Source of the DNA: Prasinococcaceae sp. CCMP 1430
Lineage: Eukaryota > Plantae > Prasinodermophyta
Length of the DNA: 64,000 nt
Direction of reading: 5' to 3'
Assembly: GCA_013416795.1 (NCBI GenBank)
Contig: RQSC01000025.1
Location: 69,832-133,831, forward strand
Shown piece after piece: positions 1 through 64,000 of the stretch (position 1 is the first letter of the stretch; each line of letters begins with the position of its first letter). The notes beneath the pieces were generated by a model that saw only the letters and a list, made by a program, of their open reading frames with translations, did not search any database and was not told where the DNA came from. The translations under genes and the position numbers were made by a program.

Positions 1-345
1 GCGCGGCAGGGCGGCTGCGGACGCGCGGCGAGGTGGTGTGGTGTGGGGTGGGGTGGAGGGAGGTCGGGGTAGGGGGGTGAGAAATTGGCCGGGGCGAGTG
101 AGGGCAGGAGAGGGTGGGAGTGGGGTGGGTAGCGCATCCCGTGGGCGCAGGCGTGTGACTACCGCGCTGCCCCTTCGCCGACTCGGCCTCTGCGCCTCTT
201 CCCCGCAATCCCCCCCCCCCCCCCCCCCCCCCCACCCCCCACCCAAGCCAACCCGAGACCCGCGCAGCGGTAGGTCCGGGAGGGGGCTGGCGGCGACCGT
301 GCGCTCTCGCGGTGAGCTCACCGCGCAAACACATCCTCCATCGAA

Positions 346-377
346 ATGACGCCAGCTGCCATAGCTGCTGCCTTCGG

Positions 378-428
<51 letters not shown>

Positions 429-2247
429 GCTTGAGCGGCACATGACACTCGCGGCCGCACACGGCGGCGCGCACGCTCTTGCATCACCCTCGCTGCACCA
501 CAACCTCTTGCGGCGCGAACTCGGCGGCAGCGGATACGGGTACAGGTGCGGCGGTGGTGGCAGCGGCGCAGGCGGGAGCGCCTTCCGCCAGGCGCGTCGC
601 GCGCTGCGTCCATCGGTGGAAGGCTTCGCCTGTGACGCGAAGCGTGCACCGGGTAGCGGAATCGTGCCCATCGAGCCTCGCGGCACATTAGTGCCGCCTT
701 TCGCGCTGCGCTTCGCCAGAACGGCGCCCTCGCTGCTCGCCATTGCAGATGAGGAAGGCTTCGTCACCGTGGTCGACACGAACAGGGCCTTGGGCGATGG
801 CTCCACCGTGTACGGGGCGGCAGGGGCGGGGGTCGCGAGCGGGGAGATCCCCGCAATCCGATCGCAGTACGAGTGCCACCACAACGCCGTCTTCGACGTC
901 ACGTGGCTTAGCTGTGACACGCGGCTGCTGACGGCATCGGGGGATCAGTCCGTGAAGCTTTGGGACGCTGAACGCTGCACGAGCCTGGGCCTTTTTAAGG
1001 GCCACAAGGGCAGCGTCAAGTCAGTGACCGTGCGCCCGTCCTGCGAGGACACGTTCGCGACTGGGTCGCGGGATGGTGAGATGATGCTTTGGGACATGCG
1101 AGCGCCCGCGCATACGTGCTCACGGTCGGCACGTCAGTACGTGCCGCCGGTGTCCAGGATTCGGGCCCACCCGATGGCAGGAAAGTCGAGGCGGCGGCGG
1201 CGCGGTTCGCTCGCAAGCGACAGCCAGCAGAGCGTGACGCAAGTGATGTTCTTACGGGATGACTCCCTGCTGGCGTCTGCGGGTGCTGCAGATGGCACTG
1301 TCAAACTATGGGACGTGCGCTCGCTGAAGAAGCCCGTGGCTGCGCTTGGAGCTGCAAGCGAGTGGATAGGCGGCTCCGGAGGTGCTGCTGATGGCGACGC
1401 GAGCGTGGGCAACAACGCGCGGCTACACGGTGTGTGCTCTATGGCGCAAGACGACGGAGGCGGACGCATGGTGGTGGCACGCGCAAATGACGCCTGCTAC
1501 GTGTACGACGTGCTGCGCCCCGAGAACGGCCCCATCTCCAGGTACGCCGGTGCGAGTTTGCGCTCATTCTACATCAAGACCGACTTCGCCCCTGGCGGGT
1601 CGCATTTCGTTACCGGCTCTGCGGACAAGCGCGTGCATGTTTTTGAAGTGGACTCGCCAGAGGACGGGCCTTACACCCTGCAAGGACACACCTCCGAGGT
1701 CACTGCGGTGGCGTGGTGCCAGGCCGACGTAGGCAAGCTGGCGACAGCGGCGGATGATGGCACCGTGCGTGTATGGAGTCTTCAGCGCAACAACGAGGCG
1801 TGCGACGAACCGGACGGCATCGAGGACCCTCTGCGCTCTGCAGCCAAGCGCGGTGTGCTTGTAAAGCGCCACCGGCGAGCTATGTGTGCTGCAGCAAGAA
1901 GCATGCGTGGTGGCAGGCGAGTGTTTGGAGAGCCCACTCGTCTGGACTTCGCGGGGCTGATGGGTAGCCCCAGGGCCGCCACGGCTGCACCTGCTGACGG
2001 TCTTGCCAGCAATGTGGGCAATCCCCTCGCCTGCGCTACCGCTTCCGACGAAAATGTTGAAGGGGAGCTTGCCGCGCCGGCTGCTGCGTGGGCCGCGGCA
2101 GCCGGAGCCTCTGTCTCTGCAGCGTCGGTCGGGCTTCAAGTGGAAACGCCCATGCAGGGCGACAGGCGCTCGCCCTCGCCGAGTGGGACGTCCTCGAAGC
2201 GCGCACGCATTCAAACAGACATCGCCTCGTTCTTTCGCCGACCGTAG
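346..2247 (+). CDS. CDT2: WD40-repeat protein, denticleless/CDT2 (CRL4 substrate receptor) homolog
   Basis: 633-aa intronless ORF with DTL-type WD40 motifs (LLAIADEEGFV, HHNAVFDVTW, LTASGDQSVKLWD, GHKGSVKSV, FATGSRDG, SFYIKTDF, GHTSEVTAVAW). N-terminal polyQ; C-terminal PIP-box-like QTDIASFF. Confidence 0.85.
382..426 (+). repeat. (CAG)15 polyglutamine tract
   Basis: Perfect CAG run in frame in the CDT2 N-terminus. Shorter CAG runs occur at 18802-18831, ~22514-22540 and ~61576-61596. Confidence 0.95.
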
Positions 2248-2682
2248 CTAGAGCTAGTGGACTACAGAACGCTATGTAAAAGTACATATACCTACTACAT
2301 TTAGGACTACGTACACTGAACGTAGGACTCCATCGACCGGCTATCGGCTCTTGGCAACATTAGACCCTCATTCTCCCAGAACCTCAAAAATGCGTTTGGC
2401 CGTGTCATCACGTTGGGGTTCCGCGCTGCACGCCCTCACCGTAACCGCTGGGTGCGCGCTGCGCCGCGCTGCGCGCGTGGACCAACGGCCTCCGCCGCAT
2501 GGGGGCCGCAGTGAGGGCTCGCGCGCATGTGGTCGGGCGAGGCGAGGCGCGAGTGGGAGGGAGACGTCGACGGGTGTCAGTGCGCGTGCAGGGAGCGCGG
2601 CGCAGGCGGGGTGTGGGGTGGGGTGGGGTGGGGGGTGGGGGGGGTGACTGGGAGGGGGTCGCGGGCGACGCGGGGCTCGAAG

Positions 2683-4251
2683 ATGGCTGGCTTCCCCGCA
2701 AAGCTCGCCGCCCTTGGCGCCCTCGCGACGGCGCTCTACCTCGCGACGCCACCCGACGGCTTCGCCGGCGGGCCGCACAGGCTACCGCATGAGGTGCGCG
2801 CGGTGCGCTCGTCGCGCGTGGCGCTGCCGGATGTGTCCGGTGCGGGCGTCAAGATTGTCCCGGCGACAGTGTTCATCGGGGACGATGGCACCATTGAGAA
2901 GATCGTGGGCGAAAACGATCCGGACTCTGGGCCCGGCGCCGGCGTGTACAGCTTCGGCGACGCGCTCATTGCTCCGGGGGTAGTTGACGCCCACACGCAC
3001 CTGAACGAGCCCGGGCGCGAAGAGTGGGAGGGCTTCGAAACGGGCACGTCTGCCGCTGCTGCCGGGGGCATCACCACAGTGGTGGACATGCCGCTCAACA
3101 GTAGCCCGGTCGTCACCACGGCCGAGGCGCTCCGCGGCAAGCAGGCGGCCTCCACCGGAAAGTTGGCTGTCGACGTCGCGTTTTGGGGCGGGATCGTGCC
3201 CGAGAACGCCGCCGACGAGGCTGTGCTTGGCGAGCTCCTCGACGCGGGCGTCGTCGGACTGAAGTCGTTCATGTGTCCGTCTGGGATCGACGAGTTCGGA
3301 CACACCGGGGCAGCAGACTTCGAGGCCGCCGCGGCAGCGCTCGTCTCGCGGTCCAAGCCGCTCATGGCGCACGCTGAGAAGGCACTCGAGGGCGAGGCCG
3401 CTGCTGAGGCCAAGGCCGCAGCTGCCGCGCACGCACCGACCAGCCACGCCTCGTGGGCGCTGACCCGCCCAGGTACGATGGAGGGCGCTGCGGTCGACGA
3501 GCTCATCGCTGTGGCCAAGAAGCTCGGCAGCGGTGGCGCGCCGCGAATTCACGTCGCGCACGTCGCCGACGTCGCCGCGGCCGCCGCCATCGCCGCCGCC
3601 CAGGCTGAGGGGGTGGACATCACCGGCGAGACTTGCCCGCACTATCTCACCTTTGCGGCGGAGGAGGTGCCGGAGGGCGCGACGCAATACAAGTGCGCGC
3701 CACCCATCAGGCCAAGCGAGACGCGCTCCGCACTCGCTCAGACTTTGCGCGGAGGCGGGGCGCTCGCGATGGTGTCATCGGATCACTCTCCCGCCCCCGC
3801 CAACGTCAAGGCCTTCCCAGGCGAGCCGGGCGTCGACGGTGACTTTACGAAGGCCTGGGGTGGCATCGCTGGTCTGCAGATGCTCCTGCCCGCGACGTGG
3901 ACAGCCGTGAAGCGCGTCGGGATGGAGGTCTCCGATGCCGTACGGCTGCTCTCCGTTGCGCCCGCACAGGTTGCAGGGCTAGGGGCGAGGAAGGGCTCTA
4001 TCGCGGTCGGGAAGGACGCAGACTTCGTTGTGTGGGATCCGGAGGGCAAGTCGGTGCTCTGCGATGGGTCCAGCGAGCCAGCTCCGGGCGGGTGCACCCA
4101 GCGCAATCGCCACAAGCACAAGCTGTCGCCCTACAACAACCTTGTGCTCGACGGCGCTGTCATCGCCACCATCGTCCGTGGCAACGTCGTGTACGACGGG
4201 CGCAACGACGCTGTCAGCCAAAGCCGTAGCGGTCGGCCCGTGCTGGTCTAA
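2683..4251 (+). CDS. ALN: Allantoinase (amidohydrolase) with N-terminal signal/anchor
   Basis: Metal-ligand motifs DAHTHLNEPG, GLKSFM (carbamylated Lys), AHAE, HVAHV and SSDHSP, plus AAAAGGITTVVDMPLNS and AWGGIAGLQ. Hydrophobic N-terminus from ATG 2683 (the ORF track opens it at an upstream GTG). Confidence 0.9.
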   Translation: MAGFPAKLAALGALATALYLATPPDGFAGGPHRLPHEVRAVRSSRVALPDVSGAGVKIVPATVFIGDDGTIEKIVGENDPDSGPGAGVYSFGDALIAPGVVDAHTHLNEPGREEWEGFETGTSAAAAGGITTVVDMPLNSSPVVTTAEALRGKQAASTGKLAVDVAFWGGIVPENAADEAVLGELLDAGVVGLKSFMCPSGIDEFGHTGAADFEAAAAALVSRSKPLMAHAEKALEGEAAAEAKAAAAAHAPTSHASWALTRPGTMEGAAVDELIAVAKKLGSGGAPRIHVAHVADVAAAAAIAAAQAEGVDITGETCPHYLTFAAEEVPEGATQYKCAPPIRPSETRSALAQTLRGGGALAMVSSDHSPAPANVKAFPGEPGVDGDFTKAWGGIAGLQMLLPATWTAVKRVGMEVSDAVRLLSVAPAQVAGLGARKGSIAVGKDADFVVWDPEGKSVLCDGSSEPAPGGCTQRNRHKHKLSPYNNLVLDGAVIATIVRGNVVYDGRNDAVSQSRSGRPVLV

Positions 4252-4363
4252 CGACGTCGCCAGCTCGCGGGCTGATGTCGACAAGGCCGACCGTACATAC
4301 ATGACCGCGAGAAATTACACGCGCGCGGTGCGCGGGGTAAAATGGACACTAACAAGGGCGATG

Positions 4364-5869
4364 TCACCTGCGCAGCTCGTCGTGGGTGCCGCCACGCTTT
4401 GCAGCGGTGATGGCGCGCTCAATGCGCTCAAGTGCCGCGCCTGCGGCATTGGCAGCCGATTCGGTGCACGCCGCGGGCGTCACCCACTCGGCGGTGTACG
4501 CGCATCTCTCGGGCTCGGCGAACGCACGCACGCCGCTCTCCACACCGCACACCAAGGCGACCTCGGCGGAGCGCGCTAGCCCACCAGGGCACATGTCCCC
4601 GCCCTCGAAGAGCATTGCCGAGCCGTGCTCCCCAGGTGCCACACCCTCCGGTGCGCTCCATCCCGCGAAGCTGCCGAGCCGCGTCGATGACAGACCAGCC
4701 TTCTGCTTGGCCTCCCCGAAGGGGCACACCTCGTACGTGTATTGGCTGTCCTCGCCCGTGAAGCACTCGCCGTCTAACGGCAGATACTCCGCCGCGGGGC
4801 CGTACGTGCCGTCCTTCAGCTTCGTCTCCAGCGCAGCGGCATCCTCTGCTGTCTTGCGCGCGTCTGCGAGCTCCCTCTCGGCGGCCTGTGCATTCTCACG
4901 CGCCTCGATCAGCTCAGGTGGCGCGCTGTCGTCGCGCGGCAGGTAGTCGTCGAAAGTTTTCATGCCGAGATAGTCTCTGTACTCTCCATGGTAGTGATCC
5001 CCGTAGGGCATCTCACCGCTGTACGCGTCATCGAAGGTGTCGTAAGTCGGCGGTCCTGCACTCGCGCCCTCGACGTTGTCCTCGCCCTGCCACCGTGCTG
5101 CGACGAGCCGGCCGCGCTCCTCGGCACTTAGCTCGGCCTCCTCGGCTTCGCCCTCGCCGGAACCCACCTCGGTGTCCTCTCCACCGCCCTCTTGCAGATG
5201 CACATCATCCGCCTCCTCGTCGCTGTCGCTGTGCCTATTGGGCGCCCCCTCGCCGCCGAAGTCGTACTCATCAGCTCGGTGCTCCGTCGCACCTTCGGAC
5301 TCGTCCAGCCTGTTCGCCTCCTCGAGCGCATCCCTCGCGGCGCACGCTTCGGCCGCTCGTGCCTCCGCTTCAGCAATCTTTCCAGCGCTGCCAAGCGCAT
5401 CTGCCCGCCTCTTCGCGATGGCGTCTGCTCCCTCACGCACCAGGCGCTCGCGAATCAGCATGCCCTCTCTCGCCGTTCGCGCCTCAGCTCGCGCCGCATC
5501 GCGCAGCCTGGCCCCCTCCGCAGCGCATGTGTCCGGGCAGCCCGCCGTGCTCGCACGCTCGTCGCTCCCGTCGCAGCAGTCGCAGATGCCATCGCCGACG
5601 CGGCTCGCGGGCAGGACCAGGGGCAAACTCCCCCTGTTGTCGCAGCTGAAGCGCCCCGAGGCGCACGCCGCCGTGTGCGGCTCGTCCGAGCCATCCACGC
5701 AGTCGCAGAAATCGTCGTCGATCGCCGCTGGCGGCACGGCGACAGCGCCCCCGTCGCAGTGGCGCGCTGCGCCGCCGCCAGCGGCACCGCCGGCGCCTGC
5801 GGCAACCGCCGCCGCGAGCGCGGCGATCGACGCCACCGCTGCCGCTCTCACCTTGCGCCCCGCGCGCAT
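4364..5869 (-). CDS. Glucosidase II beta subunit (PRKCSH-like)
   Basis: Signal peptide, LDLa-like region (DDFCDCVDGSDEP..AC; SRVGDGICDCCDGSDE), acidic middle region, C-terminal MRH domain (YTYEVCPF, CPGGLARSAEVALVCG, EPERCAY) and HDEL near the C-terminus. Confidence 0.9.
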   Translation of the reverse strand: MRAGRKVRAAAVASIAALAAAVAAGAGGAAGGGAARHCDGGAVAVPPAAIDDDFCDCVDGSDEPHTAACASGRFSCDNRGSLPLVLPASRVGDGICDCCDGSDERASTAGCPDTCAAEGARLRDAARAEARTAREGMLIRERLVREGADAIAKRRADALGSAGKIAEAEARAAEACAARDALEEANRLDESEGATEHRADEYDFGGEGAPNRHSDSDEEADDVHLQEGGGEDTEVGSGEGEAEEAELSAEERGRLVAARWQGEDNVEGASAGPPTYDTFDDAYSGEMPYGDHYHGEYRDYLGMKTFDDYLPRDDSAPPELIEARENAQAAERELADARKTAEDAAALETKLKDGTYGPAAEYLPLDGECFTGEDSQYTYEVCPFGEAKQKAGLSSTRLGSFAGWSAPEGVAPGEHGSAMLFEGGDMCPGGLARSAEVALVCGVESGVRAFAEPERCAYTAEWVTPAACTESAANAAGAALERIERAITAAKRGGTHDELRR

Positions 5870-6608
5870 CGCGCTCCCAATGTCCCTGCCCCAGCCCTGG
5901 CCGCCGTGCGCGCGCGCGCGCGCGCCCTCGCTGTGTATGGCTCCGCGCAGCAGAGCGTCGCTGATCACGGCATTTGAGAGGTCAACACCCTGAGCCCTCA
6001 GCCCGCGTCTGGAACCCGGATGAATCCGTCAGGCGACGAAGATAAACCAGATGTCTGTCACAAAAACAGGGAAAAGCTGTTGGGTCTGTCTTCTCGCACC
6101 CGGGTCACAGCAGGTGCTTCTCACCTCGCTGATTTCGATGACGGGGAAGGTACCGGTTGGGGCCGCGCTGCCACGCCTGGGGTGAGGCAGGTGGGCCGAG
6201 GCGCGCCACACCGGGCGCGCTGGGGTGCGCCTCTGGCGACGGGAGGTCGAGGCCAGGCGCTGCGAGTGGGGCAGGGACCGCCGCGGGCCAGCTGCCCCCT
6301 CGCCTCTCGCAAGGGCGCCGCGCGCGCCGCGCGGCGGGGGAACTGCTCGCCATCAAAACGAATGCGTATTGACCGTTGCCGTCGATTCGTCACACCGCGT
6401 CGTGTTTCGCCTACCCACGGGAGCTCTCCAATGAGGGGTCGCTGCACTCGACATTGCGACCGATTTGATCTGGCCGAGGGTGTTGTGAACGCGCGCGCGC
6501 GAAACCAGACAGCGGCGGCGCGGCGTGCCAGTGCCTCCCTCGCGGTGTCGACGACGCTCAGGCTCGCGGCGATCACGGTCGTCCTCCTGCGCGCAGCCCT
6601 GAGAGGCG

Positions 6609-7715
6609 ATGATGCGCGCGGCGCGATCAAGGGGGGGCGCGGCGAGCGGCGCGCGCCTCCTCGGCGTCCTCGCGGCATCCGTCGCGGCGCTCGCCGCCGC
6701 CGCCGCCGCGACGCCTGCGAGCACAACTGCGGCTGCACAGGCTACGGGCGTGCGCCTTGCCGAGCTCAACGCTGCGCTTGCAGCGAAGGCAGACGCGGAC
6801 GTTGGACGCGCGCCCCTCATCGCTGCACCCGCGATCGATCCCGCCGCGCGCGCTGAGCGCGCCGTGGCGTGCCTGCGCAACAAGGCGCAGGGCCTCGGCT
6901 TCGACGCGCACTTGACCGACGTCGTCGCGCGGTTGGACGCGACCGCCGGCGGCCACGCGGGCCGCATGCGGTCGTTTCTGTATGTGGACGTCGTCAAGGC
7001 GGCGAGCTCGTCCATCCGCAAGGTGCTCGCCAGACCGCCCTTCAAGGTCAGCTGGAAGGACGAGGGTCCAAAGAGGGTTGATGGCGTTGCCGAGTCGTGC
7101 GCGACGGGCAAAAGGACAAAGACGTCGTGCTGGACGGCAGCGCAGCTGGAGGAGCGCTTCGCGAGCGTGTGGTCGGTCGTGCGCGAGCCGTCAGCCAAGT
7201 TCGAGAGCGGCGTGCGGCAGATGTGGGCGCAGCAAGGGCACACCATGCTGTCACTGCCCACGGCGGACGCGGCGCTCGACGCCTTGCTCGACGCCTTCGA
7301 GAATAGAGATGGCAAGGACAACAGGTGTTGGGGCAACGAGCACCTCCAGACGGCCGGGTGGCGGCTGAGCGGCTGCACGGGTGAGGCAGATGGCGGTGTT
7401 GGCGGCGGCGGGTGCGATCCGATCTACAACCACCTGACCATGCTTGGGACCGCCGAGACGCTAGACGCCGACTGGTTCAAGCTCGTGGGCGCTGCGATGC
7501 CCTTTGGACAGCGTCCACCGTCGCTGCCGCACGCAAACGCGAGGGCGACGGGTCAAAGTGCCCCCCCGAAGTGGAACGAGCGCGGCGAGCGTCTCGTATC
7601 GACGTTGAGCGCGGCCGGTGTGCGCCGCCTGTGCGCATCGCCGCTGTTCCAGCTTGACTACGAGTGCTTCGGGTACCCTCTGCCGCCGGAGTGCGTGAAC
7701 TCTACTCGCTCATAA
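6609..7715 (+). CDS. Putative Golgi carbohydrate sulfotransferase (Sulfotransfer_2 / CHST-like)
   Basis: N-terminal signal anchor. 5'-PAPS-like motif YVDVVKAASSSIRKVL, 3'-PAPS-like VREPSAKFESG, NEHLQT, GTAETLDADW, terminal DYECFGY. Family assignment is from recalled motifs. Confidence 0.6.
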   Translation: MMRAARSRGGAASGARLLGVLAASVAALAAAAAATPASTTAAAQATGVRLAELNAALAAKADADVGRAPLIAAPAIDPAARAERAVACLRNKAQGLGFDAHLTDVVARLDATAGGHAGRMRSFLYVDVVKAASSSIRKVLARPPFKVSWKDEGPKRVDGVAESCATGKRTKTSCWTAAQLEERFASVWSVVREPSAKFESGVRQMWAQQGHTMLSLPTADAALDALLDAFENRDGKDNRCWGNEHLQTAGWRLSGCTGEADGGVGGGGCDPIYNHLTMLGTAETLDADWFKLVGAAMPFGQRPPSLPHANARATGQSAPPKWNERGERLVSTLSAAGVRRLCASPLFQLDYECFGYPLPPECVNSTRS

Positions 7716-7857
7716 ATTTGGTAGTCTGGACTAGTCTACTGGACGGTGTGTGTATGATACACACCGTATGTACAAATATCAAAGTAACATGTGGCGTCAA
7801 TGCACGCATTTTCTGATTGCGGGCGTCCCTGCGCCCTGCTGCCGCACAAGATGGCAC

Positions 7858-9342
7858 TCAGCAGCCCGCATCCCCGCCGCCGCTCGCTGCCCCCGGCGGG
7901 CTCCGCCCGCCGTCGCGCTCGTCGTCATACATGGCTTCATCATCACTTTCGTGGTAAGTGTCGCCGCTCTCATCATCGCCATCTTGCGGCGCGGGCCCCG
8001 TCATCGGCAAGAGTTCGTCCATTTGCATCTCTGCGTGCGCGCGCGAGGCGTGGGTGGGGAAGCGCGGGCGTGTGAGCGGCCGAGGCGAGCACGCGCAGGT
8101 CTGCCCAAGGGGAAGGCGTCGCACACGACAAAATACCGCCGCGGCGCTCACGCACCCAGCATCCATTGCAGGGTCTCGGGCAAAACCTCGCGGTTGGCCG
8201 CCAGCATCGCGTGCACAAGTGTGCGTCTTTCGTCCACGCGCCGCATGCGATGCTCTGGCGTGTGGTGCTGGCCGAAGCGCCCAGGCACAGAGTGCAGGCC
8301 TGCTCGGTGGCAAGTGCCGCACAGGTCAAAGCCCACGCGCTCCGGGCAGTCCATGCAGCGGTAGCGGGCGCCAACAATGGGGTAGCTCCCGCATGCATCG
8401 CAGCCGACGTTGAAGTGAATGTACGTTTCCACATCACGGCCGCCGCCGCCGCCCACGCCCGCCGACTCAAGCCCTCCATCTGTGGCGGCGCCCTCCGCTG
8501 CAGCCTCCGCGCCCGCAATGGCCGGCGTCCCTACTACCCGCCCGGCAGCGCCTCCGACCCCGCCGTCGCACGCGCATGCCTCGGCCTCGGCCTCGCGCTC
8601 CCGCTGGGCGTAGTCGAGCGGCCGGACCGCCTTAACGAGGTCGTCGAGCTTCTTGCACACAACGAAGCGCGCGCTCTCGCCCAGCACAGGAATGCCGCAT
8701 GCTGGGCACGCCGCGGGCGCCTCGGCGACGCCTGCGGCAGCGCGTGGCACACATGTGATGCACACCGAATGCCCGCACGTGAGCACAGTCGCGCCGCGCA
8801 GGCAGCGGGCGCACGCAACGCAGTCGAGCGCCTTGTCGACGTCCGTCGGCTCGACGCGTGCGCTGCTCCCGCCGTCCCCCTCGTACTCCGCAGCCATGTC
8901 GTCTCGCCTTCGCGCGGCCTCCTCAGGGAATGCCGCCAGTAGGTGCGCATGTAGCGCCGCGCACGGTCCCGGCAGCGCCGCGCGCGGGTGGCGACAGAGC
9001 GGGCACGGCGAAGTTGGCCCAAGCGAGTTCATGCCTAGCCGTCGACGGCGACCGATCGTCAGCGCCTCACATGGCGCACGCAGCGCACTCAGCGCAGACA
9101 CACGCACACGCACGCACACGCACCAATGCACGCGCGCACGCGCACGCGCACGCACTGTGGTGGTGGCACCAGAAGCACGACACGTGTCCGCACTCGGACA
9201 CCGTAGGCTTGTCCACGAGCTCCATGCACACCGGGCATTGCCACTCATCCCACGCCGCCGCCCAGCCGCCGCCGCCGCCTCCGCCGCAGCCATCGCCCCC
9301 ACCCGCGGCCGCCACCGCGCTCAGCGCCGGCGCCCGTGACAT
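7858..9342 (-). CDS. PRT1: PRT1-like N-degron E3 ligase (RING-RING-ZZ), 3 exons
   Basis: Exons 9342-9156, 9034-8156 and 8030-7858; introns 9155-9035 and 8155-8031 (GTGCGT..AG). Splicing gives CFWCHHHSMN..CPLCR, then a second RING (CVACARCL..TCGHSVC) and a ZZ domain HFNVGCDACGSYPIVGARYRCMDC..PGRFGQHHTPEHRM, colinear with plant PRT1. Confidence 0.85.
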
Positions 9343-9903
9343 CGCCGCCGCCCAGGAGGAGCCTCGCACCGCCCAATCCTCAGCGGCGCGCACCGCACGC
9401 GAGTCGCCCCCTTCCCCACCCCCAGCGGGCGCGCGCCCCACCACCGCTGCGCCGCCGTCGCTCGGCCCGCGCGCTTTCCGAAATCATAGCTCCGTAAAAC
9501 GCTCAATTGTCCGGCGGCACACGACCGCGGCGCGGAACCGCGGATACCGCGCGCCGGAATGGCAACCGGCGGGGAAAAAGGCGCGGGGCAGTTACGAAGC
9601 CGAGTGGATTGGGTTGGGGTTGCACAGGATTTAGGATATGTCAATGAAATAGGGTTCATAGACAATAATAATTTAGGGGCGCGTTCCGCATTTTTGGAAT
9701 GTTGAAAAGCACTCTTTTGAAAGCGACGGTAAATGGTTCGCGTGGGGCTTTGGCCGTAATTGTGAGACGTGACCAAATGCATGCAGTGGCGGGGCGGAGT
9801 GCGGGGCCACACTGCGAGCGACGCGCCCGCGCAGCGCCCGCCCCCAACCCCAAACCACCACCCCCGCGAGCGCGCGTCCGCTGCAGGGCAGGGATCGCCA
9901 GCC

Positions 9904-10794
9904 ATGTCCGCGATCGCGATGGCCGCGCTCCCCCTCCTCCCCTCGCGCGCGCGCGCGCGCGCGCCCGCGCGCGCGACGCGCGCGCTCGCGGGGCGCGCGC
10001 GCCGCCAGGCGGCGCGCTGCGGCTGGGGCGACGACGTGGCCTTCGAGGCAGCGGAGGTGACGGCGGTGGAGGCCGTCTGCGGCGGATCTCTCAGCCTGCT
10101 GCGCGTGGGCGTTGGAGCGGACGCCGCCGCGGCGTACACCGCCCCCGGCCAGTACTGCCAGGTGAAGGTCGCCGGCGCCGATGACGCGGCCTTCCTGGCC
10201 ATCGCATCGCCGCCGGATGGCGGCGAGAGCGGCGAGCTCGAGTTCCTCATCAAGCCCGTGGAGGGCAAGCCCGCAGGCGCGCTGTGCGGCCTCGCGGCAG
10301 GCGACGGTGTGGAGATCACTGCGCCCATGGGCAAGGGCTTCGCGCTCGCCGACAAGCTCGGCGACGACCCCAAGGAGGTGGGCGTGTTGCTCCTGCTTTC
10401 CACGGGCACCGGGCTGGCGCCCGTGCGCGCGCTCGCGCTCGCCGATGCCTCGCGTGGCGGCCTCAAGGGCAGCGGCTTTGCCGACGTGCGCCTGATCCAC
10501 GGCGCGCGCACGGCCCTCGACATTCCCTTCGCGGACGACCTGGAAATGCTGCACCAGGCGGGCCTGGAGGTGACGTCCACGCTCTCTGCGGAGGGCGCCT
10601 GCGAGGACTTCCCCTACGAGTGGGGATGCACGGACGGCTACGTGCAGGACGTGCTCGACGAGGCGCGCGAGGATCTGGGCCTCGACGCGAGCTGCGCGGC
10701 GGTGGTCATCGGCCAGAAAGAGATGTTCGAGGGGGTTGCCGACGTGCTGGCCAAGAGCGGCATCGACAAGGCCAGGCTCTGCGCAAACTTCTGA
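9904..10794 (+). CDS. Plastid-targeted FNR-like FAD/NAD(P)-binding oxidoreductase (pKIWI502-like)
   Basis: Ala/Arg-rich transit-like N-terminus from ATG 9904; motifs PGQYCQVKV, AIASPP, EFLIK, STGTGLAPV, HGAR, GYVQD, GQKEM; terminal NF. Confidence 0.75.
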   Translation: MSAIAMAALPLLPSRARARAPARATRALAGRARRQAARCGWGDDVAFEAAEVTAVEAVCGGSLSLLRVGVGADAAAAYTAPGQYCQVKVAGADDAAFLAIASPPDGGESGELEFLIKPVEGKPAGALCGLAAGDGVEITAPMGKGFALADKLGDDPKEVGVLLLLSTGTGLAPVRALALADASRGGLKGSGFADVRLIHGARTALDIPFADDLEMLHQAGLEVTSTLSAEGACEDFPYEWGCTDGYVQDVLDEAREDLGLDASCAAVVIGQKEMFEGVADVLAKSGIDKARLCANF

Positions 10795-11279
10795 AGGTGC
10801 GGTCGCGCGGGCGGACGCGCCGCCCCCCCCTTCCGCACGTGGCGGCGCCCGCGCCCGCGCGGGCGCGGGCGCGAACGCGCCAACTCTCGCGGTGATTAGA
10901 AACACAAGTAATCTGCAGCAGCCCCGCACGCAGCGGAGCGCGTGTGCGCCAGGAGGCAGGTGGCAGGGCACTGCGTCATGTGCCGGTCACTGCGCCCCTC
11001 AGCCGCCGCCGACTGGCCGCGTGCTATACTACCCGCTGCAGGGATTTCGAAATACTTTCAGACTGTGACGAGCTAAAGGCGTGTATGAGCGAGAGACATC
11101 CGCGCTCAGCGCGTGAGCGTCGCATGGACGCTGCCACCGAGCTGACGCGACGCGCCGCCACCGCCCCGCTAGCCACCGCCCCCCTGCTGCGGTGTGTGTA
11201 CACAGTAATGATATCAACATAACAATTTGCGAGGGGCAAGGCGTGCGCGGCAGCGGCTGCGTTGGCGACGCTGCCCCCC

Positions 11280-12572
11280 TCAGCTGGCGTACACCAGGTA
11301 CTCGTCCAGGCCGGTGAAGCGTCTCGCCAGCGCAGCGCCCTCGGCGGTCGGCTGCGAGAAGGCCAGCGCCGCGCGCTCGGCGATGACTCCCGCGCGCAGC
11401 GCGCCGCGCAGCTCATCGAGCAGCCGGGTGGCCACCCCGCGCCGTCGCGCGGACGCGTGCGTCCACACTGCGCGCACGCCGACGGCGCACGGCACGGACT
11501 CGGCTGAGCAACGCGTGGGTCCCATCGACAGCTCAGCGCCCGCACCGTCACTTCCCTGCTCGCTTGCGCCCGCGGGCAGCGCCCTGCACGCCTTCGAGAG
11601 CCGCTCCGCGAAGACGGCGCCTACCACGCGCTTTGCTCCCGACACGTAGAGCAGCACCGTGCACGGCGTCTCCTTCAGCCATTCCTTGGTCAGGCCGAGA
11701 TCCTTCGAGACGATCTCGGCAATCTCGCTCGCCTTGCGCACATGCGCCGCCGCGTCCGTCGGGAGCACAGCGACCACCCGCGCCTTCGAGGCGGCGCCGG
11801 CGCCCCTTTCGAAGCTCGATGGGGCCGCGTACTTCGGCTCGAAGAGCCTGAGCACGCGCTCGGCCTTCCAACCGGGGAAGCGAGGGCCCAGCATGACGGC
11901 ATCGTGCATCGCGGCGTGCGCCCGTTCGTCGTCGGGGACGCCCTTCACGTACACGCAGCCGCACGTGGCGCACGTGATCGCGCCAAAGTTGGCCTGCCCG
12001 AGGTCGAGGAACGTCTGCGTCGAGGCTCGCCGAGGGTTGGCGCTCGACTCGGCGCGGCCCGCAGGCGCCGCAGCAGCGCCCGCGCCCGCTCGCGCGCCCT
12101 CGCCGTGTTTGTCGAGCAGGTGCGCTGCGCGCGCGCCGGCTCTCTTCCTCCTGCTGAAGACCTGCGGCGTGTGCGCCATGGCAGCCTCTCCGCACGCGTC
12201 GTCTCCGCCCAGGAAACTGCTGGCCCCACCATCCTGGCTGCTGTAGCGCGCACGCTTGCCACGCGACGTGTACGTGACAGGCGCGGTCGGCGCGCTCGCC
12301 CGCCTGAACAGGCCGTCCTCGCTGTCGTCCGCGCTGCCGTCCTCGCTTCCGCTGCCACCGTCATGTCCGCCTCCTTCCGCCCCCGCGCTCGGCGGCATCG
12401 CTTCCCCCTCCGAGGCCGCATCGTCCGCACTTCTCGCGCGCCACGTAGGTACGATCCCGCCTAGCGTCTCGGCGAGCTCCGCCGGCGAGTCCCCGCCGCC
12501 GCCGCCGCCGCCGCCGTCGGCCCCGCCGCCGGCAGGCGCGAAGAAGCTGCGCATGGTGCGCTGGCGCGCCAT
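11280..12572 (-). CDS. CTF7: Cohesin acetyltransferase ECO1/CTF7/ESCO-like
   Basis: QTFLDLGQANFGAITCATCGCVYVKGVPDDERAHAAMH (zinc finger) and the GNAT motif GVRAVWTHASARRRGVATRLLD..AFSQPT. N-terminal PIP-like QRTMRSFF after ATG 12572. Confidence 0.88.
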   Translation of the reverse strand: MARQRTMRSFFAPAGGGADGGGGGGGGDSPAELAETLGGIVPTWRARSADDAASEGEAMPPSAGAEGGGHDGGSGSEDGSADDSEDGLFRRASAPTAPVTYTSRGKRARYSSQDGGASSFLGGDDACGEAAMAHTPQVFSRRKRAGARAAHLLDKHGEGARAGAGAAAAPAGRAESSANPRRASTQTFLDLGQANFGAITCATCGCVYVKGVPDDERAHAAMHDAVMLGPRFPGWKAERVLRLFEPKYAAPSSFERGAGAASKARVVAVLPTDAAAHVRKASEIAEIVSKDLGLTKEWLKETPCTVLLYVSGAKRVVGAVFAERLSKACRALPAGASEQGSDGAGAELSMGPTRCSAESVPCAVGVRAVWTHASARRRGVATRLLDELRGALRAGVIAERAALAFSQPTAEGAALARRFTGLDEYLVYAS

Positions 12573-12805
12573 GTGCTCCGGTCGCGCGCGCAGGCGGTAG
12601 TCATTCTCCCCCCCCCCCCCTCTCTGCCCCGCAGCCCCTGCCCCCGCGCCGCCCTGCGCGCGGGGTGTGGCGCGCGCTCGCGCAGCGCCGCGTTCGCGTC
12701 TGCGTTTGAACTTTTGACGGCGCGGCGCGGCGGGCAAAAACCCCAATGACTTTCAGCGCACGGCATCTCCAAATGATGGCGTCGATGCGCGCGCGGCAAC
12801 GAAAG

Positions 12806-12813
12806 TAGGGTTT
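12806..12813 (-). promoter_or_regulatory. Telobox-like element (AAACCCTA)
   Basis: TAGGGTTT in the divergent CTF7/purH intergenic region. A second copy (TTTAGGGTTT) lies at ~48404-48413 in the ABCB/WD40 intergenic region. Function is inferred from plant telobox promoters. Confidence 0.4.
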
Positions 12814-13317
12814 GCATCCGCGTGATCCCGTATGTTTGCATGAGATCGCCGCGAAAGGTTCGGGTTTCCGCGTTCGAATGCGAGGTGATGGTGTGATCTC
12901 CCGTGGTGACATTTGAAATGAATTTGAATTTTAAATGTCGGTGGCGGCGCGGCGCCACGTGCGTGCGCGCGCGCGCGTCGTGCGTGTGGTCTGCCCCGCC
13001 GCCGGACGAATTACGGATTAATTTCGTGTGTGATAATGAAGTTGTTTTAGTATAAAATGAATATAAATAATGGCGATGGAATCTCCGAGAGTCCGCGATT
13101 TGGGGGGATGAGCGAGCGCTGATCAGCGCGCGCCACACCCGCGACGCGCCAGGCGGCGCTCCTCGCCCTCTCCTGCCTGCTGCTGCGCGATCGGCGGCGC
13201 GAGGGGGCGGGATGGCGTGCTCTAGGTCGTCGACGGCGATGGCCGCGCCCGCGCGCGGCGCGGCGGCGGCCACATGCGCGGCGTGCGGCGCGCGCGACGC
13301 GGCGGTGCGCGGCGTCG

Positions 13318-14904
13318 ATGGCCGCCAAGAGGGCGCTGCTGAGCGTGTCGGACAAGGCCGGCGTGGCCGACCTCGCCAAGGGGCTGAGCGAGCTGGGATA
13401 CGATCTGGTGTCCACTGGGGGCACCGCCAAGGCGCTGCGCGACGCTGGCCTCGAGGTGGCCGACGTGGCCGACATCACGTCGTTCCCTGAGATGCTCGGC
13501 GGGCGCGTCAAGACGCTGCACCCGGCGGTGCACGGCGGCATCCTCGCCAAGCGCGACGATCCCGAGCACATGAGCACCATCGAGGGCCACGACATCGAGC
13601 CCATCGACCTGGTGGTGGTCAACCTCTATCCCTTCCGCTCCACCGTGACGGCCGAGGGCGGCTGCGCGTTCGCCGACGGGGTCGAGAACATCGACATCGG
13701 TGGCCCTTCCATGCTGCGCGGCGCGGCCAAGAACCACACCGGCGTGCTGCCGCTCGTGGACCCCGAGGACTACGACCGCGTGCTCGAGATGCTGCGTGCG
13801 GGCGACATCCCCGCCGACGCGCCCCTCCGCCGCGAGCTCGCGTGGAAGACCTTCCAGCACGTGGCGTCCTACGACGCCATCGTCGCCGAGTGGCTGTGGT
13901 CGGAGCAGAGCGACGAGGCGCCGCCGGCGCTGTGCGTGCCCATGGAGCGCACCGCGTCGCTGCGGTACGGCGAGAACCCGCACCAGCCGGCGGCGACCTA
14001 CGCGGACCTGTCGCTCCGCGAGGCGGGCGCGGGCGGCGTGTCGCACGCGGTGGTGCACCACGGCAAGGAGATGAGCTACAACAACTACCTGGACGCGCAG
14101 GCCGCGTGGGCGTGCGTCAACGACCTGCCGTCGCAGGGCTGCGTGGTGGTCAAGCACACCAACCCGTGCGGCGTGGCGTGCAACGAGGACATCCTGGAGG
14201 CCTACCGCGACGCCGTGCGCGCCGACGCCACCAGCGCCTTCGGTGGCATCGTGGCGTTCAACTGCGAGGTCGACGAGAAGCTCGCGCGCGAGCTGCGTGA
14301 GTTCCGCTCGCCCAACGACGGCGAGACGCGCATGTTCTACGAGATCGTCATCGCGCCCTCGTACACCCCCGAGGGCCTCGAGACCCTCAAGGGCAAGAGC
14401 AAGAACCTCCGCATCCTCGAGTCGCCCGTGCGCTCCAAGGGCACCACGTCGCTGCGCCAGGTGGGCGGCGGCTGGCTCATGCAGGCGGCTGACGACCTGG
14501 TCCCTGAGGACATCGAGTGGACCTGCCCCACGAAGGCCCAGCCCACCGAGCAGCAGGTCAAGGACGCCATGTTTGCGTGGGTGTGCTGCAAGCATGTCAA
14601 CTCCAACGCCATCACCGTCGCCAAGGACAACAGGATGCTCGGCATGGGCAGCGGCCAGCCCAACCGCGTCTTCTCCGTGGAAATCGCCATGGGCAAGGCC
14701 GGCGACGAGTTCAAGGGCGCCGCGCTCGCGTCCGACGCCTTCTTCCCCTTCGCGCGCGGCGATTCCGTGGAGAACGCGTGCAAGGCGGGCGTCGGGGTCA
14801 TCGTGCAGCCCGGCGGCAGCATGCGTGACGACGAGGCCATCGAGGTCTGCGACGAGCACAACGTGCCCATGATCATGATGGGGCACAGGCACTTCAAGCA
14901 CTAG
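13318..14904 (+). CDS. purH: Bifunctional AICAR transformylase/IMP cyclohydrolase
   Basis: ALLSVSDK, STGGT, GGRVKTLHPAVHGGIL, ENIDIGGPSMLR, LRYGENPHQ, KHTNPCG, GMGSGQPNRV, LASDAFFPF, QPGGSMRD, terminal RHFKH. The true N-terminus (transit peptide) is uncertain. Confidence 0.95.
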   Translation: MAAKRALLSVSDKAGVADLAKGLSELGYDLVSTGGTAKALRDAGLEVADVADITSFPEMLGGRVKTLHPAVHGGILAKRDDPEHMSTIEGHDIEPIDLVVVNLYPFRSTVTAEGGCAFADGVENIDIGGPSMLRGAAKNHTGVLPLVDPEDYDRVLEMLRAGDIPADAPLRRELAWKTFQHVASYDAIVAEWLWSEQSDEAPPALCVPMERTASLRYGENPHQPAATYADLSLREAGAGGVSHAVVHHGKEMSYNNYLDAQAAWACVNDLPSQGCVVVKHTNPCGVACNEDILEAYRDAVRADATSAFGGIVAFNCEVDEKLARELREFRSPNDGETRMFYEIVIAPSYTPEGLETLKGKSKNLRILESPVRSKGTTSLRQVGGGWLMQAADDLVPEDIEWTCPTKAQPTEQQVKDAMFAWVCCKHVNSNAITVAKDNRMLGMGSGQPNRVFSVEIAMGKAGDEFKGAALASDAFFPFARGDSVENACKAGVGVIVQPGGSMRDDEAIEVCDEHNVPMIMMGHRHFKH

Positions 14905-14976
14905 CGGAAGCGCCTGCGGCGAGACGCCGCGTACATAAAGACGTATATTAATCACACACCGCGCGCTGCGCGTGCA

Positions 14977-17718
14977 TCACGCGAGCGCGTCGTCGAAGAA
15001 TTGCTGCACGCGGGACTCCAGCGTGAGCCTGTCCTCGATCCCGCGGGGCATGTGACGCTCGTCGGGAAACAGCAGCAGCTCGTAGACGCCGCTCTTCCCC
15101 AGCGAGTTCAGCGTACTCACCAGGCGGAACGTGTGGCGCGCGTGGACGTTCTCGTCAAGCAGCCCGTGGACGATGAGCAGCTTCTGCGAGGGCTCGAGGT
15201 TGGCGCAGTGCTCCATGACGGAGCTCAGTGCGTAGCCCTCCTCGTTGAGCGCGGGCAGATCCATGTAGCGCTCCGTGTAGTAGGTGTCATAGCCCTCCCA
15301 GCTGGTGACCGGCGCGCCCGCCACGGCCGCCCTGAACACGTCCGGTGCGCGGCACAGACACATGGCGGCGAGGTATCCGCCGTACGACCACCCGCAGATG
15401 CCCACCCTGCCGGCACACGCAAGGCCCTGCCCGACCGCCCACTTGACCAGGGCTACCTGGTCGGCGACCTCGATATCGCCCAGTCTGTGGCGCACGCGGC
15501 TTTCGAACGCCACGCCGCGCCGCGCCGAGCCGCGATTGTCCACCTTGAGCACCAAGTAGCCCCTATGGCACAGGTACTGCGCACGCATGTCCACGGTCAT
15601 GTTCCACGAGTCGGTGACGTGCTGCACGTTGGGGCCGCCGTACACAGCCACGACCGTCGGGTACGGGCCAGACCCGAAGCGTTCCGGGTCGGGCCTGTAC
15701 ACCGCGGCGTACAAGGTCTCGCCCGCGCCGGGCGTGTTGTGCGGCGCGCGCAGCTGCACGATGGCGGGCGCGCGCAGCCGCAGGCGCGAGATACGCTCGA
15801 CCGCCATGGGCGGCTCGTAGATGAGCAGCGACTGCGCGTCCGAGCTGGTGCTGTCGTACGTGTCGGAGAGTGCGTGCGCGAGCGAGTGCAGCGACATGCT
15901 CGGCACGCGCTCGAGGCCGTCGTGCACGTCGACGAACGATCGCAGGGCGTGGTCGAGCACCACCGAGTGCCGCCCCGATCGGTGCGTGATCTTCCGCGGG
16001 AAGGGGCCGGAGTTGATCGGCCGGACGGTGCCGTCGGCCGCTTTCTCGTACAGCGTGGTCACCAGCAGGTGCATTTCGAGCGGCGCGGGCACTGCCGCCA
16101 TGTAGTACACCAGCCCCCTCTCCTCGTCCACGCCCACAACGTTTTCGACCACATACTCGCCGCTCGTCAGCTGCGCCACCATCGTGCCGTCTCCGGCGTA
16201 TTGATACAAATGCTTGAAGCCCGTTCGCTCCGAGCCCCACAGGAAGCCGCCCAGCTCCACCTTGGCGGCCCCGAGATCGCTGGGTGCGCTGGTGGCCTGC
16301 GCGCTGGCCAGGCCGTGCGGCCGGTGCAGCGGCGTGAGGAAGTGATCGAGATTCACCCACGTCGCGCTCTCCTCGGTGAGCACCAGCCTGCGCGCGCCCG
16401 TCGAGGGGTCGAACGCCAGCAGCTTGAGGCGCGTCTGCCTCCGATTTTGCACCTGCGCGAGCAGCACCCCTGATCCCGTCCACAGGAAGCGGGCGAGGTA
16501 CTCCTCGTCCTTGTCCTGCCTCCCCGCGCCCGGCCCGCCCCCGCCGCAGTCCAGGTCCATCAGCACGGGCGGCCCGCCGCACACGCTCACCACGGCGAGC
16601 CTGACGCGCACGTTCGGTTTGCCCGCGAACGGGTACGCGTGATCCTCCTGCGCCTCCGCCCCCACCGCAGCCTTGCCCTGGTGCATGATGCGGAAGAGCT
16701 CCACGCCGCCGCTGTCCACGACGGTGTACGCCAGCATGCGCCCGTCGAGCGACCACGCCACGCCGCTGCGGCGATTCATTTCCTCCTGCGCGATAAACTC
16801 GGCCACGCCGTGCGCCACCGTGCCCGGCACCGAGCCCCACGTGAGCTGCCGCGACGGCTGCGAGCCGCCGCCGTCCGCCCGCGCCACCGGCACCACGTGC
16901 ACCTCGTCGTCCCTCACGAAACTCACGTGCTCGCCGTCGGGCGACACCTGCGGGTCGAGCACCGGGCTGTCGTACGTGGCGGCGACCAGCGTGCGCAGCG
17001 AGCCGTCGGCGAACGAGAACACGCACGCGCCATCCGGCAGCGGCAGCAGGAGCTCACCGGTGCTCTTGATCCACTCGTAGCGCGTGATGCCCAGCCCGAG
17101 CTCGCGGCTGCGCTCGCGGCGCAGCCGCTCGGCCATCGGCAGGGCGCGCTCGTCGGCCTGCTCACCCACGCTCACGAGCACCTCCTCCCTCCGCGTGGCC
17201 AGGTCGTAGCGGAAGAGCCTACGGCTGAGCGTGCCCTCGGGCGAGTACAGGTACGTGAGGAAGGAGTTGTCCGGCGAGAACGCCACCATCTGCGGCGCGC
17301 CGCATCCCGGCAGCGGGTGTCGCACGATGTCGAGCGCGGTGAACGCGGACGCGACCCAGCCGCCCGCGCCGCCCCCGTCCGCCGACGACGCTGACGGGGC
17401 GCCCGCGCCCTGCACGCTGGGCGCGGCGCCCTCGCACGCGCCGGCGCGCTCTCCGGGCCACGCGCCCGCAGCGGACGGCGCCGCCGAGCCACGCCCAAGC
17501 CGACGCGCACACGAGACGCCCCCCGCCCCTGCCCCGCCCCTCCCACGACCCCGCCCCGCGCACCCGCACCTCCGCCTGCACCAGCGCACCCGCGCGCGCG
17601 CTGTGGCCGCGGCGCCGATCTGGGGAACGCACCCGGGCACGAAGATTTTTCCCCCGGGGTCGGAATCCCCAAATGGAACCCACACCAGGTCATGGATTCC
17701 ATACCATCCCCATTCCAT
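14977..17718 (-). CDS. Dipeptidyl peptidase IV/8/9-like S9B serine peptidase
   Basis: Nucleophile motif GWSYGG, YGGPNVQ, DNRGS, catalytic HGLLDENVH and FPDERH; propeller motifs ERLRRERSRELGLGITRYEW and EFIAQEEM. Recognisable homology starts at ~17345; the true start codon is unresolved. Confidence 0.88.
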   Translation of the reverse strand: MEWGWYGIHDLVWVPFGDSDPGGKIFVPGCVPQIGAAATARARVRWCRRRCGCAGRGRGRGGAGAGGVSCARRLGRGSAAPSAAGAWPGERAGACEGAAPSVQGAGAPSASSADGGGAGGWVASAFTALDIVRHPLPGCGAPQMVAFSPDNSFLTYLYSPEGTLSRRLFRYDLATRREEVLVSVGEQADERALPMAERLRRERSRELGLGITRYEWIKSTGELLLPLPDGACVFSFADGSLRTLVAATYDSPVLDPQVSPDGEHVSFVRDDEVHVVPVARADGGGSQPSRQLTWGSVPGTVAHGVAEFIAQEEMNRRSGVAWSLDGRMLAYTVVDSGGVELFRIMHQGKAAVGAEAQEDHAYPFAGKPNVRVRLAVVSVCGGPPVLMDLDCGGGGPGAGRQDKDEEYLARFLWTGSGVLLAQVQNRRQTRLKLLAFDPSTGARRLVLTEESATWVNLDHFLTPLHRPHGLASAQATSAPSDLGAAKVELGGFLWGSERTGFKHLYQYAGDGTMVAQLTSGEYVVENVVGVDEERGLVYYMAAVPAPLEMHLLVTTLYEKAADGTVRPINSGPFPRKITHRSGRHSVVLDHALRSFVDVHDGLERVPSMSLHSLAHALSDTYDSTSSDAQSLLIYEPPMAVERISRLRLRAPAIVQLRAPHNTPGAGETLYAAVYRPDPERFGSGPYPTVVAVYGGPNVQHVTDSWNMTVDMRAQYLCHRGYLVLKVDNRGSARRGVAFESRVRHRLGDIEVADQVALVKWAVGQGLACAGRVGICGWSYGGYLAAMCLCRAPDVFRAAVAGAPVTSWEGYDTYYTERYMDLPALNEEGYALSSVMEHCANLEPSQKLLIVHGLLDENVHARHTFRLVSTLNSLGKSGVYELLLFPDERHMPRGIEDRLTLESRVQQFFDDALA

Positions 17719-18235
17719 GTGACCTTGACTAAGACTCACAGAAGTATACATCATTTCTCACTACAGTGAAATAATTACATTCAGATGATATGAACAAATA
17801 AAGTGGTCAAAACGTCATTATTGGGTTCTGCGTGGATGTTGATAATAGTACGAGTGGTTCCACTGAGGAGAAACGTCAAAGCGAATGGCGCTCGCCCGGC
17901 GGGCGGGCGCCCCGCGCGCGCGCGAAAAGGTCACCTGCGAACCAAAAGCGGGGGAAAAAAAAGGGGGGGGGCTGCTCTGCCGCATGGGCGGCAACGCGCA
18001 CTTTTTTGCAATTGAATTTGATGAGACCCAAAGCAATGAGGAGTGACCTATCGAGGGCGCTCCTCGTGCGCTTCAGAGGCAAGCAGGAGTGACGTGCCGA
18101 GGTCAAAGTGCATGTCGCTCAAGCCGGGACGGGCGGGCGGCGCGATATGCGGTGCGGGCTGACGCGCCTTTTTTCTTTTTCTTTTTGTGTGCGCGGTGTC
18201 GGCCGCGCCCGTGCGGAGGCGTGCCATCAGACGGC

Positions 18236-18290
18236 ACACCTCTTTCTTTTTCTTTTTCTTTTCTTTTTTCTTTTTCTTTTTCTTTTTCTT
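18236..18290 (+). repeat. (CTTTTT)n-like pyrimidine tract
   Basis: About 55 nt of only C/T with ~6-nt periodicity in the DPP/orphan intergenic region. Confidence 0.8.
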
Positions 18291-18601
18291 CGGCCGGTGT
18301 TTGATTTGGCCGCGACTGCGCCTTTTTCCCCTGTTTTTTTTTCTCCAGAGAGAGACGGAATCCTCACGCACTTCTGCGTCATTCAACCTTTCCGTGCCCT
18401 GAATGGATTCGCTCTCGACTTCGTTTTACTACTTGGGTTCCGTGGAATCCCAGTGCGGCCGATCGTTGTGGTCTGTGCACACGCACAAAAATTCGTGCGC
18501 AGCCGGGCGGACCGCCGCGCGTTCGTTCCCCCGGGCGGCGTGGTTCAAATTGCGCGGGCGAGAGGGGGCGAGGGGGCGGGGCGGCAGACCGCGCGCCGCC
18601 A

Positions 18602-18618
18602 NNNNNNNNNNNNNNNNN
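18602..18618. other. Assembly gap (N run)
   Basis: 17 N. Other gaps are at 28452-28495 and 53261-53369. All lie in GC-rich 5' regions of genes. Confidence 1.
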
Positions 18619-18750
18619 CTGAACTCACGCCGCGCCCGCGGGGGGTGTCGCGCGCGGGGGTGGAAAGGGAGGGGGGAGGGGAAGGGAGGCGGACGGGAGG
18701 GCCCGGGCCGCGCGTCGAGGGAGGGCGTGGCGCGCGCGCGGGCGGGAGCC

Positions 18751-18796
18751 ATGGCGCTGCGCGCGCCGGTCTACCGCGGCGATGCCCTGGAGGAGG

Positions 18797-18833
<37 letters not shown>

Positions 18834-19797
18834 GGGCGCGCACGAGGGCATGGACGCCGGCGCGCTTTTCGGCCCCCCGCCGGTCTTCGACTGGACCCAG
18901 ACTATCCGCAGGATACGCCCCTGGCTCCTCCTGTTCGGCGCGTGCATCGTGTACGCCATCTACTGGTACATCGCCGAGCGCGTGACGCTCAACGTCGCCG
19001 ACTCAAACGCGCGCGACGCCATCAACTCGTACCGGCGCTCGCAGCCGGCCGTGCAGGCGCACCACGACGACTTCTTTCTGGCGGACCTCAACGCCATCAG
19101 TGCCGAAGTGCGCTTCTCCGGCGAGAGGCCGCGCTGGAGTGCGGTGACGTATCTGAGCGTCGCCGACGCCAAGCTGGATGGCGGCATCGCCGACATCTGG
19201 AGGATCTTCGGGCTGTCCACGACCTGCTCGTCGACGGCCGCGCGCGCCAGGGAGCTCGAAGCGGACCTGTTCGTCGAGGTCCCGGCGTACCGCCATGGTT
19301 GCGTCGCGGATGGCAGCTGCGTGCTCGAAGTGACGGCGGCGACGTACCTCGGCGGCGCGGTGGGCGTGCCAATGTACGAGCTCCTGCCCGCGGCGTCGGG
19401 CGAGGCGGGCAGGGTGCAGCTGCGGCGACTGACAGCAGTGTCCGTCAGGGTGAGCTACGCGGCTCGGCTGCGCGGAGAGGACAGGGCGTGGCGGCTGGAC
19501 GGCGCGGAAGGCACGTACGCGACAGTGCTCGCCGACGTTGCATACGAGGACGCCGCGGCCGGCAGATCCCTGAGGGGCGTCGCGGTGCGCGTCCGCGACA
19601 GCGCCGCGCCGGAGCGACTCACGTACCCGCAGCTCACTGGCGCGTGGCGGCTTGCAGGGGTCCTCTCGACCCTGAGCGTGGCCGCACTCATCGTGGTCAC
19701 GGTCCCGCCGTTCGTCGGCATCAGCTACGTGACCGTCATGAGTGATGACGCCCCGCCACCGTGCTGGCGCATGCGGCTGTCCTGGCGGGGTTGGTGA
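18751..19797 (+). CDS. Uncharacterised two-TM membrane protein with polyQ N-terminus
   Basis: GCC-ATG start at 18751, intronless ORF with coding-like codon usage. Hydrophobic segments PWLLLFGACIVYAIYWYIA and LAGVLSTLSVAALIVVTVPPFVGISYV flank a ~240-aa Cys-containing loop. No family recognised. Confidence 0.6.
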
Positions 19798-19936
19798 GAG
19801 CGCCCGCAGCCCCTGCGCGCAGCCATGCTAGGCCGTGCTGCGCGCGCTGCGGGGCCTGGCCCTTGCGCTCAAATTGTAAACTCCCAAAAATGCTGTACAA
19901 AAATGGATTATCGTACACAGAGGGGGCGCGCCAGCA

Positions 19937-22065
19937 TCACTGAGCGCAGGCGTGCGAGGGCGCCGCGGTGGCGCCCGCGCCGCCGGCGTGCCGGCCCTCG
20001 CCATCGGCCATCTGGGACCGCGCGAGTGCCACCAGCTCTGCTGCCGCGCCGCCCTCCACGTAGGGCATGCCGCCGCTCGTCGCAGCCGCGAATTCGCGCA
20101 CGCTCGACACCGCGAGGGGCATGCCGACCAGCCGGTCGTTGAGGACGACCGTGGCGACGTAGTCGCCGGGGCGCACCTGCACGCGCTCAGGCCCGTTCGC
20201 CGCGCCCATCGCGCTGCCACCGCGCAAAGCCCCCAGGGAGGGCGCCACCGCCAGCTCCTTGGGTATGCGGATGCCCCGGTTGGTGTTAGAGCGCGCCCAC
20301 AGCTCGCCCTCCTTGTTGCCGTCCCCCTCGACGAGAGCGAGGTGCACGCGGCCGACCTCCCTCGCGCGTTGGAGCTCCTCGCCGCGGCGGTACGCAGCAA
20401 TGATCTCCTCGAGCCGGCGCTGTTTGTCCGAGGCGGGAACGTCGTCCTCGTACTTCCTCGCCGCGTGTGTTTTGTCCCTGCGGCTGTAGGCGAACAGGAA
20501 GGCCGACGCGTACCCCGTGCGCTCGATGAGATCCACCGTGAGGGCGTGGTCGTCCTCGGTCTCGCCACAGAAGCCTGCGATGAAGTCCGAGGAGATCTCG
20601 AGCCCGGGCAAGGCAGCGCGCGCGCGGACCACCAGGGAATCGTACGCCTCTCTCGTGTACCCGCGCCGCATGCGCTCCAGCATGCGGCTCGAGCCGCTCT
20701 GCGCGGGCAGGTGCAGCATGCGGCCCACGTTCGGGTGGCGGGCTACCACCTCGAGGACGTCGTCACCAAAGTCCTTGGGGTGAGGACTGGTTGCGCGGAA
20801 GGTGATCTCCGGGTGCGCACCCGCCGCCGCGTCCAGCAACCGCGCGAAGGTGAAGCCACCACGCTGCGGCTTGTACACGGATGTGAAGCCGTCCGCGTAG
20901 GCATCAAAGCCCTCAGCGCCGCCCTTCGAGCGGCCGCCGCTCTCGCCGCCCAGGTAGCAGTAGCTGTTGACGTTCTGGCCGAGGAGCGTGACCTCTTTGA
21001 CGCCCTGCCGAGCGAGAGCGTCGATTTCGCCGAGGATGCTCTCTGGATCGCGGGAGCGCTCGCGACCGCGCACGTATGGCACGATGCAGAACGAGCACAT
21101 GTTGTTGCACCCTGCAGCCGCACCGCCAGCGAAGAGAGCGCGAAGCGCGCTGGTCAGCATGGGCGCGTGCGCGCCTCGCACGCGCGGCCAGGGCAGCGCC
21201 ACGCACCGCGCGTGATGGAGACGAAGGCGCCAACGTCGCCAGCGCGGCGCACGGGCGTCACGTCTGCGTATGTTTCCTCGAGCGATAGCTGGACGTTCAT
21301 GAGGCCCGCACCGGCCAGGCCCGTGCGGCCAGGGGCCGCCAGCGCCGCACCGGCCGCACCCACCAGCCGCGGAAGGTCCCGGTAGGCGTCGGGGCCCGCC
21401 ACCACATCCACTAGCCGGTCGCTCTCCAGCAGCTGGCGCTTGAGGCGCTCCGCCATGCAGCCCAGGACGCCAACGACGGGAGACGCGGGCACACCCTTGC
21501 GCTTTGTGCGAACCTTGAGGTTCTTGAAGTAGTTGAGACGCGACAGCACCTTGTCCTCCGCCTTCTCGCGAATCGCGCACGTGTTGAGCAGCACGACGTC
21601 GGCGGTCGTCGGCCCGTCTGCTGCGACCATGCCGGCGTCCGCCAGGACGGAGAGCACCACTTCGCTGTCGGCTTTGTTCATCTGACAACCATAGGTCTCC
21701 ACCCACAGCGAGCGGCGCTCCAGCCATCGCTGCGGGAGTTCCGTCGGCGAGAGCGGTGCGCCTGCGCCAAATCCCGTGCCCGCCCCCGTGCCCGCGCCGC
21801 CCGCGCCGCCCGCGCGCCCGTCGCCGCCAACGAAGTCGGCGAGCGTCTTGCCGTCCTTGGGCAGCTGCCGCGAGCGCGCGCCGGCGCCAGCGGTGGAAAA
21901 GCTCGCGGCCGCCGCCGCCCTCACCCTAGCAATTGCGGCGGCCATAGACCTCTCAGCGGTGGCAGCGCCCACCGCTGCGCCGCCCGCCGCGCCGCCTGCT
22001 GCTCCAGCCGCTGCGCGCAGCCGCCTCGCCGCCGAGCATGCGCTGAGCGCAGCTCTGCGCCGCAT
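19937..22065 (-). CDS. CDK5RAP1: tRNA methylthiotransferase MiaB/CDK5RAP1 (radical SAM), 2 exons
   Basis: UPF0004 domain ([28 protein letters not shown]). Intron 21206-21112 joins ITRG|CNNMCSFC to form CxxxCxxC. Also [37 protein letters not shown] and a TRAM-like C-terminus. Mitochondrial-type presequence. Confidence 0.92.
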
Positions 22066-22395
22066 GGCGCGCGTGGCTGTCCGCACGCCCCTCCCCAACC
22101 CGCACGTCCCACCCACACCCACACCCTCACCCCAAGACGCAGACGCTCACTCACGCACACGCCCGCGCAACTGCGCGCGCACACCGCGCGCCACGCCCGT
22201 GGCGGGCGCCAAGAGCGGCGCGCGTGCGCCGTGTGGCAGGCAGGCGCCCTGCCGTTCACCCGCCCCCCGCAGCCCACGCACCTCCTCCTCGAGGCAGTCG
22301 GGCGCCCATATCGCCAGGCTAGCGTGGGCGCGCCGCCCGAGCCCGGGCCAGGCTGTTGCGTGCAGCGGGGGCGCCGGGAGGGCGCGGCGGCGGAC

Positions 22396-24576
22396 ATGGA
22401 GGCAGCGGACGCACGGCGCGACTCGCAGGGCTCGCCCCAGAGCAATCGTGTCGCGGCCGCTGCCGCTGCCGCGGGCGCGCAGCAGGAGAAGCGGCAGGAG
22501 CAGCCGCCGCCGCAGCAGCAGCAGCAGCAGCAGCAGCAGCGGGCGCCGATGCTGGGTGCGGAGGGCATGGAGCTCGTGCAGAACGCGCTGAGCTCCCACA
22601 GGCCCAAGGACGCGCTCAAGATCATCCACGAGCGAACATCGCTGCCCGCGTGCCATGCGCCGGCGCTTGGTCTGCTCGAGCACCTCGGCGTCGGCCGACC
22701 GGAGACGCATGCTGCGCTCCTCGGCGCGGCGCGCCTGCTGCTGCTCGAGCGCGTGAAGACCCTCTCGAGCGACAAGTTGCTCGATCTGCTGGGGTCGTCG
22801 TTCAAGTACCTGGGCATTCCGGACTTGCGCCCGATCGCACTGGCCGTGCTCGAACGCCTGCGCCCCGTGCCGACGCAGTACCTCAAGCAGCTCGCCAGCG
22901 ACGCCGAGATGTTTGAATCGCTGCCGGTCAGCGTGCGGCAGCAGGTGTGGGAGCTCGACAAGGCCCTGCTGCGCAGACACGTGCAGCCGCTGCTCAAGCA
23001 GTTTGCGAAGGAGCGGCGCATGGACGCGTCGGCGGTGGAGCCGGCGCCGCTCGAGCCCGCAGCGACCGCCAAGGCCGCAGCAGAGGGCGGGGGCGCAGAC
23101 GGCGGCGCGTGCGGGATTTGCGGCGGCGACACAGCTGCCATGCTGGCGCCGCGCGATCGCAAGGCGGAGCGCGCCTCGAGCGCTGCCCTGCAGGGCTTGG
23201 TGGAAATCATCGGGTCGTCGCGCTCCATCTACGACGCCGTGATGTCGCAGTGCAGATCGTCGTACGCCGAGAAGGGCGGCAGCGCTGACTGCTCGCTGCG
23301 CTCGCAGTTGCTGATGTCTCTGCACGACGCCGGCGGGGAGGACCTGTGCGCCCACGACCGCGTGCACAAGCTGGCGTGGCTCCTGGACGCGTGCGCCAAG
23401 AAGGGTCACATCGACACGAAGAGCATCACCGACCTCTCGGAGTTCTTCCAAGAAGTGCGCCCGCGCGGCGGGCCGAACGCGCAGCGGAATCTCGACGACC
23501 GCGCATCCAACACCAACGACCAGTCCGCGGCCATCCTGGGCGACGCGGGAATGGTCATTCGCGAGCCATACACCTACAACCTGCTGCTGTCGGCACTCGC
23601 GCGATACATCCACATGTGCGCATCCTCGATGAAGATGCCCAAGTCCTCGGAGACGGTCAAGTTTCTGCTGCACTCCATCAGCCTTGCTGGCAGCTGCCGC
23701 AAGATGCTGCGCAACAACAAGTTCGACGACAAGCCGGTGGTGGAGGCCACCTCCGATGCTCTGCACAAGACTCTCCCGAAGCTGGTCGAGGTGCTCGCCG
23801 ACGGCATGGCGGCCGAGGCGGAGGGCCGGGCGAGGGCCGTCAAAGAGGGATGCGGTGGGGGCGAGGCGGGCGTGCAGGGCGTGGCGGCTCCTGGTGGCGA
23901 TGCGGAGGCGTGCGAGGCGGTTGCGGCGGTCTTTTCCGACGACATGGAGGAGAAGCTCTGCGCTGCCGGGGAGGCGCTCGCGAGGCACTGCAGCAAGGAC
24001 AGCCTCTCGCGGCGCATCGTGTTCCACATGGGTGCTCACTCGCTGGCGGCGAGCGCCCGCTCGCCTGCGCACGTGCGGCTGACGCGGTGCGTGTGGCGCG
24101 CGACAGCCACACTCGACTACTCGGCGATGGCGCACGAGGCCGCCGCGGCGGAGGCCGTGGTGAGGGCGGCGCGGGTGCTGCTGGAGCAGGGGGTGCTCTC
24201 CCCGGCGGGCGGCGCGTGGGCGGACCTGATCGCCTTTGGCAAGCAAGCTGCGGGAGCCGGGGCGAGCGCGCACGTGGAGCTCATCAAGGTGCTCACGGTG
24301 GCGGGCCAGAAGGGCCTGGCGCCCGACGCGCTCTCCGACCTGCTCCAGGAGACCGTCGCGACCGAGCGCGCGCCCGTGCGCTCGAAGAAGCGCAAGGCCG
24401 TCGACGGCGCCGTCGACGGCGGGCCCGCATCCAAGAAGCAGGCCGCGCACCACGCGGCCGTGCTCGAGGCCTACCGGGCGGCGTGCGCCGAGCTGCCCAG
24501 CGTGACGCGCGATCGCGCCCCCGTGCTCTGGGCGTGGCTCGACGATGCCGCCGCCGACGCCGACGCCGACACGTAA
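22396..24576 (+). CDS. NELFB: Negative elongation factor B (NELF-B/COBRA1) homolog
   Basis: Colinear matches to recalled human NELF-B: KLLDLLGSSFKYLGIPDLRPIALAVL vs KLEDLLEKSFSLVKMPSLQPVVMCVM; SVRQQVWELDKALL vs EVKRQIWQDNQALF; LRSQLLMSLHDAGGEDLCAHDRVHKLAWLLDAC vs LRAELLMSLHDLDVGEICTVDPCHKFTWCLDAC; ILGDAGMVIREPY vs VLGDLSMILCDPF. Start at 22396 (or 22549) is inferred. Confidence 0.85.
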   Translation: MEAADARRDSQGSPQSNRVAAAAAAAGAQQEKRQEQPPPQQQQQQQQQRAPMLGAEGMELVQNALSSHRPKDALKIIHERTSLPACHAPALGLLEHLGVGRPETHAALLGAARLLLLERVKTLSSDKLLDLLGSSFKYLGIPDLRPIALAVLERLRPVPTQYLKQLASDAEMFESLPVSVRQQVWELDKALLRRHVQPLLKQFAKERRMDASAVEPAPLEPAATAKAAAEGGGADGGACGICGGDTAAMLAPRDRKAERASSAALQGLVEIIGSSRSIYDAVMSQCRSSYAEKGGSADCSLRSQLLMSLHDAGGEDLCAHDRVHKLAWLLDACAKKGHIDTKSITDLSEFFQEVRPRGGPNAQRNLDDRASNTNDQSAAILGDAGMVIREPYTYNLLLSALARYIHMCASSMKMPKSSETVKFLLHSISLAGSCRKMLRNNKFDDKPVVEATSDALHKTLPKLVEVLADGMAAEAEGRARAVKEGCGGGEAGVQGVAAPGGDAEACEAVAAVFSDDMEEKLCAAGEALARHCSKDSLSRRIVFHMGAHSLAASARSPAHVRLTRCVWRATATLDYSAMAHEAAAAEAVVRAARVLLEQGVLSPAGGAWADLIAFGKQAAGAGASAHVELIKVLTVAGQKGLAPDALSDLLQETVATERAPVRSKKRKAVDGAVDGGPASKKQAAHHAAVLEAYRAACAELPSVTRDRAPVLWAWLDDAAADADADT

Positions 24577-25416
24577 TACCACCAGCCGCGAGCCGCCAAC
24601 GCGACGCACGCGCCGCCGCCGCTCGCCATCGCCACAGGCGCCGACCGCCGCCGCCGCCGCCGCCGCGCGGCCGCACCGCGCCCGTTCGCTCCGCTCCGCG
24701 CCGAGAATGGATTCCATAAATCCCTCGGAATCCCTTGCGGAATCCTCGTGAGGATTCCACCTGGCGGGCGCACACAAGGCCACGTCTCCCCGTCCGGGCT
24801 GCACCGGCATGCACGCTCTTCTTCGCCTCACTTTGGGTTTACGTTTACAACTGCCATTACCATCAGTACAACCGCCCGTATCGACCCCCAACCCCAACTG
24901 GAACGCATATGACGAAGGCCAACCAACCAACCATTAACACCAACAACACCAACAACACACAGCAACACACAACAACAAGCACGGCGAAGAAGGCGTCGCG
25001 TCCCTCGCCAGGCGGATGTACGCCCGCCTCCGTGCGCCTCCGCCGCGGCGCGCCCGGCGCGCGGGCGCGCATTTTTTTTGGATGTGTGCGTCGGTGAGAC
25101 GCCCGGGGGCGGGCGAGGGAACGGGTGGCCGCGGATTTGGCGCGGGCGCGGCGGCGGCTGCCGCCGGCCGCGCGGTGGACCGTTGAGTTTGGGTTAGAAT
25201 CAAAAAGGGTTTGAAAGTTGGGTCAATTGAGGTGAAATTGTTGGTGGATTCGTGTGGGTGACTGCGGTGGGGTTTGGGTTGGTGCGGGCTCGCCAGGCTC
25301 CAGAAGCCGCGCTCGCACACAGCTGCGCCGGGTGCCACAGCGCGCGCGCGCTGACCGCTCCCCCCCCCCGGCTCTTTCTTTCCCCTCCCCCTCGCGCCTC
25401 CGACGCGCGCGTGGAG

Positions 25417-26830
25417 ATGGCGGCGCTCTCGCTCTCGGGCGCCCGCGCGGCGGCGCGCGGGCGGCGCGAGCGGCGGCGGGGCCGGCGGCGGGGGCGCGGG
25501 CACGCGTTCCGGGGTCAGGGGGAGTTGGAGGGCGCGCACGTGCGCGTCGTGCCGCGCTGTCCCCTGCCTCGGCGACCTCCGCCCGTGCAACGCGCCTCCC
25601 CCCGCCCCCCAACCCCGCCCACCCAACCCCTGTGTGCGCACCTGCTCGCCGCCGCCGCTGACACGCGTCCCCCCTCTCATGCCTCCTCCCGCCCCGCTCG
25701 CGTGCGCTCCTTCCCGTGCGCAGGACTACTATGCGACGCTCGGCATCTCGCGTGGCGCCGACAAGCAGGAGATGAAGCGCGCGTACCGCAAGCTGGCGCG
25801 CAAGTACCACCCTGATGTGAACAAGGAGGCCGGCGCGGAGGACAAGTTCAAGGAGATCTCCAACGCGTACGAGGTGCTCAGCGACGACCAGAAGCGCCAG
25901 ATCTACGACCAGTTCGGCGAGGCGGGCCTCAAGGGCGGCATGGGCGGCGCCGGTGGCTTTGGTGGGCAGGGCGACTTCAGCAACCCCTTCGACCTCTTCG
26001 AGAGCTTCTTCGGGGCCGGCGCGGGCGGTGGCTTCGGCGGGGGCATGGGCGGCTTTGGCGGCGCGCGCTCGCGCAACGCGCCGACGCAGGGCGAGGACAA
26101 GCGCGTGGAGCTGGTGATTGAGTTCAACGAGGCGGTCTTTGGCACGGACAAGGAGTTCGAGGTGGTGCGACTGCACACCTGCGACACTTGCGACGGCAGC
26201 GGCGTCAAAGCGGGCACCACGCCGAGGACGTGCGACCAGTGCCAGGGGCAGGGGCAGGTGATCACCATGGCGCGCACGCCGCTGGGCAACTTCCAGCAGG
26301 TGCAGACGTGCCCCAAGTGCGGCGGCGAGGGCGTGATTTCGACGCCATGCGGCACGTGCGGCGGTGACGGGCGCGTGCGCCGCGGCAAGCGCATCTCGCT
26401 GCAGGTGCCCGCGGGCGTGGACACAGGCAGCAGGCTGCGCGTGCGCGAGGAAGGCGACGTGGGCCGCAAGGGGGGGCCGCCGGGCAACCTCGTGGTGTAC
26501 CTGCGCGTGAGGGACGACCCGGAGCTTCAGCGCGACGGAATCAACATCATGAGCAGCGTCACGGTGCCGTACACGGATGCCATCCTTGGCACCACCGTGC
26601 GCGTCAAGACGGTGGACGGCCAGGTCGAGCTGAAGATTCCTGCGGGCACGCAGCCGGGCACCACGCTGGTGATGGGCAAGAAGGGCGTGCCCAAGCTCGG
26701 CAACCCCTCGCAGCGCGGTGACCACAACGTGACGGTCAACGTGACCATCCCCAAGCGTATTTCGGACGAGGAGAAGGCGCTGGTCGAGCAGCTCTCCACC
26801 ATCAGCACCGGCGTCAATGCGTCCGCTTAG
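25417..26830 (+). CDS. dnaJ: Type I DnaJ (Hsp40), probably plastid-targeted, 2 exons
   Basis: J domain DYYATLG..YHPDVNK, G/F region, four CxxCxGxG repeats and C-terminal domain. Exon 2 starts at acceptor 25724. Proposed exon 1 is 25417-25539 (Arg/Ala-rich transit-like; GTGCGC donor at 25540, phase 0), which is less certain. Confidence 0.88.
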
Positions 26831-27167
26831 GGCACGGGAGGCGGCCGGACGGCACGGTGGGAGTTGGGGAGGGGTTGCAGTAGGCAGCAAAGCCGCGCAG
26901 TCCGGCGGACTCGACGCGGGCACTGACAGGCCGCGCTCGGGGACGCACCGAGGCCTCGAGGTGGGCAGGCGCCGTCGGGCGAGCCGCGACCATTCTTCGC
27001 GGCGCCCAGGGCGGCCTCGAGGCGACGGACTTGTGCGGCGCACGCGACGCGGCGCCCCTTCATGTAAGTATCTACCGCACCAGGCGGTGCGCCGCAGAAA
27101 ACAATCGGAAAAAATTGACGCAGGGCCAGCGGCACGCGCGCGCGCCCTGCAAGCGCGCGTTGGCGCA

Positions 27168-28451
27168 TCATCTCGCGCGGCGCCTGCCCCCGCCCCCCTT
27201 GGGCGCGCGCTTGCCCTTGCCCTTGGTGGCCGTGGGCCGCTGTGCGGGCTGGCTGCCGAGCGCGTACACCGTTGAGGCGTGATCGCCCGCCGGTGCCGAA
27301 GCCGTCACCACGGGCGTTGGCTTGATGGGCACCTGCGGCGTGCCAGCCGCGCCCGACCATCCCACGACCTCGGCGACGGCCGCTAGCCGCGCGTGCGAGT
27401 CCGGGACCACGTACATCATGCCCTGCCAACTGACGTTCACCAGGCCCGCCAGGATCCAGTACAGCTGCACGCCGGAGCACATCTGGTGGGTGAATGCTGG
27501 CACGAACAGGCCCTGTTGTGGGGGGGAGGCGCGCGTCAGTCGCACGCTCGCGAAATGGGTGTGCCCATGCGCTCTACTTCTCTGCCGCGGCGCGGCACAG
27601 CCAGACCGCCGCCGACGCACCACGTAGGGCAGGTACTTGTGAAACTCCTGGCCAGGCACGGTGACGCCGGTCTGTTTGTTCACCATCGTGGCCAGCTGGA
27701 AGCCGCTGAACATGACGACGCCGTTGATGACGGGAAGCATGAGCGTCGGGTCGGCGACAGACAGGTCAGTAAACCACAACGCGCCGCCGGTCCTCCAGCT
27801 GGGCATGTTGGCAGCCATGGCGGTGATGCCCATGTAGCAACTGATCATCACTCCGAGGTTGGGCACGAGGCCAACAAAGGCCATGCGGGGGTCGATGCCG
27901 TACTTCTGGTACACCTTGTCAAGCTGCTCCTTCGCTGCGAGCGCCTCGGGGGACGCCGTGGGCTTCTTCCCGTCCTGCATGTCGGCCCACACCTTGGCAT
28001 TCATGTCCTTGAGCGTCTGCTGCAGGGGCTCCGTCTCCGCCTTGGCGCGCTGCATGCGCGCGGTCTGCTTCATGGTCGTCATGAAGAAAGGCAGTAGCGC
28101 CGAGCGCGTCACCAGCGTCATCGCGCCCAACGCCGCCCACCACTCAAGGCCGAGCACCGAGTGGAACGCATCCACGTATGACATGACCAAGCTGACGGGC
28201 AGGGACACGTCCTGCTGCGCCAGCGCGAGCTCGCTCAGGGCAGGCGCCGCGTTTGCGGCGCCAACTTCACCCCCAGCCGTGCTGTTGCCCGAGACCGCCG
28301 CGGCGACAGCGCCACCCGTGTCAGTAGCAGCGGCGCTTGCCGCCGTGTCCGCCGTCGCGTCCGCCGCCCGGGCGTCCGCGCCAGCCGGCGCCGCAGCCGC
28401 GGCCGCTCTGGACAGCGGCGATGTGAAGAACCCCCTGCCAAGACCAGAGCG
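27168..28451 (-). CDS. OXA1: Oxa1/YidC/Alb3-family insertase (mitochondrial OXA1-like); 5' end lost in N gap
   Basis: LEWWAALGAMTLVTRSALLPF, WRTGGALWFTDLSVADPTLMLPV, GVQLYWI. Intron 27620-27513 (GTGCGT..CAG, phase 0). Confidence 0.8.
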   Translation of the reverse strand, partial: RSGLGRGFFTSPLSRAAAAAAPAGADARAADATADTAASAAATDTGGAVAAAVSGNSTAGGEVGAANAAPALSELALAQQDVSLPVSLVMSYVDAFHSVLGLEWWAALGAMTLVTRSALLPFFMTTMKQTARMQRAKAETEPLQQTLKDMNAKVWADMQDGKKPTASPEALAAKEQLDKVYQKYGIDPRMAFVGLVPNLGVMISCYMGITAMAANMPSWRTGGALWFTDLSVADPTLMLPVINGVVMFSGFQLATMVNKQTGVTVPGQEFHKYLPYVVRRRRSGCAAPRQRSRAHGHTHFASVRLTRASPPQQGLFVPAFTHQMCSGVQLYWILAGLVNVSWQGMMYVVPDSHARLAAVAEVVGWSGAAGTPQVPIKPTPVVTASAPAGDHASTVYALGSQPAQRPTATKGKGKRAPKGGGGRRRAR

Positions 28452-28800
28452 NNNNNNNNNNNNNNNNNNNNNNNNNNNNNNNNNNNNNNNNNNNNCCCGC
28501 TCCCCCCCTGCCGCGGGTGCGCTCTGTGGCACCGCGACACGCCGCCGCCCCCTCCCTCCGACCGATCGCGTTCCGCCGTAAATGAACCCTACGCAGATAC
28601 TAACCTTTAAAAAGGTCTGCTGTACTGTAAAACCTCAACCCTCGCGGCGCTCGCGGTGGCACAGCCGCCGTGGGCGGGGGCTTGCTGCCGCGCCCGCCAC
28701 AGGGCGCACGCGCGGCGCGGGGCTGGCCGACCCGCGCCCCCCGCCTGCGTCCGCGCCGTGTCGTTCCTGTGCGCCGCGTGCGACGCGGCGCCGCGCGCAG

Positions 28801-30250
28801 GAGGCGTCGGCGGTGCGCGCAGTGCAGCACCTCACGGCGCTCATCCGCAACAGCTCGGAGGGCACACTCATGGGACTCGAGCGCGAGCTCACGCAGGCAC
28901 GTGTCCGAGCGGCGCGCCTTCTCTCCTTCGCTCGCCCCCTCCCCCTCGTGCAACCGCACACATGCCGCCTCTCCTCTTTCGTGGTCGTGTCGCATGACCG
29001 ACCGGGCCCCAGCGCAGTCCCGAATCTGCTACGTGCGATCGCTGACCCGGCGCGTGCGACCACGCGCTCTTCAGGGCGCCGAGGCGCTGAAGCGCGCCAA
29101 TCCGGCCCTCGCTGTGGGGCTGGGCGCGGCATGCGACCTCTTCATGCGCTACGTCACGCGGACGAGCGCGCTCGAATCGGGGGATTTCAGCACTTGCAAG
29201 GTGCGCGTGCGCCTTACGCGCCTCGGACCTCACACCCTCGTACCCACGCACTTGCACGCCTGAGCGTATGTGCCCGCGCCCGCGCGCGGGCTGACGCGGC
29301 GCTGCGTTGCGGTCTGCGGCCCCCGCGCGCGTAGCTGCGCCTCATCGAGCGTGGCGAGGCGTTCGCGCAGACTTCGTCGGCTGCGCGCCAGAAGATCGCT
29401 GCGATGGGCACCAAGCTGCTCAGGGACAGCACGACCGTGCTCATCCACGGCTTCTCGCGCTGCGTGCTCGCCGTGCTATACGAGGCCGCCAAGGCGGGGC
29501 GGAACTTCTCCGTCGTCGTCACCGAGGGGCGACCCGACGCGCAGGGGCTTGCAGCGGCGCAGGCACTCCGGCAGGTAGGTGTGCGCGGACGCGGGCCAGC
29601 GCGCGGGCCAGCGTGCAGGCAACTTCTCGCCCCTCGTCCCCATCCGCATTTCCGCCCCCCCCCCCCCGTTTCCCCCCGTACACACACGCGCGCAGTCACT
29701 CGTGCCCATCCCATCCATGCGGTTGCTGACGGGCCGGCGTGTCGCCTGGCGCTTTAGGCGGGCGTGCCAGTGACCATCTGCCTGGACGCGGCGGCGGCGT
29801 ACGTGATGGAGCGCGTGGACATCGTGCTGGTGGGCGCCGAGGGCGTGGTGGAGAATGGGGGGATCGTCAACAAGCTCGGCACGTACCAGCTTGCGCTGGC
29901 AGCCAAGGCGCTGGGCAAGCCCGTGTACGTCGCCGCGGAGTCGTTCAAGATGGTGCGGCTGTACCCGCTCAACCAGCAGGACCTGCCAGAGGCGGAGCAG
30001 CCGGTGGACTTTGGGCGAGCGCTCCCTGCGGAGGTGCGTGCCACCTGTACAGCGCGAGCGTATGCGCGCGGCGCTGCCGGCTCATGTGGTGCTGACCGGC
30101 GCGATCCGCCCCGCGCGTGCACAGACGAGGATCCTCAATCCAATCAGGGACTACACACCACCCGAGCTGCTCACGCTGCTGGTGACCGATCTAGGGCTGC
30201 TTACGCCCTCCGCGGTATCGGACATGCTCATCACGCTGCACACGCGGTGA
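28801..30250 (+). CDS. EIF2B1: Translation initiation factor eIF2B alpha subunit, at least 5 exons; first exon not found
   Basis: Exons 28801-28896, 29075-29200, 29335-29574, 29758-30033 and 30125-30250. Spliced motifs [97 protein letters not shown]. Each intron carries GCTGAC ~28-40 nt before the AG. Confidence 0.9.
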
Positions 30251-30368
30251 GCCTCGCCGCCGACAGTGTATTCTAAAAGCAACCGGCCTTATTTTATGCG
30301 GGCGGGTCACGACGGCATCGGCGGCAGCGTGCGCCCTCTTCGGCGCGCGGTCCGCTCCACTTCGGCGC

Positions 30369-33300
30369 TCAGTCCCCGAGTGCGCGCAGCTCCGCCTCCC
30401 AGGCGGCATGCATGCGCCGGGCGCGCGCGCGACGCAGCCTCATGCACGCCGCGTCGACGGTCGCGTGCGCGCGCTCAGACATTGCCCATCGCGCAACTTC
30501 CGAGTCGTTCTCCCACGCCCTTGATGCGAGGGCCTCGTACGTCCCCTCTTCGTCCGCCAGGTAGTCATCGAGGAAGGCAGCACGCAACGTGTCGACGATC
30601 GCCTCGGGAGTGAGGTCGGGGTCGCTCCTGCGCAGAGCGCGCATCAGCGCATCGACGAGCACGCGACGACGCAGGCGCATGCCCAGCTGAGCGCGCGCAT
30701 GCTGCAGTGGCACGATGTCCCTGATGGCGCCCTTGGCCATCATGCGCTCGGGAACGTCGTGGAGCGCAGCAAATCGCGCAGCCGCCGCTCTGTACGCAGG
30801 CGCGGCCGCCGTCATGCGCGCGAGCGCTTTTTGCGAGGCGCGTGCGGCTCCGACGGCGTCCCCTGCCGCGGAGAGCTGCGCGGCGTCTCGCGTTGCGGCA
30901 GCCAGAGTCGTATCGAAGCGCTGCGCGGCCTTGTCCAAGCGGTTTCCAGAGAGTTTGATCTCGATGAGCCCCTCGGGCTCGAGGATGGAGCCACGCGCGC
31001 TCGGGTCGGCGTAGACTTCGATTTTGTCCGGGTTGATGTTGGTGTCGATGACCACCCACGCGCCCCCACGGAGCTCACCAGAGGGGGGGATGTACACCGT
31101 GACGGGGTGCTCGTATGTCCTGAGCGCCTCGACGATGCCCGAGCCGTGCTGCAAAATACCCTCGTACAAGTCGCGCCGTCCGCCTGAGAAGCCGCGCCAA
31201 CAGGCGAACACGACGACCGGAAGCGCCTCTCTGGCCATGTCCTCGAGTGCCTGCGCGGTCTTGGCGGCGCTGTCTGGATACCAGACCTGCCCGGCTTGCA
31301 GCTCGTCTACGTCTGTGGCCGAGTCGGACAGGCCTGGGTCGCCCGGCACGACCTTTGTCACCGCGGTTACCTGCGTGGCGATGACTCCAACGGGGATGCC
31401 GCCGAGCGTCGCGCGGCCCACGACCACAGTCTGCGCCCAGCTCTCCATGAGCTCAACGAAGGAGCCGTCGTCAACGACCGCGGGGATGAGCTCGTGGGGC
31501 TCGGGCGGGGAGGAGCCCGCAGCAGCGCCGCCGGTGTTCTTGAGTATATCCGAAGCGCAAGGGGGCGGCCTCAGGAGTGCGTCGTATGCGTGCACGGTGG
31601 CCGCGGTGGCCGCCTGGGTGCCGCTAGCAGCACCGTCGACGGTGGTGTGGTCGCCTCCCGCTCGGTGGGCGCGAGCAAGCGCCGCGTCCAAGTGGCGCAT
31701 TGTGTTGCTCAGTTCATCTTTCGCGTACGACGTGGGTCCGGCGGAAGCTTCTGGGGTGTGGCGAACGATGGGCAGCGGCGGCGAGACTCCGGCCGTCCCT
31801 AGTACTAGATCGGGGACCGCCGCGCCTGGCGAATAGGGGCGTGGGTCGCTCGTCGAGGCTGTCGAGGCGTCGAAGGCAATGGCGCGCAGCGAGCAGGACC
31901 CATCGGCGCTCCGCTGCGCAGGATCGGCGCTGCGTGTGAGAAAAGCGGGTACGTGCTCGAGCCACTGGAGCATCGCCCGGAACCCCTGCTTGTCGTCTTC
32001 TACCACCATGTGGCTTAGACCGTTGTGGGCGTGGATCCTTGGACCCCCGAGCTGGTGGTGATTCGCGTAGACGTCTCGCCCAAGCAGTTTGTTCAGAGCG
32101 GCGGCACCGGTCAGGATAATGCTCGCGTCTTGCCTTTGGATGACCCGCCTGCCCAGCCTCGCCAGATAGGCGCCGATACCCACCGACAATCCCGACACGT
32201 ACGTGAGCGTGAAAGTTTCGTCGTAGGCACGCGAGAACGCCGTGGCGGCCTTCGCGCTGCCCATCAGCGACTCAACGCCTAGGCCGTCCTCGCTGCCTAT
32301 CACCGCGTGCAGAACGTGCCGAACCTCGATGGCATCGGCCGAACTCGCCGGTGCGGCCACCTCCCTGCGCTCGGTGCGCACGGGCGCGGCGGCCTCCCCC
32401 CCCAACTCGCGCATGTCAGTTTCGCTGAGGTACAGGTAGTCGATGCCCAGAGTCGGCTGAGCGTCGTCCACCCACGCGACCTTGAAGCGCGCCTGAACGT
32501 CTCTGGCCAGGCCCATGCGCGCGCCCGAGTTGCTCGCGTGATAGAGCAAAGGGACGCCCTCGAGCGAGGCAGCACGCGCGACGCGCGCGAAGAGCTCGTC
32601 CTCCTGGGGTCCGAAGCTGCCGCTCGCCACGGTCACGTCGTTTGCCAGCAGATAGCATGGCCGTCCCGACGGGCACGAGGGCGTGCGCAGGACCAAACGC
32701 CAAGCGGCCATGGCAAGCTGCCCCTCCACTTCACGAGGGGTGGAGGGTGGTGCGAGACGCAGGCCGTCCGAGCGAGGGTTGATCTCGAGCAGTACAGAGG
32801 ACAACAGAGGCGCACCATCTTCGCACTCGCCGCCTGTTTTCATGCCCGCCTCACCCGCGACGCAGCTTCGGTCGGGTTGGCGTCCCTGGCCACGCCACAC
32901 CTGCTGGAGGGCGAGCCTCAGTGCCTCCGGCAGGTCGTAAATCCACACCGTGTCATGGCGAGCTGCGGTGAGACGGCGCTGAGCGATTGGCGACAGCGCC
33001 TCGTGCGCGCGGAGCGCCGGTAAGAGATCGCACGCGTCACCAGCGGTAAGAATTGGGGTGTCCTCTGCTGGACCGGCGCTGGCTGCCGCAGTCAGGCCTG
33101 CGTTGGTGTCGACCACCATGCGTCGCAAAAGCGCCCCAGATGCGAGCCGCAACCCGCCCTCGCGAGGCCTGTTGCCATCAAGTTCTTCTCTGTACACGCC
33201 GGTGATGCGACCAGTGCGCCCGCCCCACGGGGCTTCGCCAATAACCCGCCACCAAGACGCGGCATCGAAGCTCGACGACTGCGCGCTAGGCTCTCCCGCC

Positions 33301-36300
33301 TTGGCTTTCACCGAGATGCGTACTTCCCACTCGCGTATGCCCTGAGCCTCAAGTGCTGCTCCTTCGTCGCTAGTAGCATCCGCCAGCGGCGCGAAGGTAT
33401 TGGCAAGCACGCGCGCGATGCGCTCGCCTAGGCTGTGGTCAGCGCCGAGGCCCGAGGAAGTAGTCGAGACCGTCGAGGCGTGCGACGACTCGACGCACGC
33501 TGGCGACGTCCACACCGCGAAGCAGTGCGCCCACTCGGCAGAGCGGCTCGCCATGAGTTCCGGCATCGTTGCAGCGACCGTGTCGCTCACGCGCTGCGAA
33601 AGGCCGGGGAGGACGCTCGAGTGCGCTTCGCACAAAGGAGGCGGCGCGCGCATGACACATTGGGCGAACATGCGGCGGAAGGGGCGGCGTCCGGCGCCTT
33701 CAACCAGGGAGAAGGCGGCACCGGCGCGGTGGCGCATGGTTGACCCGTCTGCGCGCGCGCACGGCGACGGTCGGGAACCGCCACCGCCAGTGCCAGTCGT
33801 CGCGATAGTGCTGGTCGCAAGCTCCGCGTGCGCAAGCGGCTGCGTCAGATGCAGCACGCGGCACGTTTCCATGAGGTCGGCCTCGGCTGCCTCGAGGCCT
33901 TTCAGCTCGATCACTTCGTCGAAGTATCCCGTCCCTCCCACCGCGCGCCACCGGAAGGAGTGCCGGGCGGGCGCGGACGTGCCACGGCTGGCGAGCACAG
34001 TAACGAGCTCGACGCCTGCGGCACGGAGTGATGCAGACGCGGCCACCAGGGCGGGGCGGAGGCCCTCCATGACCACCTCGAGCGTCTCGCGTGCGCTGTT
34101 GTCGTTGGGGCCGTCGAAGGAATCCGACGCCGAGCCCCAGCTGCGCTGCCGGACGTGCCCGCGGCCGCCCGCTCCGGAGCGGCGGCGGGTCTGCTCCAGG
34201 AGCATGAGCGCGTCGAGAGATACATGTAGCACCGACACGCCGTTCGCTCCGCATGTGCTGGCGCGTGCTGCGCGGACAGCCGACACCGACGCGCCGATCG
34301 ATGCCGCTCTGACCGCAAGGTCGGACGCCGCGCGGGGCAGGCTGTCCCAGGTGCGAATGACCAGCATCATGCCCGTCTGCGTCACTGAAGGCGCACTAGC
34401 GGCATGCGCGGGTGCCGCACCGGCAGCACTGCGCGGTGCGCCGCTGGGGAGGTAGCGCACGCCGGGCAGAGCGAAGCCGACGTTGAACTCCCACGCCGCT
34501 GAATCGAAGTCTCCACCAAGCACGCCCACATCCGAGGCCAGCAATGGCCCGTAGATCCTCGCCACGTACGCTTTCATGGCGCGCGATCGCAGCGATGGCG
34601 ACGCGTGGTTGAACAGGGCCGGCAGCGCCTCTTCGATTGGGGCATCGCGAGCGAGCAGGCTGAGCAGGCCGGTGGTGCCATCGCGGGCGTCGTCGAGGAG
34701 CTGCGCCCCTGCCGGCGTTGCACCCTGCGCCAGCCTCGCGAGTGCCTCGGCGGACTGTCTCGAGTGCATCGTCCCGCTGGTCTCCTTGACGAGCTGCAGG
34801 TCAGAGAGCGCCCGGGCGCACACCGAGCGTAGCTCGGCGAGAGCGCCACGCTCCAGAATCGAGCGCGCCAGCGAGGACAGCGCCGCGCACTGCGGCGAGT
34901 GCGACATCATCGACGACAGGCGGCGCAGCTCGCTCACGTGCCGCGCGGGATTCGGCAGCACGACGCTTGAGAGCAGGACGTGCAGCATCGCCGCAGACTC
35001 CTCGGAGGCGGCGTGTGCACGTGCGGCGCCTACGATGTCGGCGATGCTGCTGTCCCACGGACCGATCTTTGCGCGAACGGACCCCTCGCTGGGCGCCCCG
35101 CCGGCAAACGCGTCCTGTATGCACAGGAATCTGCCTACGAGCTCGGCGATCACCCTGTGCGCGTGTCCCGCGCGGCCGCCTTCGAAGCGCCGCAAGCATT
35201 CGCATATGGACCTCGAGTTTGGATCGCTGCCGTCCGTGCGCTCCTCGACCCAGGCGAGCAGCTGGGCAGCCGGAAGCTCGGGCGCCGAACTGCTGCCACC
35301 AAGAGCGCGCTCGTACTCGCCCGTGATGGCAGCATCGCTTTGCACGAGGTTCCGCTCGAAGGTGTCGACTGCTCGCGTCAGGTGCTCGCGCACCTTTGAG
35401 GGCAGGCGGGCGCCGTGCTTGCCGAGCACGTCGCGGAACGCAAGCAGCGGCAGCCACGCATCGTCCATCGCCTCGACGAGGTCTTGGGCCGTCGTGGTGG
35501 GCGAATCGTTTGCGGGTGCGAAGCCGTCCACGAGCCAGCGCGCAGCCTCGTGCGCGTCAACGAATCGCCTGTGGGCGTTCGTTGACGTGGTGGACGCGCC
35601 AGTGGAGCCCTTGAAGCCGCCGCGGAAGCGAGGCGTGCCGCGTCCCCCGCTCGTCCCGCTCTCTCCGTTGGCGGCGACGCGCGCCAGCTCGTCGCCCGCC
35701 GAGATGCTCTGGCCTTCGGAGGCCTTCCACGAGATGACGCCGCTCGCGCTTGTCAGCAGCGGCATGCACATCTTCATGACCTCGACCTCTGCGAAAGGTG
35801 TGCCCTCGACGACCTCCTCTCCGTCGGCCGCCAGACAGCGCACGAGGCGCCCGTTCGACGGCGCGACGAACACCGACGGGTCCTTTTCGTTGGCCAGCAA
35901 GCAGCGCCTTCCATCGATGATCAGGCGCGTGCCCGCGGGCTCCTCCTGCGCGTACACGACGTGGCTCGCATCGTCCAGACGCACGAGCAGTCCTCCGTCT
36001 CGCAGTCGATGCGCATCCACGTGCACTTGCTGGCGCTCGTCAGAGGTCTGCGTCGAGACAGAAGGTGCCAAGTGGAGGGGCGAGGCGTCCAGCTTTCCCG
36101 CTGCTGCCGCGGCGGCGGCCGTCGGACTGGTCGGTAGCGCGCCAGTGCTGCTTGCGTCGCCGGTGCCGGGAACCAGGCTGATAGTCCACCTCTCGGGGCC
36201 GTTCTGTGACACGCGCATGCTGACTCTGAATCCGCCGATCACCATCTCGTGCTCGTATACGGTGAGGGAGATGCCCTCGGGGGGCATCTGCCCCCGCGCG

Positions 36301-38252
36301 AGGAAGGCTGCGCACTCGGTGTGGCGCGCCGAGGAGTCATTGAGCGACCGATAGAGCCCGCCACAGGCCACTGCGAGGTGATACGGCGGTTGGCCCTCGG
36401 TGATTCGCATGGCGATGCGCTCGTCTAGCCAGCCCGTGTGGATGTCGTTGCTCGCGAATTCGGCGGTCTGCATGAGCTCGCTCACGTAGCTGGTGATGGT
36501 GTGTATTTCGCCGCGAACCACGAGCGACTGCAGCGCTAGCACGAGCGATGAAATGGCCGTCTGCCGGTCGGCGCCGAAGCCAAAGATGTGCCCGAATTGC
36601 GAGTCGCTGTACTCGTGGATGTGGCCGTCCGTCTTGATGCTAAAGTACCCCCACGCGGAGGGCGTTGAACGAAACATGAGCTCCGAAACCGCTCCTGTGG
36701 TCGGCTTGAAGCCGTCGTTCGGATCTTCACTCGTCACGCGAGCCGCGATGACGTGCCCACGTGGCGGTGCGGGCTCCGTGGCGTCGAAGTCGATGGGTGC
36801 GACGTCATCCCCAGCCGTCGCGCGACCACGCGCGCCGTAGAGCGCGCGAATGTCGTCCAGCGCCCAAAGCGGAGCGCCCATGGCGATGCACAGCTGCGCA
36901 GCTGGAATGTTGCACGACGTGATCCACTCCGTCGTTGGGTGCTCCACCTGCAGGCGCGGGTTGAGCTCGAGGAAGAAGAAGGCGTCGTCCTCGGGTATGT
37001 ACAGAAACTCGGCGGTGGCAGCTCCTACGTACCCGACTGCTGCGGCGAGCGATCGGGCGGCCTGCTCCATCGCGCGGCGCGTGCCAGGGGGCACAGCCGA
37101 GGCGGGCGCCTCCTCGATCACCTTCTGGTGGCGGCGCTGCACGGTGCAGTCTCGCCCGTGCAGCGCGGCCACGTTGCCGTGGCTGTCGCACAGCAGCTGC
37201 ACTTCGACGTGGCGGCACACGGGCGCGCAGCGCATGAGAAACACTGGGCTGCCCGGCACCTCAGCCGTCACCTGCGGGAATACCGCGCGGGCCTCCTCGG
37301 CGCTCTCCACGCGGCGGATGCCGCGCCCCCCGCCGCCAGCGCTGGCCTTGATCATGAGGGGGAAGCCCACCGAGACGGCCCTCGCGGCCGCCTCGTCGGC
37401 GCTGGCGACGCACGCCGCCTCGTATGCTTCCTCGGGGATCTCCAGGCGCCGACACTGCTCGTAGGAGCACTCGACGTGCGAACCAGACCACGGGAGGGTG
37501 GGCACGCCCGCGGCCTGCGCGAGGATCTGGGAGGCCACCTTGTCGCCGAGGGCGGCCATCGCGTGCGCGGGCGGGCCCAGAAAGGCGACCCCGATGGCAT
37601 CCAGCGCACGCGGGAGTTCGGGATTTTCTGAGGCGTGTCCCCAGCCGGGCCAGACGGCGTCGCAGCCGGCGCTGGCCGCGACGTCGGCGATGAGCGCCGG
37701 ATTGCCGTAGTTGTTGGCGCTCGTGCCGCCGGGCACCTCGACGAAGTGGTCCGCCATGCGGATGTACTCCTGATTGGAGGCCAGATCCTCGGGTGTGGCC
37801 ATCGCCACGATGCTCAGGGCGGGCTCGGCGGCGCTCGTCGCCGCGGCCGCGCTCGCGTACGACAGCGTGGCGCCGGCAGGGCCCGCAGCAGCGGCGGCGG
37901 GGGCCGCCACATCGCCGGCGCCGCCCGCGCGCTGCGCGAATGCCCACTGTCTCACGGACCTGATGAATTTGCACGCCGCCATGCCATTGTTGGCGACGAG
38001 CACGCGCCGCAGCGCGCGCGTCGCACGCAGGCGCGACGCCAGCGCCGGCGGCCCGCCTCCTACCCGCTGGGGGGCGCCGCTGGTGACGACGTCGACCTCG
38101 TCGCCGCCTCCGCCCGTCCGCCCCTCGGCCTCACTGATGAAGAAGCTGTCGTTGCTCATCGCCGAGCCGCCGGAGCCGCCCGAGCCGCCCGAGCCGCCCG
38201 AGCCGCCGGAGCCGCCGGAGCCGCTGTCGCTCACCGGGCTATCCAGCCCCAT
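30369..38252 (-). CDS. ACC1: Homomeric (multidomain) acetyl-CoA carboxylase, intronless
   Basis: BC domain (VLVANNG, WPGWGHASENP, MIKASAGGGGRG, QRRHQKVIEE, ELNPRLQVEH), biotin-Lys EVMKM, CT domain (ANDVT, NSGARMG, GLGVESL, GIGAYL, WRGFSGG, GGAWVVID). The start may be 38252 or 38159. Confidence 0.95.
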   Translation of the reverse strand: MGLDSPVSDSGSGGSGGSGGSGGSGGSGGSAMSNDSFFISEAEGRTGGGGDEVDVVTSGAPQRVGGGPPALASRLRATRALRRVLVANNGMAACKFIRSVRQWAFAQRAGGAGDVAAPAAAAAGPAGATLSYASAAAATSAAEPALSIVAMATPEDLASNQEYIRMADHFVEVPGGTSANNYGNPALIADVAASAGCDAVWPGWGHASENPELPRALDAIGVAFLGPPAHAMAALGDKVASQILAQAAGVPTLPWSGSHVECSYEQCRRLEIPEEAYEAACVASADEAAARAVSVGFPLMIKASAGGGGRGIRRVESAEEARAVFPQVTAEVPGSPVFLMRCAPVCRHVEVQLLCDSHGNVAALHGRDCTVQRRHQKVIEEAPASAVPPGTRRAMEQAARSLAAAVGYVGAATAEFLYIPEDDAFFFLELNPRLQVEHPTTEWITSCNIPAAQLCIAMGAPLWALDDIRALYGARGRATAGDDVAPIDFDATEPAPPRGHVIAARVTSEDPNDGFKPTTGAVSELMFRSTPSAWGYFSIKTDGHIHEYSDSQFGHIFGFGADRQTAISSLVLALQSLVVRGEIHTITSYVSELMQTAEFASNDIHTGWLDERIAMRITEGQPPYHLAVACGGLYRSLNDSSARHTECAAFLARGQMPPEGISLTVYEHEMVIGGFRVSMRVSQNGPERWTISLVPGTGDASSTGALPTSPTAAAAAAAGKLDASPLHLAPSVSTQTSDERQQVHVDAHRLRDGGLLVRLDDASHVVYAQEEPAGTRLIIDGRRCLLANEKDPSVFVAPSNGRLVRCLAADGEEVVEGTPFAEVEVMKMCMPLLTSASGVISWKASEGQSISAGDELARVAANGESGTSGGRGTPRFRGGFKGSTGASTTSTNAHRRFVDAHEAARWLVDGFAPANDSPTTTAQDLVEAMDDAWLPLLAFRDVLGKHGARLPSKVREHLTRAVDTFERNLVQSDAAITGEYERALGGSSSAPELPAAQLLAWVEERTDGSDPNSRSICECLRRFEGGRAGHAHRVIAELVGRFLCIQDAFAGGAPSEGSVRAKIGPWDSSIADIVGAARAHAASEESAAMLHVLLSSVVLPNPARHVSELRRLSSMMSHSPQCAALSSLARSILERGALAELRSVCARALSDLQLVKETSGTMHSRQSAEALARLAQGATPAGAQLLDDARDGTTGLLSLLARDAPIEEALPALFNHASPSLRSRAMKAYVARIYGPLLASDVGVLGGDFDSAAWEFNVGFALPGVRYLPSGAPRSAAGAAPAHAASAPSVTQTGMMLVIRTWDSLPRAASDLAVRAASIGASVSAVRAARASTCGANGVSVLHVSLDALMLLEQTRRRSGAGGRGHVRQRSWGSASDSFDGPNDNSARETLEVVMEGLRPALVAASASLRAAGVELVTVLASRGTSAPARHSFRWRAVGGTGYFDEVIELKGLEAAEADLMETCRVLHLTQPLAHAELATSTIATTGTGGGGSRPSPCARADGSTMRHRAGAAFSLVEGAGRRPFRRMFAQCVMRAPPPLCEAHSSVLPGLSQRVSDTVAATMPELMASRSAEWAHCFAVWTSPACVESSHASTVSTTSSGLGADHSLGERIARVLANTFAPLADATSDEGAALEAQGIREWEVRISVKAKAGEPSAQSSSFDAASWWRVIGEAPWGGRTGRITGVYREELDGNRPREGGLRLASGALLRRMVVDTNAGLTAAASAGPAEDTPILTAGDACDLLPALRAHEALSPIAQRRLTAARHDTVWIYDLPEALRLALQQVWRGQGRQPDRSCVAGEAGMKTGGECEDGAPLLSSVLLEINPRSDGLRLAPPSTPREVEGQLAMAAWRLVLRTPSCPSGRPCYLLANDVTVASGSFGPQEDELFARVARAASLEGVPLLYHASNSGARMGLARDVQARFKVAWVDDAQPTLGIDYLYLSETDMRELGGEAAAPVRTERREVAAPASSADAIEVRHVLHAVIGSEDGLGVESLMGSAKAATAFSRAYDETFTLTYVSGLSVGIGAYLARLGRRVIQRQDASIILTGAAALNKLLGRDVYANHHQLGGPRIHAHNGLSHMVVEDDKQGFRAMLQWLEHVPAFLTRSADPAQRSADGSCSLRAIAFDASTASTSDPRPYSPGAAVPDLVLGTAGVSPPLPIVRHTPEASAGPTSYAKDELSNTMRHLDAALARAHRAGGDHTTVDGAASGTQAATAATVHAYDALLRPPPCASDILKNTGGAAAGSSPPEPHELIPAVVDDGSFVELMESWAQTVVVGRATLGGIPVGVIATQVTAVTKVVPGDPGLSDSATDVDELQAGQVWYPDSAAKTAQALEDMAREALPVVVFACWRGFSGGRRDLYEGILQHGSGIVEALRTYEHPVTVYIPPSGELRGGAWVVIDTNINPDKIEVYADPSARGSILEPEGLIEIKLSGNRLDKAAQRFDTTLAAATRDAAQLSAAGDAVGAARASQKALARMTAAAPAYRAAAARFAALHDVPERMMAKGAIRDIVPLQHARAQLGMRLRRRVLVDALMRALRRSDPDLTPEAIVDTLRAAFLDDYLADEEGTYEALASRAWENDSEVARWAMSERAHATVDAACMRLRRARARRMHAAWEAELRALGD
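38164..38223 (-). repeat. 9-bp tandem repeat encoding (GGS)n linker at the ACC N-terminus
   Basis: GAGCCGCC[G/C] repeated about 7 times; translates as GSGGSGGSGGSGGSGGSGGS. Confidence 0.9.
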
Positions 38253-38610
38253 CCTTACTCGCTACGGCCTCGCGATGGCTCGCAAGCCGCCCGCCCGCCG
38301 CCACGCGGCCCCGGTCGCCGCGGGCGGTTCCCTGCTCGGAGTCCACTAACAGCCGGGCCGCGCTGCGCGCGCCAAACAGCCGTCGGCGGCCCGCGGGCAA
38401 ACAGTCGGCGGCCTGTGGCTCCCACCCTCCGCTCGCTCCGCAACGCGGGCGCGCCGGCCGCGCGCAGGCGCGATCGAATGTCGCCGCGCGAAAAATGGAC
38501 GGCCGCGGTCGCCCGGCCGGCGGCCGCATCGAAACGCAAGGGAAGCTTTTTTTCTTTTTCCCCCTTTTCATAAAAATCCAAGTCCTCCTCGGTGGTGGTG
38601 GCTGAGGACC

Positions 38611-38846
38611 TACCGTCAGATGGTACCGTACCATCACGATACCATGATGGTACATGTCGCTCAAACTCAAGCAACGTCACGTCTTCTTTGTTGGGGCCTC
38701 GATGCCGCCCGATGGCGATGGTCAGTCAACCCCAGCCCATCGGAGGCATACAGTACCATCATCGTACCATCATGATGGTACAGTACCATCATGACGGTAC
38801 GATCAGTGGTACCATCAGATGGTATGCGCCTGGGTGCCAGATGGCA
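38611..38846. promoter_or_regulatory. Cluster of TACCATC-N-GATGGTA palindromes in the ACC/subtilase divergent promoter
   Basis: TACCGTCAGATGGTA 38611-38625, TACCATGATGGTA 38640-38652, perfect GTACCATCATGATGGTAC 38764-38781, GTACCATCATGACGGTAC 38783-38800, TACCATCAGATGGTA 38810-38824, plus half sites. Regulatory function is inferred. Confidence 0.55.
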
Positions 38847-39390
38847 GCGCCTCGCACCTCGGTCCTTTCGGGGCATGCGTTGCTGGCGAGGCTCGTGAGG
38901 AATTGCAATTGTTCGCGCGCGCGCTATACGCGGCGCCATATTGCGGCTGCGGGGCGCTCGCCGGGGGCTGCGGCCCCCCTGCAAGAGGGGGGGGGCAAGG
39001 GGGGGGAGGGCAGCATACAGGCTGCCGGGCGGTTCGGCCGCAGGGACGGGCGCGGCGAGCCTGCGCGGCCAGGGACGCGGCGGAGATGTCGGACGAGTCC
39101 GACGCGGACGTGGCCGCGGCCGCGGCGCTCGCCGTCGCGCGCTGTGCGCGGCCCTTTTTTTTCCGGCGCGGCGCCTCGGAGAGCGCGGAGGTCAATTGTG
39201 AGAGGGCAGGGGCGGGCCGGGCGGCGAGCAGGGGTAGGGTGAGAGGGGGTGCCCAGGCGAGGCGCAGGCGGCGGGTGCGCGGCCGCCCGCCCGGCGGCGC
39301 TCGGCACGGGCGCTCCCCACGGAGGGTGCCGACGCGCACACAATTTATACAGAAGTCAGGAGAGCTGATCCCTCGCGCGGGGCCTCTGCC

Positions 39391-42300
39391 ATGCCGTGGC
39401 GGCGGCGACGCGGCGCGGGTAGCGACGCGGCTCGGGGAGGGAGGGCGACAGGCACGACGCTGGCGCGCTGTGCGGTCGCTGCCGCAGCCGTGGCGGCGGC
39501 CGAGCGTGCGTTGGCCGCTGCTGCAGACAAAGCACCCGCTGCCTCGCATCGGCATGATAAGGCGGCGCCCGACGATGCGGCGGCGCAAGCGATTTTTTTC
39601 CCCCTCTCCGTGAACGCGTCGGAGTTGACCACGGGCATCGGCAGCGAGGAGTCTGAGGAACACGCCAATCTCGCGGCGAATATCACGCTCTCCGCACCGC
39701 TGGTCACCGCAGTAATCGACGCGCCCGCTGCGACCTCGCCCCTGGACTCGCCTGGCGACTTTGAGCTCGTGACACGTGCACCGCAGGCTTCGCAGCCGTC
39801 GGCGGCCTTCCATCCAGCGTCTGGCACGGTGGAAGAGATGGCGGCGCGCAGGACGATCGTGGTGTTCCAGTCGGACATCGTCAGCGATGAGGACCTAGGG
39901 AGCTTATGCACCGGTCGACTTCCAGACACATGGGAAGACAGAGTGCTGGAAGAGCCACCTGCCGAGGGCGTCTCGAGGCAATGCAGCGAGGCGCTGCCCG
40001 AGATCGTGCGGCGAAAGCCGGAGCGGGTGGCGTGCGACGAGGCGGCGTGCTGCAGACGCACCTTCGACCCACTGCTGCTGCTGGGTGTGACGATCGAGGG
40101 ACCTGCGCCAGCGGTGGATGCGTGGCTTTTCTGCAGCGGGGAGTACGTACTCTTTACGGAACCGGATGCCGTGGTATTAGGGCCGTCGCTCGGACGCCCA
40201 CCAATGAGCGACCCAAGCGGGGGTGCGGACGGGGGCGGCAATGTCAGCAGCGGGAGCGGGCCTGACAGCACTGATGCGAATGATGGTCCGACAGTTGCGA
40301 ATACGGAAGAGCCCGAGGCCGAGCCCGCGCCCGAGCCCGAGCTCGAGCCCGAGCCCGAGCCCGCGCCTGAGCCCGAGTCGACCCTCATGTTTTCTCCTCC
40401 GTCGCCCTCATTTGCACCCACACCTACACCAGCGGGGTCACCCATGCTCGTGCCCGAGCCCGAGCCCGTCTCCGTCCCCGAGCCCGAGCCCGAGCCTGTC
40501 TCCATCCCCGAGCCCGAGCCCATCCCCGCCGCTTTGCCCGAGCCTCCGCCCGTGCCCGTCCCCGAGGCCCCGCCCGCGCCCTTGACAGAGCCTCCGCCAG
40601 CGCCCGGGCACGCGGTCGAGCAAAAGGCCGAGGAGGAGCCCGAGATCCAAGACAAAGACGCCGCAACCGATGACGCGGGAGCTCCAGACGAGAATGCACT
40701 GAGCGAGGACACACACTTGGGACGCCGAGCGCTGCTGACGCACACCCATGACTCCCCCAGCCTCGAGGCACAGGCCGGCGATGCCGTCGACAACCTGCTC
40801 GCGTCGCCCACCTGCCAGGACCCGTCCACGACCTCGTGGGCGCTGGATAGGATGGACCAGCGGCGGCGGCCTGACCTGCAAGCTCCCGCGAGGTATCGTG
40901 GGCTCGGCTGCGAGAGCGAGAGCGCGGCACCGAGCGGCGGCGGCGGCGGACCCGAGCTGCAGAACGCGACTGGCTTGGGGGTGTTCATCTATGTCATCGA
41001 CACCGGCGTGGACGCGCTTCATGCGGAGTTCCGCACGCAAGACGACAGGACGCGCACGGTCAAGGGCTACGACTACGTCGACGACATCGCCTCGGTGGTG
41101 GATTACGACGGGCACGGCACGGCGGTGGCTGCACTTGCCGCGGGCTCGACCACAGGCACGGCGCCGCGGGCAACGATCGTGCCGCTGCGCGCGCTGTCGA
41201 GGGGCACTGGGCTGAGTTCGCACCTCATATTGGCGCTCCAAATGGTCGCGACAGAGCATCACTTTCGGCCAGAGAATCCTTCGCTGGTGGTCATGTCGTT
41301 CACGACCCCAGCGAGCAACTCGCTCGCTCTGGCCAAAGCGATTGAGCGCGTCGTGGCGCTTGGGGTGACCATCGTCGCGGCGGCGGGGCAGACAATCTTT
41401 GGCCCGGGAAGCGATGCGTGCGATGTCACACCCGGTGGGCTGGATTCCGTGATCACAGTGAGCGGCTCGACGCCAGGCGATGAGTTCATGAACCACGCGA
41501 ATATGGGCCCCTGCGTCGACTTGTTTGCGCCGGCGGTGGACGTGCGAACGGCGTGCACGCGAAACTCAGCCTGCGAGGAGGTGCCGCCGGACGTGCCGGG
41601 CCTGAGCTCAGCCGGGTCGAGCGGCGTGGACCTCTCGTCGCAGGTGTTTCGCACGGGGCATTCGATCCCGTCCGGAGCAAGTGCGAACATGACCACGGGA
41701 TATGCCTCCGTGACAGGCACGTCGTTCGCCACGCCGCTCGTGGCGGGCGTCGTCGCCAGAGTGCTTTCCCGCTATCCCTTCGCACAACCGGCGGAGATCA
41801 AGGCGTTCCTGAAGCTGCACGCGACGCGCGGGGCCATCCGAAGCGCTCCTCCCCAGATGGGCGCAGGTGACAGGAACGTCACCACGAACCTGCTCGTCCA
41901 TACCTTGCTCGAGAGCGAGAAGCTCGCGGCCATCCCGTCGCTGGTGTCCCAGTGGCGCTGCTTGACGCATCCGGAGTGTCACGCCACCCTGTACGGCGAG
42001 GACGAAGCGGCAGACGCGACAGGCGACGACTCGCAGGGCGCCGCGCAAGGCCAAGGGGGTGAGAGCGAGGCCGCCGCGGGCCTCGACGCGAGCGCCATGA
42101 CGCCCACGAAGGACGAGAAGCCGGAGATGGACTTAATTGGCACCGCGTGGTCCGAAGAGATATCGCCCAGTGCGTTGCCCACGTTCGCATCGACGCCGCT
42201 CGGCACGCGTGTGGCGGTCGAGGGCGGCCTGGTCAGGGACGGAAAGGTGCAGGGCGTCTACGAGCTCGTCGACGGCCAGGAGGAGGGCGCGGGCTTCCGG

Positions 42301-43971
42301 CTCTTTCGCTCGAACCGGGCGGACCAGCGCAGGTATCGGCTGTATTTGTACGCCGCATTCGTGGCGTCCATGCCGGCGTGTTCGCCTGAATCCCTACAGG
42401 TGTGCCTCGTGATCGACCATGACACCGACCCCACCAACGGCGTCATCGCCGTCAACCCGGACGCGATACCCTCCCCCACGTCGAAGAGCAAGGCCGACGG
42501 GAGTCGTATGGCTCTCAGCGATGGCGACTCGCTGGGCGCGATCGCCGCGGCGGCCGCGTCCATCGATGTGGGTAACTCGCGCGCCGTGTGTCCGTTGTCG
42601 TGGTACAGCCTGAGCGCATCGAAGGACGTCGTCGTGCCCGGCGCCCCACCCCGATGGGTGCAAGACCCCATCTTCATCACGCACGCAAACGCGCCGTGCG
42701 ACACGGCGCTGACGGTGCGTGCACTCGGCAACGATGGCAACGCGTCGACGGGCACGGCGGAGGTGGATGCGCTCCACGGCGTGGCGCTCAACTCGCTGTA
42801 CCACCCGGGCGCCGCACAGCAGCACGGCGGCGGTGCCGGGAGTCACGACGGCGTCATGACGGGGGAAGGCAATGCGAGCGAGACGACCGCCGGAGGGCAG
42901 CTCGCGTTCACTGCCAGTTCCGAGCTGTCCGCGTTTCGGGAGAGCGCAGCAGCCTCGAACGACGAGCGCGCGACCTACGTGCTGCGATACGTCAGCGGAA
43001 GCGATGCCGGCTCGGGCATCGGCGAGGTCGGCGAAGAGTGCCAGGCGGCCGGGGGTTGCTTGACCATCCTCTCCGCTGCCGAGAGTGAAGAGGGCGAACC
43101 CGCCGGGCATCACAAGCTGGGCACGGCGGCCCCCAGCGTGACCCTCCTCGCGTACTTGCCAGCGGCAGAGGACAGCGATGGTGCACGGAGCGCTCTGCGG
43201 GCAGCGTCGGCGTCAGTCTTTGGGGCTGAGTGGAAGGTCTTGACGGGATCCCCTCAACAAGGGCGCCCTCAGTCAATCGCGCACGCCGGACAGAACGGCA
43301 CCGACCTCGACGGGTCGGCGGCAGGGCACGGCGGGGAGGTAGAAGACTCTCACGACGCCGGACCGCACTATTCCCCTCGGCGCCTCGAGACGAAATGCTG
43401 GCCGGACAGGAGGACGCCGTGCACCGCCCTGCGCGTGGAGGGCTCGGGCGTGTTCGGGGGTCGCTTCAATGGACTGTACGTGCTGCACGGCTTCTTTAGC
43501 GGCGGTGGGGACGGCGGCGGCGGCGGCCTCATGGCCAATGGCTCCCTTCCGAAGGGCAACAAGACCGAGACCAGCTCGGCGTCCACGATGCTCGTCGTGC
43601 GCAGCACGCCCGATATGCTGCCGGACGACTGCGCCGCAAACGACTGCGCGCACCGCCATGGGCCGGTGTTCAAAGCGATCAATCAGACCACGGGCGATCC
43701 TCGGGCGTACCTGTACGCCTCGGGCCGCTGGTTTGGTCGCTGGGTGATAGACGAGGACGCCGACGAGTCCAATGGCGTGTGGGGGGTGGGCTACGGCACC
43801 ACGCCGAACTCGACTATCGCGGACAGGCGCTATGCATTCAGCGCGGCGCTTGGGGCGGTCTTCGCGCGCGACAACGCCAAGCCGACGACCTGGGCGATGC
43901 GCACCCAAGAGCGCGAGCACGCGGGCGAGCCGTGGGAGCTCGAGCAGCTCGAGGTGCGCTGCGAGGGGTGA
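39391..43971 (+). CDS. Large subtilisin-like S8A serine protease with Pro/Glu repeat linker and long unknown C-terminal extension
   Basis: Catalytic triad motifs YVIDTGV, GHGTAVA and GTSFATPLVAGV; also GPCVDLFAP. Signal-like N-terminus; (PE)n repeats at ~40313-40380 and ~40452-40570; 1526 aa, intronless. Confidence 0.85.
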   Translation: MPWRRRRGAGSDAARGGRATGTTLARCAVAAAAVAAAERALAAAADKAPAASHRHDKAAPDDAAAQAIFFPLSVNASELTTGIGSEESEEHANLAANITLSAPLVTAVIDAPAATSPLDSPGDFELVTRAPQASQPSAAFHPASGTVEEMAARRTIVVFQSDIVSDEDLGSLCTGRLPDTWEDRVLEEPPAEGVSRQCSEALPEIVRRKPERVACDEAACCRRTFDPLLLLGVTIEGPAPAVDAWLFCSGEYVLFTEPDAVVLGPSLGRPPMSDPSGGADGGGNVSSGSGPDSTDANDGPTVANTEEPEAEPAPEPELEPEPEPAPEPESTLMFSPPSPSFAPTPTPAGSPMLVPEPEPVSVPEPEPEPVSIPEPEPIPAALPEPPPVPVPEAPPAPLTEPPPAPGHAVEQKAEEEPEIQDKDAATDDAGAPDENALSEDTHLGRRALLTHTHDSPSLEAQAGDAVDNLLASPTCQDPSTTSWALDRMDQRRRPDLQAPARYRGLGCESESAAPSGGGGGPELQNATGLGVFIYVIDTGVDALHAEFRTQDDRTRTVKGYDYVDDIASVVDYDGHGTAVAALAAGSTTGTAPRATIVPLRALSRGTGLSSHLILALQMVATEHHFRPENPSLVVMSFTTPASNSLALAKAIERVVALGVTIVAAAGQTIFGPGSDACDVTPGGLDSVITVSGSTPGDEFMNHANMGPCVDLFAPAVDVRTACTRNSACEEVPPDVPGLSSAGSSGVDLSSQVFRTGHSIPSGASANMTTGYASVTGTSFATPLVAGVVARVLSRYPFAQPAEIKAFLKLHATRGAIRSAPPQMGAGDRNVTTNLLVHTLLESEKLAAIPSLVSQWRCLTHPECHATLYGEDEAADATGDDSQGAAQGQGGESEAAAGLDASAMTPTKDEKPEMDLIGTAWSEEISPSALPTFASTPLGTRVAVEGGLVRDGKVQGVYELVDGQEEGAGFRLFRSNRADQRRYRLYLYAAFVASMPACSPESLQVCLVIDHDTDPTNGVIAVNPDAIPSPTSKSKADGSRMALSDGDSLGAIAAAAASIDVGNSRAVCPLSWYSLSASKDVVVPGAPPRWVQDPIFITHANAPCDTALTVRALGNDGNASTGTAEVDALHGVALNSLYHPGAAQQHGGGAGSHDGVMTGEGNASETTAGGQLAFTASSELSAFRESAAASNDERATYVLRYVSGSDAGSGIGEVGEECQAAGGCLTILSAAESEEGEPAGHHKLGTAAPSVTLLAYLPAAEDSDGARSALRAASASVFGAEWKVLTGSPQQGRPQSIAHAGQNGTDLDGSAAGHGGEVEDSHDAGPHYSPRRLETKCWPDRRTPCTALRVEGSGVFGGRFNGLYVLHGFFSGGGDGGGGGLMANGSLPKGNKTETSSASTMLVVRSTPDMLPDDCAANDCAHRHGPVFKAINQTTGDPRAYLYASGRWFGRWVIDEDADESNGVWGVGYGTTPNSTIADRRYAFSAALGAVFARDNAKPTTWAMRTQEREHAGEPWELEQLEVRCEG

Positions 43972-44369
43972 CGTAAACAACAGAAAATAACACAGACGCG
44001 CGCGAAAAAGAGCCTCGCTCGCGTGCGCGCTAATTTTTTTTTGAGGTGGACGGTGCGCGCTCGACGCCGCGCGCCGCCCACGACCCCCTCTCCATCCCTT
44101 GCCGCACGACGGCCGTGGCCTGCGCCGCCGCCGTGCGGGACCCCCGGCGGATTCGCAGCCGCATCGCTCTCGTTTCTCCCTCGGCTCCACAGCGCCCGCG
44201 CGCTTCCGCTGAACGAGGAAGAAGCTTCTTACTGTTTTCAGGCGCCTTCGAAGCGATCGATTCGCGGGACATTTAAAAAAAAACACGTGAGAGGGGGTGC
44301 GGAGGGGCGCGGCAGCATGGCCATCGCTGGCACACATTGGAGGCGCCGCGCGGCGCCGCCGCGGCGGGC

Positions 44370-45039
44370 ATGGAGGTGTACCTCGCGAGCGACGCCTTCG
44401 GCTCCGACCTGCGCGCCGCCGTGAGGGAGCGCCTCGAGGCGCAGGACCGCGTGTGCCGGGTGATCGACCTGGGGGAGGCCGCGTACTACGACGCGGCCGC
44501 GGCGGTGGCGCGCGCGGTGGCGGAGCGGCGGCTGGCGCGCGGCGTGCTCGTGTGCGGCACGGGCGCCGGCGTGTGCATGGTCGCCAACAAGCACCCGGGC
44601 GTGATGGCCGTCCTCGCGCGCGACGCGGACGACGCGGCCGAGGCGAGGAGCATCAGCGGCGCGAACGTGCTCTGCCTGGGGCAGATGCGCACCTCGCCAG
44701 ACGTGGCCGGGGCGTGCGTCGACGCCTTCCTGGGCACTGGGGTGGGAGCCCCGTGCCGCGCCAGCGGTGGGGGCGCCTGGTCAGGTGCGTGTTGCTCGCG
44801 CGCGCACGGCGCACCGTCCTCAGAAGAGCTGACCCACGCCCGAGCGCGTCGTCGCCGCGTAAAATGCCGATTACAACGCAGCCGAGATCGAAGGCTTCAT
44901 CGCGCAGAGCACCGGCGGTGCGAGCGGCGCGGAGGCCTTCCGACCCGAGGGGGCCCTGGCGACTTGCTGCGCGTCGCTCGCGGCGGCCGGCGGCGCGCCC
45001 TCTGAGGGCGTGGCAGCGGACGCATCGCGCGACGGCTGA
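44370..45039 (+). CDS. RpiB/LacAB-family protein, DRT102-like, 2 exons
   Basis: ASDAFGSDL, GVLVCGTGAGVCMVANKHPGV, ARSISGANVL, PCRASG..W. Intron 44785-44881 (GTGCGT..GCTGAC..GCAG) gives WSAEIEGFIAQS, which parallels the plant DRT102 N-terminal domain. Confidence 0.8.
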
Positions 45040-45182
45040 GGCGACCACAGTCGACGAGTGAGGCACCAACACGAAGTAATAAGCGAGTACACTGTACATG
45101 TATATATATATGGTCGCGACGCGTGCGGGCGCGAGCAACCCCCTTTTCACTCCTCTCTGGCTGGCGCGGCGCCACTGCTACG

Positions 45183-46539
45183 CTACGCGCTGTCCATCGC
45201 CGAGCCGTCTGGCGGGGTGCTGCTGCCCGCAGTGCTGGCGATGCTGGCATCGGCGGCGCTCTCTCCCGCGGGGTCGGGCGCGAGGCCTCCGCTCGCGGCC
45301 GCCGCCACCTCAGCTGCGCTCTGTGGCAGCCCGGCGTCGTCGCGGGCGGGGTCCAACTCTGTCAACGACGCGGCCGAGCCTTCTTCGCCGCCGATCATCT
45401 GCCTCCGCACCAGATTGGAGTACGGCCCGCCCTCGTTGGCCAGCAGCTCCGCGTGCGTGCCCTGCTCCAGCAGACGGCCCTTTGAGAAGACCGATATGGC
45501 GTCGCTGTCGATGACCGTGGCCAGTCTGTGCGCCACCACGATGGTCGTGCGCCCCTCTTGCAGCGTGTCGAGCGCATCCTGCACGAGCGCCTCCGACTCG
45601 GCGTCCAGGGCACTCGTCGCCTCGTCCAGGAGCAGCACGCGCGGGGACCGTATGATGGCGCGAGCGATCGCGATGCGCTGCTTCTGCCCGCCGCTCAGCT
45701 GCGTGCCGCGCTCGCCCACGAGGGTCTCGTAGCCGTCCGGGAGGGCAGTCACGAACGAGTGCGCGTTCGCGGCCCGCGCCGCCTCCTCGATCTCGGCCTC
45801 GCTGGCCGTCGGCTTCCCGTACATGATGTTCGCCCGGACGCTCCCCGAAAAGAGCACGGGCTCTTGCGCCACCAGCCCCAGGTTAGAGCGCAACCAGTCC
45901 TGCGAGAGCCCCCTGAGGTCGTTGTCGTCCAGCCGGATCGCGCCGGCGACGGGGTCGTAGAAGCGCAAGAGCAGGCGGATGATGGTGCTCTTGCCGCTGC
46001 CGCTCGCGCCCACCAGGCTCATCTTCTGGCCGGGCGCCACGCGCATGCTCACGCCACGGAGGACCATCTGCTCCGGCCGAGCCGGGTAGAAGAAGTGCAC
46101 GTCCTGCAGCTCCACCGCGCCCCTGAAGTCGCCCTTGGGCACCGCTATCCCGCTCCGGCTGTCGCCCATGGCCGGTTCTCGCGCCAGGAGCGCGAAGACG
46201 CGCTCGCTCGCGCCGAGAGCCTGAGCGAAGGACACGAAGAGGCCCGCGAGGAACCCGAACGAGCTGGCGATCTGGATGGCGTACAGCAGGAAGCCGCTCA
46301 GCCCGCCGGCGGTGATCTGGTCCGCCAGCACGAGGCGCCCGCCCTGCTCAGGCCAATGAGAGTGACGGCGGGGGGTGGGCGGATGGGGTGGGCGGGATTT
46401 GCGTCAGAGGGAGTGTCAGCGCTCGCGCGTTGCACGGAGGGCCACTCGCTCTCGCTCGCTGCGCAACCCCGAAGGGGACGCTGCGCGTGCGAGCGACCAA
46501 AAGCTCACGACGTGTCAGAGCGCACGCGCGCGCGCGCGA

Positions 46540-46581
<42 letters not shown>

Positions 46582-48144
46582 CGCGCGCGGACGCACGTAG
46601 GCCAGCACGAGCACCAGCGTGCCGAACGAAGCCGCATACGTAATGCCCTGGAACCCAGCGCCGGCGATGGTCATGCTCTTCCCGAGCGTCAGCGTGCTCA
46701 GTATGGCGGACGTGTACTCCCGGCAGGCGGTTCTCTCCGCGGCAAAGGCCTTCACCGTCCTCACGTTCGAGAGGGACTCCTCCGCCCTCGTGGCGGCCTT
46801 GGCCAGCTGGTCCTGGAACGCCTTGCGATAGGTGCGTATGTACCTGCCGAAGACGACCATCGAGACGGCGAGGATGGGCACGGACGTGACGACGAGCAGC
46901 GTGAGGCGCCAGGACGAGTAGGCCATGAGCACCATCGAGCCGATGATCTGAATTGCGTACCGGAAGAGCATCGACACGTTGGCCGTCGCGGCGTCCTGCA
47001 GAGTCTCGGTGTCGGAGCCGAGGCGGGAGATGAGGTCGCCCGTCTTCTCCGTGTCGAAGAAGGCGATGTCCTGGCGCACGATCGACCTGAAGAGCGAGTT
47101 GCGCAGCCTCGCCACGACGCGCTGGCCCGCGTAGTTGAAGCAGAACGCCCGAATGGACGTGGTGACGGCCGAGCCGACCACCACGAGCGTGAGCACCAGT
47201 ATGGCGACGTTCAGGCCGTGGATGGCCTCCTCGTGCGTGCGCGTGTCGGCGTTGGTGGCGACCGCGTCGATGACCCTCGCGACGCAGAGGGGAAGGGCGA
47301 GCGAGCCTCCCTGGCCCAGCAGCAGCATGACGAAGCCGAGCGCCAGGAGCCCCCCCTCGGGCTTGGCGAGCGCCAGCAGCCGGCGCATCGTGGAGCGAGC
47401 GCGCCCGCTGGACTCGCGCGCGCGCTCGATGGCCGCGGCCGCCTCGGCTGCGCCGCCCGCCTCGGCCTCCCCGAACAGGTCGTCGTCGCTCCTGCCGTCG
47501 GAACCGTCCGCGTCGTCGTCGGCCTCGCTCCCCGCGCCGGCCACCGCGAGCGGCATCGCGCAGCAGACGTGCGCCACGCTGAAGACCAGGGCGAGGATCG
47601 CGAGGGCGAGGTCCATGCCGTCGCACTCGGGGCGCGTCGTCGTCGCGTGCTTCTCCACGCGCAGGATGCACACGATCGCCGACGCCACGGACGTGCCGAG
47701 CGCGCCTGCGAGCAGGACCATCGCGAGGACGAGGCAGACCATGGCGGAGCGCGCGGCCTTCTTCCGGGCGCTCGGCGTCAGCGCGCTCGCGACGCCGGCG
47801 AGCGCGACGCGCGCCAGCCCGAGGACCAGCAGCGCGAAGGCGCCCCCGAAGCGATTGTGGCTGGGCTCGAGCATCTCCGCGGCGCACGAGCGGCGGACGA
47901 GCGCCACCGTGGCCAGGGACAGCCCGTCCGCGGCTGCCACGGACGACGCGATTGTGACCGCCCAGCCGCCGCGCGCGCGGCGGAGCGGCGCCGCGCCCGC
48001 CGCATTATTGTCCGCGGCGGAGGAGGGGGACCTCAGCACGCTTGAGTTGCTGCCGTTGCTGGGGAGGAGCGCCTCCCGCGCGCCTTCGTCGCCGCCGTCC
48101 CGCGCGGCGAAGTCCCAGTCGCGGCGGCGGCTCGAAGGCCCCAT
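45183..48144 (-). CDS. ABCB half transporter (TAP/ABCB10/plant ABCB27-like), 2 exons
   Basis: Extra N-terminal TM block, TMD (QDIAFFD..KTGDLISRL), intron 46596-46344 (phase 0, VLAY|GGRLV), NBD with GASGSGKST, LSGGQKQRIAIARA and LLLDEATSALD. Confidence 0.9.
46542..46581 (+). repeat. 40-nt poly-G tract inside the ABCB intron
   Basis: Uninterrupted G run (poly-C on the sense strand). Other long C runs lie at ~211-238 and ~12608-12620. Confidence 0.85.
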
Positions 48145-48649
48145 CTAGAGTAGCCCCAGCGCCGCGTATGAGCAATGTGGTAGCTGGTCTCTGAGCGGTG
48201 CCGCGCCGGCGCGGCGCGGCGCCGCGCGAAAGCCTTTCCCTGTCCCGCTCGCCTGCGGGCTGCCACAGCGTGCGTGGGCGCGTGGGCCCTCCGGCGGCGC
48301 GACCCCGCGCCGCGGCGCCGCGCGCGCGCCCTGTGGCGCGCACTTCTCGCGCGATCGGCGGAGCGCGCGGAAAAAAAAAACATTGTGTATTGGGGTTTGA
48401 TAGTTTAGGGTTTAAGTCAACGCGTTGTGGGCAGGGGCGCGCTCGGCTTGTGTACAGGGTGCCACAGCGCCCGCCCGCCCGCCCGGGAGGGGGTGTTCCG
48501 GATCGCGCACCCGTCTTTCCCGCGCCTGTGCCGTGTGGGCCGGTGAGAAAACAAAGGAAATGTGCGCAAAAAGCAACACCATCCGACCCTCAAGATAATG
48601 GTGTCATTTACCCACGGGCGATCAATTACATGAGGCTTGCCTCGCCACA

Positions 48650-48873
48650 TACAATCTGATGGTACTGTACAGCACCAGTTGGAATCATACGATGGCAAGT
48701 TTAACGCCCAGCAAATGCTTCGCAAAGTTTTCACCCTGGAGAGAAGCGGGCGCGGGGCGCGAGCGCGAAGCCCCGCCGCGGACCCAGGAATCGCACGGAC
48801 GCGGAGCGCTGTGGAGGTGGGCTTCCCGAACGCATCTGCCATCCGATGGTACTGTACTGTGCCATCGATGGTA
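48650..48873. promoter_or_regulatory. TACCATC/GATGGTA palindrome cluster in the ABCB/WD40 divergent promoter
   Basis: TACAATCTGATGGTA 48650-48664, TGCCATCCGATGGTA 48837-48851, TGCCATCGATGGTA 48860-48873, with GTACTGTAC linkers. Confidence 0.5.
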
Positions 48874-49004
48874 CACATGGAACTGAACTGGAACTGCTTT
48901 CGCGATGCCGATTCCGCACCTCCATCGATCCATGGGAGAGTGGCGAGAGGGCCCTGACGAAACGACCCTCGAGGGCCGCTGCTGGGTCGCACCACCCTTT
49001 GCAT

Positions 49005-49078
49005 TTTGATGTGGGCGCTGTCGTTTCGCGTGCGCGTTCGCGGGCGATGTGACAGCGGGGCTTTTTTGTGCGCGCGCG
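49005..49078 (+). promoter_or_regulatory. Conserved bipartite upstream element, copy 1 (upstream of the WD40-repeat gene)
   Basis: TTTGATGTGGGC..TCGTTT..CGATGTGACAGCGGGGCTTTTTT; aligns box-for-box with 57663-57731. Confidence 0.6.
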
Positions 49079-49192
49079 GCCGCGCGGCCGCGCGGCGGCG
49101 GCGGTGGCGGCGCCAGTGGCGCCACTGCGCGTGCAGCTGGCGGCCAAGGACAGGTGACCACTGCGCGCGCGCGGGGAGGCCCAGGACAGGCG

Positions 49193-50392
49193 ATGGACTT
49201 AGCGCGCATGATGTGCGTGTGGGGTGCGCCGACCGACGAGGCGGTGCACGTGCTCGAGGGGCACGAGGATACTGTGTTTTCGGTGTGCTGGAGCCCGGAC
49301 GGCTCGCGCCTGGCCTCGGCGAGCTTCGACAGGACGGTGCGCGTGTGGGTCGCGGGGGACGCGTCGACCGGCACGGCGGTGCATGTGCTCGAGGGCACAG
49401 TTTTTGTGCGCTCACTGTGCTGGGGCCCGGACGGCTCGCGCCTTGCGGCGAGCGACGACAAGACGGTGCGCGTGTGGGACGCGTCGACCGGCGAGGCGGT
49501 GCACGTGCTCGAGGGACACGAGCATGTCGTGCGCTCGATGTGCTGGAGTCCGGACGGCTCGCGCCTGGCGTCGGCGAGCGACGATAAGACGGTGCGCATG
49601 TGGGACGCGTCGACCGGCGAGGCGGTGCGCGTGCTTGAGGGACACAGCCACTGCATGTACTCACTGTGCTGGAGTCCGGACGGCTCGCGCCTGGCGTCGG
49701 CGAGCGCCAACAAGACTGTGCGCGTGTGGGACGCGTCGACAGGCGAGGCGGTGCGCGTGCTCGAGGGACACGAGGATACTGTGACTTCGGTGTGCTGGAG
49801 CCCAGACGGCTCGCGCCTGGCGTCGGCGGGTTGGGACAACACGGTGCGCGTGTGGGACGCGTCGACCGGCAAGGCGGTGCACGTGCTCGAGGGACACAGA
49901 CAATGGGTGCACTCGGTGTGCTGGAGCCCGGACGGCTCGCGCCTGGCGTCGGCGAGCGACGACAGGACGATGCGCGTGTGGGACGCGTCGACCGGCGAGG
50001 CAGTGCACGCGTTCCAGGGATATAGGGATTGTGTGGGTTCACCGTGTTGGAGCCCGGACGGCTCGCGCCTGGCGTCGGCGAGCGACGACAAGACTGTGCG
50101 CGTGTGGGACGCGTCGACAGGCGACGCGTTGCACGTGCTCGTGGGACACGAGGATACTGTGACTTCGGTGTGCTGGAGCCCCGACGGCTCGCGCCTGGCG
50201 TCGGCGAGCAGAGACTACACGGTGCGCGTGTGGAGATTCACTTTAGGACTACCTGACATTTACAAGCGCTTGCGCTCGCGCGAAGTCCAGCGTCGATCCA
50301 CTCGAGCGCACTGGAGCACTCAATCGGCGCGCGCACGCGCTTCGAGGCGAGAGCTCGCGCGCGGCAATGGCAGCAGCTCCGCTCCTCCGTAA
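49193..50392 (+). CDS. WD40 protein built of 8 highly similar repeats (HET-E/HNWD-like propeller, no NACHT visible)
   Basis: Eight repeats of consensus VHVLEGHxxxVxSVCWSPDGSRLASASxDxTVRVWDASTGEA. DNA period is exactly 126 bp for repeats 3-8 (WS codon at 49544, 49670, 49796, 49922, 50048, 50174). Start codon uncertain. Confidence 0.8.
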   Translation: MDLARMMCVWGAPTDEAVHVLEGHEDTVFSVCWSPDGSRLASASFDRTVRVWVAGDASTGTAVHVLEGTVFVRSLCWGPDGSRLAASDDKTVRVWDASTGEAVHVLEGHEHVVRSMCWSPDGSRLASASDDKTVRMWDASTGEAVRVLEGHSHCMYSLCWSPDGSRLASASANKTVRVWDASTGEAVRVLEGHEDTVTSVCWSPDGSRLASAGWDNTVRVWDASTGKAVHVLEGHRQWVHSVCWSPDGSRLASASDDRTMRVWDASTGEAVHAFQGYRDCVGSPCWSPDGSRLASASDDKTVRVWDASTGDALHVLVGHEDTVTSVCWSPDGSRLASASRDYTVRVWRFTLGLPDIYKRLRSREVQRRSTRAHWSTQSARARASRRELARGNGSSSAPP

Positions 50393-50470
50393 GAAGCGTG
50401 TCTAGTGGCAGTCTTACGCGTCCTCGCCCACCGCGCCGCCCGGCCGCGCGCCGCCACCCGCCGCCGTCGC

Positions 50471-52627
50471 TCACTCGTCATCGCTGCCCGCCCTGGCTTC
50501 CTCGCCGGTCGCCAAGGTGATGCTGTGCACGGCGTCGCCCTCGTTGAGCGTGACGAGCTTGTGCCCCTTGGCTTGTCGCCCCGAGACGTTTATGCTGCTC
50601 AGCGGGATGCAGTTGACGATGCCTTCCTTGGTGGACACGATGATGCACGTGTCCTCCGCGGCGATGGTCTCCTGGTCGGGCGTGACCTGTATGGCCGCCA
50701 GGGTGGTGCCCCCGTCGAGCTTGAGCAGCTTGACGCCGACGCCTCCCCTGCTCTGCTCCCTGAACATGCTGAGCGGCACGCGCTTGGCCAGCGCGTTGGA
50801 GGACACCACCAGCAGCGAGGGCCCCTTGTAGTCGCTGGCGGACTCGCAGGGGTCCTCGATGGCCGCCGCCGCGTCCGCGGGGATGATGTCGCAGGCGACC
50901 ACCTCGTCGTCGTCGTCGGTGATGGAGATGCCCTTCACGCCGCTCGACGAGCGGCCCGCCTGCCGGAGGTCGTCGACGCTGATGAGGATGGCCTTGCCCA
51001 TCGCGGTCGCGATCGCCACGCGCGAGCCCGGCGGCGCCTCGGAGGAGAAGCACAGCTTGTCGCCGGGCAGCCGCATCTTCATGGCGATGATGCCCGCCCG
51101 GTTGATGTTCTCGAACTGGCCCAGCGCCGTGCGCTGCACCAGGCCCTTCCGCGTGACGTTGACGAGGGAGGCGTCGCCGCCGAAGTCGTGCACGGTGATG
51201 AGCGACTGCACCCGCGCGTCGGTGGGCAGCGACAGCAGCGAGGTCACGCGCTCGCCGCTCGAGGCGCGCGTGGCCTCCGGTATGGCGTGCGCCTGCAGGC
51301 GGTACGCCTTGCCCGTGTCGGCGAAGAGCAGCAGCGTGTTCATGGTGGAGCACTGGGTCATGCAGATCAGGTTGTCGGTCTTCGCGCGGTTGGACGTGCC
51401 CGCCTGGAACTTGTGGCCCTTGGTGCCCTTGCGCTGCTGGCGCGCGATCGCGTTGGCGCTCATGCGCTTGAGGTAGCCCATCTCGGTGAGCGTCACGATG
51501 CACTCCACGTCCTCGATGACCTCCTCCGGGTCGTCCTCCGCCGCCGCCTCGCTGCTGACGATGGCCGTGCGCCGCTCGGTCCCTATCGCCCCCGCGAGCG
51601 ACGCCGTCTCCTCCCTGATGATGGCCATCACGCGCGCGTCGTCCGCGAGGATGCCCGAAAGCTCGGCGACGGTCGCCTCCAGCTCCGCCGCCTGCTCCCT
51701 GAGCTTGGCCAGCTCCAGCCCCGACAGCCTGCGCAGGGGCATCTCGAGCACCATCTCGGCCTGCTTGCGGCTCATGCCCAGGCGCTCGAGCATGGCGTGC
51801 GTTTGCTCCGCGCTGGTGCTCTCCTTTTTTTTTGTTGCGAGTGTTGGTGTTGGTTTCGTTTGTGTTGGTTTGTTGTTGCGTGTGGACGGGCGGGTGTGTG
51901 GGCGGGGTGTGGGTGGAATTGGGGTGGAACGCCGGCGTCAGCGGCGCGAGCCGGGCACGGAGCACGCCGGCCAGGCAGCGCCGCGCCGCGCTCCCGCGCG
52001 CACCTTGAGCTCGCGGATGATCTCCTCGGCGTTGACGCTCGCGAGGACGAAGCCCTGCACGCGGTGCAGCCTGCGCTCCGCCTCGCCCAGCGCGTGGCGC
52101 GTGCGGCGCTGCACGACGTCGAACCTGAAGTCGAGGTACGCGCGCAGCATCTCGCGCATCCCCATGAGCTTGGGCTCGCCGTCGTGGATGGCGATCATGT
52201 TCGCCGCGAAGCGCGTCTCCATGCCCGTCAGCTTGTACAGCTGGTGCAGCACGCGCTGCGGCTCCGCGCTGCGCTTGACCTCGACCACCAGCCGCATGCC
52301 GTCCCTGTCGCTCTCATCGCGGACGCCCGACACGCCCTCCAGTTTCTTGTCGTCGGCGAGCTCGGCGATGCGCTCGGCGAGCGACGCCTTGTTGGTGCCG
52401 TACGGCAGCTCGGTGATGACGATCGAATGGCGCCCGCGCTCCCCCTTCTCGAAGGCCGCCACGCCGCGCACCGTGAAGCGCCCGTTGCCCGTGCGGTACA
52501 TGGCGCGCAGCCCGCCGTCGTCGACGATCTGGCCGCCGGTCGGGAAGTCCGGCGCGGGGAGGCGCGCCATGAGCGCGTCGACGCCGACGTCCGCGTCGTC
52601 GATGAGCGCCTCGAGCGCCGCGGCCAC

Positions 52628-52678
<51 letters not shown>

Positions 52679-53260
52679 CTGGCTGCCGTTGATGAGCAGG
52701 TTCGGGAGCTTGGCGGGCAGCACGGCGGGCTCGAGCGTCGAGTCGTCGAAGTTGGGCGCGAAGGGCACCGTGTCGCTCTCGAGGTCCGCCAGGAGCATGT
52801 CGGCGGCCGCGGGCTGCAGGCGGCACTCCGTGTAGCGCATCGCCGCGGCGCTGTCGCCGTCCATCGACCCGAAGTTGCCGTGGCCGTCGACGAGCGGCGT
52901 GCGCAGCGAGAAGTCCTGCGCCATGCGCACCAGCGCGTCGTACACGCTCTGGTCGCCGTGCGGGTGGAACTTGCCCAGCACCTCGCCCACCACGCGCGCG
53001 CTCTTGCGGTGCGGCTTGCGCGGGCTCAGGCCGAGCTCGTGCATGGCGTACAGGATGCGCCGGTGGACGGGCTTGAGGCCGTCGCGCACGTCGGGCAGCG
53101 CGCGCCCGACGATGACGCTCATCGCGTACGAGAGGTAGCTCGAGCGCGTCTCCTCGTGGAGCTCCTCCTCGATGATGTTCTCGTCGGCGCCGGCGGGCGG
53201 GGGTTTGTTCGGCGGCGCGGCGCCGCCCGCCGAGGCGGCGGCGGGGGCGGCGACGGAGCG
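50471..53260 (-). CDS. gyrA: Organellar DNA gyrase subunit A, at least 2 exons; 5' end in N gap
   Basis: [36 protein letters not shown], catalytic [26 protein letters not shown], GyrA-box-like QRKGTKG and C-terminal pinwheel repeats. Intron 52003-51824 joins ELK|ESTSAEQ. Confidence 0.93.
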
Positions 53261-53511
53261 NNNNNNNNNNNNNNNNNNNNNNNNNNNNNNNNNNNNNNNN
53301 NNNNNNNNNNNNNNNNNNNNNNNNNNNNNNNNNNNNNNNNNNNNNNNNNNNNNNNNNNNNNNNNNNNNNTGTGCCCGCGCCCGTGCCCGTGCCCGTGCCC
53401 GTGCCGGCGGCGGCGGCGGCGGCCTCCTTCGAACGCGCGCGGCTGCGACGGTCGAAGAAACCCCGGTTTCGAGCGCATGCGTTTTCAACTGCAATTCGAT
53501 CGGTTGGTGTG

Positions 53512-53544
53512 TACCATCTGATGGTAAAGTACCATCAGATGGTA
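53512..53544. promoter_or_regulatory. Tandem pair of TACCATC-W-GATGGTA palindromes in the gyrA/ABCF divergent promoter
   Basis: TACCATCTGATGGTA 53512-53526 and TACCATCAGATGGTA 53530-53544 (18-bp spacing). Confidence 0.55.
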
Positions 53545-53821
53545 GTTGGTCATGACGTGTGTGTGTGCTCCATACGCACAAGGTCCCGTCGCGTTCAAAT
53601 TGACGTACGCAGGACGAACGCGTTCGCCGGTTTCGGTTTCGCGCGAAACGCCCGATCATGCGACGATCCGGACCGAGGCTGGGTTGCAGAGCTGGCCGGC
53701 GGCGGCTGCTGCGATGCAGGTGTGGCGCGGCGGGGCCGGCGCGCCACACGGGGCGGCCTCGGCCCCTCTCCCCCCCCGTTTCCCCTTCGCGCCCGGCGCC
53801 CCCTCGGCGGGGTCGTTGGCC

Positions 53822-55945
53822 ATGGCGGGCGCCGGGGCGGTGGGCGCGCTGCGCGCGGCCGTCGCGGACGTGCTGGAGGGCCTGGACGAGACGCTGCTCG
53901 AGTACGTGCAGGACGCGGTGATCGACGAGGAGAGCGGCGAGGTGCTGCCGCGCGACGAGCTGGTCGAGCTGGTCGCGCCCATGCTCGACGAGCTGTGCGG
54001 CGGCGACGGGGCGGCCGCCGAGGCGCGCGCCGACGACGTGTGGCGGCGGCTCACCGAGGGCGAGGGCGCGGCGACGGCCGCCGACGAGGAGCTCACGCAC
54101 CGCCTGGAGAGCGCCGTGCGAATCGGCGAGGGCGGCGGCGAGGCGGCGGCCTCCGACGTGGGCGCAACCTCCGCCGCCGCGCTCGCCTCCGAGATGGAGG
54201 CCGCCCGCGAGCGCGCGGCGCGCCACCAGCTGCGCAACGGCCGCGGGGCGCTCGGCGCGCAGCAGATCGGGCCGTTCCAGGTGCCCAACCCGGGCGGCGG
54301 CGCCGACCTCATCCAGGACGCCAACCTGACGCTGGTGCCCGGCCACCGGTACGGGCTCATCGGGCGCAACGGCAAGGGGAAGTCCACGCTGCTGCGCGCG
54401 CTCGCCTCGCGCCGCGTGCCGGGCCTGGGGGAGGGCCTGTCGGTGTACTACGTCACCCAGGACGTCGCCCTGACGGCCGAGCAGGAGGGGTGGGACGCCG
54501 TCGCGCTGGCGGTGCACGCCGACGTCGCGCGCCGGCTGCTGCTCGCCGAGGAGGCCGAGCTCGGCGCGCGCGCCGCCGCGGGCTCCGCGAGCGCCGAGGA
54601 CGCCCAGCGCCTCGCCGAGGTGGAGTCCGCGCTCGAGGAGATGGGCGCGCGCGCGGCGCCCCAGCGCGCGCGCGACATGCTCTCCGGCCTCGGCTTCTCG
54701 GCGGAGATGCTCGCGCGGCCGCTGCGCGCGCTGAGCGGCGGCTGGCGCGTGCGCGCGGCGCTGGGCGCCGCGCTCTTCGCGCGGCCGGACGTGCTGCTGC
54801 TGGACGAGCCCACCAACCACCTGAGCATCGCCGCCGTCCTGTGGCTCGCGCGCGAGCTGAGCGACCGCTCGCGCTGGGCGGGCCGCGTGATCGTCTGCGT
54901 CTCGCACGACCGGGCCTTCATCGACGAGGTGTGCACGGACACGCTGCACATCAGCGGCGCGGCGCGGCGCCTCACGTCGCACCGCGGCAACTATACGGCG
55001 TGGGCCGCGCGCCGCGCCGAGCAGCAGAAGGCGTGGCACCGCCGCGCGGAGCTCCGCCGCGAGCGCCAGGAGCGCCTGGAGGAGTTCGCCGGCCACGGCT
55101 TCCGCTATGGCGGCTCGAGCAGCCAGATCAACATGATGCAGAAGAAGGCGCGCGAGGCCGAGAAGCTCGAGGAGGAGGCGCGCCAGGAGGCGCGCGAGCT
55201 CGCCGCCCTCAACGAGGACAGGGACCTGCCGCTCGCGCTGCGCGCCGGCGGCAAGGTGGCCAACTACATCGTGCGGCTGGAGGGCGCGGGCTTCCGCTAC
55301 CCGGCCGAGGGCGCCGGCCTGCTCTTCTCGGGCGTGGACCTCTCGGTGGACTCGGCCACGCGGCTGTGCCTGCTGGGCGAGAACGGCGCCGGGAAGTCCA
55401 CGCTGGTGAAGGTGCTCATGGGCGCGCTCGAGCCCACCGAGGGGCGCGTGTCGCGCGCGCCCGGCGCGCGCGTGGCGCTCGTCAACCAGCACCACGCCGA
55501 CCAGCTGGACCTCGACGCCACGCCGCTCGACTTCATGCTGGGGCGCTTCCCCGGCGACGGCTCGGACGCCCACGAGCGCGAGCTGCGCGCGTGCATGGCC
55601 AGCGCGGGCGTGCTCGCGGAGCAGCAGGGCGCGGTGGTGCGCTCGCTGAGCGGCGGCCAGCGCTCCCGCGTGGCGATGGCCGCCGTGAGCTACGAGCGGC
55701 CGCACTGCCTGGTGCTCGACGAGCCCACCAACAACCTGGACCTCGAGGCGATCGAGGCGCTGGCGGACTGCATCGAGCGCTTCGAGGGCGCCGTGCTGCT
55801 CGTGTCGCACGACCAGTACTTCGTCGAGCGCGTGGCCGAGGCGGTGGTGGTCGTCGGCGGGGGGGCCGTCAGGAGGGAGGAGAGCTTCGCCGCCTACAAG
55901 AAGCGCGTGGTCAGGGGGCTGACGGGCGCCGCCGGGAGGGCGTGA
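53822..55945 (+). CDS. ABC-F family soluble ATPase (GCN20/ABCF3-like)
   Basis: Two NBDs (GRNGKGKST, LSGGW, LLLDEPTNHL; GENGAGKST, LSGGQ, LVLDEPTNNL), no TMD. N-terminal helical extension resembles GCN20/ABCF3. GCC-ATG start at 53822. Confidence 0.88.
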   Translation: MAGAGAVGALRAAVADVLEGLDETLLEYVQDAVIDEESGEVLPRDELVELVAPMLDELCGGDGAAAEARADDVWRRLTEGEGAATAADEELTHRLESAVRIGEGGGEAAASDVGATSAAALASEMEAARERAARHQLRNGRGALGAQQIGPFQVPNPGGGADLIQDANLTLVPGHRYGLIGRNGKGKSTLLRALASRRVPGLGEGLSVYYVTQDVALTAEQEGWDAVALAVHADVARRLLLAEEAELGARAAAGSASAEDAQRLAEVESALEEMGARAAPQRARDMLSGLGFSAEMLARPLRALSGGWRVRAALGAALFARPDVLLLDEPTNHLSIAAVLWLARELSDRSRWAGRVIVCVSHDRAFIDEVCTDTLHISGAARRLTSHRGNYTAWAARRAEQQKAWHRRAELRRERQERLEEFAGHGFRYGGSSSQINMMQKKAREAEKLEEEARQEARELAALNEDRDLPLALRAGGKVANYIVRLEGAGFRYPAEGAGLLFSGVDLSVDSATRLCLLGENGAGKSTLVKVLMGALEPTEGRVSRAPGARVALVNQHHADQLDLDATPLDFMLGRFPGDGSDAHERELRACMASAGVLAEQQGAVVRSLSGGQRSRVAMAAVSYERPHCLVLDEPTNNLDLEAIEALADCIERFEGAVLLVSHDQYFVERVAEAVVVVGGGAVRREESFAAYKKRVVRGLTGAAGRA

Positions 55946-56349
55946 CGCCCGCGCGACGTCCGCGCGTCGTCGGCGTTGGGGTTGGGGGCGGGTTGTGTGT
56001 GGTGTGTGTGTGTGTGTGTGTGGCGAATGCGTGCGGCGGGGGTGCGGGCCGCCACGGTGCCTGCTCACTCGTCGGGGCGTTTCGGCGTGTCGTGCACACA
56101 CCGATGGTACGTACTGTGTATCATCTGATGTTACTACATCGCCGCGCCTGCAATAAACCCTGTATACGAAACCTCCAACCTCAAATGTGGCGTTATCGTT
56201 TTCGCGGCCGATTTGGTTTGGGTTTGGCCGGCGGCTGCGCGGCGGCCGGCCGCGCCGCACCACAGCGCGCGCGCGACACGCGAGGCGAGCGCGCGCGCCC
56301 GCCCGCGGTGGCGTCGCTGACCGCCGGCCGGCGCGCGCCCCTCCCGCAG

Positions 56350-57614
<1,265 letters not shown>

Positions 57615-57662
57615 GTACAGTGTACATGTAATAAAACGCGTGCGGGATGGAGCTCAATGCGA

Positions 57663-57731
57663 TTTGACGTGGGCTCGTTTGCGCGCGCGCGCGCGCACGA
57701 TGTGACAGCGGCGCTCTTTTCGCGCGCGCGC
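57663..57731 (+). promoter_or_regulatory. Conserved bipartite upstream element, copy 2 (upstream of the ankyrin gene)
   Basis: TTTGACGTGGGCTCGTTT..CGATGTGACAGCGGCGCTCTTTT; the 14-bp core is identical to 49045-49058. Confidence 0.6.
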
Positions 57732-57825
57732 GCGCGCTGGGGGCGGGCGGGCCGTGGAGTGCGAGCGCGTGAGGGCAGGGCGCGCACGAGCGCGCGCGGG
57801 CTTGTGCGCAACCAGAGAGAGAGAG

Positions 57826-58409
57826 ATGTTTGGCGGCGGCGGCGGTGGCGATGACGCCGCGGCGGCCGAGCGCGCGCGCCAGGCGCTGCTGCTGGCGACG
57901 CGGGCGCTCGGCGTGAGCTGCACTACGCAGCTTGCTGGGACTCTCCCGACTGCCTGCGGCTGCTGCTCGAGGCGGGCGCCGACATTGAGAAGACTAGTTT
58001 CCACGGCGAGACGCCTATGCACGCAGCAGCAGAAATCGGCAGTGCAGACTGCGTGCGGGTGCTGCTCGAGGCGGGCGCCGACATTCAGAAGGCTAATGTG
58101 GACGGCGAGACGCCTATTCACCTCGCAGCTCAATATCCACGCTCCGACTGCGTGCGGCTGCTGCTCGAGGCGGGCACCGACATGGAGAAGGCTGACGTCG
58201 CCGGCAACACGCCCTTGCACCTCGCCGGAGAACGCGGCCGCGCCGACTGCGTGCGGGTGCTGCTCGAGGCGGGCGCCGACGCATCCGCCCGCAATGCCAA
58301 CGGCCGCACGGCGCTCCAACTCGCCGAGGAATCTGCCCACCAGTGGGAAGCGAGTGACCGCAAAGGGGCCACCGCGGCGCTGCTCAGACGCGCGCACTCC
58401 TCCGGTTAG
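57826..58409 (+). CDS. Ankyrin-repeat protein with 4 near-identical 33-aa repeats; frame discontinuity near the 5' end
   Basis: DCVRxLLEAGAD repeats at exact 99-bp period (57948, 58047, 58146, 58245). The ATG 57826 frame and the ankyrin frame differ around GGC-GTGAG-CTG (57913-57917). Confidence 0.7.
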
Positions 58410-58563
58410 GCGAGTGCGTTTTCTTGAACATGTTACAGTACAGGTTTGTGTAGACTACAGGGCCGCGCTGCTTCCCCCCCCCCCCCAGGCGCCCGCGCGG
58501 CGGCGGCGGCCGTGCGTGGGCCGCCGTCTCCGGCCGCTCAAAGCGGCGCGCGCCGCGAGCGCG

Positions 58564-59746
58564 TCAGGGCATCTGGCTCTTGCTGGCGCGCAGGCAGGAG
58601 GCCGACGGCGAGAGCAGCAGCTTCTCCACGCTCTCGGGCGTGCTGGACGCGTGCAGCAGGAAGACGCCGACGAAGACGGTGGTGAAGCCGCTGAGCTCGC
58701 TCAGCTTCTGCACGCCGCCCAGCCCGCCCAGCTCGTCGTACATGATGGCCTCGGCGAGGACGGTCAGCGTGGTGAAGAGCACGTAGTATATGGGGCTCAC
58801 CACGGCCGTGTTGAACAGGTCGAGCGCGCGATTGAGGTAGTTCATTTGCTGCGCGCGCGCGCCGGCGCGCCGGCGCGCGTCAGCGCGAGCGACGCGGCGG
58901 GGATGGGGGGGATGGGGGCGTGGGGAGGCGCGCGCGGCGGCGCACCGTGACGACGCAGCACGCGACCACGAGCGCGAAGAACCAGGTCTCCGGGCGGCCC
59001 ATCTGGTCGTCGCCGCGCGCGGTGAGCTTGAGCGCGATGCCGAGCGCCTTGCAGCTCATCACGCTCAGCGAGCCCATCAGCGAGCAGATGGACACGTACA
59101 CCAGGATCTGCGAGCGCCCGTGCCGCGGCGCGACGGCGCACGCCAGCGCCGCCGCCGCGCACGCGGCGCACGCGGCGTACGCCGCGAACGCGGGCGCCGT
59201 CGCCATCGCGAAGAGCTCCCGCACCGACTCGACGCGCGGCTCCTCGGGCGCGTGCGTGACGATCACGGCCGACCCCGCGACGCACAGCACGCACCCCGCC
59301 GCGCCCAGCACGTGCAGCCGCTCGCCGAGCAGCGCGCCGGCCAGCGCGGCGGTCACGAGGATCGACAGGGCGCCCAGGGGGGTGACGAGCATCGCCGGCG
59401 CGAACGCGTAGGCGACGAAGTTGCACGCCTCGCCCGCGGCCATGAGGAGGAGGCCCGACCACCACAGCGGCGAGCGCAGGTAGGAGTAGCCGCCCGACGC
59501 GGCGCGCAGGGCGTTTGCGTGGGTGCTCGCCGCCGCGCGCAGCCCCTTCTTCTTCACGATGAACGACGCGCCGATCATGAGGGCGCTGGCGAGGGCGAGG
59601 AGGGTGCCGATGGTGCGGTCGTTGTCGTCGGAGAGGTAGGAGTAGCTTTGTTGTTGTTGGGCGTGTGTGTGGGCGTGGGTGTGTGTGGGGGTGGGGGGGG
59701 TTGTCGCTGCTGCTGTTGTGGTGGCTGTGTGTGGGTGGGGGCGCAT
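58564..59746 (-). CDS. NIPA: NIPA-family magnesium transporter, at least 2 exons; start uncertain
   Basis: IGASFIVKKKGL, YLRSPLWWSGL, GEACNFVAYAFAPAMLVTPLGALSI, SICSLMGSLSVMSCKALGIALKLT. Intron 58945-58849 gives VVT|QMNYLNRALDLFNTAVVSPIYYV. Confidence 0.9.
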
Positions 59747-60323
59747 GGTCGTCGTCGCGAGTGCGGCGTTGTGGTGGGTGGGTTGTGGTGTGTGTGTGTG
59801 CGAGCTCGATGGGCTGACGCATGCGCGTGCAGCGCGACCAGCGCGAGCGCGAGCGCTCTCCCCGCGCCCCCGCGATGCCAGGGGGGGCGTTCGGTCTGCG
59901 CTGCCGGTTGTGCATCCGAGCGAGCAGCCCCGCGGCGTGATTCCTCCATCGGATCCTGTCTCCGCGGACGCGCGCCGCGCCGCGCCTCGCGCGCGACTGG
60001 CCGCCCCTGGATCCGATTCAGCCTCCGCGCACGCTGGCCTGCATGCCGGTGTCGGACTCGGGCACCGGCGTGGTCGTGCGCGCCGGATTTCGTTTCGGGG
60101 CTATTTCGCACCCGTCCTGCAGTGAAAATGTACATAATTTTGAACGTAATATGCCCTCTAAACTGATCAAACATAATCCCGTGGATCACCGGGCGCGCGC
60201 GAAGGCTCCTCGTGGTGGATGGGTTGATTATCGGAGGGCATGGAAAGCGCCTAACGCCCGGGAACGCGCGTACGTGTATGTGCTCGTCCACGAAGTTGTG
60301 GAGGTGTCCTTGGCCACCGGCCA

Positions 60324-60810
60324 TGCCTGAAAGCGTTGTTCATGTGAAGGTGAGTCGGCTGCTGCTTCCGCTCAACGCCCACCGCCCTGCTCGCCTCCTC
60401 CTCGATGCTGTCCTCGGACCTGCAATCGTTGGACATGCGGTCGTCGCACGTGCATGCGAAGAGGGCGGCGCCCTTGCTGTGGGTACAGCATGGCACCCGG
60501 CCCCTCCTGGCGCTCTCGCCGCCCAGCGGCTCTTGGAACTGACGCATGTGGCCAATGATGCCACCATCGACGAGGTCGTGATGGTGCGCTCTGCGTTCTT
60601 GTGCACGCGGTCACCCCATCCCGCCGCGCGCGTTTTCATTCGCGCCGAGGGCGACGGAGGCGACTGACGGAGAGGCACCCAGCAGTACGGGATCTACATG
60701 GCATGCGAGGTATGATATACTAACGGGAGAGTCAGGCTCGTGATATGAGAATTATCGAGTCTGGGCAGATATCGCTTGGGCGCATGGCGCCCCGCGCGCC
60801 GCCCCGGTAG
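60324..60810 (+). other. Possible small multi-exon gene of unknown function
   Basis: Ordered splice-like signals: donor GTGAGT ~60351, donor GTGCGC ~60584, branch CTGAC ~60664 with CAG 60682/60685, donor GTATGA 60710 with TACTAAC 60718 and AG 60735. No recognisable product. Confidence 0.3.
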
Positions 60811-60866
60811 GCCCCGGGTAGGATCCGCGCATTCGAGCAAAAAAAAAAAAAGAACGCGTGGGCAGC

Positions 60867-60875
60867 AAAAAAAAA
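60867..60875 (-). terminator. RNA polymerase III oligo-T terminator for tRNA-Val
   Basis: T9 run 15 nt downstream of the discriminator base on the minus strand; a second T run lies at ~60838-60851. Confidence 0.7.
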
Positions 60876-60889
60876 CAGCAACCGAACGC

Positions 60890-61061
60890 TACAAAGAGGG
60901 AGGTTCGAACTCCCGACCTTTCGCCGGCCGGCATTCGCATGCCGGCCACTCGCGTGTGAGGCGAGCGTCATGAATCGTCACGAAAACTGTGCGCGCACAG
61001 ATTTGGTTCCAACTAGATTGAACGCATTACGTCTCCCCGAGACGTAAAATTCCATCCTTGC
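60890..61061 (-). tRNA. trnV-CAC: tRNA-Val(CAC) interrupted by three non-canonical hairpin (BHB-like) introns
   Basis: Exons 61061-61052, 61017-61009, 60973-60949 and 60919-60890 join to GCAAGGA TG GTCT AGTTGGTCA TGAC G CTCGC CTCACAC GCGAG AGGTC GGGAG TTCGAAC CTCCC TCTTTGT A (74 nt). Acceptor, D, anticodon and T arms all form; the B box is intact and a T9 terminator follows at 60875-60867. Confidence 0.88.
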
Positions 61062-61408
61062 TCGGTTATGGTGGGGGTCGCTGATGCGACAGGTCCCGAA
61101 ACCGGGGTATATAAACAGACAAGACGGTCACCAGACAGAGACACATCTCCATGCAATTCGATGGGCCGTGTCGCGCGCAAAAGCGCACGCACCCCGGTAT
61201 CACCCCAAAATCAGTCCCCCCTCCCCGGCCGCGCAGCAGCGACGCCCATCAAACCCCCACGAAACGACCCAGGAATCCGCGCGGCTCCACCTCTGCGCCC
61301 CGCCAGACGGCCGGCATACCACTCCCGAATCGACGGCGCGCATCGACCACCGCAGCAGCGGGCGGCGCAGCGCCTGGCGAGATGCTTGCGGTTGAAAGAA
61401 ACGCAGCG

Positions 61409-62646
61409 ATGGCGCTGGCATGGCTGACGAGCTCCCGCTCCTCCTCCGCAGCTGACATGCCTGCCTCTCCCCGCCGCCCTTCCCCCTCCCCCACTCGCCG
61501 TGCGCTCGATCGCCGTGGGCCGCCACGCGCTGGCGGGGCTTCGCCGCCGCCTCGGGCACCCCCACCTCCTCGTCGCAGCAGCAGCAGCAGCAGCAGGAGG
61601 AGGAGGAGCAGCAGCAGCGGCAAGAAGGGCACCACACACACCAACCCTCCACACCATCACCACAGAAAACAACGCTCCCGGCGACGGCGCACCCACACAC
61701 CCCGACGACGCCACCACCACCACCAAAAACAACAACAACGAAAGGCTCGGTGCTGCGCGCCATCCACCTGGCGCGCAGCCGCTCGGCGCGCCGCCTCCCC
61801 GAGCGCCTCGCCCTGCACGCCTCCCTCAGCGACCGCCTCCTCGAGGACCCGTCGTCCCGCCCCGCGATGACCAGCCACTCTCAGAAGCGCACCGGCCTGA
61901 TCGCGTACAAGTGCGGCATGACCGCCGAGTGGACCGAGCACGGCAACCGCATCGCGCTGACCATCCTGCACGTCGACAACTGCCAGGTCACGCAGGTCAA
62001 GTCCCCCTCCACGGACGGCTACAGCGCCCTCCAGCTCGCCGCGGGCTCCAAGCGGCCCAAGCGCGTCGCGGCCCCCCAGCGCGGCCACTTCGCCGCGGCG
62101 GGCGTGGACTGCAAGCGCACGGTGGGCGAGTTCCGCGTCACGGAGGACGCGCTGCTGCCCGTCGGCACGCGGCTGAACGCCACCCACTTCCGGCCGGGCC
62201 AGCTGGTGGACGTGGTGGGCACCAGCAAGGGCAAGGGCTTCGCCGGCGTGATGAAGCGCCACAACTTCAAGGGGCAGCCGGCGTCGCACGGCACGGGCAT
62301 GGTGCACCGCCGGGGCGGCTCCATCAGCTCGCTGGGGCTCGGGCGCGTGTGGCCAGGCAAGAAGATGGCGGGCCACATGGGCAACGCCAGGACGACCGTG
62401 CAGTCGCAGCGCGTGCACAAGATCGACCTCGCGCGCAACCTCATCTTCGTCGCCGGCGCCGTGCCCGGCCCGGTCGGCGGCGCGGTGTTCGTGCGCGACG
62501 CGCTGCGCGACCTGAGCCAGGAGGCGCTCGACGTGCCCTTCCCCGCCTTCGTCGAGGGGGTGGACGAGGTGCCGCACCTCGACGAGGCGCTCGGCGAGGC
62601 CAGGGCGCCCGCTGGGCGCAACCCGTACCACGTGTACCTCAAGTGA
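61409..62646 (+). CDS. RPL3: Ribosomal protein uL3, mitochondrial type; 5' structure uncertain
   Basis: KRTGLIAYKCGMT, QLVDVVGTSKGKGFAGVMKRHNF, GRVWPGKKMAGHMG, GAVPGP. The core frame is secure from ~61745. The N-terminus needs an intron (candidate 61629-61744) or a frameshift. Confidence 0.88.
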
Positions 62647-62691
62647 CAACTCATGTACGCATGTACAACTTCGAGGGGCAGCCGAGGGCTA

Positions 62692-62838
62692 GCGCTGCGC
62701 GACCTGAGCCAGGGGGCGCTCGACGTGCCCTTCCCCGCCTTCGTCGAGGGGGTGGACGAGGTGCCGCACCTCGACGAGGCGCTCGGCGAGGCCAGGGCGC
62801 CCGCCGGGCGCAACCCGTACCACGTGTACCTCAAGTGA
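62692..62838 (+). repeat. 147-bp direct duplication of the uL3 3' coding end (copy of 62500-62646)
   Basis: Only two differences seen (GAG>GGG, GCT>GCC); both copies end in AAGTGA; 45-bp spacer. Confidence 0.92.
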
Positions 62839-63072
62839 GCCGAGACGGGGCTTCGCCGGCGCCCGTTCCTCGCTTGCGCCCTCCCTTCCCTCCCTCCCTC
62901 CATTCTTTCCTTGCCCGCCCTCGCGGGCCCGCCGCGGCCGGGGCGCGCTGCCTGCGGACGCCACGCCGCCAGGCGATCGATGGCGCGATTTTTTTCTGCC
63001 CTCGACATTAATTTTTAATTTTTTAATTACCGACCAGCCCGTCCCAGCCCGAGCGCTCGTGAGCGAGTCGCG

Positions 63073-63090
63073 ATACCATCCGGATGGTAT
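63073..63090. promoter_or_regulatory. Perfect 18-bp palindrome ATACCATCCGGATGGTAT at the OGG1 5' end
   Basis: Same TACCATC/GATGGTA family as the other clusters; contains the in-frame ATG 63084. Confidence 0.5.
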
Positions 63091-64000
63091 GTAACTGCCG
63101 GCGCGGCGATCGCGCCCGGCGGCGCCGACGCCGACGCCAGCGGCCCCGACCGGCGCCGGCGGCGGGCCCGAGCTCCTCGAGACGGGGACGGGACGCGAAA
63201 ACGCGCTCGTCGACGGAGGCGGAGGGCGCGCAGGGCGAGGCGGCGCGCCACCGGTCGCCCAACCAGCAGCAGCCCGACCAGCAGCGATCGCGCGCTCTCA
63301 CCACCACCACCAAAACCACCACCAAAACCACCACCAAAACCACCAAAACCACGGAAGGAGAAGCATGGACGCCCCTCCTGCCCCGCCGCGAGCTCGACCT
63401 CGAGCGCACGCTCACGTCGGGCCAGAGCTTCCGCTTCGCGGGCGAGGACGGCAAGTCCGGCCGCGGCGCGGCCTCCTTCCGCTCGGCGCTCGCGACGCGC
63501 GACGTGGTCGAGCTCGCGTACGCGCCCGGCGGCGGGCCCGGCGGCGAGCCGTGGGCCGCCTTCCGGTGCCTCGCGGGCGACGCGGCGCGCGCCGAGGCGG
63601 AGCTGCACCGCCTGCTGCAGTCGCACGTCGCCCTGGAGCCCCTCGAGCTGGCGTTCAGCGCGGCGGACGCGCGCTACGCCTCGCAGCGCCGGCGGCTCGG
63701 CGGGCGCGTGGGCGTGCGCACGCTCGCCGTGGAGCCCTTCGAGGCGCTCGTGTCGTTCGTGCTCTCCAGCGTCAACAACATCCCGCGCATCTCGCAGCTC
63801 GTGGAGAGGCTCGCCGCGCAGTTCGAGGGGAACCTGCTGCTGCGCGCCGAGGGCCGCTCGTTCTACGCCTTCCCCTCGCCCGAGCAGCTGGCGACGCTCC
63901 CGGAGCCGCGCCTGCGCGAGCTCGGCCTGGGCTTCCGCGCGCCGTACGTGCGCGCGGCGGCGCGCCGCTGCGCCGCCGAGCCCGGCTGGCTGGACGCGCT
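63084..64000 (+). CDS. OGG1: 8-oxoguanine DNA glycosylase OGG1 (3' truncated by window edge)
   Basis: Not in the ORF track because it runs off the window. The open frame from ATG 63084 reads ..WTPLLPRRELDLERTLTSGQSFRF..EPFEALVSFVLSSVNNIPRISQLVERL..FYAFPSPEQLA..LRELGLGFRAPYV (OGG1 N-domain and pre-HhH motifs). Confidence 0.88.
   Translation, partial: MVCNCRRGDRARRRRRRRQRPRPAPAAGPSSSRRGRDAKTRSSTEAEGAQGEAARHRSPNQQQPDQQRSRALTTTTKTTTKTTTKTTKTTEGEAWTPLLPRRELDLERTLTSGQSFRFAGEDGKSGRGAASFRSALATRDVVELAYAPGGGPGGEPWAAFRCLAGDAARAEAELHRLLQSHVALEPLELAFSAADARYASQRRRLGGRVGVRTLAVEPFEALVSFVLSSVNNIPRISQLVERLAAQFEGNLLLRAEGRSFYAFPSPEQLATLPEPRLRELGLGFRAPYVRAAARRCAAEPGWLDA

Follow-up and report, generated by a model that had tools for sequence, protein, structure and literature searches.

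We find that the 64-kb window (the whole stretch of DNA analysed here) contains what is probably a functional, collinear nuclear gene for the cytosolic tRNA-Val(CAC) of a GC-rich green-lineage alga, in which three short inserts divide the tRNA sequence into four exons (Table 1). When the four exons are joined they form a 74-nt cloverleaf, which ARAGORN calls as tRNA-Val(CAC). The coordinates, the lengths of exons and inserts and the 74-nt product match exactly those of an initial annotation of this DNA, which had also placed no intron at the canonical 37/38 site; indeed, all three inserts lie elsewhere in the tRNA.

Table 1. The tRNA-Val(CAC) locus and its surroundings, listed in the direction of the tRNA gene (positions are those of the window)
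Feature	Position	Strand	Description
uL3 gene	61750-62646	plus	ribosomal protein uL3, alphaproteobacterial-type, presumably mitochondrial; neighbour gene
TTTATATA	61108-61115	minus	-54 to -47; candidate upstream Pol III promoter element
Whole tRNA-Val(CAC) gene	60890-61061	minus	172 nt, from G1 (61061) to discriminator A73 (60890)
Exon 1, 10 nt	61052-61061	minus	tRNA positions 1-10: acceptor 5' strand, U8, G9, G10; sole 5' solution of the parse search
Insert 1, 34 nt	61018-61051	minus	position 10/11, D-stem; 9-bp hairpin; 3' tail GUUC pairable with exon nucleotides 5-8
Exon 2, 9 nt	61009-61017	minus	tRNA positions 11-19: 5' strand of the D-stem, plus A14, G18 and G19 of the D-loop
Insert 2, 35 nt	60974-61008	minus	position 19/20, D-loop; imperfect hairpin, 10 pairs and 2 mismatches
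Exon 3, 25 nt	60949-60973	minus	tRNA positions 20-43: D-loop end, D-stem 3' strand, entire anticodon arm, anticodon CAC
Insert 3, 29 nt	60920-60948	minus	position 43/44; G+C-rich hairpin, 9-10 bp, GCGA loop
Exon 4, 30 nt	60890-60919	minus	tRNA positions 44-73: variable loop, T-arm (B box intact), 3' strand of the acceptor stem, A73
T9 run	60867-60875	minus	begins 15 nt past A73; candidate Pol III terminator
T13 run	60839-60851	minus	second candidate terminator
NIPA gene	58880-59746	minus	NIPA-type magnesium transporter; neighbour gene

Results

A candidate tRNA-Val(CAC) gene with three inserts

The spliced 74-mer begins with an acceptor stem of 7 bp (five Watson-Crick and two G-U pairs), carries U8 and, in the D-arm, A14, G18, G19 and A21, and continues with a 5-bp anticodon stem, an anticodon loop of the sequence CUCACAC that includes U33, and a 5-nt variable loop. 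The T-arm has the stem GGGAG/CUCCC and the loop UUCGAAC, and the discriminator is A73. The molecule follows the cloverleaf rules throughout, and all of the conserved residues looked for (U8, A14, G18, G19, A21, U33, G53, T54, T55, C56, A58 and C61) are in place. The identity of valine tRNAs is set by A35 and C36 of the anticodon together with the discriminator A73; here the anticodon CAC supplies A35 and C36, and residue 73 is A. Judged by its sequence, the locus therefore has the look of a genuine tRNA-Val(CAC) gene, collinear and interrupted by three inserts. The acceptor stem starts with a G1-U72 wobble and has just two G-C pairs; so weak an acceptor stem, with G1-U72, is unusual for a cytosolic tRNA. 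In seven confident open reading frames (ORFs) of the window GTG makes up 58% of valine codons, and the anticodon CAC thus serves the commonest valine codon here.

Standard scans miss the gene in its unspliced form, as the initial annotation had expected. ARAGORN does not call it with the intron option either on or off, and it is absent from the Rfam results at the gathering threshold (29 bits for RF00005). In E-value mode RF00005 gives a sub-threshold match of 14.3 bits at 60890-60990; this score is that of the unspliced sequence only, for which a value below 29 bits is expected because the gene is interrupted. The corresponding alignment has the anticodon and T arms correct, treats insert 3 as an insertion and has a false 5' end. 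No further sub-threshold tRNA matches were returned by Rfam in E-value mode from the whole 64-kb window. ARAGORN also called an intron-containing tRNA-Trp(CCA) at 21161-21253 on the minus strand. This candidate sits within a long radical-SAM ORF (19940-21727, minus strand) and shows no T-arm consensus; most likely, coding DNA rich in G+C has given rise to a false call here.

We also looked for relatives of the gene in the JGI metagenome collection. Neither a degenerate pattern (anticodon arm, a gap of 15-45 nt and T-arm) nor exon 4 alone as the query had any match in that collection, which yielded no ortholog, paralog or spliced transcript. Contigs of related organisms could be reached through the neighbouring genes, with 96% (NIPA) and 76% (uL3) protein identity, and through uL3 we found Tara Oceans contigs with ~99% DNA identity to the window. 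All of these neighbour-gene contigs are 1.0-1.4 kb long and end before the tRNA gene.

Tests against a chance cloverleaf

A canonical T-arm, defined as a 5-bp stem closed by G53-C61 with a loop TTCRANY, occurs once in the 64-kb window when both strands are counted, and this single occurrence is at the tRNA-Val locus; 0.1 were expected from shuffled sequences. For the 5' part of the gene we performed an exhaustive parse of the 260 nt that precede the 3' strand of the D-stem, applying plain cloverleaf rules; inserts of 10-60 nt were allowed anywhere, up to a maximum of two. In the real upstream sequence, just one solution emerged for exon 1 (positions 1-10) and for the point where exon 2 starts. 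Among random genomic upstream segments, any solution at all was found in 1 of 1500.

Acceptance by ARAGORN was rejected as a test of significance. When random genomic 19-mers were placed before the real 3' 55 nt, the program called a full-length tRNA-Val for 0.58% of the 300,000 combinations. Since acceptance by ARAGORN is weak evidence, we used the rule-based exhaustive parse and its genomic null instead.

The cloverleaf might in principle have arisen by chance, from three freely chosen deletions beside a fortuitous T-arm-like hairpin, and both the rate at which ARAGORN accepts random 5' parts and the false intron-containing tRNA-Trp that it called in a coding ORF of the window speak for such a possibility. 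The T-arm, parse and flanking-signal tests together, however, make a chance cloverleaf very unlikely. Four lines of evidence argue against it, and they are largely independent of each other: the low expected number of T-arms per window, the parse null, the register of the short helices at the three insert junctions (joint chance ~0.002-0.005 with genomic 4-mers; see below) and the T-runs that adjoin the gene. We give this explanation next to no probability, and continue with the reading of the locus as a functional tRNA gene.

Relaxed bulge-helix-bulge motifs at the junctions

A motif of the bulge-helix-bulge (BHB) type consists of two 3-nt bulges around a 4-bp helix (H); its relaxed forms, hBH and HBh', are without one closed bulge. 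The second nucleotide of a bulge is the one behind which each cut is placed, in eukaryotic pre-tRNAs with their anticodon-intron pair as well as in the BHB structures of archaea. It follows that H pairs the exon nucleotides -5 to -2 relative to the 5' cut with the insert nucleotides -5 to -2 relative to the 3' cut. At the boundaries given in Table 1, this helix has all four pairs in insert 1 (two of them G-U) and three of four in both insert 2 and insert 3. In all three inserts the expected position of H is a local maximum, being the best within two sliding positions. The inserts also have a common stagger, the 3' tail past the hairpin exceeding the 5' tail by 5 nt, and in each of them the helix plus offsets sum to 8. 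Folded locally in the BHB register, inserts 1, 2 and 3 have energies of -9.6, -6.7 and -21.3 kcal/mol, and in stability these folds match or surpass the range given for spliced motifs of Cyanidioschyzon merolae (-11.2 to +1.15 kcal/mol; PMC3728597).

The outer parts of the motifs are incomplete. None of the three inserts has any pairs in the outer exon-exon helix h beside the 3' bulge, so that several of the '3-nt bulges' are open on one side, and the helix h' directly adjoins the bulge in insert 2 only. In insert 1 a 3x3 internal loop lies between hairpin and bulge, and the local MFE structure consists of a 5-bp helix (5-9/38-42); in insert 3, H ends with a G-G mismatch beside the 5' bulge. 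Not one of the inserts has the strict hBHBh' form, and by its pairing potential the motif at the junctions is a relaxed, HBh'-type BHB.

The hairpins themselves differ in how far they stand out from background. Those of insert 1 (-10.8 kcal/mol, z -3.5 against shuffles) and insert 3 (-19.9 kcal/mol, z -3.7) exceed shuffled sequences in stability by far, while that of insert 2 (z -0.2) is no more stable than shuffled sequences. In the MFE fold of the precursor, none of the three BHB motifs forms; instead, the acceptor, anticodon and T arms are present and the hairpins protrude. Forcing the BHB fold costs +6.7, +4.9 and +6.2 kcal/mol for inserts 1, 2 and 3, respectively, and 20.9 kcal/mol for all three together. 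For insert 1, H takes three nucleotides of the acceptor stem and hence competes with that stem; for insert 3, it takes the 3' strand of the anticodon stem and competes with it in the same way. A naive BHB scan over all cut pairs in the region placed insert 3 near the top and inserts 1 and 2 in the top 6-11%. A simple rule that combines the maximal hairpin with the BHB offsets predicts the boundaries of insert 2 exactly and those of inserts 1 and 3 with a deviation of one nucleotide on each side.

The arms of the hairpins and the pair counts of H (four of four with wobble, three of four and three of four) had been described correctly in the initial annotation. Its statement that the hairpins sit in 'exact BHB register' can be retained for the central helix, which is in register at all three junctions, but was too strong otherwise, since the outer helix is absent, the motifs are not part of the MFE fold and the maximal-hairpin rule is exact for insert 2 only.

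A different reading is that the inserts are removed without BHB recognition, by another nuclease or ligase route that reads the hairpins or the cloverleaf core and for which the H helices are incidental. An MFE structure with acceptor, anticodon and T arms, protruding hairpins and no BHB fits that scheme, as do the missing outer helix and the one-nucleotide deviations from the maximal-hairpin rule at both sides of inserts 1 and 3. We know, however, of no such alternative pathway for tRNA, and all three inserts keep the constant 5-nt stagger and the constant sum of 8, the stagger being just what BHB geometry demands. Moreover, relaxed HBh' motifs, and even motifs with 'no H', are spliced in C. 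merolae. Removal by a non-BHB route therefore appears quite unlikely to us, and recognition of relaxed BHB motifs is the reading we prefer.

A second alternative concerns insert 3, whose very stable hairpin has a GNRA-type loop and emerges at the position of long variable arms. Conceivably, only the D-arm inserts 1 and 2 are spliced, and insert 3 is kept as an oversized variable-region arm of a class II-like tRNA-Val. Rfam aligns insert 3 as a plain variable-region insertion, and a form in which this insert is kept passes ARAGORN only with the insert read as an intron. Valine tRNAs, on the other hand, belong to class I. Class II tRNAs (Leu, Ser and Sec) have an extra arm of ~10-24 nt between positions 44 and 48, whereas here a valine tRNA would carry 29 nt beyond its normal 5-nt variable loop, more than is found in known variable arms; and H of insert 3 is in register with three of four pairs. 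Retention of insert 3 thus seems highly improbable, and we take all three inserts to be introns in what follows.

The exact ends of insert 2 deserve separate mention. According to the initial annotation, the cuts given by the BHB geometry are the same as those that the cloverleaf needs. This is so for inserts 1 and 3, whose boundaries the cloverleaf fixes, but not for insert 2, which has ten equivalent parses, distinguished solely by the D-loop's variable part. The parse in which exon 2 ends with G19 and exon 3 starts with U20 is the one that unites three of four H pairs with an adjacent h'. A rival parse, with the 5' cut shifted by one nucleotide and the 3' cut by two (54|55 and 90|91 in place of 53|54 and 88|89), has four of four H pairs and two outer pairs and no h' in register; it would yield a 73-nt tRNA with a shorter D-loop.

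Transcription signals and neighbouring genes

Insert 1 splits the A box, and the B box is intact. The initial annotation had noted the split A box together with an upstream element at ~50 nt, and we recover both, the element being TTTATATA at 61115-61108. This is one of 30 A/T-only runs of at least 8 nt in the 64 kb, and the chance of finding one within 60 nt of a given point is ~0.03; the G+C content of the window is 69.3%. TTTATATA lies farther upstream than the -30 usual for a TATA-like element. By analogy with C. merolae (PMC3978253), we infer that it acts as a promoter element. Five T-runs of at least 8 nt are found on the minus strand of the 64 kb, and two of these five are within 40 nt 3' of the gene (Table 1).

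The same T-runs bear on the arrangement of the exons. Circular permutation, with the tRNA's 3' half upstream of its 5' half, was considered and ruled out: the exons are collinear and the T-runs come directly past the acceptor 3' strand, and a gene that is collinear and ends directly at T-runs is not permuted.

A separate hairpin of 28 nt (11 pairs and one mismatch) is present on the minus strand at 61130-61157, 68-95 nt upstream of the tRNA and just past TTTATATA. As to the inserts themselves, a search of the window for further copies, as would be left by a dispersed repeat, found none.

The flanking signals are also relevant to the question of whether the gene is still alive. If three hairpin insertions had disabled it, another gene would supply tRNA-Val(CAC), or another isoacceptor would read GUG. 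The weak and energetically sub-optimal BHB motifs, the wobble at the first acceptor pair (G1-U72) and the split A box are all compatible with such a loss of function. A dead gene, however, would hardly be expected to have four undamaged exons that give a full cloverleaf, to retain both the T-runs and the TATA-like run at its flanks, and to keep the H helix in register at three junctions, in a genome where GTG is the main valine codon. We consider a dead gene unlikely, and a functional gene with three introns remains our preferred explanation.

Two divergently transcribed genes, which code for a NIPA-type magnesium transporter and for uL3, flank the 2-kb spacer in which the tRNA gene is located. 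Among named proteins, those most similar to the NIPA protein come from Chara braunii and land plants (55-61% identity). These matches, along with the eukaryotic character of the neighbouring genes, support a nuclear context in the green lineage, and the initial annotation's assignment of the locus to the nucleus of a green-lineage host thus finds support in them. Together with the G+C content of the window, which is close to the 69.8% published for Prasinoderma coloniale, the green-plant affinity of the NIPA protein makes this species the probable host. Third-position G+C content (GC3) is 0.94-0.99 in the real genes and 0.5-0.76 in ORFs of the spacer, including those that overlap the tRNA; across 58880-62646, GC3 offers an easy and powerful way of recognising coding DNA of this genome. 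With such values the ORFs overlapping the tRNA are unlikely to have been annotated as genes, and the idea of reaching further contigs through them was given up for this reason.

Several further observations were made on the genes of the window and their relatives. The coding region of uL3 is ~99.5% identical between the window and the four Tara Oceans contigs (L001-L004). Right after the uL3 stop codon the window has ~190 nt of extra sequence (62647-62837, plus strand), in which the final ~150 nt of the coding sequence of uL3 occur a second time. This stretch is present in the window and in Tara contig L003 and absent from L001, L002 and L004, so that the 3' tandem duplication of uL3 seems, from these sequences, to be polymorphic in natural populations. 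Upstream of uL3 (61575-61730, plus strand), runs of CAG/GAG and CCA/CAC triplets differ from the Tara Oceans contigs by indels of 3 nt and 9 nt. Elsewhere in the window, a 1526-aa subtilase (Peptidase_S8) ORF at 39391-43971 on the plus strand recurs without a single residue change on a contig of 4.8 kb from JGI sample 3300016765. That contig looks like a full-length transcript, which suggests that the gene is intronless and that the same species is represented in this data set.

Proposed maturation of the precursor

We propose that the gene would be transcribed by Pol III through the intact B box. With the A box split by insert 1, the upstream TATA-like element probably aids the polymerase, and transcription would stop at the T9 or the T13 run. 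In the precursor, each insert would fold into its own hairpin, and the four exon nucleotides just before each 5' cut would pair with the four insert nucleotides just before the 3' cut, placing both cut sites two nucleotides beyond a short H helix in a relaxed HBh'-type motif. The tRNA splicing endonuclease, working without its usual mature-domain ruler, would cut six bonds, and tRNA ligase would join the four exons, the cut-and-join reaction taking place three times; the window carries no gene for either enzyme. End trimming and CCA addition would then yield a tRNA of 74 nt (before CCA) that is predicted to read GUG.

An ordered maturation pathway, as suggested in the initial annotation, is not implied by these motifs. 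They are local and mutually independent: they share no nucleotides, none gains from the removal of another insert, and hence no fixed order follows. The energy rule derived from C. merolae (PMC3728597) would put insert 3 first, whereas motifs of the anticodon arm are said to go last. Because the rule and this observation conflict, the comparison gives no firm prediction of the order.

Discussion

Introns of eukaryotic tRNA genes are generally taught to occur only at 37/38, where the endonuclease finds its cut sites by measuring from the mature domain of the tRNA. Documented exceptions to the 37/38 rule come from the red algae C. merolae and Chondrus crispus (PMC3728597; PlantRNA 2.0). With a gene that has three inserts and none at the canonical site, in a green lineage that branched off early, the exception would reach across the Archaeplastida; such a gene would also be informative on the evolution of the eukaryotic endonuclease from its archaeal counterpart. 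It is quite possible, and we suggest it tentatively, that Prasinodermophyta, the third green phylum, process most of their nuclear tRNAs by position-independent BHB splicing of the archaeal or red-algal style, possibly including the sole tRNA for the commonest valine codon, split three times and without a canonical intron. If this is true, a broad-specificity endonuclease would either have been present already when red and green algae shared an ancestor or have arisen repeatedly, and the 'ruler' mechanism would not be universal in eukaryotic tRNA splicing. There is also a practical side: because such genes escape standard annotation, it would make the tRNA sets, the codon-anticodon analyses and the estimates of completeness of this genome wrong.

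The literature that we searched, including the genome paper of Prasinoderma coloniale, gave no description of the nuclear tRNA genes of Prasinoderma. A 2026 review of the tRNA repertoires of photosynthetic organisms speaks only of 'rare exceptions' in unicellular algae and leaves Prasinoderma unmentioned, and a passage of one other review mentions 'green algae' with multiple-intron tRNAs in passing.

Archaea are one of the groups in which tRNA genes are interrupted in unusual places. Sugahara et al. (2008) and Marck and Grosjean (2003), as cited in later work, describe, for Thermoproteales and other Crenarchaeota, tRNA genes with two or three non-canonical introns of the BHB or relaxed-BHB type and endonucleases of broad specificity. 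The presence of several BHB-type introns at non-canonical positions is the feature shared with Thermoproteales. The crenarchaeal genes have archaeal promoters and are served by (alpha-beta)2 or epsilon2 enzymes with specific loops, whereas the gene described here is eukaryotic and, by its flanking signals, a predicted Pol III gene. For green algae, the literature that we searched reports circularly permuted tRNA genes, in Ostreococcus, Micromonas and Auxenochlorella (Maruyama et al., 2010). Like these genes of prasinophytes and Auxenochlorella, ours is green-algal, cryptic and missed by standard scans, and its maturation is likewise predicted to depend on BHB motifs.

In Chondrus crispus, a red alga, nuclear tRNA genes have introns in the D-loop (20/21) or the T-loop (58/59) whose splicing was validated by RT-PCR (PlantRNA 2.0), and tRNAscan-SE marks these genes with ectopic introns as pseudogenes (PlantRNA 2.0). 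The likeness consists in an ectopic D-loop intron in an algal nuclear tRNA gene. The introns of Chondrus, however, are at fixed positions and number at most two per gene, in contrast to the three inserts at 10/11, 19/20 and 43/44 found here.

A close counterpart is C. merolae, in which ectopic BHB introns, one to three per nuclear tRNA gene, were first shown. Of its nuclear tRNA genes, 27 are interrupted, by 42 introns in total, which fall in the D-stem, D-loop, variable arm, T-stem and T-loop; three of the genes have three introns each; splicing was verified by RT-PCR and northern blot (2013, PMC3728597). These genes also have a TATA-like sequence within ~50 bp upstream and a T-stretch downstream (PMC3978253). 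The tRNA-Val(CAC) gene resembles them in being nuclear and collinear, with no more than three short introns in the D-stem, D-loop or variable region, at least one of them outside 37/38, and in having a disrupted A box, an upstream TATA-like run and a downstream T-stretch (PMC3978253). It differs in several respects. The junction motifs of C. merolae range from strict to relaxed (hBH, HBh', no H), whereas all three are relaxed here; the three-intron tRNA-Ile(UAU) gene of C. merolae keeps one intron at 37/38, and there is none at that site in the present gene; and the host belongs to the green lineage, with splicing predicted here and demonstrated there. By this comparison, the architecture is the same as that of the C. 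merolae genes and the mechanism is probably the same as well; what is new is the lineage, the lack of any insert at the canonical site and the presence of relaxed motifs only.
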